Shown here: piece after piece, positions 1 to 64,000 of the stretch
Position numbering within the stretch: the first letter of the stretch is position 1
How the letters are laid out: the number at the start of each line of letters is the position of its first letter
From: an uncultured Sphaerochaeta sp.
GTDB taxonomy: Bacteria; Spirochaetota; Spirochaetia; Sphaerochaetales; Sphaerochaetaceae
Assembly (NCBI GenBank): GCA_963677075.1
Contig: OY781873.1
Span: 1,759,715-1,823,714 of the forward strand
Reading direction: 5' to 3'
DNA length: 64,000 bases
The notes under the pieces: model-generated
The model's database searches: none
The model's input: the letters and a program-made list of their open reading frames with translations, nothing else
What the model was told of the DNA's origin: nothing
Made by a program: the position numbers and the translations under genes

Positions 1-2
1 TC

Positions 3-305
3 AAATACCAACTGCAATCAATTTATACTATCTTTGATGCCTTGCAACGGCTTCATGACTGGTCCTTTTTTCACCCAACCAAGGGTGATCTTCCCATCCT
101 CTCGATCACTGGAGAGGATGATCCCATCCCTGGAGGGGAGCGTGGCCTCTCTGATACGGAACGATCCCTGAATCGGATCGGGTATCATCGCTTCAGTTAT
201 ACGGTCTATGAAGGAATGAGACATGAGGTGCTGATGGAGAGGGAGAAGGAGTTGGTATTCAACCAGATCAAGGAGTTTCTCATCTCAGGGGCTGAACAGA
301 CTTGA
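3..305 (+). CDS. Alpha/beta hydrolase (lysophospholipase-like), C-terminal part, 5'-truncated by the window
   Basis: Frame open from base 3; ends LPILSITGEDDP...YEGMRHEVLME, the typical acid/His end of hydrolase_4 enzymes. Confidence 0.75.
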   Translation, partial: KYQLQSIYTIFDALQRLHDWSFFHPTKGDLPILSITGEDDPIPGGERGLSDTERSLNRIGYHRFSYTVYEGMRHEVLMEREKELVFNQIKEFLISGAEQT

Positions 306-390
306 CGATTCCACTCATTAGCATGATGGTAATAGATGAGGGATTGATTGTACCTCAATTGGTTTTTCGTTGAGAAAGGAGCGATTGACT

Positions 391-558
391 ATGAGAAGGC
401 ATGCACGGGAAACAATCAGAAGACCCAAAGAGATTGAAACAAACTATGATTGGGACCTTGATGAGAAAACAATGCCAAAGAAGATGGCACAAAAGCCCAA
501 GGATGATGATTTTGACGAAGATGATCTCTTTGAAAGCGAAGAGGATGAGGAGTTATAA
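391..558 (+). CDS. Small hypothetical protein with acidic C-terminus
   Basis: ATG after AAGGAG RBS; 55 aa ending DDDFDEDDLFESEEDEEL. Confidence 0.5.
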   Translation: MRRHARETIRRPKEIETNYDWDLDEKTMPKKMAQKPKDDDFDEDDLFESEEDEEL

Positions 559-612
559 ATATCCTCAATTGCATGTTCAATTATACTCTTTCTTTCATCA
601 GGAGGAGTGTTT

Positions 613-1944
613 TTAATGAGGGCAAAAGGCTTCTGCGAGATGCAAGGACCCTGCCTGGATTTGTATCGGTTTTCCAGGGCTGCGGTGTATTACTTGGTTT
701 GAAGCGTTTAGAAACTCTGTGGTAATGGTGTAGGTCCCTTCAGGTAGATCCACGTAGCCAACCCAGGCCTCGGAAGGGAGGAAGTGGGTACTGCGTACAT
801 CAGCACTCTCTGTTACATCTCGAGCAATACGGAAGATCATACCCAGGAGTTCTTCTCCTGCTGTTACCTTGTTGTCCTTTGCCGCATACTCGTCATAGAG
901 AGCAATCCCTACTGCCTTGGCCATCGCACGGGTTATTGCTTTCATTTTAATCAACTCACTCTTCGCTCTAAAGGTATCGATGGCAATGTTGCTGATCGAC
1001 TCAATCCGCTGTAGTGGGATCATCGGCTGTCCCTCGATGGAGACCCTGACAGCCTGTACCTGCGAGGATCCACCAACAAGGACAGGATAGGCAATCTTTG
1101 CCCTATTGTATGAGGATACATACACCCTCTCTACACGTTCTTCCTTCAACGGGGATTGCCCACTGAAGGAGACCATCTGAAGCCTGCCCTTGTCTTGTGG
1201 GAAGGGATCTTCTTCAAGTGCCACTACGGAGGGGAGCGGGAAGGGGTAAAGGGATGGCTGGGATGAGAAGGCATGGCGGACCTGGTCGATGGCAAAGTGC
1301 AAAGTATTGTCCTCACCGAGAGCCTGAGCAACCGAAGCACTCAGGTAATTGGAGAGAGCACTGGTGGAGAAAGCTGTTGCATAGGTTTGGACTGCAGGGG
1401 CATCCAAGCCTTCCTCTCTCGCATATTCAGTCATCTGCTGCTCATATTGTTCATACTTTTGCTTGAGGAATGTTTGTTTCTCTATGCTTCGATTAAGTTC
1501 CACCAATGCAGCTTCGGTTTCTCCCAGATGCATATAGTTCAAAGCCTTGAATACATTGAGATACATGTCCTCGTACTCTTCACCTTGGTAGGCTTTTGTG
1601 TTGTCATTGACGAGAAATGAGGCAATATTGCCTGAAACACTCTCCGTATATGCTTCCCATATAAGCCGCTCTGATTCACTGAGATAGTTGTTGGAATCCG
1701 AGTAGTTTCCACCCAGACGAGAGAGGATTCCAAGGTCATAGTTGACAATGATGGGCCCCTGTTTCTTGAGCAGGGAAGGGGCTTCCAGGAGGAGGCTTTC
1801 ATATGCTCCCTGGTACTTGGCGCCCTTATAGAGGGATTGGGTTGCTGACATGTCCATGAAGGACGTACACCCACTCATCAACACAATGAGCATAAGAAGG
1901 AGGACGAAAAACAACCCGTTTGCTACACTCTTGCGGTATTTCAT
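613..1944 (-). CDS. COG3014-like lipoprotein
   Basis: Signal peptide with lipobox LMSGC; motifs Y.GEEYED.YLN..KALNY and ADVRS..FLP; adjacent to an LpoB-family gene as is usual for this family. Confidence 0.7.
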   Translation of the reverse strand: MKYRKSVANGLFFVLLLMLIVLMSGCTSFMDMSATQSLYKGAKYQGAYESLLLEAPSLLKKQGPIIVNYDLGILSRLGGNYSDSNNYLSESERLIWEAYTESVSGNIASFLVNDNTKAYQGEEYEDMYLNVFKALNYMHLGETEAALVELNRSIEKQTFLKQKYEQYEQQMTEYAREEGLDAPAVQTYATAFSTSALSNYLSASVAQALGEDNTLHFAIDQVRHAFSSQPSLYPFPLPSVVALEEDPFPQDKGRLQMVSFSGQSPLKEERVERVYVSSYNRAKIAYPVLVGGSSQVQAVRVSIEGQPMIPLQRIESISNIAIDTFRAKSELIKMKAITRAMAKAVGIALYDEYAAKDNKVTAGEELLGMIFRIARDVTESADVRSTHFLPSEAWVGYVDLPEGTYTITTEFLNASNQVIHRSPGKPIQIQAGSLHLAEAFCPH

Positions 1945-2121
1945 TACATCCTTCCTCATTCTGTATGGGCACAATGTAGCATTGGGTTATGCGTGGCGCA
2001 ATAATGAATCGCTAAAAAAATGTAGAATGTCTCATTTTTCGTACCAATGATTCCTACACAAGTGATGATGAGTCTGTTACACTGTGGCGTATACCGAAGC
2101 GAAATGTGAAGGAGATTTGTA

Positions 2122-2733
2122 ATGAAACGTCTAAGCCTCTACGGCCTCTTTATAGTGCTGGTATCTGTACTCTTGATCTCATGTCAGTCTCCCGTGTCAG
2201 TTAGCCGCATAAGTGCTGATACCGATATTGACTTGAGCGGGAATTGGAACGACACCGATATTCGTATTGTGGCAGAGGCACTGGTTGATTCCAGTCTATC
2301 CTCTCCATGGATCACGCAGTATAAGATGGCTCATCCTGGGGACAATCCAGTGGTCATCGTAGGAACGTTCCTTAACCGTAGCAGTGAGCATATCGATACC
2401 TCGATTATATCCAAACGGTATGAGATGGCCCTCATCAATTCAGGAAAGGTCGATATGGTAGCTGATCAGAGCTTCCGTGCTTCAGTGAGAGAGGAGCGTG
2501 AGGAACAACAGTTCTTTGCGAGCGAGGAAACGGCCAAAGCACTTGGAAAGGAAATTGGAGCAGATTACCTATTGCAAGGATCGGTGAGAACCAATCTTGA
2601 CCAGAGTGGTGGCCAGATGGTGAGAACCTACTATGTTTCAGCGGAATTGATCGATATCGAGACCAATAGGAAAGTGTGGGTTGGAGAAGAGACAATCAAG
2701 AAGCTCATCAAGCAAAGTAAATATAAGCTGTAG
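2122..2733 (+). CDS. LpoB-family (penicillin-binding protein activator-like) lipoprotein
   Basis: Lipobox LISC; DLSGNWNDTD, NRSSEHIDT, GADYLLQGSV, YYVSAELIDIETNRKVW. Confidence 0.8.
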   Translation: MKRLSLYGLFIVLVSVLLISCQSPVSVSRISADTDIDLSGNWNDTDIRIVAEALVDSSLSSPWITQYKMAHPGDNPVVIVGTFLNRSSEHIDTSIISKRYEMALINSGKVDMVADQSFRASVREEREEQQFFASEETAKALGKEIGADYLLQGSVRTNLDQSGGQMVRTYYVSAELIDIETNRKVWVGEETIKKLIKQSKYKL

Positions 2734-2741
2734 GAGGGTAC

Positions 2742-3758
2742 ATGAGAAAATATCTTGTGGTGCCTGTATTGCTCTTCCTGGTCCTGGGATTTTCCTGTAC
2801 CTCCTTAGGATCCTCCAAGGTTCCCTCCTGGATCGACCACCCCTATGACAATGCCTATGACGAAGATACCTACCTCTGTGCCGTTGGTTCTGGATCATCA
2901 CGACAAAAGGCTGTTGATGCAGCACTTGCCAGCCTGTCACAGGTTTTCAATGCCCAGGTTCGCTCAGTTACTGAAGTCAGCAGTCTCTCTACCGCTGCAA
3001 CCGATACAATGGGAAATGTGACGTTTACCGAATCCTCTGAGATGATGGATTTTGGCAGTGTCACCAGCGAGACTGACCAGATCATCGGCTCTGAAGTGGT
3101 CAATGTCTATACTGATGAACTAGGCAGGGTCCATGCCCGCGTTGCATTGCACCGAGAGCGGACTGCCTCACTGTATCAGAAACAAATAGCTGAATTGGGT
3201 AGCTCAATCGCACAATTGAATATGCGAAAAGCAACTGCAGATACCCTGCTCGCAGAGTATGTGCTCCTTCGTGAAACACGGGAGTTGGCAAAGCAACAAC
3301 AAGCTCTCTATAACCAGTTACAGGTGTTGCTTAAGCAGCCCCAGATGCAAGTGCTGGCTCCGATTGACCGAGCCCTATCAGCACTGGCACAGCAGATAAC
3401 CATTGCAGTAGAGGTTTCTGAGAATGTAAATGCCTCTCCTGTACTCAGGGCAGCCTTTGAACAGGGCCTGCAGGAGAGAGGTTTTGCGACCGGTGCACAG
3501 GACCCCTATGCAATATTGGATGTCTGGTACACCGTAGAGCCGATTACTATGGAGGGCAGTCCATATGCCTATGCTCGATATACCCTGTCTGTTCAATTAA
3601 AGGATAGCAAGCAGGTCTATGTCTCCTATGAGAAGGCGGACAGAGAGGCGGCCATGAGTGAGAGGGATGCTCTTGCAAAGGCGTTGAAAGCTGCAAGTTC
3701 ATCTGGTGTTGATGGATTCTTTACCCTGATGCTGGAAACGCTTGGGGATGAAACATAG
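2742..3758 (+). CDS. LPP20-family lipoprotein
   Basis: Lipobox GFSC; P.WI..P...Y...YLCAVGSG...A...ALA.LSQ.F. Confidence 0.7.
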   Translation: MRKYLVVPVLLFLVLGFSCTSLGSSKVPSWIDHPYDNAYDEDTYLCAVGSGSSRQKAVDAALASLSQVFNAQVRSVTEVSSLSTAATDTMGNVTFTESSEMMDFGSVTSETDQIIGSEVVNVYTDELGRVHARVALHRERTASLYQKQIAELGSSIAQLNMRKATADTLLAEYVLLRETRELAKQQQALYNQLQVLLKQPQMQVLAPIDRALSALAQQITIAVEVSENVNASPVLRAAFEQGLQERGFATGAQDPYAILDVWYTVEPITMEGSPYAYARYTLSVQLKDSKQVYVSYEKADREAAMSERDALAKALKAASSSGVDGFFTLMLETLGDET

Positions 3759-3770
3759 TTGGAGGATGAT

Positions 3771-4355
3771 ATGAAAAAGTTGTTAACGATTCTGGTACTC
3801 GCATTACTCGCACTTGCAATGACCGGTTGTGCTACCGCCAAGGTTGCCGAGCCTGTCGAACCTACTCGTCCAGTCATCATTGGCGCTGAGGGTATTCCCC
3901 AGCCGGATTGGGTCTACAAGACTGTTTCCACCCAGGACATGCACTTTGAGACCGGATACGGCAAGATGAGTGACAAACAGAACTCAATCAAGCGTGCCAC
4001 CGTTGAAGCAAAGAACAAGATTGCCGCTTGGATCAGTACTCAGGTCAAGGAAGTAGTGGTCACCTACATCAACGATGCCGGTAGCGGCGACAATCGTCAG
4101 GCTCTTGATGCCATGGAAGTGATCAGCCAGCAGGTAGCAGAGGCAACCCTCTCTGGTGTAAGTACAGAAGAAGTCTGGGTCGATGCTGAGAATGGGGTAT
4201 GGGTACTTTGCTCAATTCCCATTGCCAATATCGAGCAGAACTTTGAACCAGCTTCAGAAGCTGTTGCAGAGGCTTTTGTCGAGAGTGAGGCAGCTGAGGC
4301 AGCCAACACGAAGATGAAAGAAGCATTCGCCAACTTGTTGAAGGGAGCTAACTGA
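3771..4355 (+). CDS. LPP20-family lipoprotein
   Basis: MKK signal, lipobox MTGC; PDWV...G.G......A...AK..IA. Confidence 0.7.
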   Translation: MKKLLTILVLALLALAMTGCATAKVAEPVEPTRPVIIGAEGIPQPDWVYKTVSTQDMHFETGYGKMSDKQNSIKRATVEAKNKIAAWISTQVKEVVVTYINDAGSGDNRQALDAMEVISQQVAEATLSGVSTEEVWVDAENGVWVLCSIPIANIEQNFEPASEAVAEAFVESEAAEAANTKMKEAFANLLKGAN

Positions 4356-4357
4356 GT

Positions 4358-5122
4358 TTGTCCGTACGTAATTATGTAGTGGCCATCAGTTTGCTGGTGG
4401 TGATGCTTGCCTTAGGTTGCTCCACCACCAGTGTCCCCATTGCAGAGGAGGATGCTCTATCCCGTCTTGATGTGAGCAAATATCCCTCCAATGTGTATGT
4501 GGGTCTATCTGGGCCATATTCCACCCAAGAGAGAATGGTGAGTGAGGCAATCCTTTCCGCTGCAAGATCCATACATATCAAGCAGGCCCTTGCACTGGAT
4601 AGTAGGCTTGTTACTTCCTATCGTTCAGACAAGGGTTTGCAGTCCTTTGCAAAGGATGAAGCAGCCTTCTTTGACGATACAGCCATGGCAGAGACCATCA
4701 ACCAACTTGAAATCCTGGAAGTCCATTTCGATCCCGAAGCCGGTGCTGTCGTGATCGTGAAGAACAGGCAGGAGGATGGGGAAGATCGTATATACGAGAG
4801 TGAGTACAACAAGGAGGGTAAGCCGACTTGGCTTGCTGTCTACCCCAAGTTGGATGGGTATCGATTTGGTGTTGGGTCAGCTAAACGCCATTACTTCCTA
4901 AACAATTCATTGGAGGCGGCAGATTTTTCTGCTGCTCAAAATCTTCTCGATCTGAAGACAGAACACGCATATTCAATCGAGAACGTGACCACAAAGAACG
5001 AGCTGATGGAGCGCTCGCTCTACCAGGCTCAGCGGGGCTTGCTCAAGGGGTTTACCATCATAGCACGTTACTATGAGAAGGAAACCGATACCTATTGGAG
5101 TCTTGCTGCCAGTCTGGAATAA
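4358..5122 (+). CDS. Lipoprotein with LPP20-like C-terminal domain
   Basis: TTG start, lipobox ALGC; KPTWL...P...YRFGVGSA. Confidence 0.6.
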   Translation: MSVRNYVVAISLLVVMLALGCSTTSVPIAEEDALSRLDVSKYPSNVYVGLSGPYSTQERMVSEAILSAARSIHIKQALALDSRLVTSYRSDKGLQSFAKDEAAFFDDTAMAETINQLEILEVHFDPEAGAVVIVKNRQEDGEDRIYESEYNKEGKPTWLAVYPKLDGYRFGVGSAKRHYFLNNSLEAADFSAAQNLLDLKTEHAYSIENVTTKNELMERSLYQAQRGLLKGFTIIARYYEKETDTYWSLAASLE

Positions 5123-5133
5123 GGAACATTGCT

Positions 5134-5700
5134 ATGAAACGAATCATGTTGGTGGGTCTTGTGTGCATTCTGCTTGTATCCTCATGCGCGATTACCCCAA
5201 AAAGCAATCCAGATGGATCACCGTACTGGACAACGCACCCTCCCAAGAGTTCCCGTTCATTGCACTATGAGGTGGGCTCGGCAAAGCAATCAACTGCACA
5301 ACTCAGTAAGATGCGAGCCGAGTCGGCTGCACGCGATGCAATCGGCCGATGGGCATCCACCAGCGTGGATAATGCACTGGTCACCTTCGTTGAGGAGTCT
5401 GGAGAGGTCTTGAGGACCAAGCAAATGCTGGAAGTTCTCCAGAACCTCAGTGTACAGACAGTGAGTATCGCCTTGCGTGGTGTATCCATTGAAGAGTATT
5501 ACAATGCTCCTGATGGGACAGTCTACGTCCTTGCCTCCTATCCGGTGAAGAATCTTAAGGATGCTTATAAGCAACAGGCAGAGGAGCTGGAACGCCAGTT
5601 TGAACTGGATAAGGCCAGTGCTGAAGCAGATCTGATCAAGGCAGAGGTATTGCTCTCCTATCTTGACGCGCTTTTGGAAGAGGAAATTTCAGAAGAGTAA
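5134..5700 (+). CDS. LPP20-family lipoprotein
   Basis: Lipobox VSSC; PYW..HPP......VGSAK......RAE..AR..I. Confidence 0.7.
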   Translation: MKRIMLVGLVCILLVSSCAITPKSNPDGSPYWTTHPPKSSRSLHYEVGSAKQSTAQLSKMRAESAARDAIGRWASTSVDNALVTFVEESGEVLRTKQMLEVLQNLSVQTVSIALRGVSIEEYYNAPDGTVYVLASYPVKNLKDAYKQQAEELERQFELDKASAEADLIKAEVLLSYLDALLEEEISEE

Positions 5701-5721
5701 TTTCAGAGACTAACAATTGGG

Positions 5722-5745
5722 GCCGGAGGGAATATTCCCTCCGGC
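5722..5745 (+). terminator. Perfect 24-bp palindrome, probable terminator of the lipoprotein operon
   Basis: GCCGGAGGGAAT/ATTCCCTCCGGC 21 nt after the last stop; weak U-tract. Confidence 0.55.
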
Positions 5746-5807
5746 TCTCGCTTTGTCTTGACGCTTCGATGCGTTTTCGCCATCTTGGATATAGGAGAAC
5801 CTAGTAA

Positions 5808-6200
5808 ATGAGTAAGATATTAATTATAGTCCTTATCCTCATTGCCCTGGTGGGTGGAGTGATTTGGAAAACAAGACAGCCAGAGAGTGGCACATATGAA
5901 AAGATTTCTGCTGAAACTGCCTTTTCCATGATGCAGGAGAAGCAGGATATTCTCATTGTTGATGTTCGTACCCCAGGTGAGTATGCTGAAGGACACGTCC
6001 AAGGTGCCATCAATGTTCCCTTGCAGTCGATTGAAGCGGGAGATCTCTCCCTGCTTCCAGACAGGGACCAAAGACTGCTTATCTACTGCAGAAGTGGATC
6101 TCGTAGTGCCAGTGCATCCAAATCCCTAGTCAGACAGGGGTACACTTCGGTGTATGATTTTGGTGGAATCATCAATTGGCCATATGGTACTGTCAGGTAG
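5808..6200 (+). CDS. Rhodanese-like domain protein with N-terminal anchor
   Basis: IVDVRTPGEYAEGHVQGAINVP and YCRSGSRS. Confidence 0.9.
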   Translation: MSKILIIVLILIALVGGVIWKTRQPESGTYEKISAETAFSMMQEKQDILIVDVRTPGEYAEGHVQGAINVPLQSIEAGDLSLLPDRDQRLLIYCRSGSRSASASKSLVRQGYTSVYDFGGIINWPYGTVR

Positions 6201-6208
6201 GAGGAATC

Positions 6209-6826
6209 GTGGTGAAGGCATCTTTGCTGTCTCTGAAGCATCCAGAGTATCTACATATTCGTACGGATGAAACAGTATATTATGGAGCTGACCAGGAGTG
6301 GTTTCCACAATCTTGGCAGAGACGGGCAGGATGTGGGCCTACCACTGCAAGCCATCTCGTGTTGTACAACCTTGGGAAAAGACATGGAGTATCTGCAGTA
6401 ACACAGAAGAAGCAGATGGTCACCTTGATGCAACAGCTCTGGAATCATGTGACCCCAACCTTGATGGGAGTGCATTTGGTCAGTCAATTTACCAAGGGTC
6501 TGATTTCTGCACTACCTGAGCAAGAAATCGATGGGGAAGTGGAGAGTCTGTCACTCCCCAAATCTAGAGAGGTGAGACCTTCTTTTTCGATGGTTGTGGA
6601 ATTCATTCAGGAGAGCTTGTTGCGTGACCAACCTGTGGCATTCCTTAATCTCCACCATGGGGAAGTCCTGAACCTTGACTCCTGGCACTGGGTTACCATT
6701 GTTGCCCTGGATGCTGAATCGGGGAGGATACGGGTGTATGATGGGGGAAAAGAGTGGGATATTGATCTTCATCTCTGGTACAGAACCACTCCAAGATCTG
6801 GTGGTTTTGCTGCTATAAGGAGCTGA
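6209..6826 (+). CDS. Hypothetical protein, peptidase C39-like
   Basis: QEWF...AGCGPTT (Cys) and WHWVTIV (His); GTG start after GGAGG. Confidence 0.55.
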   Translation: MVKASLLSLKHPEYLHIRTDETVYYGADQEWFPQSWQRRAGCGPTTASHLVLYNLGKRHGVSAVTQKKQMVTLMQQLWNHVTPTLMGVHLVSQFTKGLISALPEQEIDGEVESLSLPKSREVRPSFSMVVEFIQESLLRDQPVAFLNLHHGEVLNLDSWHWVTIVALDAESGRIRVYDGGKEWDIDLHLWYRTTPRSGGFAAIRS

Positions 6827-9584
6827 GTATTCGCTCAACTAGGTGTGGATCGACCTCGATTCCAGCGAGCTTAGTAAGGGTTTTTTCAATCTGTTTATTT
6901 GTTGCTTGATCCAGATGTTCCCGCTCCCAGACTTCCGCCAATCGCAAGAGCCTGGAAAAATAGGGGATTTCCGTGCCCCGTAATCCCTTCATGTAGCCGC
7001 TACCATCCCACCACTCATGGTGATGGAGAATCATGGGGGCCAAATCTACTGTCTCCTCAAACATATTGAGGATGCGATAACCTGCACTGACGTGTTCTCT
7101 GTAAAGCTCTTGGATCAGAGTATCTCGGTTCTTTGAGGTGATTATCTCAGGTGCCAGTACGACTTTTCCGATATCATGATAGAATCCTGCACGCTGAAGT
7201 TTGCTTGCTTCTTCATCGTTGAGATGCAGCAAGGTAGCTAAATAGGCAGCGTGCTGTTGTACTTTCTTTGCATGAAGGCGTTCAACAGGAGCCTTCTCAT
7301 AGAGCATTTCACACAGATCCTGTAGTTGCTGTTTCTGGGTTTCAGCTCTACGAAGTGTTTTCCTGCGATACATCTGATCTTCTGCCCGGTCAAACGTTCC
7401 TTGGATGGCGTCCTCTGTGGAATTTTTGGTTGCACTTCCCAGAGCAATGCTGCGTTTTCCTGCGCGTATCCCATCTTCTTCCAGATGTTCCTCGATTCTT
7501 TTGACAATCTGGTTCGCTTCATTGCCATCAGTATGCGGAAGCAAGATAAGGAATTCATCACCTCCAATTCTGCTCACCACATCACTGGTCCTACATGACA
7601 ATCGTAGACTTCTGGCAATACGCTGTAGGAGCTTGTCTCCCATGGCGTGTCCAAAAATATCATTGGTCAGTTTCAGCCCATTCACATCCCCTATGATGAT
7701 GGAAAGTGGGAGTTGGTCTTCTGTATCGAGTCTTACCATAGCCTGGTCAGCATAGGTGCGGTTATGGAGCCCTGTCAGCTGGTCGTGTAGAGAGAGGAAT
7801 GCAATCTTCTCTTGATTCCTCTTTCTCTCAGTATTGTCCAGGAAGGTGATAACAGACCCAATGATTGTGCCATTCTCCAGCTGCGGATAGGCATAGCACA
7901 GAACATCGAGACAGGTCCCATCCTTTCTCCAGAATACCTCACTCTCCATAGCCACTCCATCACTGCTGGAAAGGCAGGACCTGATCGGACAGGTCCCTTC
8001 ATCAATGGGCAGGCCTTCCCTGGTACTGTGATGGATCAACCGATGCATGTTTTTTCCCAGTAGTTCCTGTTCATCCTCGTATCCAAGCAAACGAAGGCAA
8101 CTTGCATTGCAAAAGGTGCAGCGTCCCTTGCCATCCGTACCAAAAATACCTTCGGCTGTGGAATCAAGTATCAGTCTAAGGTCCCGTTTGCTTGCTTCCA
8201 AAGCCGCTGCATTCTGTGCCTTATGCATGTTTGCCCAAATACCAGAGAAGAGTAATTGGATCTGAAATCCCTCTGTTTCATTATAGCCTTCCTTGCTGTT
8301 TGCAAGCAGGAGGATGCCTGAGAGCGTGGTGCCGGTCATGCAGGTACAAACAAGAAGGTTCATGACACTGATCTCTTCTCCCGTAATGAAGGAGAGTATC
8401 GGTTCCTGATCAACTTGCTCATTGATGATTGAGAATGATGCATCGCTCTTTTCGGTAAGATAGCAGTCCGTAACGGAGGAGGGGATTACCATTCCTTGTT
8501 TTTGAGGTAGATCATAGAGAGGCTTGGCCTCTTTTGCAGCTCCCATGGTTATCGTCCTGGTTTCCTCATCAATAATGAGCAATACCCCAATCTTGCTTCC
8601 GTTGATTGCACATACCTCTTCAAGAGTATTGGTCAGTTGATTATCTGGGTTCTTGATCGAAGAGGAGAGGAGATGGGAGAATGCTGCAGCACGTCGTGCA
8701 TTTTCCCTGAGGGTTCGCTCAAGATGTCTTTGTTCAGTAATATCTTCAGCAAATGCTCCAAGGCCAATGGTTCCTCCCGGAAGTAATAAGGGGAATTTTG
8801 TTGTCTTGTAAAGCCTTTCTCTCCAGGTCGTTTCCTTTTCCACAGTCTTCAGCTCATTCAATGCTTCCCGGTCGCTCTCCACCATCAAGCTTGCAAGATC
8901 ATGATGGGCTACCTCTTCGATTTGCTTACCAAGGAGGGAGTCTTCATCACAGGAGAGAAGCCGGCAAAGGTTATCATTTACGGTCAGGAATCGACCTTCA
9001 CCATCTTTTATATAACTATATCGGTTATCAGCATTGAGAAATTGCTTGAGCAATGAGAGGTTGTCAGCATGTTGCTGGTTCACTTTCTGTAATTGTTTAT
9101 TCTGACGAGATTGAAAAACCAAGAAAAGTGTGAGGAAGAGGATGGTAAGTAATGATGTTGCGACCAAGGCATAACTTATTCGTCTATTACGGACCAGCAG
9201 CCTCTGTTCAGCACTTTTATCTTGCAGTAAAACCATGAAATATGGAGATCCGGTCGCTCCGACCTGTTGGATTCCTACCAGAAAATAGAGCTCTCTTTCC
9301 TCGTCGGTTTCAAGGAAAATTATCTGGTTATGCAAATCAGTAAGAGAGTGAATGGTTTTTCCCATTAGAGCTGGGAAATTTCTTCCGATGAGTCTTTCCT
9401 TGGGTATTGAAAAATATTCGGCACAGGCTGGATTTGCATAGCGTATGGAGTTGTCTCGCTCATCTATCAGAAGCATGGGGTTTCTGGCGTTCTCAACTCC
9501 CCTGTCCAGAGCAGGAAGTGTTTCAGCAGCCAAGGAAACAAGAGAGAAGAACATCAATAGCGTAAGAAATAATACGTTACGCAT
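6813..9584 (-). CDS. PAS/GAF sensor with GGDEF and HD-GYP domains
   Basis: Several PAS folds, DQLTGLHNR...RIGGDEF, YHDIGK...HHEWWDGSGYMKGL. Confidence 0.9.
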   Translation of the reverse strand: MRNVLFLTLLMFFSLVSLAAETLPALDRGVENARNPMLLIDERDNSIRYANPACAEYFSIPKERLIGRNFPALMGKTIHSLTDLHNQIIFLETDEERELYFLVGIQQVGATGSPYFMVLLQDKSAEQRLLVRNRRISYALVATSLLTILFLTLFLVFQSRQNKQLQKVNQQHADNLSLLKQFLNADNRYSYIKDGEGRFLTVNDNLCRLLSCDEDSLLGKQIEEVAHHDLASLMVESDREALNELKTVEKETTWRERLYKTTKFPLLLPGGTIGLGAFAEDITEQRHLERTLRENARRAAAFSHLLSSSIKNPDNQLTNTLEEVCAINGSKIGVLLIIDEETRTITMGAAKEAKPLYDLPQKQGMVIPSSVTDCYLTEKSDASFSIINEQVDQEPILSFITGEEISVMNLLVCTCMTGTTLSGILLLANSKEGYNETEGFQIQLLFSGIWANMHKAQNAAALEASKRDLRLILDSTAEGIFGTDGKGRCTFCNASCLRLLGYEDEQELLGKNMHRLIHHSTREGLPIDEGTCPIRSCLSSSDGVAMESEVFWRKDGTCLDVLCYAYPQLENGTIIGSVITFLDNTERKRNQEKIAFLSLHDQLTGLHNRTYADQAMVRLDTEDQLPLSIIIGDVNGLKLTNDIFGHAMGDKLLQRIARSLRLSCRTSDVVSRIGGDEFLILLPHTDGNEANQIVKRIEEHLEEDGIRAGKRSIALGSATKNSTEDAIQGTFDRAEDQMYRRKTLRRAETQKQQLQDLCEMLYEKAPVERLHAKKVQQHAAYLATLLHLNDEEASKLQRAGFYHDIGKVVLAPEIITSKNRDTLIQELYREHVSAGYRILNMFEETVDLAPMILHHHEWWDGSGYMKGLRGTEIPYFSRLLRLAEVWEREHLDQATNKQIEKTLTKLAGIEVDPHLVERILSSL

Positions 9585-11811
9585 GATGGGTTTTCTCCTG
9601 TTCAAGATGGAGGATTGCCTCAGATGGAGCCAGTGGCTTATTGAAAAGGTAACCTTGAAGCAAGTCACATTGTGCATTCTCAAGCCATTGTTTTTGTTCT
9701 GTTGTTTCCACTCCCTCTGCTACGACTTTTTTCCCAAGATGATGCGCCATGGAGATGATGTCCGAAACGAGATCACGTTCCGATTCTTCTGAGAGAGCCA
9801 TGACAAAGAGTCTATCCAGTTTCAGTATGTCGATTTCCAGTGAGCCCAATCGGGAGAGGGAAGAGAAGCCTGTTCCGAAGTCGTCGATGGAGATACTTAT
9901 TCCAAGCTGGCGTAGCTCCTTCAGCCTTTTGGCAATAAGGTTGAGGTCTTGCGAGAAGATCGATTCTGTCAGTTCCAACTCAACTTGGTAGAGATTGATT
10001 TGTTTTCTTTCAGCCAACTCCTGGAGTTTGCTCGTAAAATTCTCTCCAATCATCTGCAGTGCCGATACATTTATTGCTACATTAACATTCCCGTCAAAAC
10101 GTTCCTGGATGGTTTGGAGGAAATCTGTGGCAAGGTCAATGATCTTGTCCCCTAGGGGGACCATGAGTCCTCTTTGTTCTGCCAAAGTGATGAACTCCAT
10201 AGGTGAGATCACCCCCAGGTTCTGGCTCTTCATTCTCGCGAGTGCCTCGAAACCATGGATCCTTGAGTCTCTTGCCTCAACAATTGGTTGGAAGGCGAGC
10301 GAGAGTATTCCCTCCTCTCCCCTGATGGCCCGTTTAAGTTCCTGCTCAATGGTATCCTTCCGTAAGAGCGACTCTTCCATGCTGTTGTCATATTGTTGGA
10401 TGAAGATTTCATCAGTGGTGGCATGCAAAGCAATGGATGCTTGCTTGATGAGCAAGGAAGGATCATGTCCAGCGGTATCGGTTGTTGCAATACCAATGGA
10501 GAACTCCAAGGAACTGACATCCTGGTATTGGGTGGCAAGCAGACGTAATGAACCGATAAGTGTATCTATCTGCTTCTCGCTTGATTGGGAATGCATCAAG
10601 ATAATAAAACGATCATCGGAGATGCGGAAGGCCTGAAGACTTGCTTGCCTATGCTGGAGCGCTGAGAGTACATCAGCTATATGAATCAACACTTCGTTAC
10701 CATAGGAATACCCATACAGGATATTTATCGCCTTGAAATTTCTCGGGTTAAGCATAAGACACGTCAATGACGTGCCTTGTGACTCGCTTATGAACTCATT
10801 GAAATACCGGTGGTTTGGAAGTCCTGTCAATTCATCATGGTAAGCGATGGTGACGATATGCTTGTTCTTGCGGTAGGTGTGCAAGATGGAGTAGCAGAAG
10901 AGGAGAAAGAACAATCCCAGTGTTATGCTGATAACAAGCACAAGTCCAGCTAACAGGTTCTCTGCCATGCGCATATCGTAAAAGAGTAACAAGGAACCAC
11001 TCAGTACCTCCTTCACATGTATAGGCATGCGAAATACAAGATAGGGAGTTCCTGCCCACTCAATATTCCGGTATTCACCAAAGAGGACCGGCAAGGAATG
11101 TTTGGTTGCATTGATCATGATCTCATTATAGTCAGGCAAGGAGGAGGCGATGATCTTCCCCTCATTATCAACATATACAATTTGTGTGTGGTTGTCATAC
11201 TTCATCAGTTCGTTTATCAAGTACTGTGGATCAAACTGGGCGTACAACTCGCTGATATTCTCTGCTCGCAGTCCAACTTGTACCATCCTGTTGTCGGGAA
11301 ACCGGTAATAACCATATTTATACAAGATTCCGGAAACAGTATCTTGCCTGATACCCTCTACGAAATTTCGCATCCCACTCTTATGGAAGTTTTGGATCGG
11401 ATGTCCTTCCTCCGCTTTCCATCCAATATAGGTGTTGTCACTGGAGTGGGTAAGTAAAAGGTCTTGATTGTAGAGATAGATGACGTCCACATCTAGATCC
11501 TCGGCAAACTCTGCAAGAACATCATTGGTAAAGGGTTCTGAATATTTACTGAGCCGCACCCCAGCAACATTCAGGGTGCTCCTCATCTGTTGGTCAAGCT
11601 GGTACTCCGCATCAATGACAATGCCGAGGCTCTCTGCATAGCCTCTTGCAAGCAGGGAAGCTTCCTTGACTTTCTCCTGGAAGTAGAATTGCCTCGCAAT
11701 GGAGGTCATGTACAGGCCAGCGGCAAAAAAAAGTACCAGAATGAGAATAATTGGTATGATGACGGAGCGTTTAGAAATTCCACCCCTCTTTTTCAGGAAT
11801 GAGCCTTGCAC
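9577..11811 (-). CDS. Membrane sensor with degenerate GGDEF and EAL phosphodiesterase domain
   Basis: Two TM segments; GGDEF replaced by SDDRF; FEALAR, IDDFGTGFSSL, VAEGVET. Confidence 0.9.
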   Translation of the reverse strand: MQGSFLKKRGGISKRSVIIPIILILVLFFAAGLYMTSIARQFYFQEKVKEASLLARGYAESLGIVIDAEYQLDQQMRSTLNVAGVRLSKYSEPFTNDVLAEFAEDLDVDVIYLYNQDLLLTHSSDNTYIGWKAEEGHPIQNFHKSGMRNFVEGIRQDTVSGILYKYGYYRFPDNRMVQVGLRAENISELYAQFDPQYLINELMKYDNHTQIVYVDNEGKIIASSLPDYNEIMINATKHSLPVLFGEYRNIEWAGTPYLVFRMPIHVKEVLSGSLLLFYDMRMAENLLAGLVLVISITLGLFFLLFCYSILHTYRKNKHIVTIAYHDELTGLPNHRYFNEFISESQGTSLTCLMLNPRNFKAINILYGYSYGNEVLIHIADVLSALQHRQASLQAFRISDDRFIILMHSQSSEKQIDTLIGSLRLLATQYQDVSSLEFSIGIATTDTAGHDPSLLIKQASIALHATTDEIFIQQYDNSMEESLLRKDTIEQELKRAIRGEEGILSLAFQPIVEARDSRIHGFEALARMKSQNLGVISPMEFITLAEQRGLMVPLGDKIIDLATDFLQTIQERFDGNVNVAINVSALQMIGENFTSKLQELAERKQINLYQVELELTESIFSQDLNLIAKRLKELRQLGISISIDDFGTGFSSLSRLGSLEIDILKLDRLFVMALSEESERDLVSDIISMAHHLGKKVVAEGVETTEQKQWLENAQCDLLQGYLFNKPLAPSEAILHLEQEKTHHA

Positions 11812-11879
11812 ACTTCCTCCTCATTGGTCTCATAAAGGTACCACCAGCGATGATACGAGTCAACAAAACAGATCTCCTC

Positions 11880-12935
11880 TCAGTGCGCTTTTCCAATACA
11901 ATGGAGAAATGCCGTGGTATAGGAGAGGGTCCCCGTAGGGCAGGCATCCACGCAGTGCCCACAGCCAACACATTGGTCACTGATAATCGGTTTACCGTGG
12001 ATTGCCCGTTCCTTGATGGAAATCGAAAGTGGGCAGGCCTTGTCACATGCACCACAACCAATACAATGAGTCTTTCCTGATTCAATGCGCATTCTTCCAA
12101 GTCGGGAAAGGAATGACAATACTGTTCCCAATGGACAAAGATGGCAGTATAAGCGTCCAACAGAAACAACCCAGAAAGCCATGGCAAGTATTAGGTTTGC
12201 CAATAGATACCAGAAGAGTTCCAACACTCTTACTGTCTGCGTGGTGGTACTGGAGAACCCAATAGTGGGGACAACCAGCCAGAAGCCGGTAAAGAAGAGA
12301 GCAATAAGGAGATACACAATCCTGATGGAACGAAGGTGTTTGAGTGTTCTCTTTTTGAGAGGATGGTGGACCTTGGTCAAGAGAGGAATCGCGGGGTCAA
12401 ATACCTCGGCAGCAAAGCCGTTGAACAGACAGAGATGGGAACAATGGAGACGTCGGCCAAAGAGGACTGTGCTTATACCGATGAGCGTGCTGTAGACCCA
12501 AAAGAAGGTAATTGCCCACCCAATCCCATCCAAACCCAGGGTCGCCTGATGGCTTTGGGCAAATGAAGAGCTGGGAATACCTGCCTGCAATGGTATGGTT
12601 GTCCAGGGGAGGGGCATGGCAAAAAAATAGAGTTCAGGATTGCCGGTGAACAAGGGCAGGAGTATATGGATCATGAGGGCACTAAGGGTGAATCCGATGA
12701 AATTTTTCAACCTCATACCCGCTCTCTCTTTTCGCTTGGCAATACGATAGGTGAGGAAGCCGCATACTACGATGAGAAATGTCTTGAACTGGTTCTCATA
12801 GAAATGCCACCAGGGAGCGACCCGTTCTGCTACCTCGGGAGATCCCCCTTGGTTTAGTGAGGCCAGTACCAGAGAGAACAGTATATAGAGGGCCAATACT
12901 ATCTGAAGAGCCCTGACTTCCCTGGACTGCTTCAT
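11880..12935 (-). CDS. NapH/YccM-like 4Fe-4S membrane protein
   Basis: Multiple TMs, CSHLC and CHLCP motifs, two CxxCxxCxxxCP ferredoxin motifs. Confidence 0.85.
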   Translation of the reverse strand: MKQSREVRALQIVLALYILFSLVLASLNQGGSPEVAERVAPWWHFYENQFKTFLIVVCGFLTYRIAKRKERAGMRLKNFIGFTLSALMIHILLPLFTGNPELYFFAMPLPWTTIPLQAGIPSSSFAQSHQATLGLDGIGWAITFFWVYSTLIGISTVLFGRRLHCSHLCLFNGFAAEVFDPAIPLLTKVHHPLKKRTLKHLRSIRIVYLLIALFFTGFWLVVPTIGFSSTTTQTVRVLELFWYLLANLILAMAFWVVSVGRLYCHLCPLGTVLSFLSRLGRMRIESGKTHCIGCGACDKACPLSISIKERAIHGKPIISDQCVGCGHCVDACPTGTLSYTTAFLHCIGKAH

Positions 12936-13693
12936 GCCACAGGTTGCCTCTTACGAAGGAGAAATACCCCGAAAGAGATGGCAAAAGCTGCAATTGCAAT
13001 TGCTGTCACCGTCAGGATCAAGGGATATTCACCATTGAATCCTTCCTTGGATGTATGTTTGATCATGATGCCGGTGTATGCCCAGACCAAGGTAAGCAGG
13101 TATGCTGGATCACGACGGCGGAATGCCCAAGAGAGAGCGATCAATACTCCTACCACGAGGATTATTGCTGTCCATGTCATCTCGCTGATTCCCCATCCCG
13201 ACCAACCGATGGAGACAAGGAAGGTAGTGACGTTTGCAATGGTGGCTACGGTAATCCAACCAAGGTACACAGAGAAAGGAACCGAGAGAGCCCAATAAGA
13301 GTATCTATCCATGGATGTATGGTCGATCAAGTCATTGATCCTGATCAAACAGACAAGCAGTATCAGCATCAAGAGCAGTGAGAGTCCAATCATTTGATAG
13401 TGCCAGGAGAAAAGCCATGCAATGTTGACCACACTTGAGACCGAGAAAATGATTTGAATGCTCTCATCTCCCTTCCTGAACTGGTAGAACGTATGCAGGG
13501 CGAGCAGCATGTAAATGACTCCCCAGATGGAGAATGTGATTCCTGCAGGTGCAAACAGATTGGGATAGGAATCAGAAACCTCACCGGTGCCCATGCCACC
13601 AATGGGGAGGATGTTTGCCAATGCATTTACCGTAATCATTGCAAGATACGTGAGTGCAACAAGAAAAGCCAAGCCTTTTGCCCGTTTGTTCAT
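12932..13693 (-). CDS. TspO-like tryptophan-rich membrane protein
   Basis: FAPAGITFSIWGVIY, YLGWITVATIAN. Confidence 0.75.
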   Translation of the reverse strand: MNKRAKGLAFLVALTYLAMITVNALANILPIGGMGTGEVSDSYPNLFAPAGITFSIWGVIYMLLALHTFYQFRKGDESIQIIFSVSSVVNIAWLFSWHYQMIGLSLLLMLILLVCLIRINDLIDHTSMDRYSYWALSVPFSVYLGWITVATIANVTTFLVSIGWSGWGISEMTWTAIILVVGVLIALSWAFRRRDPAYLLTLVWAYTGIMIKHTSKEGFNGEYPLILTVTAIAIAAFAISFGVFLLRKRQPVA

Positions 13694-13869
13694 AGAAGCC
13701 TCCTATGGGATCATCTGCCATTAGTGTAGGGTAAGGAAGTGCATCCGTCAAAAGAAATGGAGATTTATAGTCAATTAGGTTATACTGATAGGCAAGTTAG
13801 GAGGAATGATAAAAAGTCAGTAGGTGGTTACTGAGGCTCTGTCTGAAGGGTGTATCATTATAGATACAA

Positions 13870-14037
13870 GGTTGGAAGACAGAGTAGGTGCAAGTTCGAC
13901 ATGTTTGATGGTCGTAAGAGGCCGATTAGGAGAATGAAGAGTTTGTACCGAATCATTCAATGGTCACCGTCAGCGATGGCGGATAGGCCGGATAGGAGAT
14001 TGGACGGAATCACCGAACGGAAGCTGTCTTGCCGACC
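13870..14037 (+). ncRNA. Candidate IS110 bridge RNA
   Basis: 13-bp closing stem (13870-13882 with 14024-14037) and inner stems (GAATGA 13932-13937 / TCATTC 13953-13958) upstream of the transposase. Confidence 0.5.
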
Positions 14038-14058
14038 AAAGCACAAGGAGGCCTTGAG

Positions 14059-15192
14059 ATGGGCAACAAGCAGCGAGAAGAGAAGATTGAACAGTTGAGC
14101 GTAGGGGTCGACCTGCACAAGAGCCAGCTCACCATCTGTGTGATGGGAGAGGACGGGGAGCTGTTGGAGGAAGGGATGTACCGGACCACGACGGAGGGCT
14201 ACCAGGCATTTGTGCAGAGGATGCATGAGTGGGAGGACGAGCGGGGATGCTCGGTCGCCATGGCGGTGGAGACCACCGGCAATGCACGGTACTTCAAGAA
14301 CCGGATGGAAGGCGAGGGGTTCTCCGTGGTTGTGGTGAACACCAACAAGTTCAAGGTGATCAGCCAGAGCACCAAGAAGAACGACAGAGGGGATGCTGCA
14401 ACGCTGGCCTACTACCTGGGCAAGGACATGCTGCCGGAAAGCCACCTGGCGGACCAGAGCAGCGAGGAGCTCAGGAGGATGATCAAGTGCAGGAGCCTTT
14501 TGGTGAGCAGCACGGTGAAGATGAAGAACCAGATCCACGGGATGCTGCTCGGCTACGGGATCACGACCAAGGCAGCCCAGCTGCAGAGCAATAAAAAGCG
14601 GCAGGCCCTGGTTAAAGATCTCGCGGATCAAGGTTTTACAGAGGCCGCCGCATCACTCGAGGTGATACTTGGCATTATAGAAGGTGTGCAGGAGCAAATC
14701 AAGGTCCTGGAGAAGCGCCTTCGGGAGATGACCAGGGACGACGAGGATGTGCAGCTGCTGATGACCATCCCGGGTGTCGGGTTCCTGACGGCCAGCGCGA
14801 TCGCCGCCTACACCAAGGACCTGGACAAGAGGTTCTGCGGGGATTTCAAGCGATTCGCCTCGTACGTGTGCATCGTGCCCTCGGTGCACAACTCCAACGA
14901 GACGGTGCACATGGGCAGGATAACCAAGCACGGCCCGCAGGAGCTGAGAACAGCACTCGTGCAGGCCACAATGGGCATGATACGGCTCTCCAAGATAACC
15001 GGTGAATGGAGGCTGATGACCGATTACCGGGCAATGAAGACGGGCAAGGGTTCCGGCAAGTCAATCATTGCAACGACCAGGAAATTGGCGAGAATCATCT
15101 TTGCCATGCTCCACAACAGGGAACCGTTCAATCCAGCCTTGATGGTGAGGAACAAGTGTCTGTTCACCGTCGAGGAGGTCATAGGGGCTTGA
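14059..15192 (+). CDS. IS110-family DEDD transposase/recombinase
   Basis: GVDLHK, AVETTG, KNDRGDA (D-E-D-D); IPGVGFLTA; IVPSVHNSN retains the C-terminal Ser; AAGGAGG RBS. Confidence 0.95.
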   Translation: MGNKQREEKIEQLSVGVDLHKSQLTICVMGEDGELLEEGMYRTTTEGYQAFVQRMHEWEDERGCSVAMAVETTGNARYFKNRMEGEGFSVVVVNTNKFKVISQSTKKNDRGDAATLAYYLGKDMLPESHLADQSSEELRRMIKCRSLLVSSTVKMKNQIHGMLLGYGITTKAAQLQSNKKRQALVKDLADQGFTEAAASLEVILGIIEGVQEQIKVLEKRLREMTRDDEDVQLLMTIPGVGFLTASAIAAYTKDLDKRFCGDFKRFASYVCIVPSVHNSNETVHMGRITKHGPQELRTALVQATMGMIRLSKITGEWRLMTDYRAMKTGKGSGKSIIATTRKLARIIFAMLHNREPFNPALMVRNKCLFTVEEVIGA

Positions 15193-15270
15193 CTTGACAG
15201 CTCCTATAGTAAAACAAACAAAGGTTAGCAGTTTCCTAACTTTACTGTTGACTTTTTATAGGAGGTATGT

Positions 15271-16296
15271 ATGTATACACCGAAAACAGAACGATATGAT
15301 TCAATGAAATACAACCGCTGTGGAAAGAGCGGATTGCAGCTACCTGCCATCTCTTTGGGGCTCTGGCATAACTTCGGAGACCAGACGTCCCTCTCTAATG
15401 CAAGAAAGATGCTTCATACAGCATTTGATCTTGGCATCACACACTTTGACCTGGCAAATAACTATGGGCCACCTCCGGGGTCTGCTGAGCTGAATTTCGG
15501 CAAGTTGCTTGCCCAGGATTTTCGCTCTCACCGTGACGAACTCATCATTTCCAGTAAGGCAGGGTATTTGATGTGGCCCGGTCCCTACGGGGAGTGGGGG
15601 AGCAGGAAATACCTTCTCAGCAGCCTTGACGCTTCCTTGAAGAGAATGGGGCTGGACTATGTCGATATCTTCTATAGTCACCGTTACGATCCTGATACTC
15701 CACTTGAAGAGACCATGGGAGCTCTTGCTTCCGCATATAAGATGGGCAAGTGCCTGTATGTCGGGATCTCTTCCTATTCCGCAGAGAAGACGAGAGAGGC
15801 ACATGCTATCCTGAAGGATATGGGAGTTCCTCTCTTGATTCATCAACCGTCCTATTCAATGCTGAACCGTTGGGTGGAAGAGTCATTGCTTTCCACACTG
15901 GATGAGTTGGGAGTAGGGACCATCTGTTTCTCTCCACTTGCACAAGGCATGTTAACCGATAAGTATCTGGGAGAAATTCCTGAAGATAGCAGAGCGGCAA
16001 GAAAGGGTAGTTCTCTGAGTGAGCAAATGCTGACAAAGGAAAACCTTGAGAATATCCGGTCACTTAATGCAATCGCACAGGAACGTGGACAAAGCCTCGC
16101 TCAGATGGCGCTTGCATGGTGCATGAGACGTAAAGAGATCACCAGTGTGCTTATTGGTGCCAGTTCGCCTGAACAGATTAAGGAAAATGTCGCAACCCTC
16201 GAGAACCTGGATTTCAGTGATGAGGAACTTAAGCGGATTGATTCCTTTGCAAAGGAAGGAAATATAAACCTTTGGGCAAGGTCAAGCAATAATTGA
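15271..16296 (+). CDS. gpr: Aldo/keto reductase, L-glyceraldehyde-3-phosphate reductase type
   Basis: LPAISLGLWHNFG, THFDLANNYGPPPGSAE, ISSKAGYLMWPGPYGEWGSRKYL. Confidence 0.9.
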   Translation: MYTPKTERYDSMKYNRCGKSGLQLPAISLGLWHNFGDQTSLSNARKMLHTAFDLGITHFDLANNYGPPPGSAELNFGKLLAQDFRSHRDELIISSKAGYLMWPGPYGEWGSRKYLLSSLDASLKRMGLDYVDIFYSHRYDPDTPLEETMGALASAYKMGKCLYVGISSYSAEKTREAHAILKDMGVPLLIHQPSYSMLNRWVEESLLSTLDELGVGTICFSPLAQGMLTDKYLGEIPEDSRAARKGSSLSEQMLTKENLENIRSLNAIAQERGQSLAQMALAWCMRRKEITSVLIGASSPEQIKENVATLENLDFSDEELKRIDSFAKEGNINLWARSSNN

Positions 16297-16321
16297 CATT
16301 TGTATCGGCTTCTGTTATATT
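16293..16321 (+). promoter_or_regulatory. Sigma70 promoter of the gpx-marR-blc operon
   Basis: TTGACA-17 nt-TATATT, 30 nt upstream of the gpx start. Confidence 0.65.
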
Positions 16322-16351
16322 GTACCCAACTTAATTAGGAGAAACAAGCCT

Positions 16352-16828
16352 ATGGCGACAGTATACGATTTCAAAGCCGTGAAGAATGATCAGGTTGAAT
16401 TGGATTTTTCCTCTCTGAAGGGGAAGACCCTGCTGATTGTGAACACCGCAAGTAAGTGTGGGTTTACTCCTCAGTATGAGGAGCTCGAGAAACTGCATCA
16501 ACAGTATAAGGACCGTTCACTGGTAGTGATCGGATTTCCTTGCGACCAATTTGCACACCAAGAGCCGGGTAGTGATGCAGATATCAAGGAATTCTGTTCA
16601 ATCAACTATGGGGTGACTTTTCCCCTTATGAGCAAGGTGAAGGTGAATGGAAAGGAAGCCCATCCCCTCTTTGTTTGGCTGAAAAAGCAAGCTCCAGGAG
16701 CTCTTGGAGGGACGGTTAAATGGAATTTTACCAAATTCCTGGTGGAGAAGGATGGGGTAACGGTACATCGTTACGCCCCAAAAGATTCTCCTCTTGCCAT
16801 TATCCCGAAGCTTGAGGAGGTGCTGTGA
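16352..16828 (+). CDS. gpx: Glutathione peroxidase family (Cys type)
   Basis: VNTASKCGFTPQY, GFPCDQFAHQEPG, WNFTKFL. Confidence 0.95.
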   Translation: MATVYDFKAVKNDQVELDFSSLKGKTLLIVNTASKCGFTPQYEELEKLHQQYKDRSLVVIGFPCDQFAHQEPGSDADIKEFCSINYGVTFPLMSKVKVNGKEAHPLFVWLKKQAPGALGGTVKWNFTKFLVEKDGVTVHRYAPKDSPLAIIPKLEEVL

Positions 16829-17301
16829 TGGCTTATCCACAACTACTGCTTTCAAACCAACTCTGTTTCCGATTCTATGCCTTGGAACGGGAACTGATGG
16901 CTGCTTACCGCCCACTACTCAATCACCTGGGACTGACCTATGCCCAGTACATCACCATGCTCTACCTCTGGGAACATGAAGAGGGTACGGTAGGTGAACT
17001 CTGTACTGCACTCAGCCTGGATACAGGGACGATGAGTCCGCTTTTAAAGAGGTTGGAGAGCTCAGGTATGATCGAGAGACATAGACTGCCAAGTGATGAG
17101 CGAACCGTGATGGTCCAACTTACTGACAAAGGAAGGGAACTGGAGCAGAAAGCTATCTCTGTCCCTGAGCATATTGCCTCCTGCTTACTCTCAAACGACA
17201 AGAGTGAACAGGGAAGAAAGTATCAGGCACTGAAAGAGATGCTTGATGAGACACTCACTCAACTGAAGGATTCCCGCAATGAACGGGAACAAGAAAGGTA
17301 G
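16828..17301 (+). CDS. MarR-family regulator, OhrR-like
   Basis: QLCFRFY redox Cys, LDTGTMSPLLKRLE, DER. Confidence 0.9.
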   Translation: MAYPQLLLSNQLCFRFYALERELMAAYRPLLNHLGLTYAQYITMLYLWEHEEGTVGELCTALSLDTGTMSPLLKRLESSGMIERHRLPSDERTVMVQLTDKGRELEQKAISVPEHIASCLLSNDKSEQGRKYQALKEMLDETLTQLKDSRNEREQER

Positions 17302-17305
17302 GGCG

Positions 17306-17851
17306 ATGAAACGGAAATGCTTGCTCTCCATTGGCGGTATTCTGGCTATGCTTGTCATGCTTACTTCCTGTGCTACAACGGGAAAGTACCCTCCTTTGGA
17401 TACTGTCAGCTCTCTGAATCTTGACCGATATCTGGGTTCCTGGTATGAGATTGCTCGATATCAGCATCGTTTTGAGAAGAACCTGGTGGGGGCAAAAGCT
17501 GATTATTCCCTCAGGGATGATGGCAGAATACAAGTGGTCAATAGCGGTATCAAGGGAGACCTGGAGGGAAAGATCACATCAGTCAAGGCAGTAGCATGGA
17601 GACCTGATGAGGGAGTTCCAGGCCGCTTGAAGGTGCGATTCTTTGGCCTCTTCACCTCCGATTATCTTGTCTTTGGATTGGATGAGAATTACCAGTGGGC
17701 ACTGGTTGGCAGTGATGACCGTGATTTCTTGTGGTTCCTTTCACGTACACCTGAGGTGAATGATGCTACACTCGATGCCATGAAGGCGATTGCCGTAGAA
17801 CAGGGATATGATATGGAAAAGCTCTTCCTGGTTCCCCAGAAAGAGCGTTGA
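17306..17851 (+). CDS. blc: Lipocalin lipoprotein
   Basis: Lipobox LTSC; LDRYLGSWYEIAR; LWFLSRTP. Confidence 0.92.
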   Translation: MKRKCLLSIGGILAMLVMLTSCATTGKYPPLDTVSSLNLDRYLGSWYEIARYQHRFEKNLVGAKADYSLRDDGRIQVVNSGIKGDLEGKITSVKAVAWRPDEGVPGRLKVRFFGLFTSDYLVFGLDENYQWALVGSDDRDFLWFLSRTPEVNDATLDAMKAIAVEQGYDMEKLFLVPQKER

Positions 17852-17873
17852 TTATTGATAATTCGTTTTCGTT

Positions 17874-17910
17874 GGGAAGGTGCTTCTTGTGAGGTGCCTT
17901 CCCGTTTTTT
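17874..17910 (+). terminator. Intrinsic terminator between convergent blc and pflA
   Basis: GGGAAGG...CCTTCCC hairpin followed by T6. Confidence 0.65.
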
Positions 17911-18676
17911 AGCCAACCTTTGTCTGTGAATCTTCATCCTTGTAAGAGGTCATCAGAACATGAAGGCCTTGCTTCTCAAAAATGGAACGTGCCATTGACA
18001 GTTCTTCTCTGGTGGGTTCCTGTACATCTGCCAATGAGTAGGTGAGATGCAATTGCTCCCATTTGTACTGTCCCATGCGATGGTAGGGAAGCAGCTCTAC
18101 CTGCTCAATGCAGCTGAAGGAGGTGAGGAAAGAAGCCAAGTCTTCCAACTTTTTTTCTACCAGCGTCCAGGAAGGGACAAGTACATGACGCAGCCAGACC
18201 CGCTTCTTGATTTTCTGCAGGTAGGAGAGAGTTGCAAGCGTATTGGCATTGCCCATACCGGTAAGGCTGAAGCAGAGTTTATCATCCAGGCTCTTGATAT
18301 CGAGCAAGACCATATCCACTGCATCCAGTACCGGTTTTGAGATTTCCAAGGGAACGCTTCCTGCTGTATCCAATGCCGTGTGGATCCCCTCTCTCTTCAG
18401 ACGGCCTATGAGCTCCAGGGCAAACTCTGGTTGTCTCAGTGGCTCTCCGCCACTGATAGTAACCCCTCCATCCTTGATGAAGTTCTTGTAGCTGAGGATG
18501 TCATGGACCACTTCATCGACACTTTGAGAAGTGCCACCTTTCATGTTCCACGTGTCTGGATTGTGGCAGTATCGACAACGCAGGGAGCATCCCTGCAGAA
18601 AGACGACATACCTGAGTCCCGGTCCGTCCAATGTCCCAAAACTCTCAACACTATGAATGTTTCCCTGTACGCTCAT
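17909..18676 (-). CDS. pflA: Pyruvate formate-lyase activating enzyme
   Basis: ESFGTLDGPGLR, CSLRCRYCHNPDTW radical-SAM motif; follows pflB. Confidence 0.97.
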   Translation of the reverse strand: MSVQGNIHSVESFGTLDGPGLRYVVFLQGCSLRCRYCHNPDTWNMKGGTSQSVDEVVHDILSYKNFIKDGGVTISGGEPLRQPEFALELIGRLKREGIHTALDTAGSVPLEISKPVLDAVDMVLLDIKSLDDKLCFSLTGMGNANTLATLSYLQKIKKRVWLRHVLVPSWTLVEKKLEDLASFLTSFSCIEQVELLPYHRMGQYKWEQLHLTYSLADVQEPTREELSMARSIFEKQGLHVLMTSYKDEDSQTKVG

Positions 18677-18686
18677 ACATACCTCC

Positions 18687-20891
18687 TTACAGGCTTCCGT
18701 GGAAGGTGCGGTTGATGACATCAAGCTGTTGTTCACGGGTGAGCTTGATGAAGTTCACTGCATATCCACTTACCCTGATCGTTAGTTGGGGATATTTTTC
18801 TGGGTGGTCCATGGCATCGAGCAATGTCTCCTTCTCCATGACATTCACGTTGATATGGTGTCCTTCCTCGATAAAATATCCATCCAGGAGTGTGACCAGG
18901 TTTGCCACCTGCATCTGCTTATCCTTTCCAAGGGTCTGCGGGATGATCGAGAAGGTGTAACTGATTCCATCCTGGGCATCGTCATAGGAGAGTTTTGCCA
19001 CACTCTTCATACTCGCAACACACCCCTTCTTGTCCCTTCCGTGCATCGGGTTTGCGCCCGGAGCAAACGGCTCGCCAGCCTTTCTTCCATCCGGGGTACT
19101 CCCTGTCTTCTTCCCATAGACCACGTTGCTGGTGATGGTAAGGACAGAGAGGGTGGGGATACTCTTTCGGTAGGTCGTATGCCGCCTCATCTTGGTGATG
19201 AACCCTCTTACCAGATCCTTGGCAATTGCATCAACCTGCTCGTCATTGTTTCCGTAGGTGGGGAAGTCTCCTTCAATCTCAAAATCGACAGCAAGTCCCC
19301 GCTCATCCCTGATAGGTCTTACCTTTGCATACTTGATGGCTGAGAGGCTGTCGGCAACGACACTCAATCCAGCGATTCCCCCTGCCATGGTACGCATTAC
19401 CTGTACATCATGCAGGGCCATTTCAAGTCTTTCATAGCTGTACTTGTCATGCATGTAGTGGATGACATTCAAGGTATCGATATACAGTTTTGCAAGCCAG
19501 CTGCTCATCGCCTCATAGCGGTCCATAACGGTGTCATAGTCAAGAACATCATCACCCACTGGAGCCAGTTTAGGTCCAATCTGTTCCCCGCTCTTCTCAT
19601 CCCTTCCCCCGTTGATTGCGTAGAGCAAGGTCTTTGCCAGATTCACCCGAGCACCAAAGAATTGCATCTGCTTGCCCAACTCCATGGCTGAGACACAGCA
19701 GGCAATGCCGTAGTCATCACCGTAATCCTTCCTCATCAGGTCATCGTTTTCATACTGGATCGAGGAGGTCTCGATGGAGAGACGGGCACAGAACTTCTTG
19801 AAGGACTGTGGAAGACGGTCACTCCAGAGTACAGTCAGGTTTGGTTCAGGGGCAGGACCAAGATTGGTAAGGCTGTGCAGGAACCGGTAGCTCATTTTGG
19901 TAACCAGATGACGTCCATCGTGGCCAACACCGCCAATGGATTCAGTAACCCAGGTGGGGTCGCCACTGAACAGCTCATCATAGGAGGGGGTCCTGAGGAA
20001 TCGAATGATTCGGAGCTTCATGATGAAATGATCCACCAATTCCTGGATTTCCGATTCACTGAAACGGCCGCTCCCCAGATCTTTCTCTGCATAGATGTCA
20101 AGGAAGGTGGAGACCCTTCCCAGGCTCATAGCAGCTCCGTTCTGTTCCTTGGTTGCTGCAAGGAAGGCAAAATACAACCACTGGATGGCTTCCTTTGTAT
20201 CGGTTGCGGGCTTTGAGATATCATAGCCATAGGTGGCTGCCATCTCTTTCAGCTCCAGAAGGCTGCGGATTTGCTCACTGAGTTCCTCACGGTCGCGGAT
20301 AACCTCCTCAGTCATTGCATCAAAGTGGAAATTATCCTTTGCTCGCTGCTTTTCCTTGATCAGGTAATCGATACCATAGAGGGGAACTCTTCGATAGTCA
20401 CCGATGATCCTTCCCCTCCCATATGCATCGGGAAGTCCTGTGATGATGCCGCTGTGACGCACCTTACGCATCTGTTCTGTGTATACATCGAAGACTCCGT
20501 CATTGTGTGTCTTGCGATACTTGAATACTTCATCGATGGACTCTGGAAGGGTACGATCGTAGGCTTTCAACTCGGTATGTACCAGTCTGATACCTCCAAA
20601 TGGCATGATGGCACGCTTGAGGGGCTCATCGGTCTGCAAGCCGACAATTTGCTCAAGATCTCGGTTGATGTATCCATCCTTGTGGCTGACAATAGTGGAT
20701 ATGGTATGTTCATCGATGTCATACATGCCGCCACGCCGGCGCTCGACCTCGAGTAGTTCCTTGAGTTCTCCCCACAGTTTCTCTGTCCGTTCAGTGGGCC
20801 CTGCAAGGAAGGATTCGTCCCCGTCATAGGGGGTGTAGTGCTCTGTGATGTACTTTCTTGTATTGATTTCGTAATATGTATCTTCACTCAT
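18687..20891 (-). CDS. pflB: Formate C-acetyltransferase
   Basis: IACCVS active site and C-terminal IRVSGYAV glycyl-radical motif. Confidence 0.98.
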
Positions 20892-20963
20892 GGTGTTTCC
20901 CCTTTCAATAAGTTTTCGTATACTTCAGATACGTTAGATGTACCATGATGACGATTTTTGTTC

Positions 20964-20979
20964 TGTGATTGAAATCACA
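20964..20979. promoter_or_regulatory. CRP/Fnr-family binding site
   Basis: Perfect TGTGA-N6-TCACA between divergent pflB and the Crp/Fnr gene. Confidence 0.75.
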
Positions 20980-21011
20980 AACCAAGTAAAAAAGTAGGAG
21001 TTAGAAATACT

Positions 21012-21725
21012 GTGTCCAATGTATGTGATGGTTGTAGTAATGATCTCTGCCTGCGAAATGTACCACTCTTCTCTTCTTTGCAACGTGATGCCGTGCATGC
21101 GCTCACCAGTGAGATGGAACACCGTCGCTACAAGAAGGGAGAGATTATTGTACGGGAAGGAGAGAAGGCCTCTGCTTTTACTGTTATCAGGGAGGGGAGT
21201 GCCAAGGCATATCGCATCACACCGGACGGAAGAGAGCAAATCCTTTATATCTTTCCTGAAAACGACTATTTTGGTGCTAGGTTCCTGTTCACGGAAGAGC
21301 GGGTTCCCTATACGGTGGAAGCTCTGGAACCAACAACGGTTTGTATCCTGAACAAGACCAATTTCGCCAATCTACTGGCTGAACACAGTCAGGTTGCCAT
21401 CGAGATCATTGAGGCCATGGCAAACCGAATGAGCCGGCTTGAGAGTGCCATGCAGAGCATGGGGGGGCGCAATGCCGATATGAGAATTGCCAGCCTCCTT
21501 CTGGAGTTCAAGGAATCGTACGGTCATTATAATGGCAATTTCCTTGAAATAACCCTCCCATTGAGTAGGGAGGGCCTTGCCAATTATCTGGGGATCGCAC
21601 GGGAGACACTGAGCCGTAAACTCACGCAATTCGAGGAAGAAGGGATCATTCTAGCAGTGGGGAACCGGGTGATCCGGATATTGGATATTGAAAGACTCAC
21701 AGAACTCTCATTCTTTGTTGACTAA
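21012..21725 (+). CDS. Crp/Fnr-family regulator with N-terminal Cys cluster
   Basis: CDGCSNDLC; cNMP-binding fold; LSREGLANYLGIARETLSRKL HTH. Confidence 0.92.
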   Translation: MSNVCDGCSNDLCLRNVPLFSSLQRDAVHALTSEMEHRRYKKGEIIVREGEKASAFTVIREGSAKAYRITPDGREQILYIFPENDYFGARFLFTEERVPYTVEALEPTTVCILNKTNFANLLAEHSQVAIEIIEAMANRMSRLESAMQSMGGRNADMRIASLLLEFKESYGHYNGNFLEITLPLSREGLANYLGIARETLSRKLTQFEEEGIILAVGNRVIRILDIERLTELSFFVD

Positions 21726-21732
21726 GTATCGG

Positions 21733-22266
21733 TTACTGCTTGCTTGCTCTCTCATAGATAGCCTCAATCTCTTCCTTGCCCATCATTTTAGAGAGAAGGA
21801 ATGCTATGATGATGATGCCTGGAATATCGATAAGCAACCGGGTAAGTGCAAATGGTGCTCCCAAGGCTGAGAATTCGAAGAGAATCATTGGTATCTTGGT
21901 TGTGGACCATGCCCCGATGAAGATAAGGATATTGGAGAATGTCACTCCCTTTTTCATAAACACCGCTGCCACAGGGAAAGCTCCGTACAGGGGGCCTGCA
22001 GCAGCAGAACCAATGAAAAGGGAGAGTAGTATACCTTTCAATCCACTCCCTTTCCCCATATATCTTACCATTGTCTGTTTGGGGACCCATACATCAAGCA
22101 GACCAAGCAGAATGAAGATTGGGGGTATGACCAATAACATTTCCTTTAATTGCATGACCGTAATATTGAATACGCCTGTTCCCAACTCTTTATTGAATAG
22201 GCTGACAATCCCCAACAGTACCAGAACTAGCAGGAATGAGCTGTAGCGTTTTACCAAAGTTGTCAT
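21733..22266 (-). CDS. Predicted permease half (DUF318/ArsP-like)
   Basis: GSAAAGPLYGAFPVAA; hydrophobic. Confidence 0.8.
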   Translation of the reverse strand: MTTLVKRYSSFLLVLVLLGIVSLFNKELGTGVFNITVMQLKEMLLVIPPIFILLGLLDVWVPKQTMVRYMGKGSGLKGILLSLFIGSAAAGPLYGAFPVAAVFMKKGVTFSNILIFIGAWSTTKIPMILFEFSALGAPFALTRLLIDIPGIIIIAFLLSKMMGKEEIEAIYERASKQ

Positions 22267-22748
22267 AATACCACCTCCAAAACTGTTCCAATAGTGAAGG
22301 CAACAACAAATGAGAATATGAATGCAAGTGTATTTCTATAAAGCGTCAAGCGCTTTCCAAAGTACTGTATCTCTATGGGTAGGGTTACTACACCCACCAT
22401 CATCAGCGTTGAGATGAAGGCTGCGATCTGCATATAGCCAGCCCCTCCCTCAAGAAGCAAGGCAGCGGTGGGGAATGCCACAAAACCTGGTATGAGGGTA
22501 ACTGAGCCTACAATGGCAGCAAGGACAACACCAATCCATCCAGAGTCCTTGCCAATAATCCTTACAATGGTCTCATGGTCGAGGATGCTGAGCAGGAGAC
22601 TGACGAATAGAATAACGACAAGAAATTGGGGAAGAATATTCTCAAATGCTCTCCACGCTTTTAAAAGCGCTTTCTTTGTCTTTTCCCTGTCCTTGAGAAA
22701 TGAGAGTACCAATAAAAGTGCTGTAACACTATAGAGTATCAGGTTCAT
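22263..22748 (-). CDS. Predicted permease half (DUF318/ArsP-like)
   Basis: GSVTLIPGFVAFPTAA; overlaps partner by 4 nt. Confidence 0.8.
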   Translation of the reverse strand: MNLILYSVTALLLVLSFLKDREKTKKALLKAWRAFENILPQFLVVILFVSLLLSILDHETIVRIIGKDSGWIGVVLAAIVGSVTLIPGFVAFPTAALLLEGGAGYMQIAAFISTLMMVGVVTLPIEIQYFGKRLTLYRNTLAFIFSFVVAFTIGTVLEVVL

Positions 22749-22963
22749 GTGAAGGTCCTTACAGTAAAGATAGAACAATGTATAGCAAATTTACTTGCTA
22801 TTGACAATCATATGTGCATATATTATGGGTATAACACATGAATAAGGGCATTGACGTCCCTTCGATGTAGATAGGTCTCCCATTATTTCCTTGCGAAATT
22901 GCTACTGGTGGAGTACGCTTGTGATAGAAGGGAGCTAGATAATATACGAAATGGAGGTTATGT

Positions 22964-23407
22964 ATGGCAAACGTACAATCAATTCTGGACCAAAAGGGAA
23001 GCACCGTTTACAGTATCACACCTGAGGATACCTTGGCTCATGCCCTTTTGAAACTTACCGAGCATAAGATTGGTGCACTGTTGGTACTTAATGAGAATGG
23101 GGATATCAAGGGTATTCTTTCAGAGCGTGATATCATCCGCCATTTTTCTCGCAGGCTGGAGCATTTGAACACTGCATCCATTCCGGTGAAGGAAGTGATG
23201 ACCGTTGGTGTTACCTGCATAAAGCCAGAGCAGAATCTTGATGATTGCTTGCAGCTAATGACTGCTGGCAGATTCCGCCACCTTCCTGTGGTGAATGAAG
23301 ACAAGGTGGTTGGTATGGTGTCAATTGGCGATGTTGTCAAGGCAGCTCTTGAGGAGCGTGACTTTGAGATCGGCGAATTGGAGCACTATATCACGAATGC
23401 CTACTAA
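22964..23407 (+). CDS. CBS-domain protein
   Basis: IGALLV..GILSERD and FRHLPVV...GMVSIGDVVK. Confidence 0.92.
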   Translation: MANVQSILDQKGSTVYSITPEDTLAHALLKLTEHKIGALLVLNENGDIKGILSERDIIRHFSRRLEHLNTASIPVKEVMTVGVTCIKPEQNLDDCLQLMTAGRFRHLPVVNEDKVVGMVSIGDVVKAALEERDFEIGELEHYITNAY

Positions 23408-23435
23408 AAGAGGGCATATTATAAATCTTTTTCAT

Positions 23436-23465
23436 AAAAGCGCTTCACTTTCGGGGCGCTTTTTA
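23436..23465. terminator. Intrinsic terminator
   Basis: AAAAGCGCTTC...GGGGCGCTTTTT. Confidence 0.6.
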
Positions 23466-23504
23466 TCATACTATTTAAGTAGGAATTAAATTGAAGGAGT
23501 TTGT

Positions 23505-24728
23505 ATGGACGAGAAAAAGATCCAGCGCCTGAAAACCATAATTGAGAAATTACACGCTGGAGTTTCCAGTGATTCGGTAAAACAGGAGTTCGAAGCAGAA
23601 TTTGGAACCATCAGTGCAGAAGATTTGGCGGCAGCAGAAAAGAAACTGATCGAAGATGGTGAGATTCAAGTAGAGCAGGTACAGAAGCTCTGTGACGTAC
23701 ATGCTTCCATTTTTGGTGGCAGTGTGGAAGAGATTCATGGTGGAAAGACCATCGAACAAACCCCCGGCCATCCCGCATTTGTGTTCCTGAAGGAAAATGA
23801 AGGCTTGCTCTCATTCCTCGATGGAGCGTTTTCAGCTGCAGTGAAGGCGTACAAACAAGAGAATAACGAACGTACCAGGGCTGACCTTCTCTCAGCACTC
23901 AAGAGCCTCAGTAAGCTCGATAACCACTATTCCAGAAAGGAGAACCTTTTCTTCCCGTACTTGGAGAAGGCTGGGATAACTGCTCCTCCAAAGGTGATGT
24001 GGGGAGTTGATGACGAAATCAGGGACCTATACAAGCTCCTGATCCGTACCCTCGAATCCTCAGACAAGGTTCTCGAGACCGAACTAACCCATGTCGAAGA
24101 GCAAGTGAGAAGCATGATCGACAAGGAGAACAACATTCTTATGCCTATGCTTCAGGGTTGCATGGATAAAGATGCCTGGTTGATTGTTGCTCGAGATAGT
24201 GCTGACATCGGATACTGCTTTAATGGTGGGATAGAAGGTGCAAGCCCCTCAGATGCAACCACGTGGTACCGCTGGAATGCAACCATGAGTGGAAAGGATG
24301 ATTTTGCCTCCAAACAGGAGACAAGTGGAGAGGTTACGCTCCCTAGTGGTCATTTTACCCTGGAAGAGCTGACATGGATGCTGAATACCATGCCTGCTGA
24401 TATCACCTTTGTTGGTGCCGATGACAAGGTCCGTTTCTTCAGTGAGGGAAAGGAACGTGTATTCCCAAGAACAAGGAGTATCATCGGACGTGATGTTGAA
24501 CATTGTCATCCACCAAAGAGTCTTGCTGTTGTAGAGAAGCTGGTTTCTGACTTCAAGGCAGGAATCAAGGACAGTGAGTCTTTCTGGATTCAGAAAGGTT
24601 CCAAGTTCATTTTGATCCGCTATTATGCAGTGAGAAACAACAACCAGGAGTACCTGGGTGTGCTAGAGGTGACGGAAGAAATTTCTGAGCTGAGAAGCCT
24701 GGATGGTCAGAAGACCTTGCTTGGTTGA
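23505..24728 (+). CDS. DUF438 / hemerythrin-like / PAS protein
   Basis: LCDVHAS, GHP...EN, HYSRKENLFFPYLE, MWGVDDEIR, PAS with CHPPKS. Confidence 0.85.
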   Translation: MDEKKIQRLKTIIEKLHAGVSSDSVKQEFEAEFGTISAEDLAAAEKKLIEDGEIQVEQVQKLCDVHASIFGGSVEEIHGGKTIEQTPGHPAFVFLKENEGLLSFLDGAFSAAVKAYKQENNERTRADLLSALKSLSKLDNHYSRKENLFFPYLEKAGITAPPKVMWGVDDEIRDLYKLLIRTLESSDKVLETELTHVEEQVRSMIDKENNILMPMLQGCMDKDAWLIVARDSADIGYCFNGGIEGASPSDATTWYRWNATMSGKDDFASKQETSGEVTLPSGHFTLEELTWMLNTMPADITFVGADDKVRFFSEGKERVFPRTRSIIGRDVEHCHPPKSLAVVEKLVSDFKAGIKDSESFWIQKGSKFILIRYYAVRNNNQEYLGVLEVTEEISELRSLDGQKTLLG

Positions 24729-24767
24729 TCATTAGACCAATCATGTATTTGAAGAGCTACAGGGCGA

Positions 24768-25040
24768 TTACTTGTTCTGTAGCTCTTTTTTCATCTTGTC
24801 GATGAATGCAATATAGGCATAGATCTGCCCTTGGATCTCGCTGTTCTTCAATTCCCCACGTCCAACCCAATCCTGTCCTTCATAGACCGTGAGATGGTGA
24901 AGCTCTCCTTCAATATCGATGAGAGACAGGGGAGCCATCTTCTGTCGATTCTCCAGGTACAACATTGTCCTATCATATGATTCGTGGAATACTCTCTCTT
25001 CTCCAGTGAGGTCGGGATCAAGATTATGGGTAGTGTTCAT
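24768..25040 (-). CDS. Hypothetical protein, last gene of the ndh-hepT operon
   Basis: 8 nt downstream of the prenyl synthase gene with AGGA RBS. Confidence 0.6.
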   Translation of the reverse strand: MNTTHNLDPDLTGEERVFHESYDRTMLYLENRQKMAPLSLIDIEGELHHLTVYEGQDWVGRGELKNSEIQGQIYAYIAFIDKMKKELQNK

Positions 25041-25048
25041 AGCAATTC

Positions 25049-26035
25049 CTATACTGAGCGAGCAGATAATTTTTCAAACAGGGAAGTCAACATACGCACA
25101 ACCTCAGGATTGCCGAGGCGGTGTATTTCTTCCAAGGCTCGCTTTCTATAGGATTCTGCAAGAAATTGCGCTTTTTGTATACCACCCAGTTTCTCAACCA
25201 ATGTAAGAACGTTTGTTGTGGTACGCTGGTCCAGTGGGATTTTCTTGTCGCTGAGCATACTCTTCAGCTCATGTTTGCCCAACTCGTTCTCTATCTCCAG
25301 GGCACAGATGAGTGGGAGGGTAGGGATTCCACTCTTTACGTCCCCACCGGTATGTTTGCCGAGTTTCTTGCTGCTTCCGATATAATCAAGAATATCATCC
25401 TGGATCTGGAAAGCCATTCCCATGCAATAACCGATATGGTGCGCGAGTTTACTGGTTGCATCATTGATTTCCTGTAGCGCCGCTCCGCTGTAACAGCTGA
25501 GCGCAAACAGACTGGCGGTCTTACCCCCAATACGGCGCAAATACGTACTTCGGTCAATGAAGAAGTCCCCCTGCCCAGCATCCTGGTCAAGTTCACTTTC
25601 ACACAGTCGCGTCAGTGCTCGTGATACAACCTGACTATCCATCCCTCGCTCTTTCCCACTGGTCAGCATCAATGCTCGCGCCAAGAGAAAATCTCCTGCC
25701 AAAACAGCTTGCTTTGCTCCAACCTTGGCAAAGACCGAGGCTCTTCCCCGTCGTTTTTGGGCACCGTCGATGATATCATCATGTACCAAAGATGCAAGAT
25801 GAATGAGTTCAATAACTGAGCCCACCCTGATTGCATCCTCACTGCGATCCTCATCGCCGATCTTGCTGGTGATGAGGACCAAGGCAGGACGAAGCATCTT
25901 GCCGGTGCTGTTCACATGGTCTTCCAGGATTGGCCTGATAAAACCATGTGCTGTAGCAACAGTCTGTTCAATGGTGTTGCGGACTACCTGAAGTTGTGCT
26001 TGGATATGAGGCTCATCGTCCCAAAACTCTGACAT
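25049..26035 (-). CDS. hepT: Polyprenyl (heptaprenyl-type) diphosphate synthase
   Basis: GKMLRP, HDDIID (FARM), RRG, FQIQDDILD (SARM). Confidence 0.88.
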   Translation of the reverse strand: MSEFWDDEPHIQAQLQVVRNTIEQTVATAHGFIRPILEDHVNSTGKMLRPALVLITSKIGDEDRSEDAIRVGSVIELIHLASLVHDDIIDGAQKRRGRASVFAKVGAKQAVLAGDFLLARALMLTSGKERGMDSQVVSRALTRLCESELDQDAGQGDFFIDRSTYLRRIGGKTASLFALSCYSGAALQEINDATSKLAHHIGYCMGMAFQIQDDILDYIGSSKKLGKHTGGDVKSGIPTLPLICALEIENELGKHELKSMLSDKKIPLDQRTTTNVLTLVEKLGGIQKAQFLAESYRKRALEEIHRLGNPEVVRMLTSLFEKLSARSV

Positions 26036-26041
26036 GATTGC

Positions 26042-28039
26042 CTACTTCCTGCCCAACTTTCTTTCCATTTGCTTCTTCGTGAATTCTGGTTCATCGAGAT
26101 AGAAATAGGTTTTCTTTGCAAGTGGGGTCTTGTTCCAAAGCTTCTTGATATACGGCATAACCCAGTAATCCAACCCGAAAGCCTTTCCAGCTCCCCCAAG
26201 CATAACAATGGATACTGCCATATACCAAAGAATCTCCTTGCCCGCCAGAGCTCCGATGAGGAACATGACAGAGAGTCCAAGCGAGACAATGGCTGCTGGG
26301 AACGTAAAGAGACCAGCTAGGAACAACAGTCCAATACCGAGCTCTGCAAGGACGATCATAATCTGGAAGAAGTAGGGAGCCTGTGCTACGAAGGTATCGT
26401 TTATCCAGGTGAAGATGGCAAGAGGTTCAGAGAGAAGAGGTGGTGCAAACTGCTCAACTGCACCAGCAGCTGCATCTCCTGCCGCTTGGCTTGCAGAGGC
26501 TACGGTCTCCACTGCTGCCTGGCTGGCTGATGCTACCGTCTCTACCGCTGCCTGACTGGCTGATGCTACCGTCTCTACCGCTGCCTGGCTGGCTGATGCC
26601 CAGCTGTCAGCTGATTCTGCCCCAGCTGGAGCGCCCCAATATACTTTCGATCCAGTGGTGTCGGTGAGCCATCCTTTGTTGATTTTCCCGATGCCTTCAA
26701 TGAGCCACATGACTCCGAGATACATTCTCAGGAACACAGTCCAGTAGGAAGGAACTTTATAGGTAGCCATCCCTCCAATGAGAGAACGTCTGTCCTTGAC
26801 CTCAAGAATCTCATGTTTGAGGTATCCCCAGATTGCGTTGACACCGCATACTCCGCTCTGATAATACAGGTTCACCAGATGCTTGAGTGCCATGGCGAAG
26901 AATCCTGAGAGAGAGATCCCAGCAGTATGGCTAACCGCGTATGTTCCACCGATGGACACCATATACCCATGGAAATTTGACTTATAGGGCTTTGGAGGAG
27001 TTGCTTTCAGCCCAAGTTCCTGCTTGATGGTATAGACAATACCGTCGGCAGCGGTCTTTGCGGTCTGCTCTGCAGCCTCGACTATCTGAGGTACTGCTCT
27101 ATTATCCTCGATGAACCACATGCCATCCCCAGCGAGATAGACATTCTTGTAGTCTGGGCTCTGCATGAACTCATTGACAGCCTTTCTTCCAATCTTTCCA
27201 TCGGTGAGGGGGAGTCTTTCGCAGAATTCAGTACCACGGACACCGCAGGTCCATACCAGCGTTTCTGTCTTGATGACATCTCCGTTCTTGGTGGTGAATC
27301 TATCTGCTTCAACATTGGTGATCAGGCTGTTGAGCATAATCTCAACACCCTTCTTTTCCATACGTTTGACTGCCTTCTCTCGGGGTTTCTCAGGAAGCAT
27401 GTTGAGGATGTTTCCCAGTCCCTCACAGTTGATCAAGCGTACTTCTTTCTTAAAGTCGATACCGTGCTTCTTGCACAGGATGGGAAGCCACTCGGTCAGC
27501 TCGCCAATAAGCTCTACACCGGTAAAACCACCGCCTGCAACTACAAAAGTGAGCATCTGCTTGCGCTTTTCCTCATCAGCTTCCTTGACAGCCTTACGTA
27601 CCGTGCATTCAATATGAGTGCGGAGCTTCAATGCATCCTCAAGACTCCAGAGATAGAAAGCGTGTTCCTTGACTCCTGGAATATTGAAATCGGCAGTCTG
27701 AGCACCAGTGCTGATAAGAAGCTGATCATAGGAGTAGGTGGACCTTTCTCCAGCTAGCACCTGCTTCTCGAAATCAATGCTGGTAATTTTGTCTTGTACC
27801 ACCCTAACCATCTTGCCGGAAAAAATACGGTCAAAGGAGATCTTTACCGATGCTTCATCAACACGATTTCCTGCAACTTCATGCAGCTCGGTCATGAGAA
27901 TATGGTGGCGGTTCTTGTCGATCAAGGTAATCTCAACCTTGTCTTTCTGTTTCTTGAATGCCTTGTGCAGTGCTTTTGCTGCATGCACACCTGCATAGCC
28001 TCCACCTAAAATAACAATCTGTTTCTTATCCATCATCAC
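26042..28039 (-). CDS. ndh: Type II NADH dehydrogenase fused to a DoxX-like membrane domain
   Basis: ILGGGYAG and VAGGGFTGVE; C-terminal FLRMYLGVMWLIEG..K..W and ELGIGLLFLAGLFT. Confidence 0.88.
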   Translation of the reverse strand: MMMDKKQIVILGGGYAGVHAAKALHKAFKKQKDKVEITLIDKNRHHILMTELHEVAGNRVDEASVKISFDRIFSGKMVRVVQDKITSIDFEKQVLAGERSTYSYDQLLISTGAQTADFNIPGVKEHAFYLWSLEDALKLRTHIECTVRKAVKEADEEKRKQMLTFVVAGGGFTGVELIGELTEWLPILCKKHGIDFKKEVRLINCEGLGNILNMLPEKPREKAVKRMEKKGVEIMLNSLITNVEADRFTTKNGDVIKTETLVWTCGVRGTEFCERLPLTDGKIGRKAVNEFMQSPDYKNVYLAGDGMWFIEDNRAVPQIVEAAEQTAKTAADGIVYTIKQELGLKATPPKPYKSNFHGYMVSIGGTYAVSHTAGISLSGFFAMALKHLVNLYYQSGVCGVNAIWGYLKHEILEVKDRRSLIGGMATYKVPSYWTVFLRMYLGVMWLIEGIGKINKGWLTDTTGSKVYWGAPAGAESADSWASASQAAVETVASASQAAVETVASASQAAVETVASASQAAGDAAAGAVEQFAPPLLSEPLAIFTWINDTFVAQAPYFFQIMIVLAELGIGLLFLAGLFTFPAAIVSLGLSVMFLIGALAGKEILWYMAVSIVMLGGAGKAFGLDYWVMPYIKKLWNKTPLAKKTYFYLDEPEFTKKQMERKLGRK
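26481..26600 (-). repeat. 33-bp (11-aa) tandem repeat in the DoxX loop, about 3.6 copies
   Basis: GCTGCCTGRCTGGCTGATGCTACCGTCTCTACC at 26514 and 26547, partial at 26580, synonymous variant at 26481; encodes ASASQAAVETV. Confidence 0.9.
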
Positions 28040-28242
28040 GTTCCTTGTTGGCCCTGTACGGGTACAGCGAGAATTATTTGGAAGGTGAGAAGAGTCTTAC
28101 CATCCCACCTGGTCTCACAAGAAGGCACTCTAGCATAAAACTAGGAATTAATGCAATTATACCATGTTTTTATCGATACAAAATACACATATCCTTGAAT
28201 ATTCTTGTGCTACAAACCTCTCCACTCTGTAAGGTAATTCTC

Positions 28243-28261
28243 CTGTAAGCGTTACTTACAG
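28243..28261. promoter_or_regulatory. Inverted repeat, candidate operator
   Basis: CTGTAAG-CGTTA-CTTACAG in the AT-rich divergent intergenic region. Confidence 0.45.
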
Positions 28262-28490
28262 TAAAGAAAATTTGAAAATTTTTTTGTGCACATTTTTGAT
28301 ATCAGAGTAAAACAATGGGTATGCTATTACTAATAAGTTTATTCTTTGTAAGTAATTAATAACACTTTATCGTTACTGAAAATTTATATTGATAATTTTA
28401 TGACGATATTGCATGAGTGTCAAAAATCAGTATATGATTATATATAAATAATGTTTGAACGATTTTCAAGTATTTGAGGAGTATCTTACG

Positions 28491-29789
28491 ATGAAGAAAC
28501 ATCTATTGCTGGTTCTGACCGTCTTGGCTATCATGCTTGCCTTTGTTGGCTGCGCCAAGTCAGAGAGTGAAGAGACCCAGGCAGCTGTTGCTGCACCGAA
28601 AGCTGAGCCGACTGTTTCCACACCGGCACCTGCAGCACCTGCAGCAACCGAAACGTATGCTGATGGCGTGTATTTCGCCGCAGGTGACACCTTTGCTTCT
28701 TCCGGTTGGAAGGAGACAGTAACCCTTACTGTCGAAGGTGGGAAGATCACTGATGCTGACTGGAATGCAGTTAACATCAATGCTGGCGCTGACAAGAAGA
28801 GCTATGACCGGGCTGGCAAGTACAACATGGTCAAGTTCGGTAGTGCCCAGGCTGAGTGGTATGAACAGGCTGAGAAGGCTGAGGCTTACTTGCTTGAGAC
28901 CCAAGATCCTTCCGCCATCACCTACAAGGATGATGAAGGTCACACCGATGCAATCGCCGGAGTATCCGTCCATGTTGATGCCTTCTTCGACCTCGCAAGC
29001 GAAGCACTCGCTGCTGGTCCTGTTGGCCGTGGTCCATACGAGGATGGTGCATACTTCGCCATTGCAGATTCCTATCCTTCCTCTGGTTGGAAAGAATATG
29101 TCTCCTTGACCGTACTCAATGGCCGCATTGCTGCTGTCAACTGGAGTGCAGTCAATAGGGCAGGCGATGACAAGAAGCCGTACGACAAGGCCGGTAACTA
29201 TAATATGGTCAAGTTCGGTGGAGCACAGGCAGAGTGGTATGAGCAGGCTGCCAAGGCAGAAGCATACTTGCTTGAGACCCAGGACCTTGATGGTATCACC
29301 TACAAGGATGATGATGGTCACACCGATGACATCGCGGGTGTCTCCATCCATGTTGATGCTCTCTACAACCTTGCCAAGGAAGCTCTTGCAGCTGGCCCAA
29401 CTGAGATCGGTCCCTTCAAGGATGGTTCCTACTATGCGAGCGAAGAGGCTTTCAGTTCCTCCGGTTGGAAAGGCTATGTCTCCTTGTTGGTAAACAACGG
29501 CAACATTGAGAATGTGTACTGGAGTGCAGTGGACAAAGACGGCCGTGACAAGAAGCAGGTTGCTGCTGATGGTGAATATGGCATGTTGGCACGTAGTGCG
29601 ATCGGTAAGGAGTGGCATGAACAGGCGGCTGCTGTCGAGGCATACCTGCTCTCCACCCAGGATCCAAAAGAGATCACCTATAAGGACGAGGACGGCCACA
29701 CCGATGATATCGCCGGTGCATCCATCCATGTCAACGATTTCTATGCTTTGGTTGAGGCAGCACTTGCTGCAGGACCAAAGAAGTATTAA
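28491..29789 (+). CDS. Lipoprotein with three FMN-binding domains
   Basis: Lipobox FVGC, Ala/Pro linker, three repeats each ending TDxIAG[VA]S[VI]HV. Confidence 0.85.
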   Translation: MKKHLLLVLTVLAIMLAFVGCAKSESEETQAAVAAPKAEPTVSTPAPAAPAATETYADGVYFAAGDTFASSGWKETVTLTVEGGKITDADWNAVNINAGADKKSYDRAGKYNMVKFGSAQAEWYEQAEKAEAYLLETQDPSAITYKDDEGHTDAIAGVSVHVDAFFDLASEALAAGPVGRGPYEDGAYFAIADSYPSSGWKEYVSLTVLNGRIAAVNWSAVNRAGDDKKPYDKAGNYNMVKFGGAQAEWYEQAAKAEAYLLETQDLDGITYKDDDGHTDDIAGVSIHVDALYNLAKEALAAGPTEIGPFKDGSYYASEEAFSSSGWKGYVSLLVNNGNIENVYWSAVDKDGRDKKQVAADGEYGMLARSAIGKEWHEQAAAVEAYLLSTQDPKEITYKDEDGHTDDIAGASIHVNDFYALVEAALAAGPKKY

Positions 29790-29809
29790 TCGAACATTTC
29801 ATGATTTTC

Positions 29810-29836
29810 TCCCCGGGATCTTCCCGGGGATTTTTT
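29810..29836 (+). terminator. Intrinsic terminator
   Basis: TCCCCGGG-ATCTT-CCCGGGGA followed by T6. Confidence 0.85.
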
Positions 29837-29882
29837 CTCTCTATCATGTGCAATTCTGCTATAATCAACGCTGGAGAATTTC

Positions 29883-30476
29883 ATGGAGATTGACTATGTC
29901 TCGGTATTCATTTTTACCTTTGTGACCACGTTTACCCCAGGTCCAAATACCATCAGTAGTGCAATGATAGGGATACAGGTGGGTTATAGGCGTAGCATCC
30001 CATATTTCTTGGGAATAGCAACCGGCTTTTTCTCCATCATGCTCCTTGGTGGGCTCTTTGCTTCCCTTCTAGTTCGCGTGCTTCCTAAGGTGATGCAGGT
30101 GTTCTCTTATATAGGGGCAGCGTACATCCTCTATCTTGCCTACCGTGTCCTGCATGCTGATTATGCACTTTCCGAGCAGAGCACAAAACTGCTGGGCTAC
30201 AAGGATGGGTTGTTGTTGCAGCTCTTCAATCCAAAGGTACTGGTCCTTGCCCTTACCATCTATACAACATTTCTTGGTTCCATGGACCGGAGTATACCAG
30301 CCTTGTTCTTGAGTGCTCTCTTTCTTACAACGATGAGTTTCTCTGCAATCTCACTCTGGGCTTCCTTTGGTGCTGCGTTCTCGCAATTCCTTACCACACA
30401 GAAGACCAGGCGATTGGTGAATGGCCTGCTGGCACTGCTGCTTGTCTATAGTGCAATCACGTTGTTAGTTTCCTGA
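29883..30476 (+). CDS. LysE/RhtB-family exporter
   Basis: FTPGPNT, GAAYILYLAY, LFNPK. Confidence 0.9.
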   Translation: MEIDYVSVFIFTFVTTFTPGPNTISSAMIGIQVGYRRSIPYFLGIATGFFSIMLLGGLFASLLVRVLPKVMQVFSYIGAAYILYLAYRVLHADYALSEQSTKLLGYKDGLLLQLFNPKVLVLALTIYTTFLGSMDRSIPALFLSALFLTTMSFSAISLWASFGAAFSQFLTTQKTRRLVNGLLALLLVYSAITLLVS

Positions 30477-30480
30477 GTAA

Positions 30481-30516
30481 AGAAAGAAAAACCCCCTGCC
30501 GTTTAGGGCAAGGGGT
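30481..30516 (-). terminator. Terminator of the ABC operon (possibly bidirectional)
   Basis: ACCCCCTGCC...GGCAAGGGGT hairpin with an A-tract on its left. Confidence 0.7.
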
Positions 30517-30542
30517 CTGGGTATTAGAATAAACGTACGGTC

Positions 30543-31322
30543 CTATTCATCATCCTGTGGGGGAAGTACCTGTTTCAGGAAGGCGAGGGTTCGTTCTTCC
30601 TTTGGAGCACTGAACATTTCCTCAGGGGGAGCTTCCTCAAGAATGACTCCTTCATCCATGAAGATGACACGGTCTGCAACCTCCTTGGCGAACCACATCT
30701 CATGGGTTACCACCAACATCGTCATCCCCTTGTTTGCAAGGTCAGTCATGACTGAGAGTACCTCACCAACCAGCTCGGGATCGAGTGCGCTGGTAGGTTC
30801 GTCGAAGAGCATAATCTCGGGCTCCATGGCAAGCGCACGGGCAATGGCGACACGTTGTTTCTGCCCGCCGCTAAGCATGGCTGGGTAGACATCTGCTTTG
30901 TCGCTCAGTCCAACCTGCTCAAGAATCTCGAGGCCTTTCTTCCTTGCTTTGTCCTTGGGCATCTTCTTGACATGTACCATTCCTTCCATCACATTGCCGA
31001 TTACCGTCATGTGGGGGAAGAGATTGAAGTGCTGGAAAACCATCCCAAGACCCTGGCGGACCTTGTTCAGTTGTTTTTCCTGTTGCTTTACTCGCTTGCC
31101 ATCAACGTATATCTTCCCTTTCTGGGCTTTCTCCAGAAAGTTTACACAGCGCAGCAGCGTACTTTTGCCACTTCCCGAGGCGCCGATGATTACCACCACT
31201 TCGCCCCGCTTAACTTCAAGGTTTATGTCCTTAAGAACTTCCAGGTCCCCGAACCACTTCTTGAGATGTTCTATCTTCAGGATTGTTTCATCTGTCTTAT
31301 GTGTTTGTTTAGTCATGGTCAC
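30543..31322 (-). CDS. Polar amino-acid ABC transporter ATPase
   Basis: [37 protein letters not shown]. Confidence 0.95.
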
Positions 31323-31977
31323 TCACCTTCAATCTTTGTTCGATGCGATGCATCACGAATGAGAGCAGGCTCGTCATGATCAGGTACCAGATGCCGACAA
31401 TAAGGAACATCTCCATGTACATGAAGGAGGAAGAGCCCATCTGCCTTCCCTTGAGCATGAGCTCTGGAACGGCAATGGTGGATGCAAGGCTGCTGTCCTT
31501 CAATGCGATGATCAACTGGTTGCCCAATGGGGGGACAGCTCGCTTGAAAGCTTGTGGGAGCACAATACGTTGCATTGCCTTTCCCTGGGTCATGCCCAAG
31601 CTTCGGGCAGCTTCCATCTGCCCATAATCGATGGACTGGATGGACCCACGGAAAATCTCAGCAATGTACGCACCATTATGTACACCAAGAGCAATGATCG
31701 CAGAGGGGATGGGGTCGATGGTTACAATGCTGGTAAGTCCGTAGTAAATGATGAACAACTGCACCAGCAGAGGTGTTCCTCTGATGAGGAAGATGTAAGC
31801 TCTACTGATGGCACTTATCCATTGACGTTTGGAAAGGCGGCCGAGAGCGGCCACCAATCCAATAATAAGACCAAGTAGAATCCCGAAAAAGGTGATCTGT
31901 AGCGTATAGAGTGCTGCATCAGCGAATTGGAAAAAACGCTGGGGAATCACCGTTAGATCCCATGGTAATATACTCAT
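31309..31977 (-). CDS. Polar amino-acid ABC transporter permease
   Basis: [27 protein letters not shown]. Confidence 0.95.
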
Positions 31978-31991
31978 TCTAGGATTCTCCC

Positions 31992-32777
31992 TTACTCTAC
32001 GGTAATGTCTTCACCGTTGAACCACTTTTCACTAATCTGTTTCATGGTGCCATCGGCAAACATATCGCTGAGTGCGGCATTGACCTGCTCACGGAGCTCA
32101 TCGTCATCCTCATGGAAACCTATGCCCATGACTTCACTACGGAGTACCGATCCTACGAGCGTAAGCTTGTCTCCATCCTTCAACTGGTTGATGGCATTCA
32201 GTCCAACAATCCTGTCAGTCAGGACGCCGTCCACACGACCGTTGAGCAGTTCAATCAAAGTCTGGTTGTCATCTTCATAGAGTTTAACCTTGGTGCCAAG
32301 TTTCTTTGCATCATTCTCAAAGGTGGTACCAGTTACCAGCCCAAGGGTATTATCACTGGTAAGGTCCTCAACAGAATTGATACCGCCGTCCTTCATGGCT
32401 ATCAACTGTGGGCCACTGTAATAGTAAGGGATGGAGAAGTCGATGACTGCCTCGCGTTCTTCTGTGATTCCCATACTGCCCAGAATTCCGTCATAGCGTT
32501 TTGCCCTGAGGCCTTCAACAATTCCGTCCCATGCAGTGGCTACGTATTCCAGTTCCATATCCAGACGGTTGGCGATCTCAGCAGCAACATCAACATCAAA
32601 GCCGATGATGTCTCCATCTTCCGTCATGTAGTTGAATGGAGGGTATCCACCGGAACCAGCGAAGGTGATGGTATTTGTAGTTTCCATTTGACCTTGGGCA
32701 ACCAAGGCAGGAAGCGAAATCAGTAACATCAATCCAATAATAAGCAACTTTCGATACAATTTGTTCGTATTTTTCAA
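31992..32777 (-). CDS. Polar amino-acid ABC substrate-binding protein
   Basis: GYPPFNY...GFDVDVA; TTG start with AAAGGAG RBS. Confidence 0.92.
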   Translation of the reverse strand: MKNTNKLYRKLLIIGLMLLISLPALVAQGQMETTNTITFAGSGGYPPFNYMTEDGDIIGFDVDVAAEIANRLDMELEYVATAWDGIVEGLRAKRYDGILGSMGITEEREAVIDFSIPYYYSGPQLIAMKDGGINSVEDLTSDNTLGLVTGTTFENDAKKLGTKVKLYEDDNQTLIELLNGRVDGVLTDRIVGLNAINQLKDGDKLTLVGSVLRSEVMGIGFHEDDDELREQVNAALSDMFADGTMKQISEKWFNGEDITVE

Positions 32778-32933
32778 AATAAACTCCTTTGAAAAAATTG
32801 ATATAGAATTGTAACAATGAATAGCTATTACATACAACTGTAAAACAGCTATTTCTTTACCCTTAATGCTTTGTGTGCTTTTACTGTTTATAACATGGTC
32901 AGGTATAAATAGTTTACTAGGGGTACTTTACCC

Positions 32934-34529
32934 TTGATTAAACAAAAAAAGAATGCTATAAATTATAACATGGTTTCGAGATTATCACGCCCAAAAGTCA
33001 TTGAAATTGTCAATAAGAAGAATCATGTCACCTATTTATACGAGGACCAGTACTACTGGGACCCTGATAAAAAACAGACACGGCATAAACGTCGATGCAT
33101 CGGTAAACTCGATGGAGTAACGGGAGAGCCAATCTATAACCCTACATATCAGCAGGAGCTGGAGAGTCAGGGAACGGAGACGGTGAAAGCGATTCCTTCA
33201 TTCCGGTCCTATGCATTTGAGCAGTTGCAGGAAGTCATTGAAAAGGAGCTCAGCCTGAGAGAGTGGATGCAGCCACTCATGAGTGAGGAGAAGGTGGAGA
33301 AAATCCTGCATCTTGCTTGGTACCTTATCTGTTCAAACAATCCCATCTCCTATGCTACCCATTGGAAACAAGGAATCTATACGAGTGTGGAGAGTTTGGT
33401 AGAACTGCAGGGAATCCTTCGCTCCCTGGACGCTGAGTTTCTCCGAATCTGGGGACAACGTTGTCTGGAAAATTTTAATGAGAATTCCAGCGAAATCATA
33501 TTTGACCTTTGCAGTACTGCCAGTTATCAGAACCATAACCCATTTCTCCAATATGGTTACAACCGTGATATAGAGGCCTTGGAACAGAATACCATCATCT
33601 TACTAGCTCATGGTGATAGTCACCTCCCATACTCGTTCCAGATTCTCGATGGGACGATGCTCAGCAGCAAGACCATTGCGAATGTGATGGATACGCTGGA
33701 AGTCGATACCGATACAGTATTGATGCTCAATCGCAGATACTTCTCAATCCCCAGGATTCAGGAGTTGGTGGAACTGGGGTACCAGTTCATTATCCGCATC
33801 CCAACTCGAAAGCGATGGTTGGAGCAATTCATTGAAAAACATCGTGATGAGATTGTTGTGGGGACAACGCTCTATGACTGCAAGGGTAGGGAGCTGAGGA
33901 GTCTGAGTCTCTCTGCACCCTTCCTGGAGGAGGAGTCTCTTACCATTCATCTCTATTATGATGAGCAGTGGAGAGAGAGCCAGCGGAGCAATCTCCTTTC
34001 CTTGTTGGGGAGATGTAAACGAGAACTGGAGTTTGAAGTACCGCTTGAGGAGCATGCCCGATTATATGAAACCTATTTCAAGGTACGAAAACGCCCCAAT
34101 GGAAGTAATAGGGTCAGTCTAAGCCGTGACCCACTGAGAACCTTTGAGGCCTCCCAGGCAGGTTTCTGGGCAGTGATCACAAACACAGGGCTCTCAGCAG
34201 AACAAGCCCTTGCCAAGTATGAACAGCGCAATGACTTTGAACATCGATTCAATAACCTTATGAACCAAGAGGACTGCAGGTTGTTGCATGTCCAGTCTCC
34301 CCAGAATTTTCCTGGTAGGGTATTTCTCCAACTCATCTCTGAGATCATCCGGCAGAAATTGTTGGAAAAGTTGGAAGATACCGATTACAGCCTGAGCCAG
34401 GCACTCTTTACAGTTATGGATATCCAGGAAGTTACATTCAGAGAAAATGATACTCCTTATAGGAGTGAGCTGAATGAACGAGACAAGGAAATCCTTGGGA
34501 AGCTTGGCATTGTGGTAGAAGAAGCATAG
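32934..34529 (+). CDS. IS1634-like transposase, probably catalytically degenerate
   Basis: YLYE..YYWDPDKKQTR..R.CIGK N-terminus; FD, GYNRD, LNRRYFS (DRG expected), YEQR..FEHRF; no inverted repeats seen. Confidence 0.7.
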   Translation: MIKQKKNAINYNMVSRLSRPKVIEIVNKKNHVTYLYEDQYYWDPDKKQTRHKRRCIGKLDGVTGEPIYNPTYQQELESQGTETVKAIPSFRSYAFEQLQEVIEKELSLREWMQPLMSEEKVEKILHLAWYLICSNNPISYATHWKQGIYTSVESLVELQGILRSLDAEFLRIWGQRCLENFNENSSEIIFDLCSTASYQNHNPFLQYGYNRDIEALEQNTIILLAHGDSHLPYSFQILDGTMLSSKTIANVMDTLEVDTDTVLMLNRRYFSIPRIQELVELGYQFIIRIPTRKRWLEQFIEKHRDEIVVGTTLYDCKGRELRSLSLSAPFLEEESLTIHLYYDEQWRESQRSNLLSLLGRCKRELEFEVPLEEHARLYETYFKVRKRPNGSNRVSLSRDPLRTFEASQAGFWAVITNTGLSAEQALAKYEQRNDFEHRFNNLMNQEDCRLLHVQSPQNFPGRVFLQLISEIIRQKLLEKLEDTDYSLSQALFTVMDIQEVTFRENDTPYRSELNERDKEILGKLGIVVEEA

Positions 34530-34540
34530 GGAGAGTCCTG

Positions 34541-34702
34541 CTAATCTTCTGCATACACAAACAGATCGCCTGGTTGGCATGCCAGATGCCTGCAGATGGC
34601 TTCCATGGTTGCCAACCTGACAGCACTGATTTTTCCTGTCTTGAGGTTTGAAAGGTTTGCCATGGTATTACCAACCTTCTCTGATAATTCAGTAAGTGAC
34701 AT
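34541..34702 (-). pseudogene. N-terminally truncated YozG-like XRE HTH (53 aa, absent from ORF track)
   Basis: MSLTELSEKVGNTMANLSNLKTGKISAVRLATMEAICRHLACQPGDLF; in-frame TGA immediately before the ATG. Confidence 0.7.
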
Positions 34703-34934
34703 TCATATATCTGATGCTTTCGTTCGATCTGTTTGGATTTTTCGTGTTTTGGTGATGAAATGTTTCCTGGAATACATCCAAAGTGAAAATCGTGACAGTG
34801 ATTGCAGTACAGTGGTGTTGACGTTAAGCGAAGTAGTGCCAAATTCCATTTAATCTTGTCAGTGTGAATGCTCCTTCCATTTTTCCTTTCTCCATAAACT
34901 GAGTAGACTCATTCATAAGTTCCAAAGAAAGGAT

Positions 34935-34980
34935 AAAAAAGAAAAATCCTTTCCTGCTTTTTCTTAAGCAGAAAAGGATT
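34935..34980 (-). terminator. Terminator of the original tRNA-Leu locus
   Basis: 15-bp stem 34945-34959/34966-34980 with minus-strand T-tract, just downstream of the tRNA 3' end. Confidence 0.85.
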
Positions 34981-34986
34981 AGTAAG

Positions 34987-35042
34987 TGCGGTAGACTGGA
35001 CTTGAACCAGCACAAGATTTCTCCCACTAGCACCTCAAGCTA
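34987..35042 (-). pseudogene. 3' half of tRNA-Leu(GAG), prophage att site
   Basis: Minus strand TAGC-TTGAGGT-GCTAG anticodon arm, variable arm, GCTGG-TTCAAGT-CCAGT T-arm, CTACCGC-A; D-arm and 5' acceptor strand absent. Confidence 0.9.
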
Positions 35043-35061
35043 ATCTGCTTCTGTTTAAGCT

Positions 35062-35178
35062 TGTATCTGTCTGTATCATATTGTATCGTAACTTCGCTAC
35101 GTGCAACATGTTACTGTATCCTAGTGTATCACACTGTATCAGTTTGTATCAACCAAATTGAGTAGAAATTTGAGTAGA
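35062..35178 (+). repeat. Phased direct repeats in the attP-derived arm
   Basis: TGTATC at 35062/72/82 and 35115/25/35/45 (10-bp period); TTGAGTAGA at 35158 and 35170. Confidence 0.85.
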
Positions 35179-35279
35179 GTAAAATTCGATTTTGTAGTTT
35201 TAGTTTATGTCTTTATCACCAGTTGACGATGCCTCCTGTTTTTTATTACTTCCATCTTGGGGGTATGGGAACTCAAGGA

Positions 35280-35705
35280 CTATCCCTCCAGTTTGCTTAA
35301 GTTCCCATTTGTATCATAAAAGCCAATTCCCCATGAGGTGAGCATTGTCCCGATTGTTCTTAACTGCAAGGCATTGCATTGGACAATTCTCCAGACCAAT
35401 TCCTTTAGTGTCCGATTTGAAGAGAGAATCTCGAACAGCGAGTCAGGACTATATGCTGGTTCACGTTCAACTACAGGAGAGTGATTACTATTCCCACTGA
35501 TCAATTCCTCAATCGTGATGCCTAACCCCTTCGACAATTTGTAAGTTGTAAGGACATTGGGGAATCCTCCGCGCATCTTCGAGGAAATTATTGATTCGTA
35601 ATTGATGTTCTGTTCTGTACAGACATCTTTCAATGTTGCAGATCTTCTCAATACTGCAAGCTCCACCCTATGCCAAAATCCCACCGCTTCTTTCTTTGTT
35701 TTCAT
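35280..35705 (-). CDS. CI-like XRE HTH repressor
   Basis: FWHRV...TLKDVC...PNVLTTYKLSKGLGITIEELISG; divergent from the early operon. Confidence 0.75.
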   Translation of the reverse strand: MKTKKEAVGFWHRVELAVLRRSATLKDVCTEQNINYESIISSKMRGGFPNVLTTYKLSKGLGITIEELISGNSNHSPVVEREPAYSPDSLFEILSSNRTLKELVWRIVQCNALQLRTIGTMLTSWGIGFYDTNGNLSKLEG

Positions 35706-35711
35706 ATCTCC

Positions 35712-35839
35712 ATTCTACACTGAACCTTATATTTGTCTACCCAAGAAGTACCATAAAAATGGAATTTTTTATTGACAACCTTATAAATATCGGGTAGGTT
35801 AGTGGCATGAATCAGTCAAAACCCGATAAAACTAAGGTT
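35712..35839. promoter_or_regulatory. Divergent lysis/lysogeny promoters and operators
   Basis: Right: TTGACA(35772)-17-TAGGTT. Left (minus): TAGACA(35739)-16-TAGAAT(35717-35712). AACCTTATA at 35723 and 35777; AACCTT-N5-TATCGGGT (35777-35795) repeated inverted at 35821-35839. Confidence 0.65.
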
Positions 35840-35986
35840 GGGCACATAATTGTCAGCCGATTCTCTTCAGCAGAGAAAGAGGCAATCAGAAAGGCTGTAA
35901 CCAAAGCCCAAGTACGTAGACCAGTATTTTACCACGATGCAATCGTGGTGTTCGCAACGCTTCTAAACAAGGAGGAGAAAACATGA
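35807..35986 (+). CDS. 59-aa ribbon-helix-helix-like protein in the Cro position (absent from ORF track)
   Basis: HIIVSRFSSAEKEAIRKAVTKAQVRRPVFYHDAI; ATGA overlap with the next gene. Confidence 0.6.
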   Translation: MNQSKPDKTKVGHIIVSRFSSAEKEAIRKAVTKAQVRRPVFYHDAIVVFATLLNKEEKT

Positions 35987-36180
35987 TCCTTCTAACCCCA
36001 AAGCAAACTGCCGAATACTTGCAGCTCTCCGAGATCCAGGTGCGACGTCTCCTTGCCGCCAATAAGATCCCCCACTTCAAGATCGGTAGGGTGAATCGGG
36101 TAAACCAGGAGGAGCTTGATGCATGGTTGATGAAACGAGCACGGCAAGAAGCCGTTGGATCTTTTAAACAGAAAAGGTAA
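35983..36180 (+). CDS. xis: Excisionase-like HTH_17 protein
   Basis: LLTPKQTAEYLQLS...IPHFKIGR..RV...ELDAW; AAGGAGG RBS. Confidence 0.8.
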   Translation: MILLTPKQTAEYLQLSEIQVRRLLAANKIPHFKIGRVNRVNQEELDAWLMKRARQEAVGSFKQKR

Positions 36181-36281
36181 TACCACCACCACTCCTGCCG
36201 ATGAGTCGATCGGCATCAAAGGGCGAGGTTGTCTTTGACCTTCATTGACCGCGTGGCTCACGGGAGACCCGATAGAAGCTG

Positions 36282-36330
36282 TTGGGTGAAAGGGAATGGC
36301 TTCCCCGTGGTTCGATTCCACGGCACCCAA
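36282..36330 (+). ncRNA. tRNA-like element 1 (49 nt)
   Basis: TTGGGTG/CACCCAA stem, GGGAA-TGGC-TTCCC hairpin, CCGTGG-TTCGATT-CCACGG T-arm. Confidence 0.55.
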
Positions 36331-36440
36331 TACCTGCCCCGTATGGGGAGGACACCCAAAGACAGCCGGAAAGACGGCAGAAAATTAATTCACAATCTGT
36401 TTCTGGAATCTTCTCGATGGACGTTGTCTGTCGAGAAGGC

Positions 36441-36545
36441 TTGGGACTATCCGGTACGGGACCCGGTAACGGATTACATATGAGGGAGAGAAGGTCTGGA
36501 CAGACCAACCGTTCGCCCTGTGGGTTCGAGTCCCACAAGTCCCAA
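36441..36545 (+). ncRNA. tRNA-like element 2 (105 nt)
   Basis: TTGGGACT/AGTCCCAA stem, TGTGGG-TTCGAGT-CCCACA T-arm, internal ATCCG/CGGAT and GGTCT/AGACC stems. Confidence 0.6.
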
Positions 36546-36601
36546 TAATCGCATCCTGCCTTTTCGGAGGAGGAAGGGTATTGCCCACCATAGAAGGGCT
36601 C

Positions 36602-36729
36602 GGGACCGTGGCGCAGGAACGCTGGGGATGCACGGTAGACAAGGATTAACGGAGGTGACCGGTTGAGCCCGCTAGCAACTGTCGTATCCGTCACTGATGC
36701 AGGGTTCGAATCCCTGCCGGTCCCAACCA
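36602..36729 (+). ncRNA. tRNA-like element 3 (128 nt, ends ACCA)
   Basis: GGGACCG/CGGTCCC stem, TGGCGCAG D-arm-like start, GGATGC/GTATCC arm with long insert, GCAGGG-TTCGAAT-CCCTGC T-arm. Confidence 0.65.
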
Positions 36730-36750
36730 AATTTTTAGGAGGCATCAAGA

Positions 36751-37113
36751 ATGCAAGACAAAAGTGACGTGATGATGCAGGAGCTCTTCGGGACGATTGC
36801 ATCAAAGGCTGTCGAAATCTATCAGCAGTCGACACGGGAGAAGCTGGAGAATGAAGACGACTCCAGAATGGAAATCGAACTTCTCATGCAACAGGTTGAG
36901 GACAAGGATGAGGAAATCTCATCTCTGAACAGGAAAATCTCAGAGTTGCAGGGAGTGATTGAAAGGCATGAGAGTGAGACCGATGGCCTGAAGTCGGAAA
37001 TCAAGGAGCTCCGAATCTTGAGGGACCAATATCGTGGATGGTGGCTGGAGGAAGTAACGGAAAAAAACACAAGGCCGGACGCGGCAACGTCCGACCAGGA
37101 GGCATCCAAATGA
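36751..37113 (+). CDS. Hypothetical coiled-coil protein
   Basis: AGGAGG RBS; heptad-rich centre. Confidence 0.65.
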   Translation: MQDKSDVMMQELFGTIASKAVEIYQQSTREKLENEDDSRMEIELLMQQVEDKDEEISSLNRKISELQGVIERHESETDGLKSEIKELRILRDQYRGWWLEEVTEKNTRPDAATSDQEASK

Positions 37114-37808
37114 CTATTGAAAAAACCAAATCAATCAAGGCCGAGGACAACCTCGTGATCATTGTATATGGGAAGGGTGGTGTCGGCAAGACCACCTTTG
37201 CCGCTTCATCACCGAGACCTCTCATCCTCGATTTCGAGAATGGGACGAAGTATCTGGGTACCCGTGGATTCGATGTTGATGTAATCAGGATGAAGAACTG
37301 GCTTACCGGGAAGGACAAAACCGACTTGGTACAGATCATCGCAGACCATGAGACCATAGTCATCGACCCACTTGGGGAGGCAATGGAAAAGCTCATTGAT
37401 TCCCCTGAGATAAAGGGGGTGAAATACCGTACTGGTGATGGAGGCCTCACTATGGCCGGTTGGGGAGAGGTGAAGAAGCAAATGCGCTCCTTCATCAAGT
37501 CCCTCCGTGATACCGGGAAGAATGTGATCATCGTAAGCCACGTGAGTGAGATACAGACAGAGCAGGGCCTTGAGCACAGGATACAGGTTGCTACCAAGCT
37601 GTCCGATGAGATTCCCAACATGGTTGATGTCATTGCATACATGGGGGTCATTCGGAACGACAACGAGATCAAGCGGGTACTGTACATCCCCCAGCAGGGT
37701 GGTGGCTTTGATTCCAAGGACAGGACAGGCAGGTTCCCCCAGACAATCCACATCGGGGAACAGACTGGATGGTCCGATTTCATCTCTTCCATGAAGGAGG
37801 TGAAGTGA
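37110..37808 (+). CDS. AAA_24 / Sak4-like phage ATPase
   Basis: IVYGKGGVGKTTFA, LDFENG, IVIDP, VDVIAYM. Confidence 0.85.
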   Translation: MTIEKTKSIKAEDNLVIIVYGKGGVGKTTFAASSPRPLILDFENGTKYLGTRGFDVDVIRMKNWLTGKDKTDLVQIIADHETIVIDPLGEAMEKLIDSPEIKGVKYRTGDGGLTMAGWGEVKKQMRSFIKSLRDTGKNVIIVSHVSEIQTEQGLEHRIQVATKLSDEIPNMVDVIAYMGVIRNDNEIKRVLYIPQQGGGFDSKDRTGRFPQTIHIGEQTGWSDFISSMKEVK

Positions 37809-38557
37809 TGGCATACGAACTCAATGGGGTGGAGTACCCCAGCGTAACGACAATCACAGGGATTCTCGACAAGCCTGCCTTGTTGGGATGGGCAAGCAAT
37901 TGTGCCGTGGACTTCATCAAGGAACGGCTGGATGACATCAAGGACCCCACGGATGTCCACAAGGGTGAAGATATCCTTGAGCAAGCAAGAAAGGCTTACA
38001 CAATCAAGCGGGATTCAGCTGCTGATGCAGGGACCCAGTGCCACCATGCCATACAGATGTACATCGAGGGTCATGACCCATATCCATCGCTCAAATGCAA
38101 GGAGGCGAGAAACGGTTTTGAGGCTTTCCTTGCATGGGAGAAGATGAACCATGTGGAATGGCTCCAGAGCGAGGTGGCCGTATTCTCTGAGGCACACGGG
38201 TATGCGGGCAGATTCGATGCCATAGCGATGGTAAATGGCCATCGATACCTGATTGACTTCAAGACATCCAAGGGCGTCTGGGATGAGCATAGATACCAGA
38301 TCTGTGCCTACCGACAGGCATACAACGAGATGCTTGAGGAAGGGCAGGAGCCTATCGAGCATCTTGCAGTCCTGCATCTGGACAAGATCTCCGGAGAACC
38401 ATCTTTCATCCCTGTAATGAAGAATATTGAGCGGTATACGAACCTGTTCAACACCCTCTGCATGGTTTATTACCTGCTGAAGGATAGACGCCTCAAGAAC
38501 AATCCATTTGTGGCCTTGGCAAAAGGTGAGCCAACAAAAATGGAGGTACCGTTTTGA
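37808..38557 (+). CDS. PD-(D/E)xK (Cas4/YqaJ-like) exonuclease
   Basis: YPSVTTI...KPAL..W, GT..H, YAGRFDAIA, LIDFKTSK, YQICAY. Confidence 0.85.
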   Translation: MAYELNGVEYPSVTTITGILDKPALLGWASNCAVDFIKERLDDIKDPTDVHKGEDILEQARKAYTIKRDSAADAGTQCHHAIQMYIEGHDPYPSLKCKEARNGFEAFLAWEKMNHVEWLQSEVAVFSEAHGYAGRFDAIAMVNGHRYLIDFKTSKGVWDEHRYQICAYRQAYNEMLEEGQEPIEHLAVLHLDKISGEPSFIPVMKNIERYTNLFNTLCMVYYLLKDRRLKNNPFVALAKGEPTKMEVPF

Positions 38558-38994
38558 AGGTTGAATGGACAGCGGACAGATCCACCTTGGCGCTTCTGGT
38601 GCCAAGGAGGTTCAGGGAGGCCATCCACAAGATTTATGACATTGCTGACCGAAGGGACAATGGCTACATCAACATCACAATCAGCAATGTCCATAAGCCA
38701 CGGTCCACTGGGTGGAAATCCCAGAACCATGCCATCAACGGGTACATCCAATTGATTGCCACCGAGACCGGGGAAGATTTCGGGGTCATCAAGATGTATT
38801 GCAAACGACGTGCACTGGCCAGGGGGTACCCGCTCATGGAAAGGGAAGGGAAGCTGGTGTATTCGAAGGTAACCGGTGAAGTGCTTCCAGAAAGTGAGGC
38901 CAACCTCTCCACCGTGGAAGCAGGATACCTCATCGACGAGATCCAGCAACTTGCAAGTGAGTTGGGAATCAATCTGGGGGATGGACATGCATAA
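38554..38994 (+). CDS. NinB-like recombination protein
   Basis: RS...QN.AI.G.IQ.IA, S.A.LST.E...LID.I...A.ELGI. Confidence 0.55.
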   Translation: MKVEWTADRSTLALLVPRRFREAIHKIYDIADRRDNGYINITISNVHKPRSTGWKSQNHAINGYIQLIATETGEDFGVIKMYCKRRALARGYPLMEREGKLVYSKVTGEVLPESEANLSTVEAGYLIDEIQQLASELGINLGDGHA

Positions 38995-39481
38995 TCTGAT
39001 TGCCATCGACCCGGGTCCAAGGATGAGCGGGGTGTGTGTCATCGACTCTGATTCATACATACCAATCATTGCCAGGAAAATTGAGAATCCCTCTGTCTAT
39101 GAGACCGTAGCCCCTTTAGCTGGGGGAAGCAATGTAGTCATTGAGATGGTTGCCCACTATGGGACCGGGATGCCAGCTGGCAGGGATGTCTTCGATACCT
39201 GTGTTTGGATAGGGCGTTTTTACGAGATCTTTGCCGGTAGGGGGTCCACTGTGACCACGCTCCCGAGAAAGACAGTGAAGATGCATTTATGCGGAAGCAT
39301 GAGAGCAAAGGATTCAAACATACGTCAATCTCTCGTAGATCGTTTTGCTCCGGGTGAAAGGAACTATGGGAAGGGAACAAAGGCGAAACCAGGATTCTTC
39401 TATGGGTTCGCCGCAGATGCGTGGCAGGCCTATGCGTTGGGTGTCACGTATCTGGATATAAGGAGAGACAAGGATGAATGA
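38987..39481 (+). CDS. RuvC-like resolvase
   Basis: IAIDPG..SG, VVIE, KD..IR, ADAWQAYA. Confidence 0.7.
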   Translation: MHNLIAIDPGPRMSGVCVIDSDSYIPIIARKIENPSVYETVAPLAGGSNVVIEMVAHYGTGMPAGRDVFDTCVWIGRFYEIFAGRGSTVTTLPRKTVKMHLCGSMRAKDSNIRQSLVDRFAPGERNYGKGTKAKPGFFYGFAADAWQAYALGVTYLDIRRDKDE

Positions 39482-39989
39482 TCTTAACAATGTTGTCCTT
39501 ACCGGTCGCGTGACCCGCGACGTGGAACTGAAATATACGACAAGCGGCACAGCAGTTGCCAATTTTTCCATTGCAGTCAATGAGGGAGTGAAACAACCAA
39601 ACGGGCAATGGGAAGACAAAGGGAACTTCTTCGATGTAAGCCTCTGGGGAAAGTCGGCAGAAACACTTACGAGGTTCCTCACAAAGGGAAAGAGAATCAC
39701 TGTACAAGGCAGGCTCCGCCAACAGACATGGCAGGACCAAGAGGGGCGGAGCAGGAGCAAGGTGATTGTCAATGCACAATTTGTGCAATTGCTCTCACCG
39801 ATAGAAGGGAGAGAGTCTCAAGGATCTGACAGGAGACCCCCTAATGAGGATCCCCCCAGAAGGCGACATACATCTCCCCCGAAGGGAGGCCCCCAATCGG
39901 CGGCCGCGATGTATGCCTCGTCGATAGATCCGGAAGAGGATGCAGGGATGATGGGTCCGGAATTCTTCGGTGGTGACATACCGTTCTAA
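39474..39989 (+). CDS. ssb: Single-stranded DNA-binding protein
   Basis: NNVVLTGRVTRDVELKYT..G, V.GRL.Q..W, tail DIPF. Confidence 0.97.
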   Translation: MNDLNNVVLTGRVTRDVELKYTTSGTAVANFSIAVNEGVKQPNGQWEDKGNFFDVSLWGKSAETLTRFLTKGKRITVQGRLRQQTWQDQEGRSRSKVIVNAQFVQLLSPIEGRESQGSDRRPPNEDPPRRRHTSPPKGGPQSAAAMYASSIDPEEDAGMMGPEFFGGDIPF

Positions 39990-40002
39990 AGGGGGGGAAG
40001 GA

Positions 40003-40386
40003 ATGAATTATCGAAACAAGGCAATCTCAGCATTCTGCAAGCTCCGTAGGCTCCAGGAGGCAGATTACAACGGTATGGTCAGATGCGTAACGTGTGGTCG
40101 TCCTGTGAAGTGGAACGAGTGTGACGGGGGACATTTCATCGACCGCCGTCATAGGGGAACAGAGCTCGAGCCGGACAATGTATGGCCACAATGTGTCGTC
40201 TGCAATCGATTTCTCTCCGGGGATAAGGAAATGTACCGGGAAGTGCTGGATAACCGTCTTGGCAAGGAGCGTGTTGAACAGTTGGAAGCAATGGCAGAAG
40301 GAGATCATATCCACAAGGATTATGAATCCCTCTACAAGAGCTTTTTGTCACAGATCAGGCGGATACGGAAGTTGAAGGGGCTGTAG
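40003..40386 (+). CDS. ninG: NinG/Rap-like nuclease
   Basis: CVTCG...DGGHFIDR....E..NVWPQCVVCN. Confidence 0.8.
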   Translation: MNYRNKAISAFCKLRRLQEADYNGMVRCVTCGRPVKWNECDGGHFIDRRHRGTELEPDNVWPQCVVCNRFLSGDKEMYREVLDNRLGKERVEQLEAMAEGDHIHKDYESLYKSFLSQIRRIRKLKGL

Positions 40387-40388
40387 AC

Positions 40389-41321
40389 ATGTCAAGAAAA
40401 CATATGCGATATCTATCCATTTTCAGTGGGATTGAAGCCGCTACTGTGGCATGGGAACCACTCGGATGGGAACCTGTGGCGTTTGCAGAAGTTGATGAGT
40501 TCCCGAAGGCAGTTCTTGCCCATCACTATCCGAACATTCCTGATTTAGGGGATGTGACCAAAATCACCGAGGAACAGATAAAGGCCCTTGGTCCGATAGA
40601 TCTTGTGGTAGGGGGGTCCCCCTGCCAAGACCTTTCCATTGCAGGGAAGCGAACCGGTTTGAGGGACAAGGATGGGTCGGTTACCCGAAGCGGGTTATTC
40701 GACGAACAGATAAGGATATTTGAGACAGCAAGGAAGAATAATGGATGCAGATACTTACTCTGGGAGAATGTCCCAGGAGCCTTCAGTTCAAACAAAGGGC
40801 GTGACTTTGCCTATGTTATTGACTCTATGGTCGGCGGGGATATTCAGGTCCCCGAAGGGGGATGGAAGAACAGTGGAATCGGCATTTCGCTTGATGGGAG
40901 CAGATGTGTCGAATGGCGCGTGTTGGACGCACAATACTTCGGAGTGCCCCAAAGACGCAGAAGAATCTTCGCTCTCCTCGATACTGGAGCATGGTGGAGT
41001 AGAGAACCGATTCTATTTGAGCGAGAAAGCCTGCAGGGGAATCCTCCGACGGGCACGTGGACGGAAGAGGAAGCTGCCCCCGGAGCTGGAAGGAGCACTG
41101 ATTGCGAAATTATCATCTACGAAAACCATGCAAATGACAGCCGGGTTACCAGATGTGAAGATGGTATAGCCCCTACCTTGAGCAGTCGCATGGGGACCGG
41201 GGGAGGGAATGTCCCACTGGTGATGGCTTCCGGACAGGCAAATGCCGAGATCCTCAAGGACCAATGCCCCACACTCAATTGCACAGATGAACAGCCAATT
41301 TATTGCGGGGTGGAACCATGA
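40389..41321 (+). CDS. C5 cytosine methyltransferase, N-terminal part (motifs I-VIII and TRD)
   Basis: FSGIEAA, GDV, GGSPCQDLS, WENVPG, QRRRRIF; motifs IX-X absent. Confidence 0.9.
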   Translation: MSRKHMRYLSIFSGIEAATVAWEPLGWEPVAFAEVDEFPKAVLAHHYPNIPDLGDVTKITEEQIKALGPIDLVVGGSPCQDLSIAGKRTGLRDKDGSVTRSGLFDEQIRIFETARKNNGCRYLLWENVPGAFSSNKGRDFAYVIDSMVGGDIQVPEGGWKNSGIGISLDGSRCVEWRVLDAQYFGVPQRRRRIFALLDTGAWWSREPILFERESLQGNPPTGTWTEEEAAPGAGRSTDCEIIIYENHANDSRVTRCEDGIAPTLSSRMGTGGGNVPLVMASGQANAEILKDQCPTLNCTDEQPIYCGVEP

Positions 41322-41584
41322 ACATAGTAAGGAGGCTAACCCCAAAGGAGTGTGAGAGGCTCCAAGGCTTCCCAGATGGCTACACAAACATCGCATGGAG
41401 AGGCAAGGATACATCACCCGACGGAAGACGATACAAGGCTCTTGGGAACAGCATGGCTGTACCTGTGATGCGATGGATAGGAAGGCGTATACAGGATTCC
41501 TCTCTTGTTGAGAGAAACGAGCAGGACATAGAGAGAGTGCTGTATGTGTCTCCTGGGGACGAGGAACAGATTTCTCTGTTTTAA
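41318..41584 (+). CDS. C5 cytosine methyltransferase, C-terminal part (motifs IX-X)
   Basis: RRLTPKECERLQGFPD and YKALGNSMAVPV; ATGA overlap. Confidence 0.85.
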   Translation: MNIVRRLTPKECERLQGFPDGYTNIAWRGKDTSPDGRRYKALGNSMAVPVMRWIGRRIQDSSLVERNEQDIERVLYVSPGDEEQISLF

Positions 41585-41588
41585 GGGT

Positions 41589-41888
41589 ATGTCAATTATG
41601 GATAAGAGAGAAAAAATGACCATAAAACAAGCAGTTATCAATGTGTGCAATGCAATGTATCCGGGAGAAAAGATACTTGGATACGAATTATACGAGAGGG
41701 TTCTCGCTGAGTTGTGGCGCTCGGGGAACTTCAACAGACCGTTGAGTGATACCGTGTTGAGACGATTCAGGGAGGTACGGGACCTGTGTGGGATGGAGAG
41801 CCACCCATCAATCAGCGAGTACACAAAAAAAATCCAGTCGGAGGAACAAGATGGCAAAAAGACGTATGTTCAGTATGGACATCATTGA
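41589..41888 (+). CDS. Hypothetical protein
   Basis: Fills the gap between MTase and initiator; overlaps the next start by 38 nt. Confidence 0.5.
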   Translation: MSIMDKREKMTIKQAVINVCNAMYPGEKILGYELYERVLAELWRSGNFNRPLSDTVLRRFREVRDLCGMESHPSISEYTKKIQSEEQDGKKTYVQYGHH

Positions 41889-42609
41889 TACGGATATGTT
41901 CTTGGAAATGCCCTCTACCACACAGCTCCTGTATTTCCATCTGTCAATGCGCGCTGATGATGATGGGTTTGTCTCATCACCGAAACGCATCATCAGATTG
42001 ATCGGTGCATCGGATGATGACCTGAGGATCTTATTCTCAAAACAATTCGTGATTCCCTTCGATTCAGGGGTCTGTGTGATCAAACATTGGAAGATCCACA
42101 ACTACATCCAGAAGGACCGATACCATGAAACAATCTACAGGAAAGAAAAGCTTATGCTGGAAGAAGATATGAACGGTGCTTACAAAATGGATACAGAATG
42201 TATACACGATGTGTCCAAAATGGATACCCAGGTTAGGTTAGGTAAGGTTAGTTTAGGTAAGAGTAAGAGTAATATTTCTGCCCAAACCGAAGAATCGGTT
42301 TCGGCTGTATTCTCACTTCCCTCTCTCGGGGGAAAAGAGTTCCCGATCACAGAGGAACTGTTCCAGACATTCAAGGACGCGTACCCTGCTGTGGATGTCA
42401 TGGCTGAATTGAGCAAGATGAAGGCTTGGCTACTCTCCAACAAGAAAAACCTCAAGAAGGATGTGACACGGTTTGCAAACAACTGGCTTTCACGAGCACA
42501 GGACAAAGCAGAGCGGCCCAGTTTCGGGCAAGGGGGGAAGCCTTCCCAGCGAACACTGGGTAATGAAGACCGGTGGGATATGCCCAGACCCTTGCAAAAG
42601 GAGCTTTGA
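41851..42609 (+). CDS. Phage replication initiator (replisome organiser)
   Basis: MAKRRMFS..IIDTD.FLEMP.TTQLLYFHL.MRADDDGF, IKHW.IHNYIQKDRY. Confidence 0.9.
   Translation: MAKRRMFSMDIIDTDMFLEMPSTTQLLYFHLSMRADDDGFVSSPKRIIRLIGASDDDLRILFSKQFVIPFDSGVCVIKHWKIHNYIQKDRYHETIYRKEKLMLEEDMNGAYKMDTECIHDVSKMDTQVRLGKVSLGKSKSNISAQTEESVSAVFSLPSLGGKEFPITEELFQTFKDAYPAVDVMAELSKMKAWLLSNKKNLKKDVTRFANNWLSRAQDKAERPSFGQGGKPSQRTLGNEDRWDMPRPLQKEL
42183..42272 (+). repeat. Probable phage origin iterons inside the initiator gene
   Basis: CAAAATGGATAC at 42183 and 42216, then GGTTA/GGTAA pentamer run. Confidence 0.6.
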
Positions 42610-42613
42610 GAAT

Positions 42614-43402
42614 ATGGACATTGAATACACAAAAAAAATGATGCAGGGGAAGGGGCTCAGGATTGTTGAAACCCTTCACTTGGAATGTCCCAAGCACGGG
42701 CCATACGAGAACAACCGCATATTGCGCTATTACGATGATGGCACCAGCGAGGAATTGCCCCTTTCCGGTTGTCCGGTATGCAGGGAAGAGGCTGCACGGC
42801 AGGAATTGGCAGAGAGTTATGAGAACATCCTGCTCGAAGGGAAGTTGGCCTCATCACGGATCCCTGCGAAGTTCCAGAACTGTATGGTCCGCAATTTCCA
42901 GGTCGAGGATGCAGAGAGTGCATTCTCCCAATCCAAGATGGAGGCACGGAACATGGCTATTGCATTCATCCGGGATGAGGTGAGGTCCTTGGTCCTGCTT
43001 GGTGGGACAGGGCGAGGCAAGAGCCATCTCATGGCCAGCATGCTCAAGGGTTGCATCTCGACAGGCAGGGACGCTCTCTATGTCGTGGAACGCAAGATCT
43101 ATCGTGACATACACGAATCATATCTGGGGCGAAAGGACCTGATGACCGAGGGACAGGTGATCGACCTGTATTCAAAGGTTGATGTGCTCGGAATCGATGA
43201 ATTGGGGAGGTCCTCATGGACCGAGCATGAGGCGCAGATACTCTACGAGATCATAGACAACCGTGATGTCTACAACCGAAAGACGGTCATGGCTGGCAAT
43301 CTCATGCCTGATGAGTTCAGGCAGAAGTTCGATGATTCATTCAGGAGAAAACTGGGTGCAACCACGATTGTGTGCACCTGGCCGAGATGGGAGGAAAGGT
43401 AA
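42614..43402 (+). CDS. DnaC/IstB-like helicase loader
   Basis: CPKHG and CPVC Zn motifs, GGTGRGKSHL, LGIDELG. Confidence 0.88.
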   Translation: MDIEYTKKMMQGKGLRIVETLHLECPKHGPYENNRILRYYDDGTSEELPLSGCPVCREEAARQELAESYENILLEGKLASSRIPAKFQNCMVRNFQVEDAESAFSQSKMEARNMAIAFIRDEVRSLVLLGGTGRGKSHLMASMLKGCISTGRDALYVVERKIYRDIHESYLGRKDLMTEGQVIDLYSKVDVLGIDELGRSSWTEHEAQILYEIIDNRDVYNRKTVMAGNLMPDEFRQKFDDSFRRKLGATTIVCTWPRWEER

Positions 43403-43690
43403 ATGAACAAGAATGAATTGGTGAGGAAATTCGAAGCCGAAATAGGCTGCTCGCTAGAACGAGCAAGAAAAACCGGCAAGGTAGCGTTGCTCAAGGCTGA
43501 TTATATCAAGTGGCTTGAAGCACAGATCCCCACAGGAGACAAAATTGCGGTTTCCGCAGAATATCTTCGAGGTCTTGAAGAGAAGGCCGCCGCCTACGAC
43601 AGGCTGATGAGTGGGTATATGACGTTTAGAGAGATGGAGGCGATGATTTCACGTATCCTCGAAAGCGAGGGTGAGTGTGACCGATCGTGA
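43403..43690 (+). CDS. Hypothetical protein
   Basis: Abuts the previous stop; GGAAAGG RBS. Confidence 0.6.
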   Translation: MNKNELVRKFEAEIGCSLERARKTGKVALLKADYIKWLEAQIPTGDKIAVSAEYLRGLEEKAAAYDRLMSGYMTFREMEAMISRILESEGECDRS

Positions 43691-43711
43691 ACGTCAGAGA
43701 GGAGGCATTGC

Positions 43712-44041
43712 ATGAGGATACGGATCAGCAGGGGAGATGCGGTGATGGCCGAAGTAAACAGCCAAGCCGCTGTAGCTTCCTATCTTGGGTGGTCGAAAAA
43801 GCGGGTGGCGAAATGCCTGAAAACGGGAGACCCATATGACGGGGTGACCGTGGAAGCCGTAGGGAACGATCGGAGAGGGTATGCAGTTGTTGCCTACACC
43901 CCAACATCATCGGAGCGGTACAACTCCAAGAGCGAATGTGCACGGGTGTATGGGATTTCCCGGTCAAAGCTGGAGCATCTCATCAGTACCGGGGGGACTG
44001 CAGAGGATGGGGTGACCACCTTCGATGAGCCGATATATTAA
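43712..44041 (+). CDS. Protein with two NUMOD1-like HTH modules
   Basis: NSQAAVASYLGWSK and YNSKSECARVYGISRSKL. Confidence 0.5.
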   Translation: MRIRISRGDAVMAEVNSQAAVASYLGWSKKRVAKCLKTGDPYDGVTVEAVGNDRRGYAVVAYTPTSSERYNSKSECARVYGISRSKLEHLISTGGTAEDGVTTFDEPIY

Positions 44042-44074
44042 CTGCTCTGGATTGCAACACAAGGCACGGAAAAT

Positions 44075-44599
44075 ATGGGAGGATTTGGTATGATCTGGGA
44101 TAAACGAGATGATGAGTCCAGCAAGGCTTATGAGTGGTTCTGTCGGTACCGTGACATGGGACCAGGCAGATCGCATGAAAAGCTAAATCAGAAGTATGCA
44201 GGAAGTAGATCAAATAAATCACTAACCCTGAGATGGTCGAGCAAGTATGCGTGGGTCGAAAGGGCTGAGGCGTATGATGTGTATCTGGAGGGGAAGAAAC
44301 GGGAATCGAATGAGGAGCGTACCATCAAGGCAGCTGAGGAGCAGATAGACCTCTCGGACAGGGTAATGGAGATTCTGCTCCGCAAGCTTCCCCAGATGGA
44401 GTATGGGGAGATCAAACCTACCGAATGGAAAAACCTCGCAGAGTTCGCCGTGAAGACCAAGAGGGATGCCTTGGGGATCGCCGACAAGCACGAGGTATCC
44501 GGGGAGATCCATGTAGACCATGAGATCGGCAGGAAGCTGAGTAAGGAAATGATGGAAAGGACACGACGGTTGCTGGGGGGTCTGGATGGTGACGCGTGA
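44075..44599 (+). CDS. terS: Terminase small subunit (putative)
   Basis: W....ES.KAYEWF..YRDMG..RS...RWSSKY.WVERAEAYD; overlaps terL. Confidence 0.7.
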   Translation: MGGFGMIWDKRDDESSKAYEWFCRYRDMGPGRSHEKLNQKYAGSRSNKSLTLRWSSKYAWVERAEAYDVYLEGKKRESNEERTIKAAEEQIDLSDRVMEILLRKLPQMEYGEIKPTEWKNLAEFAVKTKRDALGIADKHEVSGEIHVDHEIGRKLSKEMMERTRRLLGGLDGDA

Positions 44600-46154
44600 C
44601 CAGTTCATTGTGGAATGCCAACGGATCATAGATGGTTTCAACAGCAAAGATGACATGGAAGGGCTGAGGGAATGGATGCGTTACATGGTACGGCACAACA
44701 TCTTTTTCCTTGCCCTTTTCGTATGTGAACGCGAGGATTTCAATCGTGATTGGCTCTATGATAGATGCCAAGAGGTACAGGCGCACCCGGACGGTTTCAT
44801 AGACATATGGGCCAGGGAGCACTACAAAAGCTCGATCATCACATGGCTGAAGACCATGCAGGATATTCTGATTGATCCCGAGGAAAGAATCTGCATCTAC
44901 AGCTTCAACCAGACACTTGCCAAGAGTTTCGTGAACCAGGTGAAGACGGAGTTTGAGACGAACTGGAGACTGAAATGGTTGTTTCCAGAGATTCTTTGGG
45001 ATGATCCCTTGAAGGGTACCTATATCGATGAGAACGGCGTAAGACAAAGGATCCCATGGACAACCGACAGCATACGGGTGAAACGAAGGAACAGGGCCAA
45101 GGAAGATACACTCACCGCTTCAGGGCTGGTGACCGGGCAGAAGACAGGTGGCCACTATACGATCCTTGTGTATGATGATGTCGTTACACTCGACAGTGTA
45201 ACCACACCTGAGATGATTGACCGTACCACCAAGGCTTATGAGATGAGCTTGAACACCGGAGCCAGTTCAGGGGGGAAACCTACAAAGGTGAGAATCATCG
45301 GTACCAGATACCATTACGCCGACACCTATTCCGTGATTCTCAAGAGAGGGTCTGCAAAGCCGAGAATTTATCCATGCGTGGATGACCATGGGAATCCTGT
45401 ATTGCTCTCCAGGGAAATCCTGGCAGACAAGAAGAAGGATCTTGGATCATGGGTCTACGCCTCGCAGATGATGTGTGATCCCAGACAGGCTGGAAGCATG
45501 GGATTCCTGAGGGAGTGGATCAAGCCATGGACACCCGCAATCTGGGAAAATCTCAACCGTGTGATAATCGTAGACCCTGCAGACAAGATCAAGCGCAAGT
45601 CTGACTATACGGTCATGTGGGTGATTGGATTGGGGGCTGACAGAAACTACTATGTGATTGACATGATCAGGGACAAGCTGTCCCTTACGGGAAGAACGAA
45701 TGCCCTCTTTGCCCTGCACCAGAAATACAGGCCCAACCTGGGTGTGTTTTATGAATCTGTCGGTATGCAGGCAGACACACAGCATATCGAGGAGCAGATG
45801 GAACTGAGGAATTACCGGTTCCCTTTGTATCCAGTGAAGGCTACCAGTGCGAAGGGGCTGCGTATCGAATCCCTGGAACCGTTGTTCAGCAATCACCGGA
45901 TCTATATGCCTGAGGTGATCTGGTGGAGGAATTGGGAAGGGGAGACCGTCAACCTCATGGAACAGTTCCTGCAGGATGAATATCTCGCGTATCCCTTCTG
46001 CAGCCATGACGACATGCTTGATGCGTTGAGCAAACTGACCGATGAGCAAGTCACCCCAATGCTTACATATCCTGATGTAGTGACAGCGGAAGAGCTTTTA
46101 AAAAGGAGATTGGGAGCAGACCTGGAGGAAGAGGAATTATACGAGCCGTTTTGA
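44586..46154 (+). CDS. terL: Terminase large subunit
   Basis: AREHYKSS Walker A variant, LVYDDVV, IGTRYH; nuclease IVDPA, DYT, HDDMLDAL. Confidence 0.92.
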   Translation: MVTRDQFIVECQRIIDGFNSKDDMEGLREWMRYMVRHNIFFLALFVCEREDFNRDWLYDRCQEVQAHPDGFIDIWAREHYKSSIITWLKTMQDILIDPEERICIYSFNQTLAKSFVNQVKTEFETNWRLKWLFPEILWDDPLKGTYIDENGVRQRIPWTTDSIRVKRRNRAKEDTLTASGLVTGQKTGGHYTILVYDDVVTLDSVTTPEMIDRTTKAYEMSLNTGASSGGKPTKVRIIGTRYHYADTYSVILKRGSAKPRIYPCVDDHGNPVLLSREILADKKKDLGSWVYASQMMCDPRQAGSMGFLREWIKPWTPAIWENLNRVIIVDPADKIKRKSDYTVMWVIGLGADRNYYVIDMIRDKLSLTGRTNALFALHQKYRPNLGVFYESVGMQADTQHIEEQMELRNYRFPLYPVKATSAKGLRIESLEPLFSNHRIYMPEVIWWRNWEGETVNLMEQFLQDEYLAYPFCSHDDMLDALSKLTDEQVTPMLTYPDVVTAEELLKRRLGADLEEEELYEPF

Positions 46155-46208
46155 TATGGAGACCCACTCTGATCGAAACAGTCCATATTACAAATCTTTT
46201 AAACCCAT

Positions 46209-46246
46209 GCAATGTAAAAGCAATGTAAAAGCAATGTTTTTGCAAC
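46209..46246 (+). repeat. 11-bp tandem repeats
   Basis: GCAATGTAAAA x2, GCAATGTTTTT, GCAAC. Confidence 0.85.
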
Positions 46247-46320
46247 CTTTATAGTTCAATCATTAAGACCTATCATAGAGACAAACATAGCAATCGTAAT
46301 CTAGTAAGGAGGAGATCTGT

Positions 46321-46557
46321 ATGAATAATCCAAAGCTACAGAAGCAGTACTACAACGTGAAGGAAATTGCCGAATTATTGGGCATAGCGGAAAAGACTGT
46401 TAGAAAGTATGTATGGAAAAGAACGATTCCGTATTTGAAAATCGGTGGCCATGTTCGATTCGACATCAACAAGATTCAGGCATGGTTGGAACAACGAGAA
46501 GTACCTACATTGGATGAAATCAGATATGGGAGTTGGGAGAGGAAGACAGACAGATGA
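46321..46557 (+). CDS. Second excisionase-like/BldC-like HTH_17 protein
   Basis: YYNVKEIAELLGIAEKTVRKYV...IPYLKIGGHVRF; AAGGAGG RBS. Confidence 0.85.
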   Translation: MNNPKLQKQYYNVKEIAELLGIAEKTVRKYVWKRTIPYLKIGGHVRFDINKIQAWLEQREVPTLDEIRYGSWERKTDR

Positions 46558-46588
46558 ATAGGCTTCCAGAAGGCAGGAGGTTCTGAAA

Positions 46589-46897
46589 ATGGCAAAACAA
46601 ACTAAACGATATATCATTCACGATGAAAATGCTCCCAGGGATGAGAAGGTCCTGAAGATGCGGGAGAAATACGGAGCTCGAGGATATGGCCTTTTCTGGG
46701 AAATAGTAGAATATCTGTTCTCTGCAGATGGTAAAGCTGAACTCAATGCCAAGGTAGTGAGTATGGCCATAGGAGAAGATGTAAGAACTGTGAGGAATTT
46801 CCTGTCCGATTGCATCGAGGTTTACCATCTATTCGAGTCCGATGGTACATGCTTCTGGTCGAATAAACTCCTAATACAGATAGATCAAAGCAAATGA
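46589..46897 (+). CDS. DUF4373 (Lin1244/Lin1753-like) N-terminal domain only
   Basis: HD.NA..D.K...R.KYG..GYG.FW..VE.L, F.SDG..FWS.KL. Confidence 0.7.
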   Translation: MAKQTKRYIIHDENAPRDEKVLKMREKYGARGYGLFWEIVEYLFSADGKAELNAKVVSMAIGEDVRTVRNFLSDCIEVYHLFESDGTCFWSNKLLIQIDQSK

Positions 46898-46919
46898 AAT
46901 AAATAATTGTTCCAGGGCT

Positions 46920-47031
46920 ATACTCAACAATACTCAACTCACCTTCTTTCTGAAAAGAGTGGGGATGACGTTATAGTTTTGGGACGATACTCAACAAAAC
47001 TCAACTCACCTTCTTTCTGAAAAGAGTGGGG
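46920..47031 (+). repeat. Two 45-bp direct repeats with a 22-bp spacer
   Basis: ATACTCAACAA(T/A)ACTCAACTCACCTTCTTTCTGAAAAGAGTGGGG at 46920 and 46987, one mismatch. Confidence 0.92.
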
Positions 47032-47089
47032 TCAACGTTTGCAATCAAGGGTCCTTATCCGTTGCCGATGAACACAATGTCCCCATGAA

Positions 47090-48784
47090 TTGTGTTTCAC
47101 TTGTGATGTGGATACAAGAAAAAAGAGGCTGGAAGACCTCAAGAAATCATTGCTGGAGACATTGTCGGAGATGGAAGCTATCCGTCGGCCCACTGAGGAA
47201 ATCAGATGGGAAGCTTGTGCATTTGCAAAGCACAGGACCAATGCTTTCAATGTTGGACACAGCAAGATCAAGCCTGTAAAACTACACACCAATGTTCAGG
47301 TGGAGGCCATCAACACCAGCGTGAACGGGATCATGGGATATCTGATCAGCCAGAATATCCGCTGGTTCAGCTTCACAACCCAGGGCAAGAACTTCCAGCG
47401 ATCGGACAAGATCTACGGGGCGAAGGATTACCTCGAGCAGGTGATTTCCATGTTGCTCAATGTATTTGCACAGTGCAATTTCTATTCAGCAACACACCTT
47501 GCAACAAAGGACGCATTTGTACAGGGAACAAGCGCAGAATTCATCGTGGACAACCTCGATAATGGGAGCATGGTGTATGACACCATCGACCCGCAGGAGT
47601 ATTACATCGGGGAGGATGAGATGCGGAAGGTGGACAAGTTCTTCCGAGTCTACGAGATTCCCGTGAAGCTTGCCTATGAACGCTGGGGTGACCAGCTCCC
47701 GAAGGAAGTCCTCAGGATGTACCACAATGGTGCAGGCCATCAGAGAATCAAGATGCTCCATGCAATCTATCCCCGTACCGATGCGTTGGACAAGAAAGGT
47801 AAGGCGATCATATCCACCGAGAAGCGCTTTGCCTCCGTTCACTACAGCTATGTGGGTGATGAGGTGTTTGCAGAGAGTGGCTACGACGAATTCCCTGTAG
47901 CGGTCCATAGGTGGACCCTCAACGGCACCAGTCCTTACGGGAGCTCCCCGGTCATCGAATACCTTGAGGAAATCAAGAAGCTGGACAAGCTTGAATACCT
48001 GTATGCGACATCCGCCGCAAAACAGGCAGATCCTCCAATCTTTGCTCCCGAGATACTCAAGGGAAGGCTCAACCTCAATCCAGGTGGAAGGAATTATGCA
48101 AACCTTGCACAGACGGGAGAACCAAAGCTGTTCCCGTCCTCCCTCGATCTCAATCATCTTGCAAATCAGATCCAGATTCTGACCCGTATGCTCCAGGCTG
48201 TATTGTACTCGGACCTGTTCAACATCCTGATGCGGCAGGACCAACAGAGGACCGCTACAGAGGTACGTGAGATCAAGGGGGAAGGCCTGGTATTGCTCTC
48301 CTCAATCATCGGGAACATGCAGGAAGAGAAAATCACCCCACTGATCATGCGGACGTACAACATCCTCCGCAAGGGAGGCTACCTGCCCCCACCACCGGAG
48401 GAGCTCATCAAGGCTTCTGAGAATGGGGAGGTCAAGGTTGAGTTGGATGGGCCACTCGCGCAGAACATGAAGGCATATCACCAGACGACCGGTATCACAC
48501 AAGGCATGCAGGCTCTCGCAGCTGTCATGCAATTGAATCCGGATGCACAGGTGAATGTAGATTTCGATGAGCTGATTCGCCAGGCGATGAGTGCAAACGG
48601 GATGCCTCAGACAATCATCCGTGAGGTGGCGGAAGTGAAGAAAATCAAACAGAACCAGCAGAGATTGCTGGAAGCCCAAGCCGAGGCAGAGAGGCTCAAG
48701 ATACAGGCTGATGCAGTCGGGAAGATGAACAGCCCAGAAGGGTCCTCTGCTCAGGAGATGATGCAAGGGGTGGTAGGCAGATGA
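47090..48784 (+). CDS. Portal (head-tail connector, podovirus type); start may be GTG 47108
   Basis: WF.F, G.....D..G, FP....RW....G..YG.SP, Q.TATEV, P.I.R. Confidence 0.9.
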   Translation: MCFTCDVDTRKKRLEDLKKSLLETLSEMEAIRRPTEEIRWEACAFAKHRTNAFNVGHSKIKPVKLHTNVQVEAINTSVNGIMGYLISQNIRWFSFTTQGKNFQRSDKIYGAKDYLEQVISMLLNVFAQCNFYSATHLATKDAFVQGTSAEFIVDNLDNGSMVYDTIDPQEYYIGEDEMRKVDKFFRVYEIPVKLAYERWGDQLPKEVLRMYHNGAGHQRIKMLHAIYPRTDALDKKGKAIISTEKRFASVHYSYVGDEVFAESGYDEFPVAVHRWTLNGTSPYGSSPVIEYLEEIKKLDKLEYLYATSAAKQADPPIFAPEILKGRLNLNPGGRNYANLAQTGEPKLFPSSLDLNHLANQIQILTRMLQAVLYSDLFNILMRQDQQRTATEVREIKGEGLVLLSSIIGNMQEEKITPLIMRTYNILRKGGYLPPPPEELIKASENGEVKVELDGPLAQNMKAYHQTTGITQGMQALAAVMQLNPDAQVNVDFDELIRQAMSANGMPQTIIREVAEVKKIKQNQQRLLEAQAEAERLKIQADAVGKMNSPEGSSAQEMMQGVVGR

Positions 48785-49053
48785 TCAACAAGGAACAGGA
48801 GATAGACAGGGAAACCATCAGCATGCGCAATGCGTTGCGTAACGTCTATCGGACAGAGGAAGGCCTTTTCGAACTGGCAAGAACCCTGCGTGAATGCGGG
48901 GTGTTCGACCAGATTCCTTGTGAGCCCGGGGCTGTGGAACTGCACAACCACGGCATACGGAAGATGGAAGACCTGGGCCTTCTGGATGAGGAGTCCTTGA
49001 TTGAGCTCCTGAGATGGATGCTCAGCCATGAATGGAAACAACCGGTCGACTGA
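48781..49053 (+). CDS. Bbp19-like protein
   Basis: RNVYRTEEG...L...CGVF; position between portal and scaffold. Confidence 0.55.
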   Translation: MINKEQEIDRETISMRNALRNVYRTEEGLFELARTLRECGVFDQIPCEPGAVELHNHGIRKMEDLGLLDEESLIELLRWMLSHEWKQPVD

Positions 49054-49072
49054 CCGGATGAAGGAGAACGCG

Positions 49073-49822
49073 ATGGATACGAACAATGGGACCAACACTG
49101 CTGTTGAACCTGAAGCCAACGGGGCGCCTGCGGCTGATGGGATGGAACAACAGGGGTCTGGGCAACCTGAGGGAACCCAAAGCACTGGCAATTCCACCCC
49201 TGAGGGTGGGAAGGGTACGGCCAGCCCTGCGTGGATGGCACAGCTACCGAACGACCTGAAGAACGAGGCTGATCTCCAGCAATACGCAACGCTGGCGGAT
49301 TATGTGCGGAGCACAAGAGCCAAGAATGATGGGAGCGAGGGACCTGGAAGCAACACAAGGGAAACAGAGCCCATACAATACGAGAATTTTGAGAAGAGTC
49401 TGGATGCAGATTCCGACCCGTTCGGAGTGATTTCCGATTCCCTCAAGACGACATTGCAGGAAGCCGGTGTCCCAGAGGAGGTTGCAGAGAAGGTGTTCGA
49501 TGCAGTTTCCGCCGGGCAGGAAGGTTCCACGAAGCAACTGATCGAGAAGGGAAAGGATTGGTGTGAGGCGCAGCTGAAGAAGACATGGGGTGACAAGTAC
49601 GACGAGAAGCGCAAGGCGATGAGCAGGGCGTATGTAGCGTTGGTACAACCCGATGAGAATCTTGCAAGCGCATTGGATCGTACAGGGGCAAGCATAAACC
49701 CGGCAGTGGCTGATTTGTTGGCGAGAATCGGGGAGTCCATCAGGGAAGATGGCTCATTCCCGAGCAACACCACAGCCTCACGGGGGAAAAACCCCAAGGT
49801 GCCGGTCCATTATCCAGACTGA
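49073..49822 (+). CDS. Capsid scaffold protein
   Basis: Low-complexity N-terminus, PAW...LP.DL, L...WG..YD, P.V..LL.RIG..I.ED. Confidence 0.8.
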   Translation: MDTNNGTNTAVEPEANGAPAADGMEQQGSGQPEGTQSTGNSTPEGGKGTASPAWMAQLPNDLKNEADLQQYATLADYVRSTRAKNDGSEGPGSNTRETEPIQYENFEKSLDADSDPFGVISDSLKTTLQEAGVPEEVAEKVFDAVSAGQEGSTKQLIEKGKDWCEAQLKKTWGDKYDEKRKAMSRAYVALVQPDENLASALDRTGASINPAVADLLARIGESIREDGSFPSNTTASRGKNPKVPVHYPD

Positions 49823-49831
49823 GGAGGGTAA

Positions 49832-50842
49832 ATGCCTGATTATTTGACATTCGCAGACGTTGCGGCCGCAACCCACAACGAGGATCTCGTCCCTGTAGTG
49901 GATGAGGTAACCAAGCGCGTAACCATGTGGAACGATGCACCGTGGAAGGCCTCGAGCGACATGCTCAGGGATATCGGTGGCCGTGAGGGTGATCCCCCGC
50001 GTGGGACTTGGGTCGCCATCGATGAAGGGGCCAAGCCAAACAAGGGATCGCAGGAGAAGTATGCTGAGGAGCTCGGCATCATTGAGGCATGGTCGAGAAG
50101 CCTGAAGAAGACCATGGATATCAGCCCCCATGACAAGGAGCTTCGCTGGCGTGAGGATCGCAGGCACCTGCGTGGGCTCGGCTTGGATCTCGAGGAAGGA
50201 TTGCTGTACGGCAACCGCAACCAGGACCCGAGAAAGTTCCTTGGCTTCATGCCCCGGTTCACGAAGGTGACAGACATTGACGGGGTGGCAGGAGATGAGC
50301 AACTGCCGTTCATCACGCTTGATGCAAAGGGTGACAACGCAAATGGGATGTCGTCCATTCTTCTTGTCTATTGGGATGTGGACGAGGGAGCACACCTGTT
50401 GTATCCGAGCCACAAGAAGGACAACGGCATGGAGTTCACAGCATATCCATATGTGGCGGAAACCCAGCCGGATGGAACCATCATCGAGGTTGCAAAGACC
50501 AAGTATGCCTGCACGGCAGGTCTTGGGATCGCAAACCGTAAGAGTGTGATCAGGATTGCCAACATTGATACCTCAACAGAGAACATGACCACTACACTCA
50601 CTAACCTTGAGGCGGCAATCTATGATGCCTTCGCGGCAATGCCAGTGGACTTCCAGAGCAGGGCGACACTCTATGCGAACAACAGGGTGATCAGCCTCAT
50701 GCGCAAGGGATATGCGGGTCGTGTCTCCCCTGCAAAGTATGTCGATGCAATTCCCAAGAATGCCATCGGGGATGTCATGTTCGACTCGTTTGTAGTCCGC
50801 CGTTGTGATTCGATGCTTTCCACCGAATCCAAGCTGGTATGA
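49832..50842 (+). CDS. Major capsid protein (BPP-1 Bbp17-like)
   Basis: LT.AD.A, W...EG....G..EAWS, LLYGN....P.KF.G..PRF, F...VRRCD.....E. Confidence 0.88.
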   Translation: MPDYLTFADVAAATHNEDLVPVVDEVTKRVTMWNDAPWKASSDMLRDIGGREGDPPRGTWVAIDEGAKPNKGSQEKYAEELGIIEAWSRSLKKTMDISPHDKELRWREDRRHLRGLGLDLEEGLLYGNRNQDPRKFLGFMPRFTKVTDIDGVAGDEQLPFITLDAKGDNANGMSSILLVYWDVDEGAHLLYPSHKKDNGMEFTAYPYVAETQPDGTIIEVAKTKYACTAGLGIANRKSVIRIANIDTSTENMTTTLTNLEAAIYDAFAAMPVDFQSRATLYANNRVISLMRKGYAGRVSPAKYVDAIPKNAIGDVMFDSFVVRRCDSMLSTESKLV

Positions 50843-50853
50843 GGAGGTGCTAG

Positions 50854-51252
50854 ATGATTATTGAGAAGACTAGAACGGTATTCAGCCCGATCATGCTTCC
50901 ATTGACCGAGGTGGGGGCAAATGCAACCTACAACGGGGTGGAGATTGATTTTGGTGCAAAGAACCAGACCGTGGAGACCAATGAGGTCCTGGAGGTGTAT
51001 CTGGCCGAAGGAGCGACCTCTGCAGGTGCACCGACCTTGCAGGTGATTGTGGAGGCCAAGGATCCCGAGGGTGCATTCAAGCAGGTGGCATCCGGTGAGA
51101 TGCTCTCCCTTGCAGACCTCGGTGAAGGGGCTGAGGTGTACAAGGCCGCTCTGCCAGACGGATGTGGTCAGATTGTACGGGTCAGTCTGAAGAACGCGAC
51201 TGCAGATACCTTCACTGGAGGGTCCGCAGTCGGGGTTGTGAGGCCTTTGTGA
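50854..51252 (+). CDS. Capsid cement protein (Bbp16-like)
   Basis: Follows the capsid gene; beta-rich, IDFG, GA...TLQV, TFTGG. Confidence 0.65.
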   Translation: MIIEKTRTVFSPIMLPLTEVGANATYNGVEIDFGAKNQTVETNEVLEVYLAEGATSAGAPTLQVIVEAKDPEGAFKQVASGEMLSLADLGEGAEVYKAALPDGCGQIVRVSLKNATADTFTGGSAVGVVRPL

Positions 51253-51413
51253 TGGATACCTATGTAGCCAAGAGGGATTGCTACTGGAATGGTTTGTTCC
51301 TGAAGAAGGGACAGACAATCAAGGTGGCAAAAGGGACGGTCATCAGTTTCAACCTGCTTGAGAAGTTGGCCGAGGAAGAGCCTGCCCCCAAGAAGGCAGT
51401 CTCGAAAAAGTGA
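51252..51413 (+). CDS. Small virion-associated protein
   Basis: TGATG overlap; YVAKRDCYWNG..LKKGQ. Confidence 0.55.
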   Translation: MDTYVAKRDCYWNGLFLKKGQTIKVAKGTVISFNLLEKLAEEEPAPKKAVSKK

Positions 51414-51419
51414 ATGACA

Positions 51420-51435
51420 GGGGGCTTCGGCCCCC
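51420..51435 (+). terminator. GC hairpin with UUCG loop after the capsid block
   Basis: GGGGGC-TTCG-GCCCCC; poor U-tract, so partial terminator or processing site. Confidence 0.5.
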
Positions 51436-51450
51436 GAATTGTTGGAGCAT

Positions 51451-51981
51451 ATGATGACAGACCTTGAGCTTTACAGCATTGCACTTTCCCTGTTCGATCG
51501 CGAGGTCACCCAGGAAGACCTGGACAGCCCGAATCCCTCAAGGGAGGTGCGTTTGTGCAAGCTGTATCATAACCTGGCCCAACTCAGGGTGATGCGTGAG
51601 TTCGACTGGTCTTTTCTGATTGTCAGGCTCCAGCTTGACTTGGAAGACGATGAACCTGGGAGGGGATATCTTCATGGGTTCCTTCTCCCGGAGGGTTTGC
51701 TCAAGGTTGTCCATGCATTCAGTGAATTCCCCTATGAGGTGGCAGGGGGGAGAATCTATACGGATATTGATGAGCCGGTGGTATACGGCATCATGGAAAG
51801 CCTGCCTGCAAGCCATGTGCCTGCAGATTTCTATGAGTTGATCGCCTATGCACTTGCCTACCAAATCGCACCTCTCCTGGCACCGGAAGGGAAGATAGAC
51901 CAGATTACGCTTCAGAAGTACACATGGGCGCTCAATGGATTGATTTCCACTGAATGTCACAACAACAGCCGGGAGGGGTGA
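51451..51981 (+). CDS. Tail tubular protein A / adaptor (T7 gp11-like)
   Basis: ALSL.......E..LC...Y......R.F.WSF, Y...F.LP, F...I.Y.LA..IA. Confidence 0.75.
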   Translation: MMTDLELYSIALSLFDREVTQEDLDSPNPSREVRLCKLYHNLAQLRVMREFDWSFLIVRLQLDLEDDEPGRGYLHGFLLPEGLLKVVHAFSEFPYEVAGGRIYTDIDEPVVYGIMESLPASHVPADFYELIAYALAYQIAPLLAPEGKIDQITLQKYTWALNGLISTECHNNSREG

Positions 51982-51982
51982 G

Positions 51983-53590
51983 ATGGCTGATGTGTTGATC
52001 AACAACTTCACGAGCGGGGAAGTGTCACCCAAGCTAGGGGGAAGGCCGGACCTGGGAATCTATCACTCCGGTGTCAGTCGGCTTGAGAACTTCCTTGCCA
52101 TGTTGCAGGGAGGTATAACAAGAAGGCCGGGTACTGAATTGCTCGATACCTTGGAAAAGGAATGCAGGCTCATCCCATTCACGATCAGTGTGGATCTCTC
52201 ATTCATCATCGAGCTGCGACCCGAGGAAATTTATATCAGGAACAGTGATGGGACGCTGTACCCGGTCATTGTGTCAGGAGAGGACGCTCTCGGGGGGAAG
52301 AAGGTTCCCTATACCGCTGGAGAGTTGTCGGAGATCCAGTTCACCCAGGATTACGAGACGCTGTATCTGGCACACAGGAACCATGCACCCAGACAGTTGC
52401 GGTACATCGGGGGAAGCTTCACATGGTCCACACTGGTGCCCACTACGGACAACATCTATGACGGGTTGTTCCAAGGTGAGGGCAACTATCCAGGCTGTGT
52501 TGCCTACTGCAGCAACCGGCTCTGGTTTGCCTCCAGCATCAACCATCCCTACAGGTTGTGGGCCTCACGGCCATTCGTGACCAATGACTTCAGGACTTAT
52601 GATGTTGTTGTCTCTGTGGACAAGGTGATCAAGGATCCCCCTTGGCCTGAAGGTTGGGAAGAGGACCAGTCGCTCATCTATGAAGAGAAGACTACCTCCA
52701 GGGAAGTGACAAGTGCCGACAACGCGATGATTCTCGAGGTGGGATCCAACAGGAATGACCGGATTGAGTGGCTCACTGTCGGGAAGAACCTCGTTGTGGG
52801 TACCTCGAGCGGAGAATGGATCATGCCCGGCAACATCAATGCACTGGAACCTTCCATCGTGCAAACATCAGCGTACGGCAGTGCCCCTCTACAGGCTCTG
52901 AACGTGAATGAGGATATCCTGTTCATCCAGAGCGGACGGAAACGTTGCAGGGGCTATGTGATGGCGGATGGTGGTTACAGCAGCCCGGACCTGACTTTCA
53001 CTGCAGACCATATCCTCGCATCGGGGGTCAGGGAGTGGGTTTTCCAACGCATCCCTGAACCAAGGGTATACATGGTCCTGGACAATGGGGACCTTGCAGT
53101 CCTTTCTTACAACAAGCTGTACCAGATCCAAGGATGGGCCAGATGGACATTCAATGGCCGTGTAAAAAGCATCTCTGTCGTGGATACCCCGATGGGGCAG
53201 GATGTGGTGGCTGTCATTGAACGTGGGGGTATCTACCATCTTGAACGTTTCAATGAAGGTTCAAACACGTACAGCGATCAGCACAATACAGACAATCCCA
53301 TTTCATTTGACTCCGTGATGGTCTCTAACAGGTTTGAGACGCAGCTGGAAAGCGGGACCACTATAGGGAAGTCCAAGAAAATCTCCAGGATTGTTTTCCG
53401 GATGCTGAACAGCGAGGGGTTCCAAGCTGGGTACAACGGATTGGAGACATATGAGAAAAGCATCGAGGAAGGGGATGTGATGGTCCGGATCGGTGGCGGA
53501 TATGACAAGGAACTGAAAATGGAAGTGCGGTCAATCGGGGACAAGCCGTTGACGATCCTTGCGATGGTGTATGGATTGGAGGTTGGTTGA
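51983..53590 (+). CDS. Tail tubular protein B / nozzle (T7 gp12, P22 gp10-like)
   Basis: NNFTSGE.SP.L.GR.DL..Y, GG.TRRPGT, YP.....NRL.F. Confidence 0.88.
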   Translation: MADVLINNFTSGEVSPKLGGRPDLGIYHSGVSRLENFLAMLQGGITRRPGTELLDTLEKECRLIPFTISVDLSFIIELRPEEIYIRNSDGTLYPVIVSGEDALGGKKVPYTAGELSEIQFTQDYETLYLAHRNHAPRQLRYIGGSFTWSTLVPTTDNIYDGLFQGEGNYPGCVAYCSNRLWFASSINHPYRLWASRPFVTNDFRTYDVVVSVDKVIKDPPWPEGWEEDQSLIYEEKTTSREVTSADNAMILEVGSNRNDRIEWLTVGKNLVVGTSSGEWIMPGNINALEPSIVQTSAYGSAPLQALNVNEDILFIQSGRKRCRGYVMADGGYSSPDLTFTADHILASGVREWVFQRIPEPRVYMVLDNGDLAVLSYNKLYQIQGWARWTFNGRVKSISVVDTPMGQDVVAVIERGGIYHLERFNEGSNTYSDQHNTDNPISFDSVMVSNRFETQLESGTTIGKSKKISRIVFRMLNSEGFQAGYNGLETYEKSIEEGDVMVRIGGGYDKELKMEVRSIGDKPLTILAMVYGLEVG

Positions 53591-54366
53591 TGGGTGGATT
53601 GTTGGTATTGGGAGCCGTAGCCGGTGGCCTGATGGGTGCCATCAATGGGCGCAACAAGGCTGACCAACGGGAAGCTGAGTACCGGGACAAGCTTGAGGAC
53701 CTGAACAGGCAGAAGACACTGCTGGATACCGGTTACAACCAAGCAAAACAAAGCTACAACCTGGGGGTGGAGCAGGCGAAGGAGGGTACAGCCGAGGCAA
53801 ACACAGAGCTGAACCTCTTGGCAGAGGAGACCCTTGCCAACAGGGACATGGCTCTGGAACAAACTGCAACCGCCGGGTCCATGCAAAGCACCGTGAATGC
53901 GTTGCAATTGGCAACGCTGGAAGTGCAGAACACCCAACAAACGGGTGCGGCTAGGCAACAAGCGGCAACCAGCGGTTTCCGGGGAACGGGTACCGCACAA
54001 GCTCGTGTGGAGAACGCCATCAGTGCAGGAGCTACGGCAAAGGATACAGCTCGGAAGCAGAATCAGATTGCAAGGTACCAGACATACACGAGTGCCTTGA
54101 ACAATTATGTCTCTGCGAACCAGCAGGAAGCAGCATACAGAAGGAAAATCACGCAGAACAACAATGCCTTGGAAAGGGAAATAGGGAAGCTCGACCTGCA
54201 ATTGGCGCAGGCGAAGGAGACCTATGAGCTCAAGGGAGGATACCTCGCAAGTGATATCAACTATCTCAAGACTGAAGGAAGGAAAGCCCTCGATTCAGCG
54301 AGAAAGTGGGACATCATAGGAGGAGGCTTCGGCGGGTTCTTACAGGGCATGGCTATGTTCGCTTAG
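53590..54366 (+). CDS. Internal virion (ejection) protein 1
   Basis: Gly/Ala-rich hydrophobic termini and A/Q-rich coiled coil; first gene after the nozzle. Confidence 0.65.
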   Translation: MGGLLVLGAVAGGLMGAINGRNKADQREAEYRDKLEDLNRQKTLLDTGYNQAKQSYNLGVEQAKEGTAEANTELNLLAEETLANRDMALEQTATAGSMQSTVNALQLATLEVQNTQQTGAARQQAATSGFRGTGTAQARVENAISAGATAKDTARKQNQIARYQTYTSALNNYVSANQQEAAYRRKITQNNNALEREIGKLDLQLAQAKETYELKGGYLASDINYLKTEGRKALDSARKWDIIGGGFGGFLQGMAMFA

Positions 54367-54375
54367 GAGAAATGC

Positions 54376-57300
54376 ATGGGTGTGAAATCATATGTGGCGG
54401 GGCTGAAGGCTGATGCACAGGCAAGTGCCTTGGACACAGGGATGAATTTCCTCGGGGGAATAGCATCACTTGCCAAGTACGACCAAGCCCTTGACCAGGC
54501 AAAGGACAAGGCAGACATCACCCGGGAAACCACCGGTATTGAGGGGCTCAATGAGGAGTTTCTTTACAATCTCCAATACGACAGGGATTATGACAGTTAC
54601 CAAGAGAAGATTGATGCGTATTTTGCAGATATCGAGATGCAGCTTGACGAGAACGAGTTGTTGAGTGATGAGGCAAAACGGACCATCAGGGATGAGTATA
54701 TTCCCGTCTACAAGAAACAAATCTCCACCAATGCGGGCATTCTCAGGACCAAGGGGAAGATGGCTGAGATCGAGGTTGAGGTTGAAGGCCTCGGGTCGGC
54801 ATTGGCCAGTGACAGCTCACTGGATTATGCACAGACCCTGAAAGGGTACAAGGATCATCTCGAGGAGCTCCAGATCTTCAACGAGGCGACCGTCGGGAAG
54901 ATGGTTGATGAGTATGCGTATTCGATTGCACCGGTCAAGGGAATGCAGGTGGTGCAGAAATCATACATGGATCATTATGCCGATGACAGCTTCAGCCTGA
55001 CGGAAAGCATTGACCAGGTTGCCTCTGAGTTGGGGCTTGATGCAAGCCAGAAGAAGGAGATGAAGAAGCAAGTCAGTTCCTGGAAGACTGAATATGACCG
55101 GCAGATGGATACCATGTATGCCTCCCAGCTGGACGAGGTGAACGCTGGGATAGCCCAAGCATATGATGATGGTGAGATCTTTGATGTATCCATGCTTGAC
55201 GGGATGATGGAAGCACTTCCTGCCAAGCATCGGCTTGGAGTATACAAGGCCAAGAAGGATGCATATGCAAACAATGACAAACTTCTGGAAGCATCAATTC
55301 TCAGCATTGCAGACGAATCGAGAATGCCAACTGAGGCAGAATGGAAACAGGTGGAACTGGTCCATGATCCGGAGAAACGCGATGAGTTGGGCTCGACCTT
55401 GCTGGTCGGTTATGGGGAATCCCTTGTCTCTTCCGGGAAAAGCCTATCCGAGGCGAGGGAAGCAATCCAGAGCTATGATGGCCCAGTGTCAGCAAGGACA
55501 AGGACCAAGGCTCTGGCGATGTTCACCAAAGCACAGCTCGACTTGGAGAGTGATGTCACCAAGGTAGCCAAGGATATGCTCGCCAATACGGGCGATCGGA
55601 TCGACACCATTGCAAGGATCCCACAGGACACGCTCACTGATGCGATGGAAACAGCCAAGCCGGAAGCCCCCGCAATCGATGCCTCACAGTTGGGAGAGCG
55701 TGGGGAAGAGTACATAGAGGAGCACATCAGCGAAGTTGCTGAAGTTATTGCGCCCAAGATCTCCATAGGCCTCGGGTTGCCCGGGATTTCTGTGGATGGG
55801 CTGGGCGACCGGGGAGTGCCCTCTTCTCCCGAGGTTGCCAGAGAAGTCGCCAGAATGATCGTTGAGGAGCAGGTTGATGCTGTTCCCCATGAAGGTGTGG
55901 AGAAGCCGCTGGAGGGGCAAGAAGCAGAGCCAGAGCCCGAATCCGAGCTTACATGGGAAGAACCTTGGTGGTACTCCCAGTACTCGGAAAAGCGTGCGGA
56001 GCGCAGGAAGGAAATCGAGGAAGAGCGGGCTGCATATGAGGCAAGGCTTGTAAAACAGGCAGAGAGCGTACGAAAGGAAGCGGGGGTTGTTGATGCCCCC
56101 AAGGAAAGTGGTGCGTATTCGAGACCGCTCCTTGAAAGAGGGATGACACAGGAAGCGCTGGTTTCTAACATGCTCCAGATCATCAAGGACGGTGAAGGGA
56201 AATATCTCACCCAGGAGGAACTCGCCCTCATCCGCAATGATGATATCAGGGAACAAATGATTGAGATGGCCAGTACCAAGGACTCTTTCCTTGTGGACAG
56301 CCCTCTTGCTTTATCCTTCATTGATTCCTTGAGACGTGACCAGAATGTATCTTCGGAGAGCCTCCGCCAGGCGGTTGAGGGATTCGTCAACAACGGTCTG
56401 ATCAAGGCGGAAACTGCGCAGGATAAACGGCTCACCCAGAAGTATGCATTTGCTGAGAACCCCAAGGAGGCGGATCTTCAAGCCTATATCGGGAAGATTG
56501 CCGATGAGGTATTCCCCGTCAAGAAGGGTGAGGTCTACAACTCAAATCGGGATCGGCTGAGAACAACATTGAATGATTCGGCAAACAAGGCAATTGCAAT
56601 GAATCCTGAATTGCTGGGGAGTGACTTTTCCAAGTTGCAGGCACAACTCCAGACGTTTGCCGTCAATAATCTGGCCAAGAACTCCCTCGATGACCTGGAG
56701 AAGGTCACTGACTTGATGGCAAACGGGGATATCTCCAAACGCATTACAAATCTTGAGCACAGCACGGTCTCAACATTCCTGCAGGACGTACAGGCTGGGG
56801 ATTATGACGTTCTGATCAACTATGACGTGGTCCAGCAACCAGAAATCAGAAGCTTGAGGAATGCCGACAAGACAATTGTCCAGGATGCACTCTCCAGGAA
56901 ACTCACTCCATACAAGGATTACCAGGAACTGCTGGATAACGGGACACGGTTTGAACAATTGAAGGTGATGGCGAATGTGTCTTTCCTGATGGCAGGTGGA
57001 GCGCTTGAAAAAGCCCTGATAGGATCCTTTGGCATCAAACCCAGTGACATGAAGGTCATGGGTAAGAATTGGGCTTTTTCGGACCCGAAGGCGGAAGGAT
57101 TGTATTTCATCGCCACTGATGCAGATGCCGAAAAACGAGGCACCTTGGGTTGGGGGATGGCAACAGCAGACTCCGACGGGGTCCACAACCTTGTGATGTT
57201 TGCTGATTACGTCGACCCGCAGCTCACTTATGAGATAGAGACACTCAAGAAACAGGCTGGGGACCCAATGTTCGATTCCAGGAAACAACAAGCGGACCGG

Positions 57301-57510
57301 AACAGGGACAGTGCCTCCTCGGTATTGGGCTTGGGAGGGCTCGGGATCTCCCCTGTAAAGGTCCAAGAGGAGTTGGACGACAAGTACTATGGCGTTCTTG
57401 ATGAGCTCGAGGCGAAACAGAACGAACTCAAGACTCTCACCGACGACATCATGGCATACCGTTACAACCTGATGGGTATGCCTGCAAATACTCTGAGAAA
57501 AAGGCTTTAA
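54376..57510 (+). CDS. Internal virion (ejection) protein 2, 1044 aa
   Basis: Large helical protein in the ejection-gene position; no domain recognised. Confidence 0.65.
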   Translation: MGVKSYVAGLKADAQASALDTGMNFLGGIASLAKYDQALDQAKDKADITRETTGIEGLNEEFLYNLQYDRDYDSYQEKIDAYFADIEMQLDENELLSDEAKRTIRDEYIPVYKKQISTNAGILRTKGKMAEIEVEVEGLGSALASDSSLDYAQTLKGYKDHLEELQIFNEATVGKMVDEYAYSIAPVKGMQVVQKSYMDHYADDSFSLTESIDQVASELGLDASQKKEMKKQVSSWKTEYDRQMDTMYASQLDEVNAGIAQAYDDGEIFDVSMLDGMMEALPAKHRLGVYKAKKDAYANNDKLLEASILSIADESRMPTEAEWKQVELVHDPEKRDELGSTLLVGYGESLVSSGKSLSEAREAIQSYDGPVSARTRTKALAMFTKAQLDLESDVTKVAKDMLANTGDRIDTIARIPQDTLTDAMETAKPEAPAIDASQLGERGEEYIEEHISEVAEVIAPKISIGLGLPGISVDGLGDRGVPSSPEVAREVARMIVEEQVDAVPHEGVEKPLEGQEAEPEPESELTWEEPWWYSQYSEKRAERRKEIEEERAAYEARLVKQAESVRKEAGVVDAPKESGAYSRPLLERGMTQEALVSNMLQIIKDGEGKYLTQEELALIRNDDIREQMIEMASTKDSFLVDSPLALSFIDSLRRDQNVSSESLRQAVEGFVNNGLIKAETAQDKRLTQKYAFAENPKEADLQAYIGKIADEVFPVKKGEVYNSNRDRLRTTLNDSANKAIAMNPELLGSDFSKLQAQLQTFAVNNLAKNSLDDLEKVTDLMANGDISKRITNLEHSTVSTFLQDVQAGDYDVLINYDVVQQPEIRSLRNADKTIVQDALSRKLTPYKDYQELLDNGTRFEQLKVMANVSFLMAGGALEKALIGSFGIKPSDMKVMGKNWAFSDPKAEGLYFIATDADAEKRGTLGWGMATADSDGVHNLVMFADYVDPQLTYEIETLKKQAGDPMFDSRKQQADRNRDSASSVLGLGGLGISPVKVQEELDDKYYGVLDELEAKQNELKTLTDDIMAYRYNLMGMPANTLRKRL

Positions 57511-57519
57511 GGGACTTGT

Positions 57520-60500
57520 ATGACAGATTTTGAAAAATTGATGCAGAATAGTGAAACCATGCGGATGCTCAAGATTGGGAACCCTGAGAGATCAAAGGAT
57601 TTCGGTATCCCCGATTTGCAGGTTGGATTGTTCGATATTGAGCAAAAGACAAGGGAAGGACTTGAACAAATCATCTACAATTCCCCCGATCCTGATGGTG
57701 CTATAGCAAAGCATGATACGGCCATCATGCTTAACAATTTCGGCATTGACATGGAGACCGCAAACAAGATGGCTGAGTTTGGGTTTGCCTCAGCCGCTAC
57801 AGGCATAGATACACGCGAGAAAACCTATTGGGAGGCATTGAAGAACAAGGCACAGGAAGCCTATTGGACCGATATGCGTGGTATCAATACTTCATTGTAC
57901 CGAATGACCGGAGATACGAAGTTTCTTGAGAATGCGGATGAGTACAATGCGAAGGCCTTGAAGGCCCCGTTGTTCGAATCATACGGGGAATTGGGTGACC
58001 TTGTGCTCTCGGGCGTACAGCCTACTGTTTCCTCCGCTAAATTCATTCTCACCAGTGCACTCCTCTCATGGATACCGGGTGGTGTCGCCAACAAGGTGTG
58101 GGGCCCGGCGGTCTCGAAAGTGCTTGCCAAGGGAGGGGGGATTGCCGCAAACGCCGTGAACCTCTTCTCCACAGGATACTCCCAAGCGGGGAATGTGCTG
58201 TATGACGTGATGCAGATGAAGGATGCCGAGGGGAATACACTCCCTTGGGATTTCCCAATAGGCGGGGTGTTGTTCCACAGCCTTGCAGGCATGATGGGGC
58301 TCGTGGAACTTGGAAGCATGGAAATGTTCCCATGGTATCGCCAGCTCAAGACGAAATTCACAGACAGGGAACTGGTCAAACATCTTGAGAGAGGGCTGGC
58401 CAACGCATTCAAGAATTTCACTTTCAAGAGCATTGAAGGTACGGCAGGAGAGTCGGTGGAGGAGGGGATCCAGTCAGGCCTGGAGGATGGGTTCACCAAC
58501 GCCCTGAAAGCGTTGGCGAACAAGGATGGGGCTGACTTCGACCTAATATCCCTGGGAGACAGCGTGAAGAAAGGCGCGAAGGCTTTCCTCGATGCAGGGA
58601 AAAGCATGTTTCTTACCAGCATGCTTTCAGCTGGTATCGGACAGGGTGTCGTTTCAGCATCCCTACGGGCCAAGGCAAAGAAAAACTTCAACACCACCGA
58701 TTCCTCAGTACCTGTGGATAGTTCATTTGTCAGCGTACCGAAAACTGATGTCGAGGAAGAGGGCAAGGAAGAACCAGATTCAAAAATGGATCCCATCAGG
58801 GTTGCAAACGTGGGAACCCATCTTGTCCCTGTGGATAAATCCGAGGCAAGGAAAGCCGCTAAGGCAAGGAAAAAGAATGCAGAGGCAATGGAGGTTATTG
58901 TAGAGGACCTCGCCCCGATGGAAACGGATGATCGCCTGTCCCTGCTCAACCGTGCGGCGATTGCCACGGAAGGAAAGCTTCTGGGTGATGAGAGCATAGC
59001 ATTCGAGGATGGCGATGCCATGAATCGTGCAATTTACCTTCTCGCCCCAAATATCGAATCTGTGGAAGAAAAAGAGAATGGAGCTGACATCATCCTTCGC
59101 GATGAGAATGGAGCAATCAGCAGGGTTCCCCTGCGCGTATTGCAGGAAGGGCAGGAAGGCACCGAACCAGACATCAGTTATTACGATGATCCAGAGTCCC
59201 CATATAGCTTGGCAAGGGTGTCCGAGGAACAAGCTCTTGCATGGGAGGAGCGAGAGACAATCAAGAGAGCATTGGGAGACCTGGCATCCCATACGGAAGG
59301 ACGTATTTCAACTGCAGATCTCGAGAGCAATGTAGATGCAATTAAACTGGTTGCCGACACACTTGGTATCAGCACTGACCAGATGCTCAGGGAGAATCTG
59401 CTGTTCAAGCTCGTGAAGGCATCTCCTGAGGGGGAGCGCGGGTATATCAACAACATCACGGTGGATGGGAAGAAACAATATACGATCCATCTCACCGAAC
59501 GGGCGGATGCTTCCACCCTGCTCCATGAGATCGGGCACTTCTTGCGTGGTACTGCGACAAAGGAACAGATTGCCGAATTTACAGCCCATTACGGGAAGGG
59601 CTCCACTGGTGTCTGGATTGAGGACATCAACAAGGTGGGTGACAGATATGTTGTCGGGGACCAGACATTTGATACATTTGAGGCTGCGTTGAAAGTGGTC
59701 GAGGCGAATGAGGAAGCATTTGCCGATGACTTTGTCAGATACCTACGGACAGGAGAGGCCCCGACAGAAGGTCTCAGCAACATCTTCAGACGAATGAAGG
59801 CTGTGCTCCAACGTTTCGTCCTGGAGTTTGGAGGAGAGCTGGACCCAGAGGTGAAACAGATGTTTGACAACCTGATTGTCTCAAACACCAAGGAAGGGAC
59901 ACCTCCCACATCAGGCCCAGGAGTGGCTCTGAAACAGAAAGCCCCTGCAACAGATTCGTTCCAGTATAGGATGATTGCGAAGAGTGCCCATGAAACATTG
60001 AAGAATCCCGATGGGTCCCTCCGTGTATTTTTCCACGGCAGTGATCGTGCGATAGACGATTACAGCCCAACTCAGCAAGGGCTTATTACTGGTGCCAACA
60101 GTGCAGGCAAGGCATTCTTCTTTACTGATAGCGAGGAGGTTGCACAAGAGTATGCAGACCTTGCAGCTGAGGCCCGTGCAATGCGAGAGGAGCAAGTGCG
60201 TCTTGAGGCCTTGATGGATGATCTGAATGAGGAAAGCGAGCGCATCACCAAGCAGTGGCACAATGATGAGCTTGATACAGAAGAATATGACCAGATGCTT
60301 GAGGTCTTGGAAGAGCAAATCAACCAAGCAGACGAAAAGCTTGCAAGCATAGAGTCCTCACTTGCAACAGGAGATTTCAATGCATTCCCATCAGAGGCAG
60401 ACCCTGTCCTGAACAGGGTGTATCTTGGCGCTACGAATCTTCTGGAAGTAGAGGGAGACGTCGATATTGATGAGACAATCGAGAAGGCTCTACTGGAAGG

Positions 60501-63500
60501 GTACAATGGAGTTTATTTCAGGAATATCAGTGACTCCCCGAGTGGTCTAGAATCAGACACTGTCGCAATCTTTGACCCCGATGATATCTATTCAATTGGA
60601 GAGGACCAGAGTCAGCCGGATCTCTTCCAAACAGCTCCACCAATCGAGAGCGAAGCATTCAAGGCATGGTTCAAGGACAGCAAAGTGGTGGACGAAAACG
60701 GCCTTCCGTTGAAGGTGTATCACGTTACACCCAACGTGTTCGAAGAATTCAAGCCACAGGGATCTATGAACCATTGGTACTATTTTTCTACAAGCAGGAA
60801 GTGGGTCAATAGATTTGCCAAGGTAAGGTCATACTCCAACCCAATTGTTATGCAGAATTATCTCAGCGTTCAGAATCCCCTGACCCTCAGAGGAAGGCAT
60901 ACATCACTGGAGTGGATTGACATCCTGAAAGGGCACGGAATAACAGTCAATGAGGAATGGTTCCCCGGAAGCGGGGCAAAGAATCCAGAGAAAGTGCAGT
61001 TCTGGGTAATCCTCAGATATGACAATAGTGGTGAACGTGGAGCCCACATAATGCAGGGTATGAAGGATGCCGGATATGATGGGTTACATATTGATGACAT
61101 GCAACACGGGGGTGTTGATGGGGATTCCTGGGTTGTAATGGACCCATCCCAGATCAAGGCTGTAAACAATTATGGGACATGGGATTCCTCCAACCCCAAT
61201 ATCCTATTTCAGCAAGCACCCCCTATTAATAGCGAAGCATTCAAGCAATGGTTCGGTAAAAGCAAGGTCGCGGATGAAAATGGGAATCCGATTGAATTGC
61301 TGCATGGAAGCCCGAACATGTTCGATGATTTCATTCGGACACAGGATAATGACAACGGATATCTGGGTGCTGGGTATTATTTTACCGGGGACAAGGGTAT
61401 AGCGCAGACCTATGCTACAAAAAACAATATAGGATATATCTACCATGCATATTTGAAAATGGATAATCCTCTTCGATATGATCAGGAATGGGACAAAGAA
61501 TGGAGTAAAATTAGAGACGAAATTGTAAAAGAGAACCCAAGAGTGGAGCAATATTCCTCGGAGTTTGGGAAGTTGCTTGCAGAGAAAATCCAATCCTATG
61601 GGTATGACGGGGTGCTTGATCTGCGCAATGGGGAGGTTGTGGAAGCTGTTGTGTTCAGGAATGAACAGATCCGTATAGCATCGGTTGAACCCTACAGTAT
61701 TGAATCAGTCCCAAGGGGTCCTTTGTTCCAGGAGTCCTCAGCTGACGATCGTTATTTCAAGGCGCTGGAGGCAGGCGACGAAACCACAGCCCAGCGGATC
61801 GTGGATGAAATGGCCCGAAGACGAGGGTACATCTCCTCCAATGATTTCAGGATGCAACATCAGGCTCCGAACAGCAAGGATAACTTCAGTGCCAATCTGG
61901 CTAGGCTTGATGAATCAGGGTTATTGCCAAAGGACTATTGGGATCACCCCCGCTGGTATGCAGGGGATACTGAGATGTATTCATTCTGGAAGGTAAGGTC
62001 TGCTCTTGATCGGCTGAAGAAGAATGGCAAAGCCAGGATACGTCTCTATCGTGCAATTCCCAAAAATGTAAGAGAGGATTGGTTCAGAAACGGGGACTGG
62101 GTCACGCCTGATGTTGAATATGCCAGGAACGAAGGCAGGATGATTCCGGGGGGATACAGGATCATCAGCCACTCTGTACCGTTGGAGCATGTATGGTGGG
62201 ATGTGAATTCCATCGCAGAGCTGGGATATGATGATGGCAGGACTTATGCATACCGCAACACCAAGAACAATAGAAAATTGTTTGATCTCATCGTGCGTGA
62301 TGAGGATGGGAACATTGTACCCCCTTCAAAGCGGTTCAACTATCGCAGTGACACGTTGTACCAGAAGTCTGATCCATTGCTGAAGGCTTATCGTCATTGG
62401 GAACCGGAGATTACCTCTACCGGCATCATCAAGGGCGCACCTGAGTGGGTCAAGACCAGAAAAGATTTCAACCATATGATGCAACAGATGCGCAAATTCC
62501 TGCGTGAAGGTGTCTCAGGAAGGTACTGGTATGAGCAGAGTGCTGATGCGGTCTGGAGAATGATGCAGGGGGATCCTGACAAGGTGAGGAAGTTCATCCA
62601 GCTTCTGGCTATCTATTCCCCAAACAACAATGTACCGGGAAATACACTGATGGCTATCAGGGCCTTCTCACATTGGGCGGCTGGTCTCCCTGAGAAGGAT
62701 CTCAGTTCCGGTATGAGTGAGCTTGACAACAAGGCAAAACGGGCACTGTACCATGGGGAGGATTGGGAAGGCAGGAAGACCAATTCTTTCTATATCAATC
62801 TCATGTATGAACTCGTAAGGAAATATCCTGAGGCATTCCCTGATATGGAATTGTCGGATGTCGCCACGATGGACCTCTGGATGGCAAGGGCTTTCGGTTA
62901 CATCGTAGAGGCCTACTCCAACGACAAGGGATCCGGTAAATACTCTTTCAGTGAGAATATCACCAGGCGCCTTGCCGCAGAGATGAATGCAAAGCTGGGA
63001 CCACTCGAGGACCCTTGGACCCCGCACCAGGTGCAGGCGGCGATTTGGTCCTCAATGAAGACTCGTTATGAGTTGAATCATGTAAAAGCTTCTACAAACA
63101 AGGAAAGTCTCAGACTTGGGTATTCGAAATTGAATTCCAAGGGCAAGGTGGAGAATCCTACTTCTGGAGAGAACGAAAAGCTTCACAAGCAATTGTGGAG
63201 AAGCTTTGCCGTAAACAAGGCTGGCACGAGTGCCGAGATAACCAAGGCGGTCGAGGAAACAGGATTCTCATTCAGTGAGGCAATCTATGATTCTTCCCAG
63301 GTGGTGACATGGGAGTCGATTCCCTCTGAATCCACAGGGGCGGATATAACGCACGCATCGATGGCCACAAAGAGACAGTTTACCCGTGAGGCATTGTCCT
63401 TGATCATGGATGTCGAGGGGAATGACCTTCTTGCCTCGATGCTCGGGGTGCCGATTAATTATTCAATATCCAGTGAAGGAGCCTACGCGGGGAGCGTTTC

Positions 63501-64000
63501 CCCGAATATTGTGACATCCTTGTTCCCCGCAAGGGAGAAAGGGAAGGAAGTGACTTTCGATACTGTCAGGAAGTATGCGAAAGCAATTCAGTATATCTAC
63601 AAGCAAGATGCAGTTCCGTTTTTCAAGCCCAACTCCGTACCGTTGGTTTCCAAGACTGCTAGGGAAGAAATGCAATTCAAGGTGGTGAGGTACAGCCGGG
63701 GCAGGGACGGCAGCATATTGAAAGAAACCACAATCCCAAAGAGCAAGGTGGAAACACAAGCCGAAGCGGAACAAGTAAGGGAAGATTATCTTGCAAAGAA
63801 TCCAGGTTTGTCCCCGGAAGATGTGGCTGTGCATGGAGGGAAATACGCCAGAGCTGTTGTATTAACCTTCAAAAACAAACTTCATGATGCTATACTTAAT
63901 GAAGTCCTTGAGGAGTTGCAACAGTACCTTGGTGAGGATGCTGGGTATACCCGTACAGGGAGCAACGAGATCATCGTAGTCAACTATCGGGATGATTTTA
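57520..64000 (+). CDS. Giant polyvalent internal virion protein (>2160 aa, 3'-truncated by the window)
   Basis: Manual translation: no stop from ATG 57520 to base 64000; HEIGH zincin, three H-type ART modules, one R-type ART-like module, HhH-GPD-like domain. Confidence 0.9.
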   Translation, partial: MTDFEKLMQNSETMRMLKIGNPERSKDFGIPDLQVGLFDIEQKTREGLEQIIYNSPDPDGAIAKHDTAIMLNNFGIDMETANKMAEFGFASAATGIDTREKTYWEALKNKAQEAYWTDMRGINTSLYRMTGDTKFLENADEYNAKALKAPLFESYGELGDLVLSGVQPTVSSAKFILTSALLSWIPGGVANKVWGPAVSKVLAKGGGIAANAVNLFSTGYSQAGNVLYDVMQMKDAEGNTLPWDFPIGGVLFHSLAGMMGLVELGSMEMFPWYRQLKTKFTDRELVKHLERGLANAFKNFTFKSIEGTAGESVEEGIQSGLEDGFTNALKALANKDGADFDLISLGDSVKKGAKAFLDAGKSMFLTSMLSAGIGQGVVSASLRAKAKKNFNTTDSSVPVDSSFVSVPKTDVEEEGKEEPDSKMDPIRVANVGTHLVPVDKSEARKAAKARKKNAEAMEVIVEDLAPMETDDRLSLLNRAAIATEGKLLGDESIAFEDGDAMNRAIYLLAPNIESVEEKENGADIILRDENGAISRVPLRVLQEGQEGTEPDISYYDDPESPYSLARVSEEQALAWEERETIKRALGDLASHTEGRISTADLESNVDAIKLVADTLGISTDQMLRENLLFKLVKASPEGERGYINNITVDGKKQYTIHLTERADASTLLHEIGHFLRGTATKEQIAEFTAHYGKGSTGVWIEDINKVGDRYVVGDQTFDTFEAALKVVEANEEAFADDFVRYLRTGEAPTEGLSNIFRRMKAVLQRFVLEFGGELDPEVKQMFDNLIVSNTKEGTPPTSGPGVALKQKAPATDSFQYRMIAKSAHETLKNPDGSLRVFFHGSDRAIDDYSPTQQGLITGANSAGKAFFFTDSEEVAQEYADLAAEARAMREEQVRLEALMDDLNEESERITKQWHNDELDTEEYDQMLEVLEEQINQADEKLASIESSLATGDFNAFPSEADPVLNRVYLGATNLLEVEGDVDIDETIEKALLEGYNGVYFRNISDSPSGLESDTVAIFDPDDIYSIGEDQSQPDLFQTAPPIESEAFKAWFKDSKVVDENGLPLKVYHVTPNVFEEFKPQGSMNHWYYFSTSRKWVNRFAKVRSYSNPIVMQNYLSVQNPLTLRGRHTSLEWIDILKGHGITVNEEWFPGSGAKNPEKVQFWVILRYDNSGERGAHIMQGMKDAGYDGLHIDDMQHGGVDGDSWVVMDPSQIKAVNNYGTWDSSNPNILFQQAPPINSEAFKQWFGKSKVADENGNPIELLHGSPNMFDDFIRTQDNDNGYLGAGYYFTGDKGIAQTYATKNNIGYIYHAYLKMDNPLRYDQEWDKEWSKIRDEIVKENPRVEQYSSEFGKLLAEKIQSYGYDGVLDLRNGEVVEAVVFRNEQIRIASVEPYSIESVPRGPLFQESSADDRYFKALEAGDETTAQRIVDEMARRRGYISSNDFRMQHQAPNSKDNFSANLARLDESGLLPKDYWDHPRWYAGDTEMYSFWKVRSALDRLKKNGKARIRLYRAIPKNVREDWFRNGDWVTPDVEYARNEGRMIPGGYRIISHSVPLEHVWWDVNSIAELGYDDGRTYAYRNTKNNRKLFDLIVRDEDGNIVPPSKRFNYRSDTLYQKSDPLLKAYRHWEPEITSTGIIKGAPEWVKTRKDFNHMMQQMRKFLREGVSGRYWYEQSADAVWRMMQGDPDKVRKFIQLLAIYSPNNNVPGNTLMAIRAFSHWAAGLPEKDLSSGMSELDNKAKRALYHGEDWEGRKTNSFYINLMYELVRKYPEAFPDMELSDVATMDLWMARAFGYIVEAYSNDKGSGKYSFSENITRRLAAEMNAKLGPLEDPWTPHQVQAAIWSSMKTRYELNHVKASTNKESLRLGYSKLNSKGKVENPTSGENEKLHKQLWRSFAVNKAGTSAEITKAVEETGFSFSEAIYDSSQVVTWESIPSESTGADITHASMATKRQFTREALSLIMDVEGNDLLASMLGVPINYSISSEGAYAGSVSPNIVTSLFPAREKGKEVTFDTVRKYAKAIQYIYKQDAVPFFKPNSVPLVSKTAREEMQFKVVRYSRGRDGSILKETTIPKSKVETQAEAEQVREDYLAKNPGLSPEDVAVHGGKYARAVVLTFKNKLHDAILNEVLEELQQYLGEDAGYTRTGSNEIIVVNYRDDF

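Follow-up and report, generated by a model that had tools for sequence, protein, structure and literature searches.

A probable bridge RNA gene in the left arm of an IS110-family element from Sphaerochaeta, with predicted targeting of gene starts

Bridge RNAs are already known for elements of the IS110 family (PMC11208160). IS1111 elements carry extensions of 7 and 3 nt beyond their sub-terminal repeats, and elements that combine long repeats with an upstream arm are listed as exceptions, e.g. ISMtsp17 (PMC11187229). IS900 targets translation starts, its motif being the same site as that described below, on the other strand (PMC8141618). No guide-level explanation of IS900 targeting was found in the papers searched.

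In the window, i.e. the whole stretch of 64,000 nucleotides that was analysed, the segment in front of a transposase gene is very probably the guide ("bridge") RNA gene of an IS110-family element. For the full proposal, a bridge RNA gene of an intact Sphaerochaeta element including its targeting, we estimate a probability of about 0.86. Ends, empty sites, fold, covariation and target preference were computed; transcription, protein binding and catalysis we infer. The features are compiled in Table 1.

Table 1. Features of the element and its flanks (window coordinates)
Feature	Position	Strand	Remarks
Host promoter-like site TGGAGA-17-TATACT of the downstream gene	13758..13786	+	outside the element; putative function
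Left target half TT-AGGAG, host Shine-Dalgarno site	13797..13803	+	core AG 13802-13803
Whole element	13802..15262	+	1,461 bp, applying the 7/3 convention of IS1111
Right-donor sequence GAATGAT, predicted to be read by the right donor guide	13804..13810	+	also carries the TG of the circle promoter's extended -10
Left sub-terminal inverted repeat	13809..13819	+	11 bp, perfect; holds the predicted circle -10 TAAAAA (13810-13815)
TGTATC/GATACA hairpin	13851..13868	+	poorly conserved in the given register
Conserved bridge-RNA core	13870..14037	+	168 nt, closed by stem P1
Closing stem P1	13870-13882 with 14024-14037	+	13 bp, one bulge; conserved pairing
Target-binding arm	13887..13949	+	stem 13887-13898 with 13935-13949; apical hairpin 13910-13913 with 13920-13923
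Right target guide (RTG) CAT-GTTTG	13900..13907	+	complements the start codon and the bases just before it
Left target guide (LTG) TTAGGAG	13926..13932	+	identical to the 7 target bases up to and including the core
Right donor guide (RDG) ATCATTC	13952..13958	+	multiloop; reverse complement of the left end downstream of the core
Donor-arm hairpin, variable cap	13962..13989	+	13962-13965 with 13986-13989; 99.5% of cells paired
Left donor guide (LDG) ATAGGAG	13992..13998	+	identical to the true right end 15258-15264
RNA tail: linker and 3' strand of P1	14018..14037	+	includes AGCTGTC; second, covarying complement in the right end
Transposase ribosome-binding site AAGGAGG	14045..14051	+	from sequence
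IS110-family recombinase	14059..15192	+	377 aa; Pfam, NCBIfam, fold, catalytic residues
'Right end' of the sequence-only reading	15196..15208	+	internal; CTCCTATA (15201-15208) is the 5' hairpin arm with terminal TATAGGAG
Conserved-position complement of the RNA tail	15221..15235	+	about 12 nt inside the right repeat; -18.2 kcal/mol, ranking first among 31 windows
Right sub-terminal inverted repeat	15248..15259 (repeat 15249-15259)	+	with the predicted circle -35 TTGACT (15248-15253)
Left donor ATAGG, core AG and right target half	15258..15273	+	rebuilt Shine-Dalgarno 6 nt before ATG (15271)

Three copies of the element were found in the genome, at least 99.7% identical over a common span (13799-15264 in the window) with AGGAG at both extremities (13799-13803 and 15260-15264); all of them finish with ...TTTTTATAGGAG, here at 15264. 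Empty alleles of copy 3, which match exactly in three genomes, contain a single AGGAG, and so do the empty alleles of the window site in related genomes, which differ in one base. One of the two repeats therefore belongs to the element, and insertion is site-specific at a short core, without target duplication. An empty site for copy 2 was not found in five genomes. Aligning copies and empty sites, a check proposed when the sequence was first read, thereby fixed the ends at 13802 and 15262. The non-coding stretch in front of the transposase gene, originally given as about 290 nt, is shorter, since its first 29 nt (13770-13798) are host DNA; the upstream arm thus has about 260 nt (257 nt), and about 70 nt lie downstream of the gene. 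In the left flanks the first two letters of AGGAG are variable (TGGAG, GGGAG, AAGAG), in line with a crossover at its final AG. A systematic +2 base change in the right flank upon insertion, hinted at by two sites, was dropped because the empty site of copy 3 is exact.

In 57 relatives the sub-terminal repeats comprise 6-15 perfect base pairs and always start 10 nt from the start of AGGAG. Joining of the ends gives a predicted promoter, TTGACT-17-TAAAAA with extended TG. The host gene downstream of the right end spans 15271-16296, and the -10 box of the promoter-like site outside the left end is kept in the empty alleles of relatives; this site may provide read-through into the left arm. Sphaerochaeta sp. 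S2 has near-identical copies of the element and S. halotolerans one diverged copy; no relatives were found in the viral contigs searched.

Several other loci deserve mention. Sphaerochaeta sp. S2 (loci L029, L033) carries the same element within the ribosome-binding site of the adjacent gene, which is divergently oriented (12932-13693). Positions 13694-13706 of the window (minus strand) are the empty allele of that site, with AT before AGGAG where the filled allele has TT, the guide match. The empty alleles L132-L135, L137 and L139 have GAATGT after AGGAG, a near-copy of the element's left end, and the filled allele of the window has GTATGT (15265-15270), which may be either a strain difference or a change after insertion. 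A contig binned as Cloacimonadota (L002, JALNYD010000123.1) shows the same insertion and flank as copy 3 and is probably a misbinned Sphaerochaeta contig. One element copy (L011 and L018, G003 contig 309) is split inside the transposase gene by about 3.1 kb of other DNA. At L005:3089-3260, an insertion lacking ATG, a TATAAT lies 16 nt after the element's TTGACT as a possible hybrid outward promoter, and a second left end follows about 90 nt further on.

The recombinase comprises the Pfam domains PF01548 and PF02371 and reaches 222.6 bits with the NCBIfam model NF033542 (cut-off 140); the DEDD RuvC-like domain and the C-terminal catalytic-serine domain of the broad IS110 family are both present. 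D18, E71, D109, D112 and S279 align with the catalytic residues of IS621 and are invariant in 44 relatives. The residue following the catalytic Ser is Asn, not Gly. By sequence and by fold, IS621 and ISCro4 are the nearest solved relatives.

With a minimum free energy of -97 kcal/mol (z = -5.4), undercut by none of 200 shuffles, the flagged arm is structured as had been claimed. Relatives were gathered at 44-100% protein identity, and 49 non-redundant left arms were aligned. RNAalifold recovered, unprompted, P1 together with a long arm, which has an internal loop and ends in an apical hairpin, and another hairpin; two-sided changes occur in 23 of 27 pairs. The conserved helices pair in 94-99.5% of cells (slid controls 28-44% vs 90%). 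P1, presumably the 13-bp long-range stem noticed before, has two-sided changes in all 10 consensus pairs and is paired in 93.9% of cells; for the helices of the target-binding arm, which show such changes too, the values are 96.7-99%. The TGTATC/GATACA hairpin noticed at the same time is present here, but only 49% of cells pair in its register, in a part where the alignment is poor. The TAnnnT hexamer at 13853-13858, kept in 43 of 49 left arms and accompanied by no clear -35 box, is a possible weak internal -10 of a promoter for a short RNA beginning near the closing stem.

With a covariance model, held-out relatives scored 130-215 bits and every one of these hits was upstream of the gene; there was no match at the ISEc11, IS4321 and IS116 loci. 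The Rfam search yielded no meaningful match (one snoRNA hit, E = 0.85). The single-sequence fold, in which RDG pairs with bases adjoining LTG and P1 is split, was rejected, the covarying consensus being preferred; for the full arm, this type of prediction favours a rival pairing of 13835-13843 with 13877-13885 over the closing stem. In the fold of the whole 1.5-kb transcript neither P1 nor the tail helix appears, the length making such a fold uninformative. A 35%-identical relative on a Tardibacter plasmid (L130:374-1680) also shows guide-like AGGAG motifs in an upstream arm, and a TAGGAG end before ATG; its hit with the model is weak (E 0.025), and the target habit may reach further out.

Regardless of how long the right arm is, a complement of the RNA tail lies 7-25 nt inward of the right inverted repeat. 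An exact complement of at least 7 nt was detected in 41 of 54 elements compared to 10.6% of control windows, and with wobble pairs allowed this complement ranked first among 31 windows in 28 of 41 elements. The pairing energy averages -16.4 kcal/mol (controls -9.3, cross-element pairings -12.2, minimum -13.7). Among 529 pairs there are 33 G-U and 12 U-G, and the occurrence of both directions favours a pairing between RNA and RNA. The tail might thus form, in long transcripts, an RNA-RNA helix that competes with P1 (-21.4) as a regulatory or processing switch, a role that we regard as possible, if short of even odds. Alternatively it might be that the match acts at the level of DNA, either as a protein-bound inner inverted repeat or as a fifth RNA-DNA guide for additional donor recognition. 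The near-constant distance from the right repeat suggests a DNA geometry of this kind, and we hold this alternative, too, as a tentative one; the frequent G-U and U-G pairs, however, fit RNA pairing better than a repeat read by protein, and the site lies 28-42 bp from the core.

All four guides occupy unpaired loop positions of the conserved fold. Their order from 5' to 3' is RTG (CAT-N5, from 13900), LTG (TTAGGAG, from 13926), RDG (ATCATTC, from 13952) and LDG (ATAGGAG, from 13992), i.e. the right guide precedes the left one in both halves. Positions 1-3 of LTG are identical to the left flank in 63, 66 and 69 of 72 insertions, compared to 28, 29 and 57 after shuffling. Counting one insertion per RNA variant, 36 of 50 match vs 8.4 when shuffled, with a maximum of 19 in 20,000 shuffles, although P values from shuffling overstate the case since the relatives are kin; beyond seven bases there was no match signal between LTG and flank. 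At its variable position RDG forms a Watson-Crick pair with the left end in 47 of 49 cases and a wobble pair in the other 2. In 45 of 47 elements LDG is identical to the terminal seven bases of the right end, and it switches together with them to ATGGGAG in several separate lineages. The RNA-target covariation across homologues that the sequence-only reading had named as a check is thus present for the guides. As in the IS110 family in the broad sense, a structured non-coding RNA has loops that covary with target and donor, and together with the conserved structure this supports the earlier notion of a bridge RNA with a guide layout of its own. Read on the other strand, the core would be CT and the loop topology that of IS621, which may explain the 'reversed order' of the guides.

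Neither the target loop nor the nature of the target had been recognised before. The clade inserts co-oriented with the host gene into AGGAG Shine-Dalgarno sites. An ATG follows AGGAG after 5-8 nt in 73 of 88 distinct right flanks (20, 29, 17 and 7 at the respective distances) and in none after 3-4 nt; in the background, 13.8% of genomic AGGAG sites have an ATG at 4-8 nt. This ATG opens a frame of at least 50 aa in 58 of 64 sites. Guides containing CAT go along with ATG in 56 of 60 cases, those without CAT in 0 of 4 (Fisher P = 1e-4), a class of only 4 members, one of which (L044) has an aberrant end. Guide position 4 forms a pair with the base preceding ATG in 33 of 56 insertions (18.4 expected) and, per distinct guide, in 17 of 29 (9.3 expected, P = 0.002). 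A fixed register for the right target guide was tried and proved weak at every spacer (z at most 3.4); anchored at ATG, the register reaches z 5.6. In the three copies of the genome a single guide serves spacers of 5, 6 and 7 nt. Beyond CAT, pairing of the right target guide is weak.

Because of the pairing at position 4, the loss of ATG in the absence of CAT and the better ATG-anchored register, we consider it probable that the CAT guide reads the start codon directly, at a floating distance. With matches to the ribosome-binding site as well as to the start codon, the guides would bring the element to gene starts. ATG enrichment also results when the insertions that survive are those restoring a functional ribosome-binding site. 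It might even be that only the left guide (NNAGGAG) picks the target, that ATG results from selection among survivors and from the accessibility of AGGAG near promoters, and that CAT is structural. Such an explanation would agree with insertions being visible only after selection, with the weak pairing of the right guide in fixed registers, and with the available text on IS621, which describes no floating register. We consider it unlikely, as selection leaves the covariation at position 4, the 0 of 4 ATG without CAT and the empty class at 3-4 nt unexplained, and CAT is unpaired, on the side of the loop where a guide is expected. An anti-start-codon guide with a floating spacer was not found in the papers searched, and a search for IS110 together with Shine-Dalgarno or ribosome-binding sites, outside of which most subscription papers and ISfinder lay, returned nothing on this clade. 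The transposase's own start (14045-14061; AGGAG, 8 nt, ATG) fits the target pattern save for the two bases before AGGAG, so that self-insertion may be possible.

The arm could also be a structured 5' leader only, which controls transposase translation, with the target selected by protein-DNA contacts. Between the tail and the transposase ribosome-binding site there are 8 nt, and alternative folds were predicted, but the loop bases covary with both donor ends and with host flanks that a leader never contacts as RNA; such a function alone is therefore very improbable.

Two motifs, ATAGGAG (13992-13998) and AGCTGTC (14022-14028), both present at the positions given, had initially attracted attention as complements of GACAGCTCCTAT (starting at 15196), which was taken for the right end. 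The complementarity exists; GACAGCTCCTAT, however, lies about 55 nt inside the element and is missing from most relatives. It is complementary to ATAGGAG because of a right-arm hairpin with a CTCCTAT arm. AGCTGTC belongs to the 3' strand of P1 and is no core guide; its segment does pair with the right end, at the conserved site given in Table 1. That both motifs read GACAGCTCCTAT as a pair of donor guides can practically be dismissed: they are exact complements of this 12-mer here and in a 90% relative (GACAGCT pairing at -15.1 kcal/mol), but the site is missing from 76% and 72% relatives, GACAGCT being found only in relatives at least 90% identical, both matches fall on one strand, unlike in a bridge loop, and two such 7-mers are at chance level (2 observed vs 1.72 expected, P about 0.47), as had been suspected, so that covariation alone gives them meaning. 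The difference in orientation from the IS621 left-donor guide, reported because GACAGCTCCTAT had been taken as the end, disappears as well: LDG has the top-strand sequence of the actual right end and hence the same orientation as in IS621.

The hairpin itself was detected in 4 of 56 elements including that of the window, where it extends over 15201-15264 (-22 kcal/mol). It is specific to this subclade, a compensated version occurs in L039, and its 5' arm CTCCTAT covers and masks the rebuilt Shine-Dalgarno site. This arm lies 9-16 nt after the transposase stop, and translation of the host gene might therefore be coupled to that of the transposase. For the clade as a whole, a widespread one (Spirochaetota, Bacillota, rumen and digester metagenomes), we put forward as a speculative extension that a split guide, much like a ribosome, reads Shine-Dalgarno site and start codon across a free 5-8 nt spacer with looped DNA, and that in addition a fifth pairing, between tail and right end, switches RNA folds and controls the hairpin over the rebuilt site in the Sphaerochaeta subclade.

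Taken as a bridge system, the element would work as follows. As judged from the family mechanism, it would excise as a circle, whose junction promoter could transcribe RNA and recombinase; in the integrated state both may be supplied by host read-through. In the target arm the left guide would read NN-AGGAG and the right guide the start codon (CAT plus 1-4 further bases), with 5-8 nt between core and ATG being tolerated, presumably via looped-out DNA. The donor guides in the multiloop would read the joined ends, and strand exchange by the DEDD/Ser recombinase would take place at the core, AG on this strand and, as in IS621, CT on the opposite one, without duplication. Thereby the element would land co-oriented between promoter and start of the host gene and its right end would rebuild the Shine-Dalgarno site, so that the host gene can still be translated.

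These data provide a guide-level, testable account of how an IS110-family element finds translation starts; for IS900, such a preference has been known since 1997. A natural guide tolerating 5-8 nt between its recognition halves would bear on specificity and off-target rules of bridge editing, and in anaerobes it might serve as a ready-made tool to insert DNA at gene starts, scarlessly and co-oriented with the gene. The tail pairing is a conserved feature.

In a small, midpoint-rooted tree (31 rows, without IS621, ISEc21 and IS900 itself) the clade is supported at 100/99 and lies outside the 100/100 cluster of ISEc11, IS4321, ISShdy1 and ISKpn2. It is placed on the IS1111 cluster's side of the deepest split (98/98), with IS116, an IS900-like protein and ISEc20 opposite. 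IS1533 may be a named relative of the element.

With the IS1111-group seekRNA/bridge elements (ISEc11, ISKpn4, ISPa11; PMC11187229, PMC11208160) the element shares sub-terminal repeats of 11 bp with 7- and 3-nt extensions, a junction promoter (predicted here), a top-strand match 5' of the bottom-strand match, donor guides in a multiloop and the lack of a target duplication. In contrast to this group, there is no long non-coding region downstream, the RNA lies upstream of the gene, the transposase has 377 aa instead of 330-350 and Ser-Asn instead of Ser-Gly, it falls outside the tight cluster, and the RNA model has no hit at the ISEc11 and IS4321 loci. Common to IS621 and ISCro4 (PMC11208160, PMC11208158; PDB 8wt6, 9t56) are the RNA in the left arm, the target arm in first and the donor guides in second position, the catalytic set, the CT core on the other strand and the nearest solved folds. 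Instead of the 2-3 bp inverted repeats, the left guide before the right one and the simple donor loop of the IS621 type, however, we find long inverted repeats, the right guide before the left on the transposase strand and donor guides in a multiloop; the floating right-target register proposed here and a protein identity of about 21% set the element further apart.

The target of Shine-Dalgarno, spacer and ATG is shared with IS900 and the IS116 subgroup. IS900 inserts against the host gene and uses host signals for its antisense hed frame, whereas the clade described here is co-oriented and rebuilds the site; it also lacks the ~400-aa transposase of that subgroup. As IS116 and the IS900-like protein stand across the 98/98 split, the choice of target may be convergent. 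On a Mycobacterium chimaera plasmid (L158 and L164, 38871-41147) an IS900-like element lies tail to tail with the ATAGGAG end of another IS110 element, and its upstream arm has CATG and then AAGGAG, the same 5'-3' order of motifs. Since one defining feature of each fails, we file the element under neither of the two subgroups. Its mode of action resembles that of an IS1111-type bridge system, and taken broadly it is a member of the IS110 family. Ends and guide order of the IS1111 type combined with an upstream RNA blur the two-group scheme, and the system represents a known mechanism in an unusual layout rather than a new class of mechanism.

Follow-up and report, generated by a model that had tools for sequence, protein, structure and literature searches.

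A probable FLEET-type electron-transfer locus with a predicted three-domain flavin lipoprotein in an uncultured Sphaerochaeta

Within a 64-kb window, i.e., the whole stretch of DNA analyzed here, from an uncultured Sphaerochaeta sp., we found a locus that is probably the core of a FLEET-type extracytoplasmic electron-transfer chain, in which electrons would pass from NADH to quinone, then to a flavin-lipoprotein, and finally to an outside acceptor. Digesters, sediments, and bioelectrochemical reactors commonly harbour Sphaerochaeta and its relatives, which are regarded as simple fermenters. Homology and gene context show an apparently co-transcribed pair, comprising a predicted NDH-2-DoxX/DoxD fusion and a DmkB-equivalent long-chain prenyl diphosphate synthase, next to a divergent gene for a predicted PplA-type lipoprotein with three FMN-binding domains; by the same evidence, the ndh2-pps unit, pplA, and a remote MenA/DmkA-like prenyltransferase appear to be inherited together. 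The earlier note on this DNA had proposed a chain analogous to that of Listeria. The core genes of FLEET are indeed present, but, judged from sequence by the PplA match and the shared Ndh2 architecture, the locus is homologous to the Listeria/Lactiplantibacillus core and not merely analogous to it.

The Listeria FLEET locus was reportedly described in Light 2018. The reference features used here were drawn from open papers that followed it and from the supplement of Meheust 2021; the gene set of Listeria monocytogenes and Lactiplantibacillus comprises Ndh2, PplA, FmnB/ApbE, EetA, EetB, DmkA, and DmkB (PMC9888254; PMC8837199). FLEET-type systems are a known, already catalogued kind, and Meheust 2021 lists one cluster from a spirochaete, in which NDH-2+DoxD and polyprenyl synthase are accompanied by ApbE. 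If working, the chain would provide Sphaerochaeta with a respiratory-like NADH sink that depends on its neighbours' quinone precursors, and would extend to a diderm phylum a mechanism described for Gram-positives.

The ndh2 operon

An ORF check of the minus strand (24768-28039) showed a tight operon of ndh2, polyprenyl synthase, and a 90-aa ORF, with 6 and 8 nt between neighbouring genes, divergent from the lipoprotein gene (Table 1); all four ORFs lie where the earlier note had placed them.

Table 1. Features of the locus and of partner genes. Positions are those of the window except where prefixed by C1 (genome coordinates).
Feature	Position	Strand	Basis
Conserved 90-aa soluble three-helix protein, last operon gene	24768..25040	-	12 orthologues
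pps, DmkB-type trans-polyprenyl diphosphate synthase, long-chain type	25049..26035	-	PF00348, E 1e-59
ndh2, type II NADH dehydrogenase with C-terminal four-helix DoxX/DoxD-like membrane domain	26042..28039	-	Pyr_redox_2, E 1e-38
Tandem repeat, 33 nt x 3.4, SASQAAVETVA copies	26487..26599	-	TRF
Divergent intergenic region, 451 bp, A+T-rich, control regions of both units	28040..28490	.	sequence
pplA-like lipoprotein, three FMN-binding domains	28491..29789	+	NCBIfam PplA NF041941, PDB 2kzx
FMN-binding domain 1	28653-29030	+	domain alignment
FMN-binding domain 2	29031-29408	+	domain alignment
FMN-binding domain 3	29409-29786	+	domain alignment
Predicted flavinylation site 1, DAIAGVS, Ser171 of 444-aa ORF	28947..28967	+	2kzx match, homologue motifs, domain alignment
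Predicted flavinylation site 2, DDIAGVS, Ser297 of 444-aa ORF	29325..29345	+	homologue motifs, domain alignment
Predicted flavinylation site 3, DDIAGAS, Ser423 of 444-aa ORF	29703..29723	+	homologue motifs, domain alignment
Terminator-like hairpin and T-run after pplA	29810..29830	+	sequence scan
NusG_II (EetA-type, 125 aa) and Hpre_diP_synt_I (EetB-type, 380 aa), outside the 64-kb window	C1:1686503-1687841		
ApbE, single copy, lipoprotein signal, outside the 64-kb window	C1:1709539-1710375		317 bits

The cytoplasmic NADH dehydrogenase part of the ndh2 product covers residues ~1-400 (top PDB match, NDH-2 YjlD, 1.8e-59, residues 6-400), and the DoxX/DoxD-like part, with four predicted TM helices, covers residues ~425-665. 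Its own Pfam DoxX score of 22.9 bits is slightly below the cut-off of 23.6; within the fusion family, DoxX was matched in 17/25 members and DoxD in 8/25. Hydropathy and family alignment placed conserved residues of this domain at R438, G442, W445, K452, D624, and P629. The SASQAAVETVA repeat lies in the predicted periplasmic TM1-TM2 loop, which is variable in length and Ala/Ser/Thr-rich throughout the family; one metatranscriptome contig carries one repeat unit fewer. The protein is thus a type II NADH dehydrogenase that carries a DoxD/DoxX-type TM domain at its C terminus, as does Ndh2 of Listeria/Lactiplantibacillus FLEET. The earlier note had taken the DoxX domain as the membrane link of this chain, but such a link is neither new nor special to it: since the Lactiplantibacillus FLEET Ndh2 is itself annotated Pyr_redox_2+DoxD, the fusion is a family hallmark that defines FLEET-type Ndh2 generally. 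In the Meheust 2021 catalogue, EET is defined by a TM-bearing Ndh, and this fusion architecture is given for the FLEET Ndh2 of L. pentosus, for Niameybacter, and for the spirochaete Sediminispirochaeta.

In NCBIfam, pps came closest to the large subunits of heptaprenyl and hexaprenyl synthases, with no match reaching its cut-off. It is the sole PF00348 gene of the genome. A role as housekeeping FPP synthase was rejected because 26 of 41 Sphaerochaetaceae genomes, our family sample, have no PF00348 gene and because pps tracks ndh2. A wider scan returned at least 595 confirmed relatives, and synteny was read on the best 80 of these, which span Spirochaetota and Clostridia; in 73 of these best 80 loci, pps is the next gene after ndh2.

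The 90-aa protein is 41-88% identical to its 12 orthologues, with an invariant GQDWxGRG motif, and an AlphaFold model (pLDDT 85) consists of three helices. It belongs to no family in Pfam or NCBIfam, and the model had no significant fold match in the PDB. Among the best 80 of the at least 595 related loci, tblastn matched the ORF in 14, and most loci keep ndh2-pps without it. The 11 clustered copies that were checked are all Sphaerochaetaceae-like, in loci whose Ndh2 is 65-92% identical to that of the window. With no family, no fold match, and absence from most ndh2-pps loci, the protein was rejected as a HepS/HexA-type small subunit of the prenyl synthase.

Partner genes and the proposed path of electrons

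As the earlier note had said, the window holds neither apbE nor EetA/B: none was found in 21733-34529, and their genome coordinates fall outside the 64 kb. A genome search, which that note had advised, returned one lipoprotein-type ApbE 75 kb from the locus, so the refutation it had named, a genome without ApbE, falls away; in sister genomes this gene is adjacent to ndh2. NusG_II and Hpre_diP_synt_I genes lie 98 kb away. We take these two to be EetA- and EetB-type from the gene order of the L. pentosus cluster. A single UbiA, ~0.76 Mb from the locus, had its best matches among DHNA polyprenyltransferases (173 bits, below cut-offs) and, together with pps in the operon, represents the DmkA and DmkB of the quinone branch. 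The search for quinone genes was successful for pps and UbiA, but yielded no MenB, no MenD over cut-off, and no MqnA/D (futalosine pathway) in the genome; likewise, no MenB over cut-off occurs in the 41 family genomes. A source of the naphthoquinone head group (DHNA) was thus not found. [quoted passage not shown] Together with the lack of any cytochrome bd (CydA) match in the genome, these negative results suggest that the chain depends on DHNA and regenerates NAD+ much as in L. plantarum; an aerobic NDH-2/cytochrome bd chain was rejected for want of CydA.

In the proposed chain, Ndh2 would oxidise NADH and reduce a (demethyl)menaquinone-like quinone. Since no head-group pathway is encoded, this quinone would be made from an imported naphthoate, DHNA or similar. 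The periplasmic lipoprotein ApbE would attach FMN to Ser171, Ser297, and Ser423, and the quinol would then reduce these FMN groups, either directly or via the NusG_II/Hpre_diP_synt_I (EetA/EetB-type) proteins. From the lipoprotein, electrons might pass to an acceptor beyond the cytoplasm, i.e., free flavins or quinones, Fe(III), or a periplasmic partner. An obligate fermenter would thereby gain extra NAD+ regeneration, a 'hybrid' metabolism as in L. plantarum. Besides the features already named, this genome shares with Listeria/Lactiplantibacillus FLEET a dedicated prenyl diphosphate synthase, ApbE, NusG_II, Hpre_diP_synt_I, and a MenA-like prenyltransferase. However, the locus is split here, with ApbE, the EetA/B-type genes, and ubiA at the distances given above; the operon has the additional conserved 90-aa gene; and the host is a spirochaete, presumably diderm.

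In a presumably diderm host, the lipoprotein may sit in the periplasm, in which case electrons might never get beyond the outer membrane. It is possible, and we hold it as a tentative second reading, that the proteins act in the periplasm only, with the lipoprotein feeding assimilatory Fe(III) reduction, oxidant detoxification, or a periplasmic reductase and with no export across the outer membrane. Spirochaetes are diderm, and ApbE in this genome adjoins a TonB-dependent receptor/ExbB/ExbD/TonB cluster; colocalisation of flavinylation and iron-transporter genes was reported by Meheust 2021. Furthermore, TP0171 (Tp15) of Treponema pallidum is a periplasmic lipoprotein with an NqrC-type FMN site and covalent FMN from Ftp/ApbE, as shown experimentally (PMC4436053). 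Compared by description, it too is a spirochaetal lipoprotein with an FMN site; however, its one domain uses Thr as acceptor, and no Ndh2/quinone module is reported for T. pallidum. Its sequence homology to our lipoprotein was not established, a search for shorter relatives having given just Clostridia-type and spirochaete single-domain proteins. Against a purely periplasmic role, the genome search yielded no FAD_binding_2-type reductase of the periplasm that carries a flavinylation motif (the sole sizeable match is a cytoplasmic 666-aa protein without signal peptide). The same search showed no terminal acceptor, which counts against the FLEET chain itself. ApbE may adjoin the TonB cluster by chance, given its place beside ndh2 in sister genomes, and spirochaetes are generally known to be able to carry lipoproteins on the cell surface.

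A bolder version of the FLEET reading, which we regard as doubtful, would place the tri-flavin lipoprotein on the outer surface or have it bridge the periplasm, so that with Ndh2 and scavenged quinone it would form a cytochrome-free conduit across the double membrane, its AG[VA]S motifs being recognised by a co-evolved ApbE. Were this true, free-living Spirochaetota would widely possess flavin-based EET (at least 595 confirmed relatives, the best 80 of which span Spirochaetota and Clostridia), and fermenting members of the phylum would be tied to quinone-producing neighbours.

The lipoprotein and its predicted flavinylation sites

The lipoprotein ORF spans 28455-29789(+), 444 aa. Its true start is likely the ATG at 28491, which is preceded by GAGGAG and yields a lipoprotein signal, MKKHLLLVLTVLAIMLAFVG followed by C, with both signal peptide and lipobox Cys present. 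The three homologous domains of ~126 aa each (378-nt period, TRF score 873) are 69% and 50% identical. Because the match to NCBIfam PplA NF041941 (E 3e-25, 89 bits) is under the equivalog cut-off of 325, the protein is a homologue and not a certified equivalog. The Pfam FMN_bind score, 21.2 bits, is just under the cut-off of 22, and the Meheust 2021 pipeline could therefore have missed this locus. Two other FMN_bind matches were discarded, a weak one being a beta-lactamase-like protein and the other falling in a frame without an ORF. JGI labels relatives of the lipoprotein just 'major membrane immunogen'. The solved homologue 2kzx (E 3.7e-41) shares ~60% identity with domain 1 across 118 residues; unlike the lipoprotein, it has a single domain, and its PDB label is 'Uncharacterized protein'. 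We presume its organism to be Clostridium thermocellum. A tandem-FMN lipoprotein of PplA type therefore lies beside ndh2 in divergent orientation, as in Listeria/Lactiplantibacillus FLEET, with three FMN domains here and two there. Extracytoplasmic proteins with several ApbE-type FMN domains, as predicted here, have been proposed as long-distance electron relays and include characterised proteins with 3 and 4 flavins (Meheust 2021; Tong et al. 2023, PMC10339131). Those characterised belong to other lineages, and a PDB search with the lipoprotein gave no match to their solved domains.

Every domain ends in D-x-I-A-G-[VA]-S, and the three motifs fall exactly at the positions read in the earlier note (28947, 29325, and 29703). 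They are not chance matches, since they occupy the same position in three homologous domains; the equivalent position in 2kzx reads DAISGAT. Relative to D-x-x-[S/T]-G-A-[S/T], the Asp, Gly, and terminal Ser are present in 3/3 sites, while position -3 is Ala throughout and position -1 holds Val twice and Ala once; the motif of Listeria/Lactiplantibacillus FLEET is [S/T]GA[S/T]. These departures allow the reading that AG[VA]S is no ApbE substrate, with flavin bound non-covalently or not at all, and Ala-to-Val and Thr-to-Ser each reduce flavinylation in tested systems. However, ~50% flavinylation was left after Ala-to-Val alone in another system (PMC12052999). Gly and the final Ser/Thr are invariant in ~260 motif instances from 120 homologues, whose motifs range, among the same orthologues, from AGVS (183 instances) to canonical SGAT/TGAT. 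In addition, apbE lies near ndh2 in 31 of the best 80 of at least 595 related loci. We therefore consider it improbable that the domains escape covalent flavinylation.

Co-occurrence across relatives

The ndh2 fusion and the pplA lipoprotein occur in the identical 15 of the 41 Sphaerochaetaceae genomes, ~1-6 kb apart in every genome with both matches listed on an assembled contig. Of the 15, 14 carry pps, the exception having ndh2 at a contig end, and all 15 carry a MenA-like ubiA; one further genome has pps and ubiA without ndh2/pplA. ApbE occurs in 39/41 genomes, and ApbE and EetA/EetB-type genes are near-universal (39-40/41) even without ndh2/pplA. All of these genes are therefore weak evidence for FLEET and may serve Rnf and the Nqr-like complex instead of the FLEET chain; their distribution also calls the electron-carrier role of the EetA/EetB pair into question, with flavin trafficking as an alternative. 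What speaks specifically for FLEET is that ndh2, pplA, pps, and ubiA occur together; tracking one another almost genome for genome, these four are a clean marker set.

This co-occurrence bears on whether the two units are functionally separate, i.e., whether Ndh2 and pps maintain a quinone pool (e.g., for the Nqr-like complex) and the lipoprotein is an unrelated flavin-binding or trafficking antigen. The genome does have an NqrBCDEF-like operon, and the lipoprotein's family scores and the JGI name of its relatives, both given above, leave room for such a role. However, the shared 15 genomes and short distances argue against it, as does the architecture, which is the same as in experimentally studied FLEET loci. 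A pplA-like gene also lies near ndh2 in 28 of the best 80 of at least 595 loci, distant Clostridia included. Separate functions are therefore quite improbable. Least likely is a chain running mainly inward, with the quinone pool fed by reduced flavins, quinones, or a cathode: cathodic electron uptake is reported for L. plantarum FLEET (PMC10701730), but the genome showed neither of the quinol-consuming outlets searched for (cytochrome bd; flavinylated periplasmic FAD_binding_2-type reductase), and an NADH sink is the usual need of a fermenter.

Many Sphaerochaetaceae-like sister loci read pplA, NusG_II, two Hpre_diP_synt_I, and apbE on one side and ndh2, pps, and the small ORF on the other, the domain identities having been confirmed on one locus. 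UbiA stands beside ndh2 in 7 loci among the best 80 of at least 595, and one copy is 45% identical to the genome's own UbiA. The closest catalogued parallel is also spirochaetal: in the EET cluster of Sediminispirochaeta bajacaliforniensis (Meheust 2021, eLife, supplementary file 1), an NDH-2 (Pyr_redox_2+DoxD, 695 aa) is followed by polyprenyl synthase, with lipoprotein ApbE and Hpre_diP_synt_I upstream. That cluster was picked up through its neighbouring ApbE, and its listed neighbourhood has no PplA-type gene, whereas here the neighbour is the three-domain PplA, with ApbE far off. In a tree of the best 80 of at least 595 loci, Bacillota and Spirochaetota part on one branch; since plain-NDH-2 outgroups were placed inside this tree, it does not fix the root or the donor of a Clostridia-Spirochaetota transfer.

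An Rfam search (E<=1) of the 451-bp intergenic region gave no relevant riboswitch or other RNA, and the sigma-70 promoter scan was uninformative, since 6 sites were found against 7.3 expected, with hexamers not above chance. Differences in RNA depth between pplA and ndh2 were set aside, since depths of contigs give no ranking of genes. RNA contigs from three studies end at 28087-28091 and restart at 28460-28490, which is a weak hint only, and RNA-library contigs from four studies cover all four genes.

Divergent transcription units and a three-domain lipoprotein

Two divergent transcription units span window positions 24768-29789 (see Table). On the minus strand, the NDH-2 fusion gene (ndh2), a polyprenyl synthase gene (pps) and a small ORF are separated by gaps of 6 and 8 nt; the plus strand carries a pplA-like lipoprotein gene. 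The lipoprotein probably starts at the ATG of 28491, with GAGGAG ahead of it; this start yields a signal peptide ending in a lipobox (...AFVG-C). All four genes are represented in metatranscriptome contigs, which stem from four studies (digester, sediment, wastewater and compost), with the reservation that RNA libraries may include DNA and that contigs tell neither strand nor level. Identities of 90-99% indicate that these contigs come from close relatives. A single contig of 6 kb takes in the small ORF and pps together with most of ndh2. Contigs of three runs end at 28087-28091 and restart at 28460-28490, with 28128-28295 covered by none, a weak hint that the gap between ndh2 and pplA reflects divergent 5' ends.

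Convergent to the ndh2 operon is a gene (23505-24728, +) for a DUF438, hemerythrin and PAS_10 protein, which could be a sensor of O2, NO or iron. A bidirectional hairpin (24751-24788) is common to this gene and the small ORF. The gene keeps its position in six of the closest Sphaerochaeta loci, and a seventh, weaker match (locus L041) lies ~5 kb off.

Table. Genes of the locus (window positions) and related genes elsewhere in the source genome (contig C1 positions).
Feature	Coordinates	Strand	Product or remark
NDH-2 fusion (ndh2)	26042-28039	-	665 aa
Polyprenyl synthase (pps)	25049-26035	-	328 aa
Small ORF	24768-25040	-	90 aa
Lipoprotein ORF (pplA-like)	28455-29789	+	444 aa
ApbE	C1:1709539-1710375		lipoprotein signal present
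NusG_II + fused Hpre_diP_synt_I	about C1:1686500-1687880		Hpre_diP_synt_I 380 aa; just upstream of adhE
UbiA	C1:2544704-2545456		single copy; best matches are DHNA polyprenyltransferases

The earlier note had placed three candidate flavinylation motifs in the lipoprotein, at 28947, 29325 and 29703. These positions are exact, and the motifs are no chance pattern, as they occupy equivalent sites in three homologous domains of ~126 aa. The underlying repeat has a 378-nt period (TRF score 873), the other domains being 69% and 50% identical to domain 1. The lipoprotein matched the NCBIfam PplA model NF041941 with an E value of 3e-25 (89 bits, well below the equivalog cut-off of 325) and Pfam FMN_bind with 21.2 bits (slightly below the cut-off of 22). 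Domain 1 is ~60% identical to the solved, uncharacterised protein 2kzx, which has the canonical ApbE motif DAISGAT at the aligned site. Among 120 full-length homologues, named mostly as Sphaerochaeta or Spirochaetia, the site read AGVS in 183 instances, SGVS in 26, AGAS in 14, AGAT in 13, SGAT in 7 and other variants in a few, while the Gly and the terminal Ser/Thr did not vary. The ApbE motif is given in a review as D-x-x-[S/T]-G-A-[S/T]; in another system an Ala-to-Val change is reported to retain ~50% flavinylation, and Thr to be a better flavin acceptor than Ser (PMC12052999). There is also a spirochaetal precedent, in that the ApbE homologue of T. pallidum covalently flavinylates the lipoprotein TP0171 (PMC4436053). 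Single-domain relatives of the lipoprotein are Clostridia proteins annotated as FMN-binding, one of them from Fervidicella metallireducens. Elsewhere in the source genome, G000:C1:2551113-2551229 (-) (L011:13114-13230) matched the C-terminal half of FMN_bind with 29.4 bits; the match is in a 132-codon open frame that holds no ORF of >=40 aa with a start codon, and may be a gene remnant.

Architecture and neighbourhood of the NDH-2 fusion

Residues 1-400 of the ndh2 product form a standard NDH-2 (PDB YjlD, 1.8e-59), followed by a four-helix domain in which a long loop, rich in Ala, Ser and Thr, joins TM1 to TM2. A 33-nt tandem repeat of 3.4 copies (26487-26599) encodes SASQAAVETVA copies in this predicted periplasmic loop, whose length is hypervariable across the fusion family; in one metatranscriptome contig the repeat is shorter by exactly one unit (26556-26588 skipped). 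Representatives of clusters made at 50% identity were searched exhaustively, and a few dozen full-length fusions of 33-69% identity were found among them. In 25 aligned fusions, 17 of which match DoxX and eight DoxD, the residues R438, G442, W445, K452, D624 and P629 of the membrane part are invariant. The DoxX domain had been proposed as the membrane link; such a link is not new, the same architecture being already catalogued for Ndh2 of the flavin-based extracellular electron-transfer (FLEET) system, and the published definition of EET asks for an NADH dehydrogenase that bears a transmembrane helix and lies in a flavinylation cluster (Meheust et al., 2021). In that catalogue, Lactiplantibacillus pentosus Ndh2 is a Pyr_redox_2+DoxD protein (637 aa, supplementary table) whose flanking genes encode ApbE, NusG_II, Hpre_diP_synt_I and a lipoprotein with two FMN_bind domains; Niameybacter Ndh is Pyr_redox_2+DoxX followed by polyprenyl_synt; and the spirochaete Sediminispirochaeta bajacaliforniensis has Hpre_diP_synt_I, ApbE, a 695-aa NDH-2+DoxD protein and polyprenyl_synt (Meheust et al., 2021).

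A scan of species-representative genomes confirmed at least 595 relatives, the best 80 of which come from Spirochaetota (Sphaerochaetaceae, Spirochaetaceae, Treponemataceae, Rectinemataceae, Marispirochaeta) and Clostridia. Among these best 80 loci, on which all neighbourhood counts rest, pps is immediately downstream of ndh2 in 73, apbE is close to it in 31 and a pplA-like gene in 28, and clustering of all neighbouring ORFs gave NusG_II (EetA-type) and Hpre_diP_synt_I (EetB-type) as two more recurrent neighbours. The small ORF had tblastn matches in 14 of the 80, and all 11 clustered copies checked come from Sphaerochaetaceae-like loci. A UbiA gene (MenA/DmkA-like) is next to ndh2 in seven related loci, one copy being 45% identical to that of the source genome. 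Many other Sphaerochaetaceae have the order pplA (-), NusG_II and two Hpre_diP_synt_I (+), apbE (-), then ndh2, pps and the small ORF (+). The genus to which the window belongs has ndh2 adjoining pplA, with ApbE, NusG_II, Hpre_diP_synt_I and UbiA sited elsewhere (see Table). In a quick, unrooted tree drawn from the 80 best loci, the window Ndh2 fell inside a Sphaerochaetaceae clade, the fusion occurred in several spirochaete families, and one well-supported branch parted Bacillota from Spirochaetota.

Co-inheritance within Sphaerochaetaceae

The earlier note had called for a genome search for apbE, and the gene is present (see Table). Genomic ApbE and EetA/EetB-type genes say little, since ApbE is required anyway for Rnf and Nqr-like complexes. 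Across 41 Sphaerochaetaceae genomes, which are kin to one another so that counts are descriptive and carry no statistical test, ApbE (39), NusG_II (39) and Hpre_diP_synt_I (40) are near-universal. The ndh2 fusion occurs in 15, and the pplA-like lipoprotein in the identical 15, within a few kb of ndh2 wherever both are on an assembled contig. UbiA is found in 16, comprising all 15 of this set and one other; the PF00348 prenyl synthase is found in 15, comprising 14 of the set and the same extra genome, and the single genome of the set that lacks it has its ndh2 at a contig end. The other 26 genomes lack both the fusion and PplA, and 25 of them (not G025) also lack UbiA and the prenyl synthase. 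In such ndh2-less genomes ApbE, NusG_II and Hpre_diP_synt_I are often an adjacent trio (e.g., G008 C25:1001-2732, G020 C87:9327-11004 and G037 C20:8161-9869), and therefore the specific co-inherited module is ndh2, pplA, pps and ubiA. The role of the trio in genomes without ndh2 and PplA cannot be quinone-to-PplA electron transfer; one idea is flavin trafficking to ApbE.

Quinone supply and the proposed electron path

Although pps is the sole PF00348 gene of the genome, a housekeeping FPP synthase role is out, as 26 of the 41 genomes have no such gene; those genomes raise the question of the farnesyl primer source for undecaprenyl phosphate. Small residues before the first DDxxD of a prenyl synthase fit a long product. 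Such residues are found here (...LASLVHDDIID), which fits a long-chain product. The source genome, 98% complete and on one contig, yielded no MenB, no MenD over the cut-off, no MqnA/D, no cytochrome bd, no other quinol-oxidising enzyme among those searched and no periplasmic flavinylated reductase; MenB over the cut-off was found in none of the 41 genomes. Judging from gene content, the organism can prenylate a naphthoate head group, yet apparently cannot make one. Head-group synthesis is likewise absent from L. plantarum, where FLEET-dependent EET occurs solely with supplied DHNA or another quinone (PMC9888254; PMC10746273).

All FLEET architectural features sought were found in the genome save head-group synthesis. 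The chain had been described as analogous to that of Listeria; the kinship holds through homology, architecture, synteny and co-inheritance, so that homologous is the proper word. By its sequence the locus is a FLEET homologue and would work like FLEET. Electrons would pass from NADH to the FAD of Ndh2, on to a prenylated naphthoquinone built on a scavenged head group, then, possibly through the NusG_II and Hpre_diP_synt_I proteins, to three FMNs predicted to be covalently bound to the lipoprotein, and finally to an acceptor outside the cytoplasm, regenerating NAD+ for a fermenter. We regard this chain as a whole as quite probable.

In contrast to described FLEET loci, this one is from a spirochaete with a presumably diderm envelope, has three FMN domains rather than two, bears the AG[VA]S motif, is split and has the 90-aa gene in addition. 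A FLEET-type cluster from a spirochaete is not new, being in the published catalogue (Meheust et al., 2021), although our literature search turned up neither experiments on FLEET in spirochaetes nor a text that discusses it explicitly. The locus is a well-supported further member of the FLEET type.

Several other loci of the source genome were observed. In the region G000:C1:1704887-1710472 (L012:4888-10472), a cluster of TonB, ExbD, ExbB and TonB-dependent receptor genes with a DUF1508 gene adjoins the stand-alone ApbE. An NqrB/C/D/E/F-like operon, with NqrA absent and NqrB shortened, lies beside a GGDEF protein (G000:C1:2999777-3003657; L013:4777-8657), and there is a separate RnfCDGEAB-like operon (L014). 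In the region G000:C1:1683532-1687878 (L097:3533-7878), NusG_II and the fused Hpre_diP_synt_I are directly followed, on the same strand, by a gene for a 908-aa AdhE-type aldehyde/alcohol dehydrogenase, and divergent from these genes are a response regulator pair and a histidine kinase. The position upstream of AdhE could be a link to fermentative redox balance.
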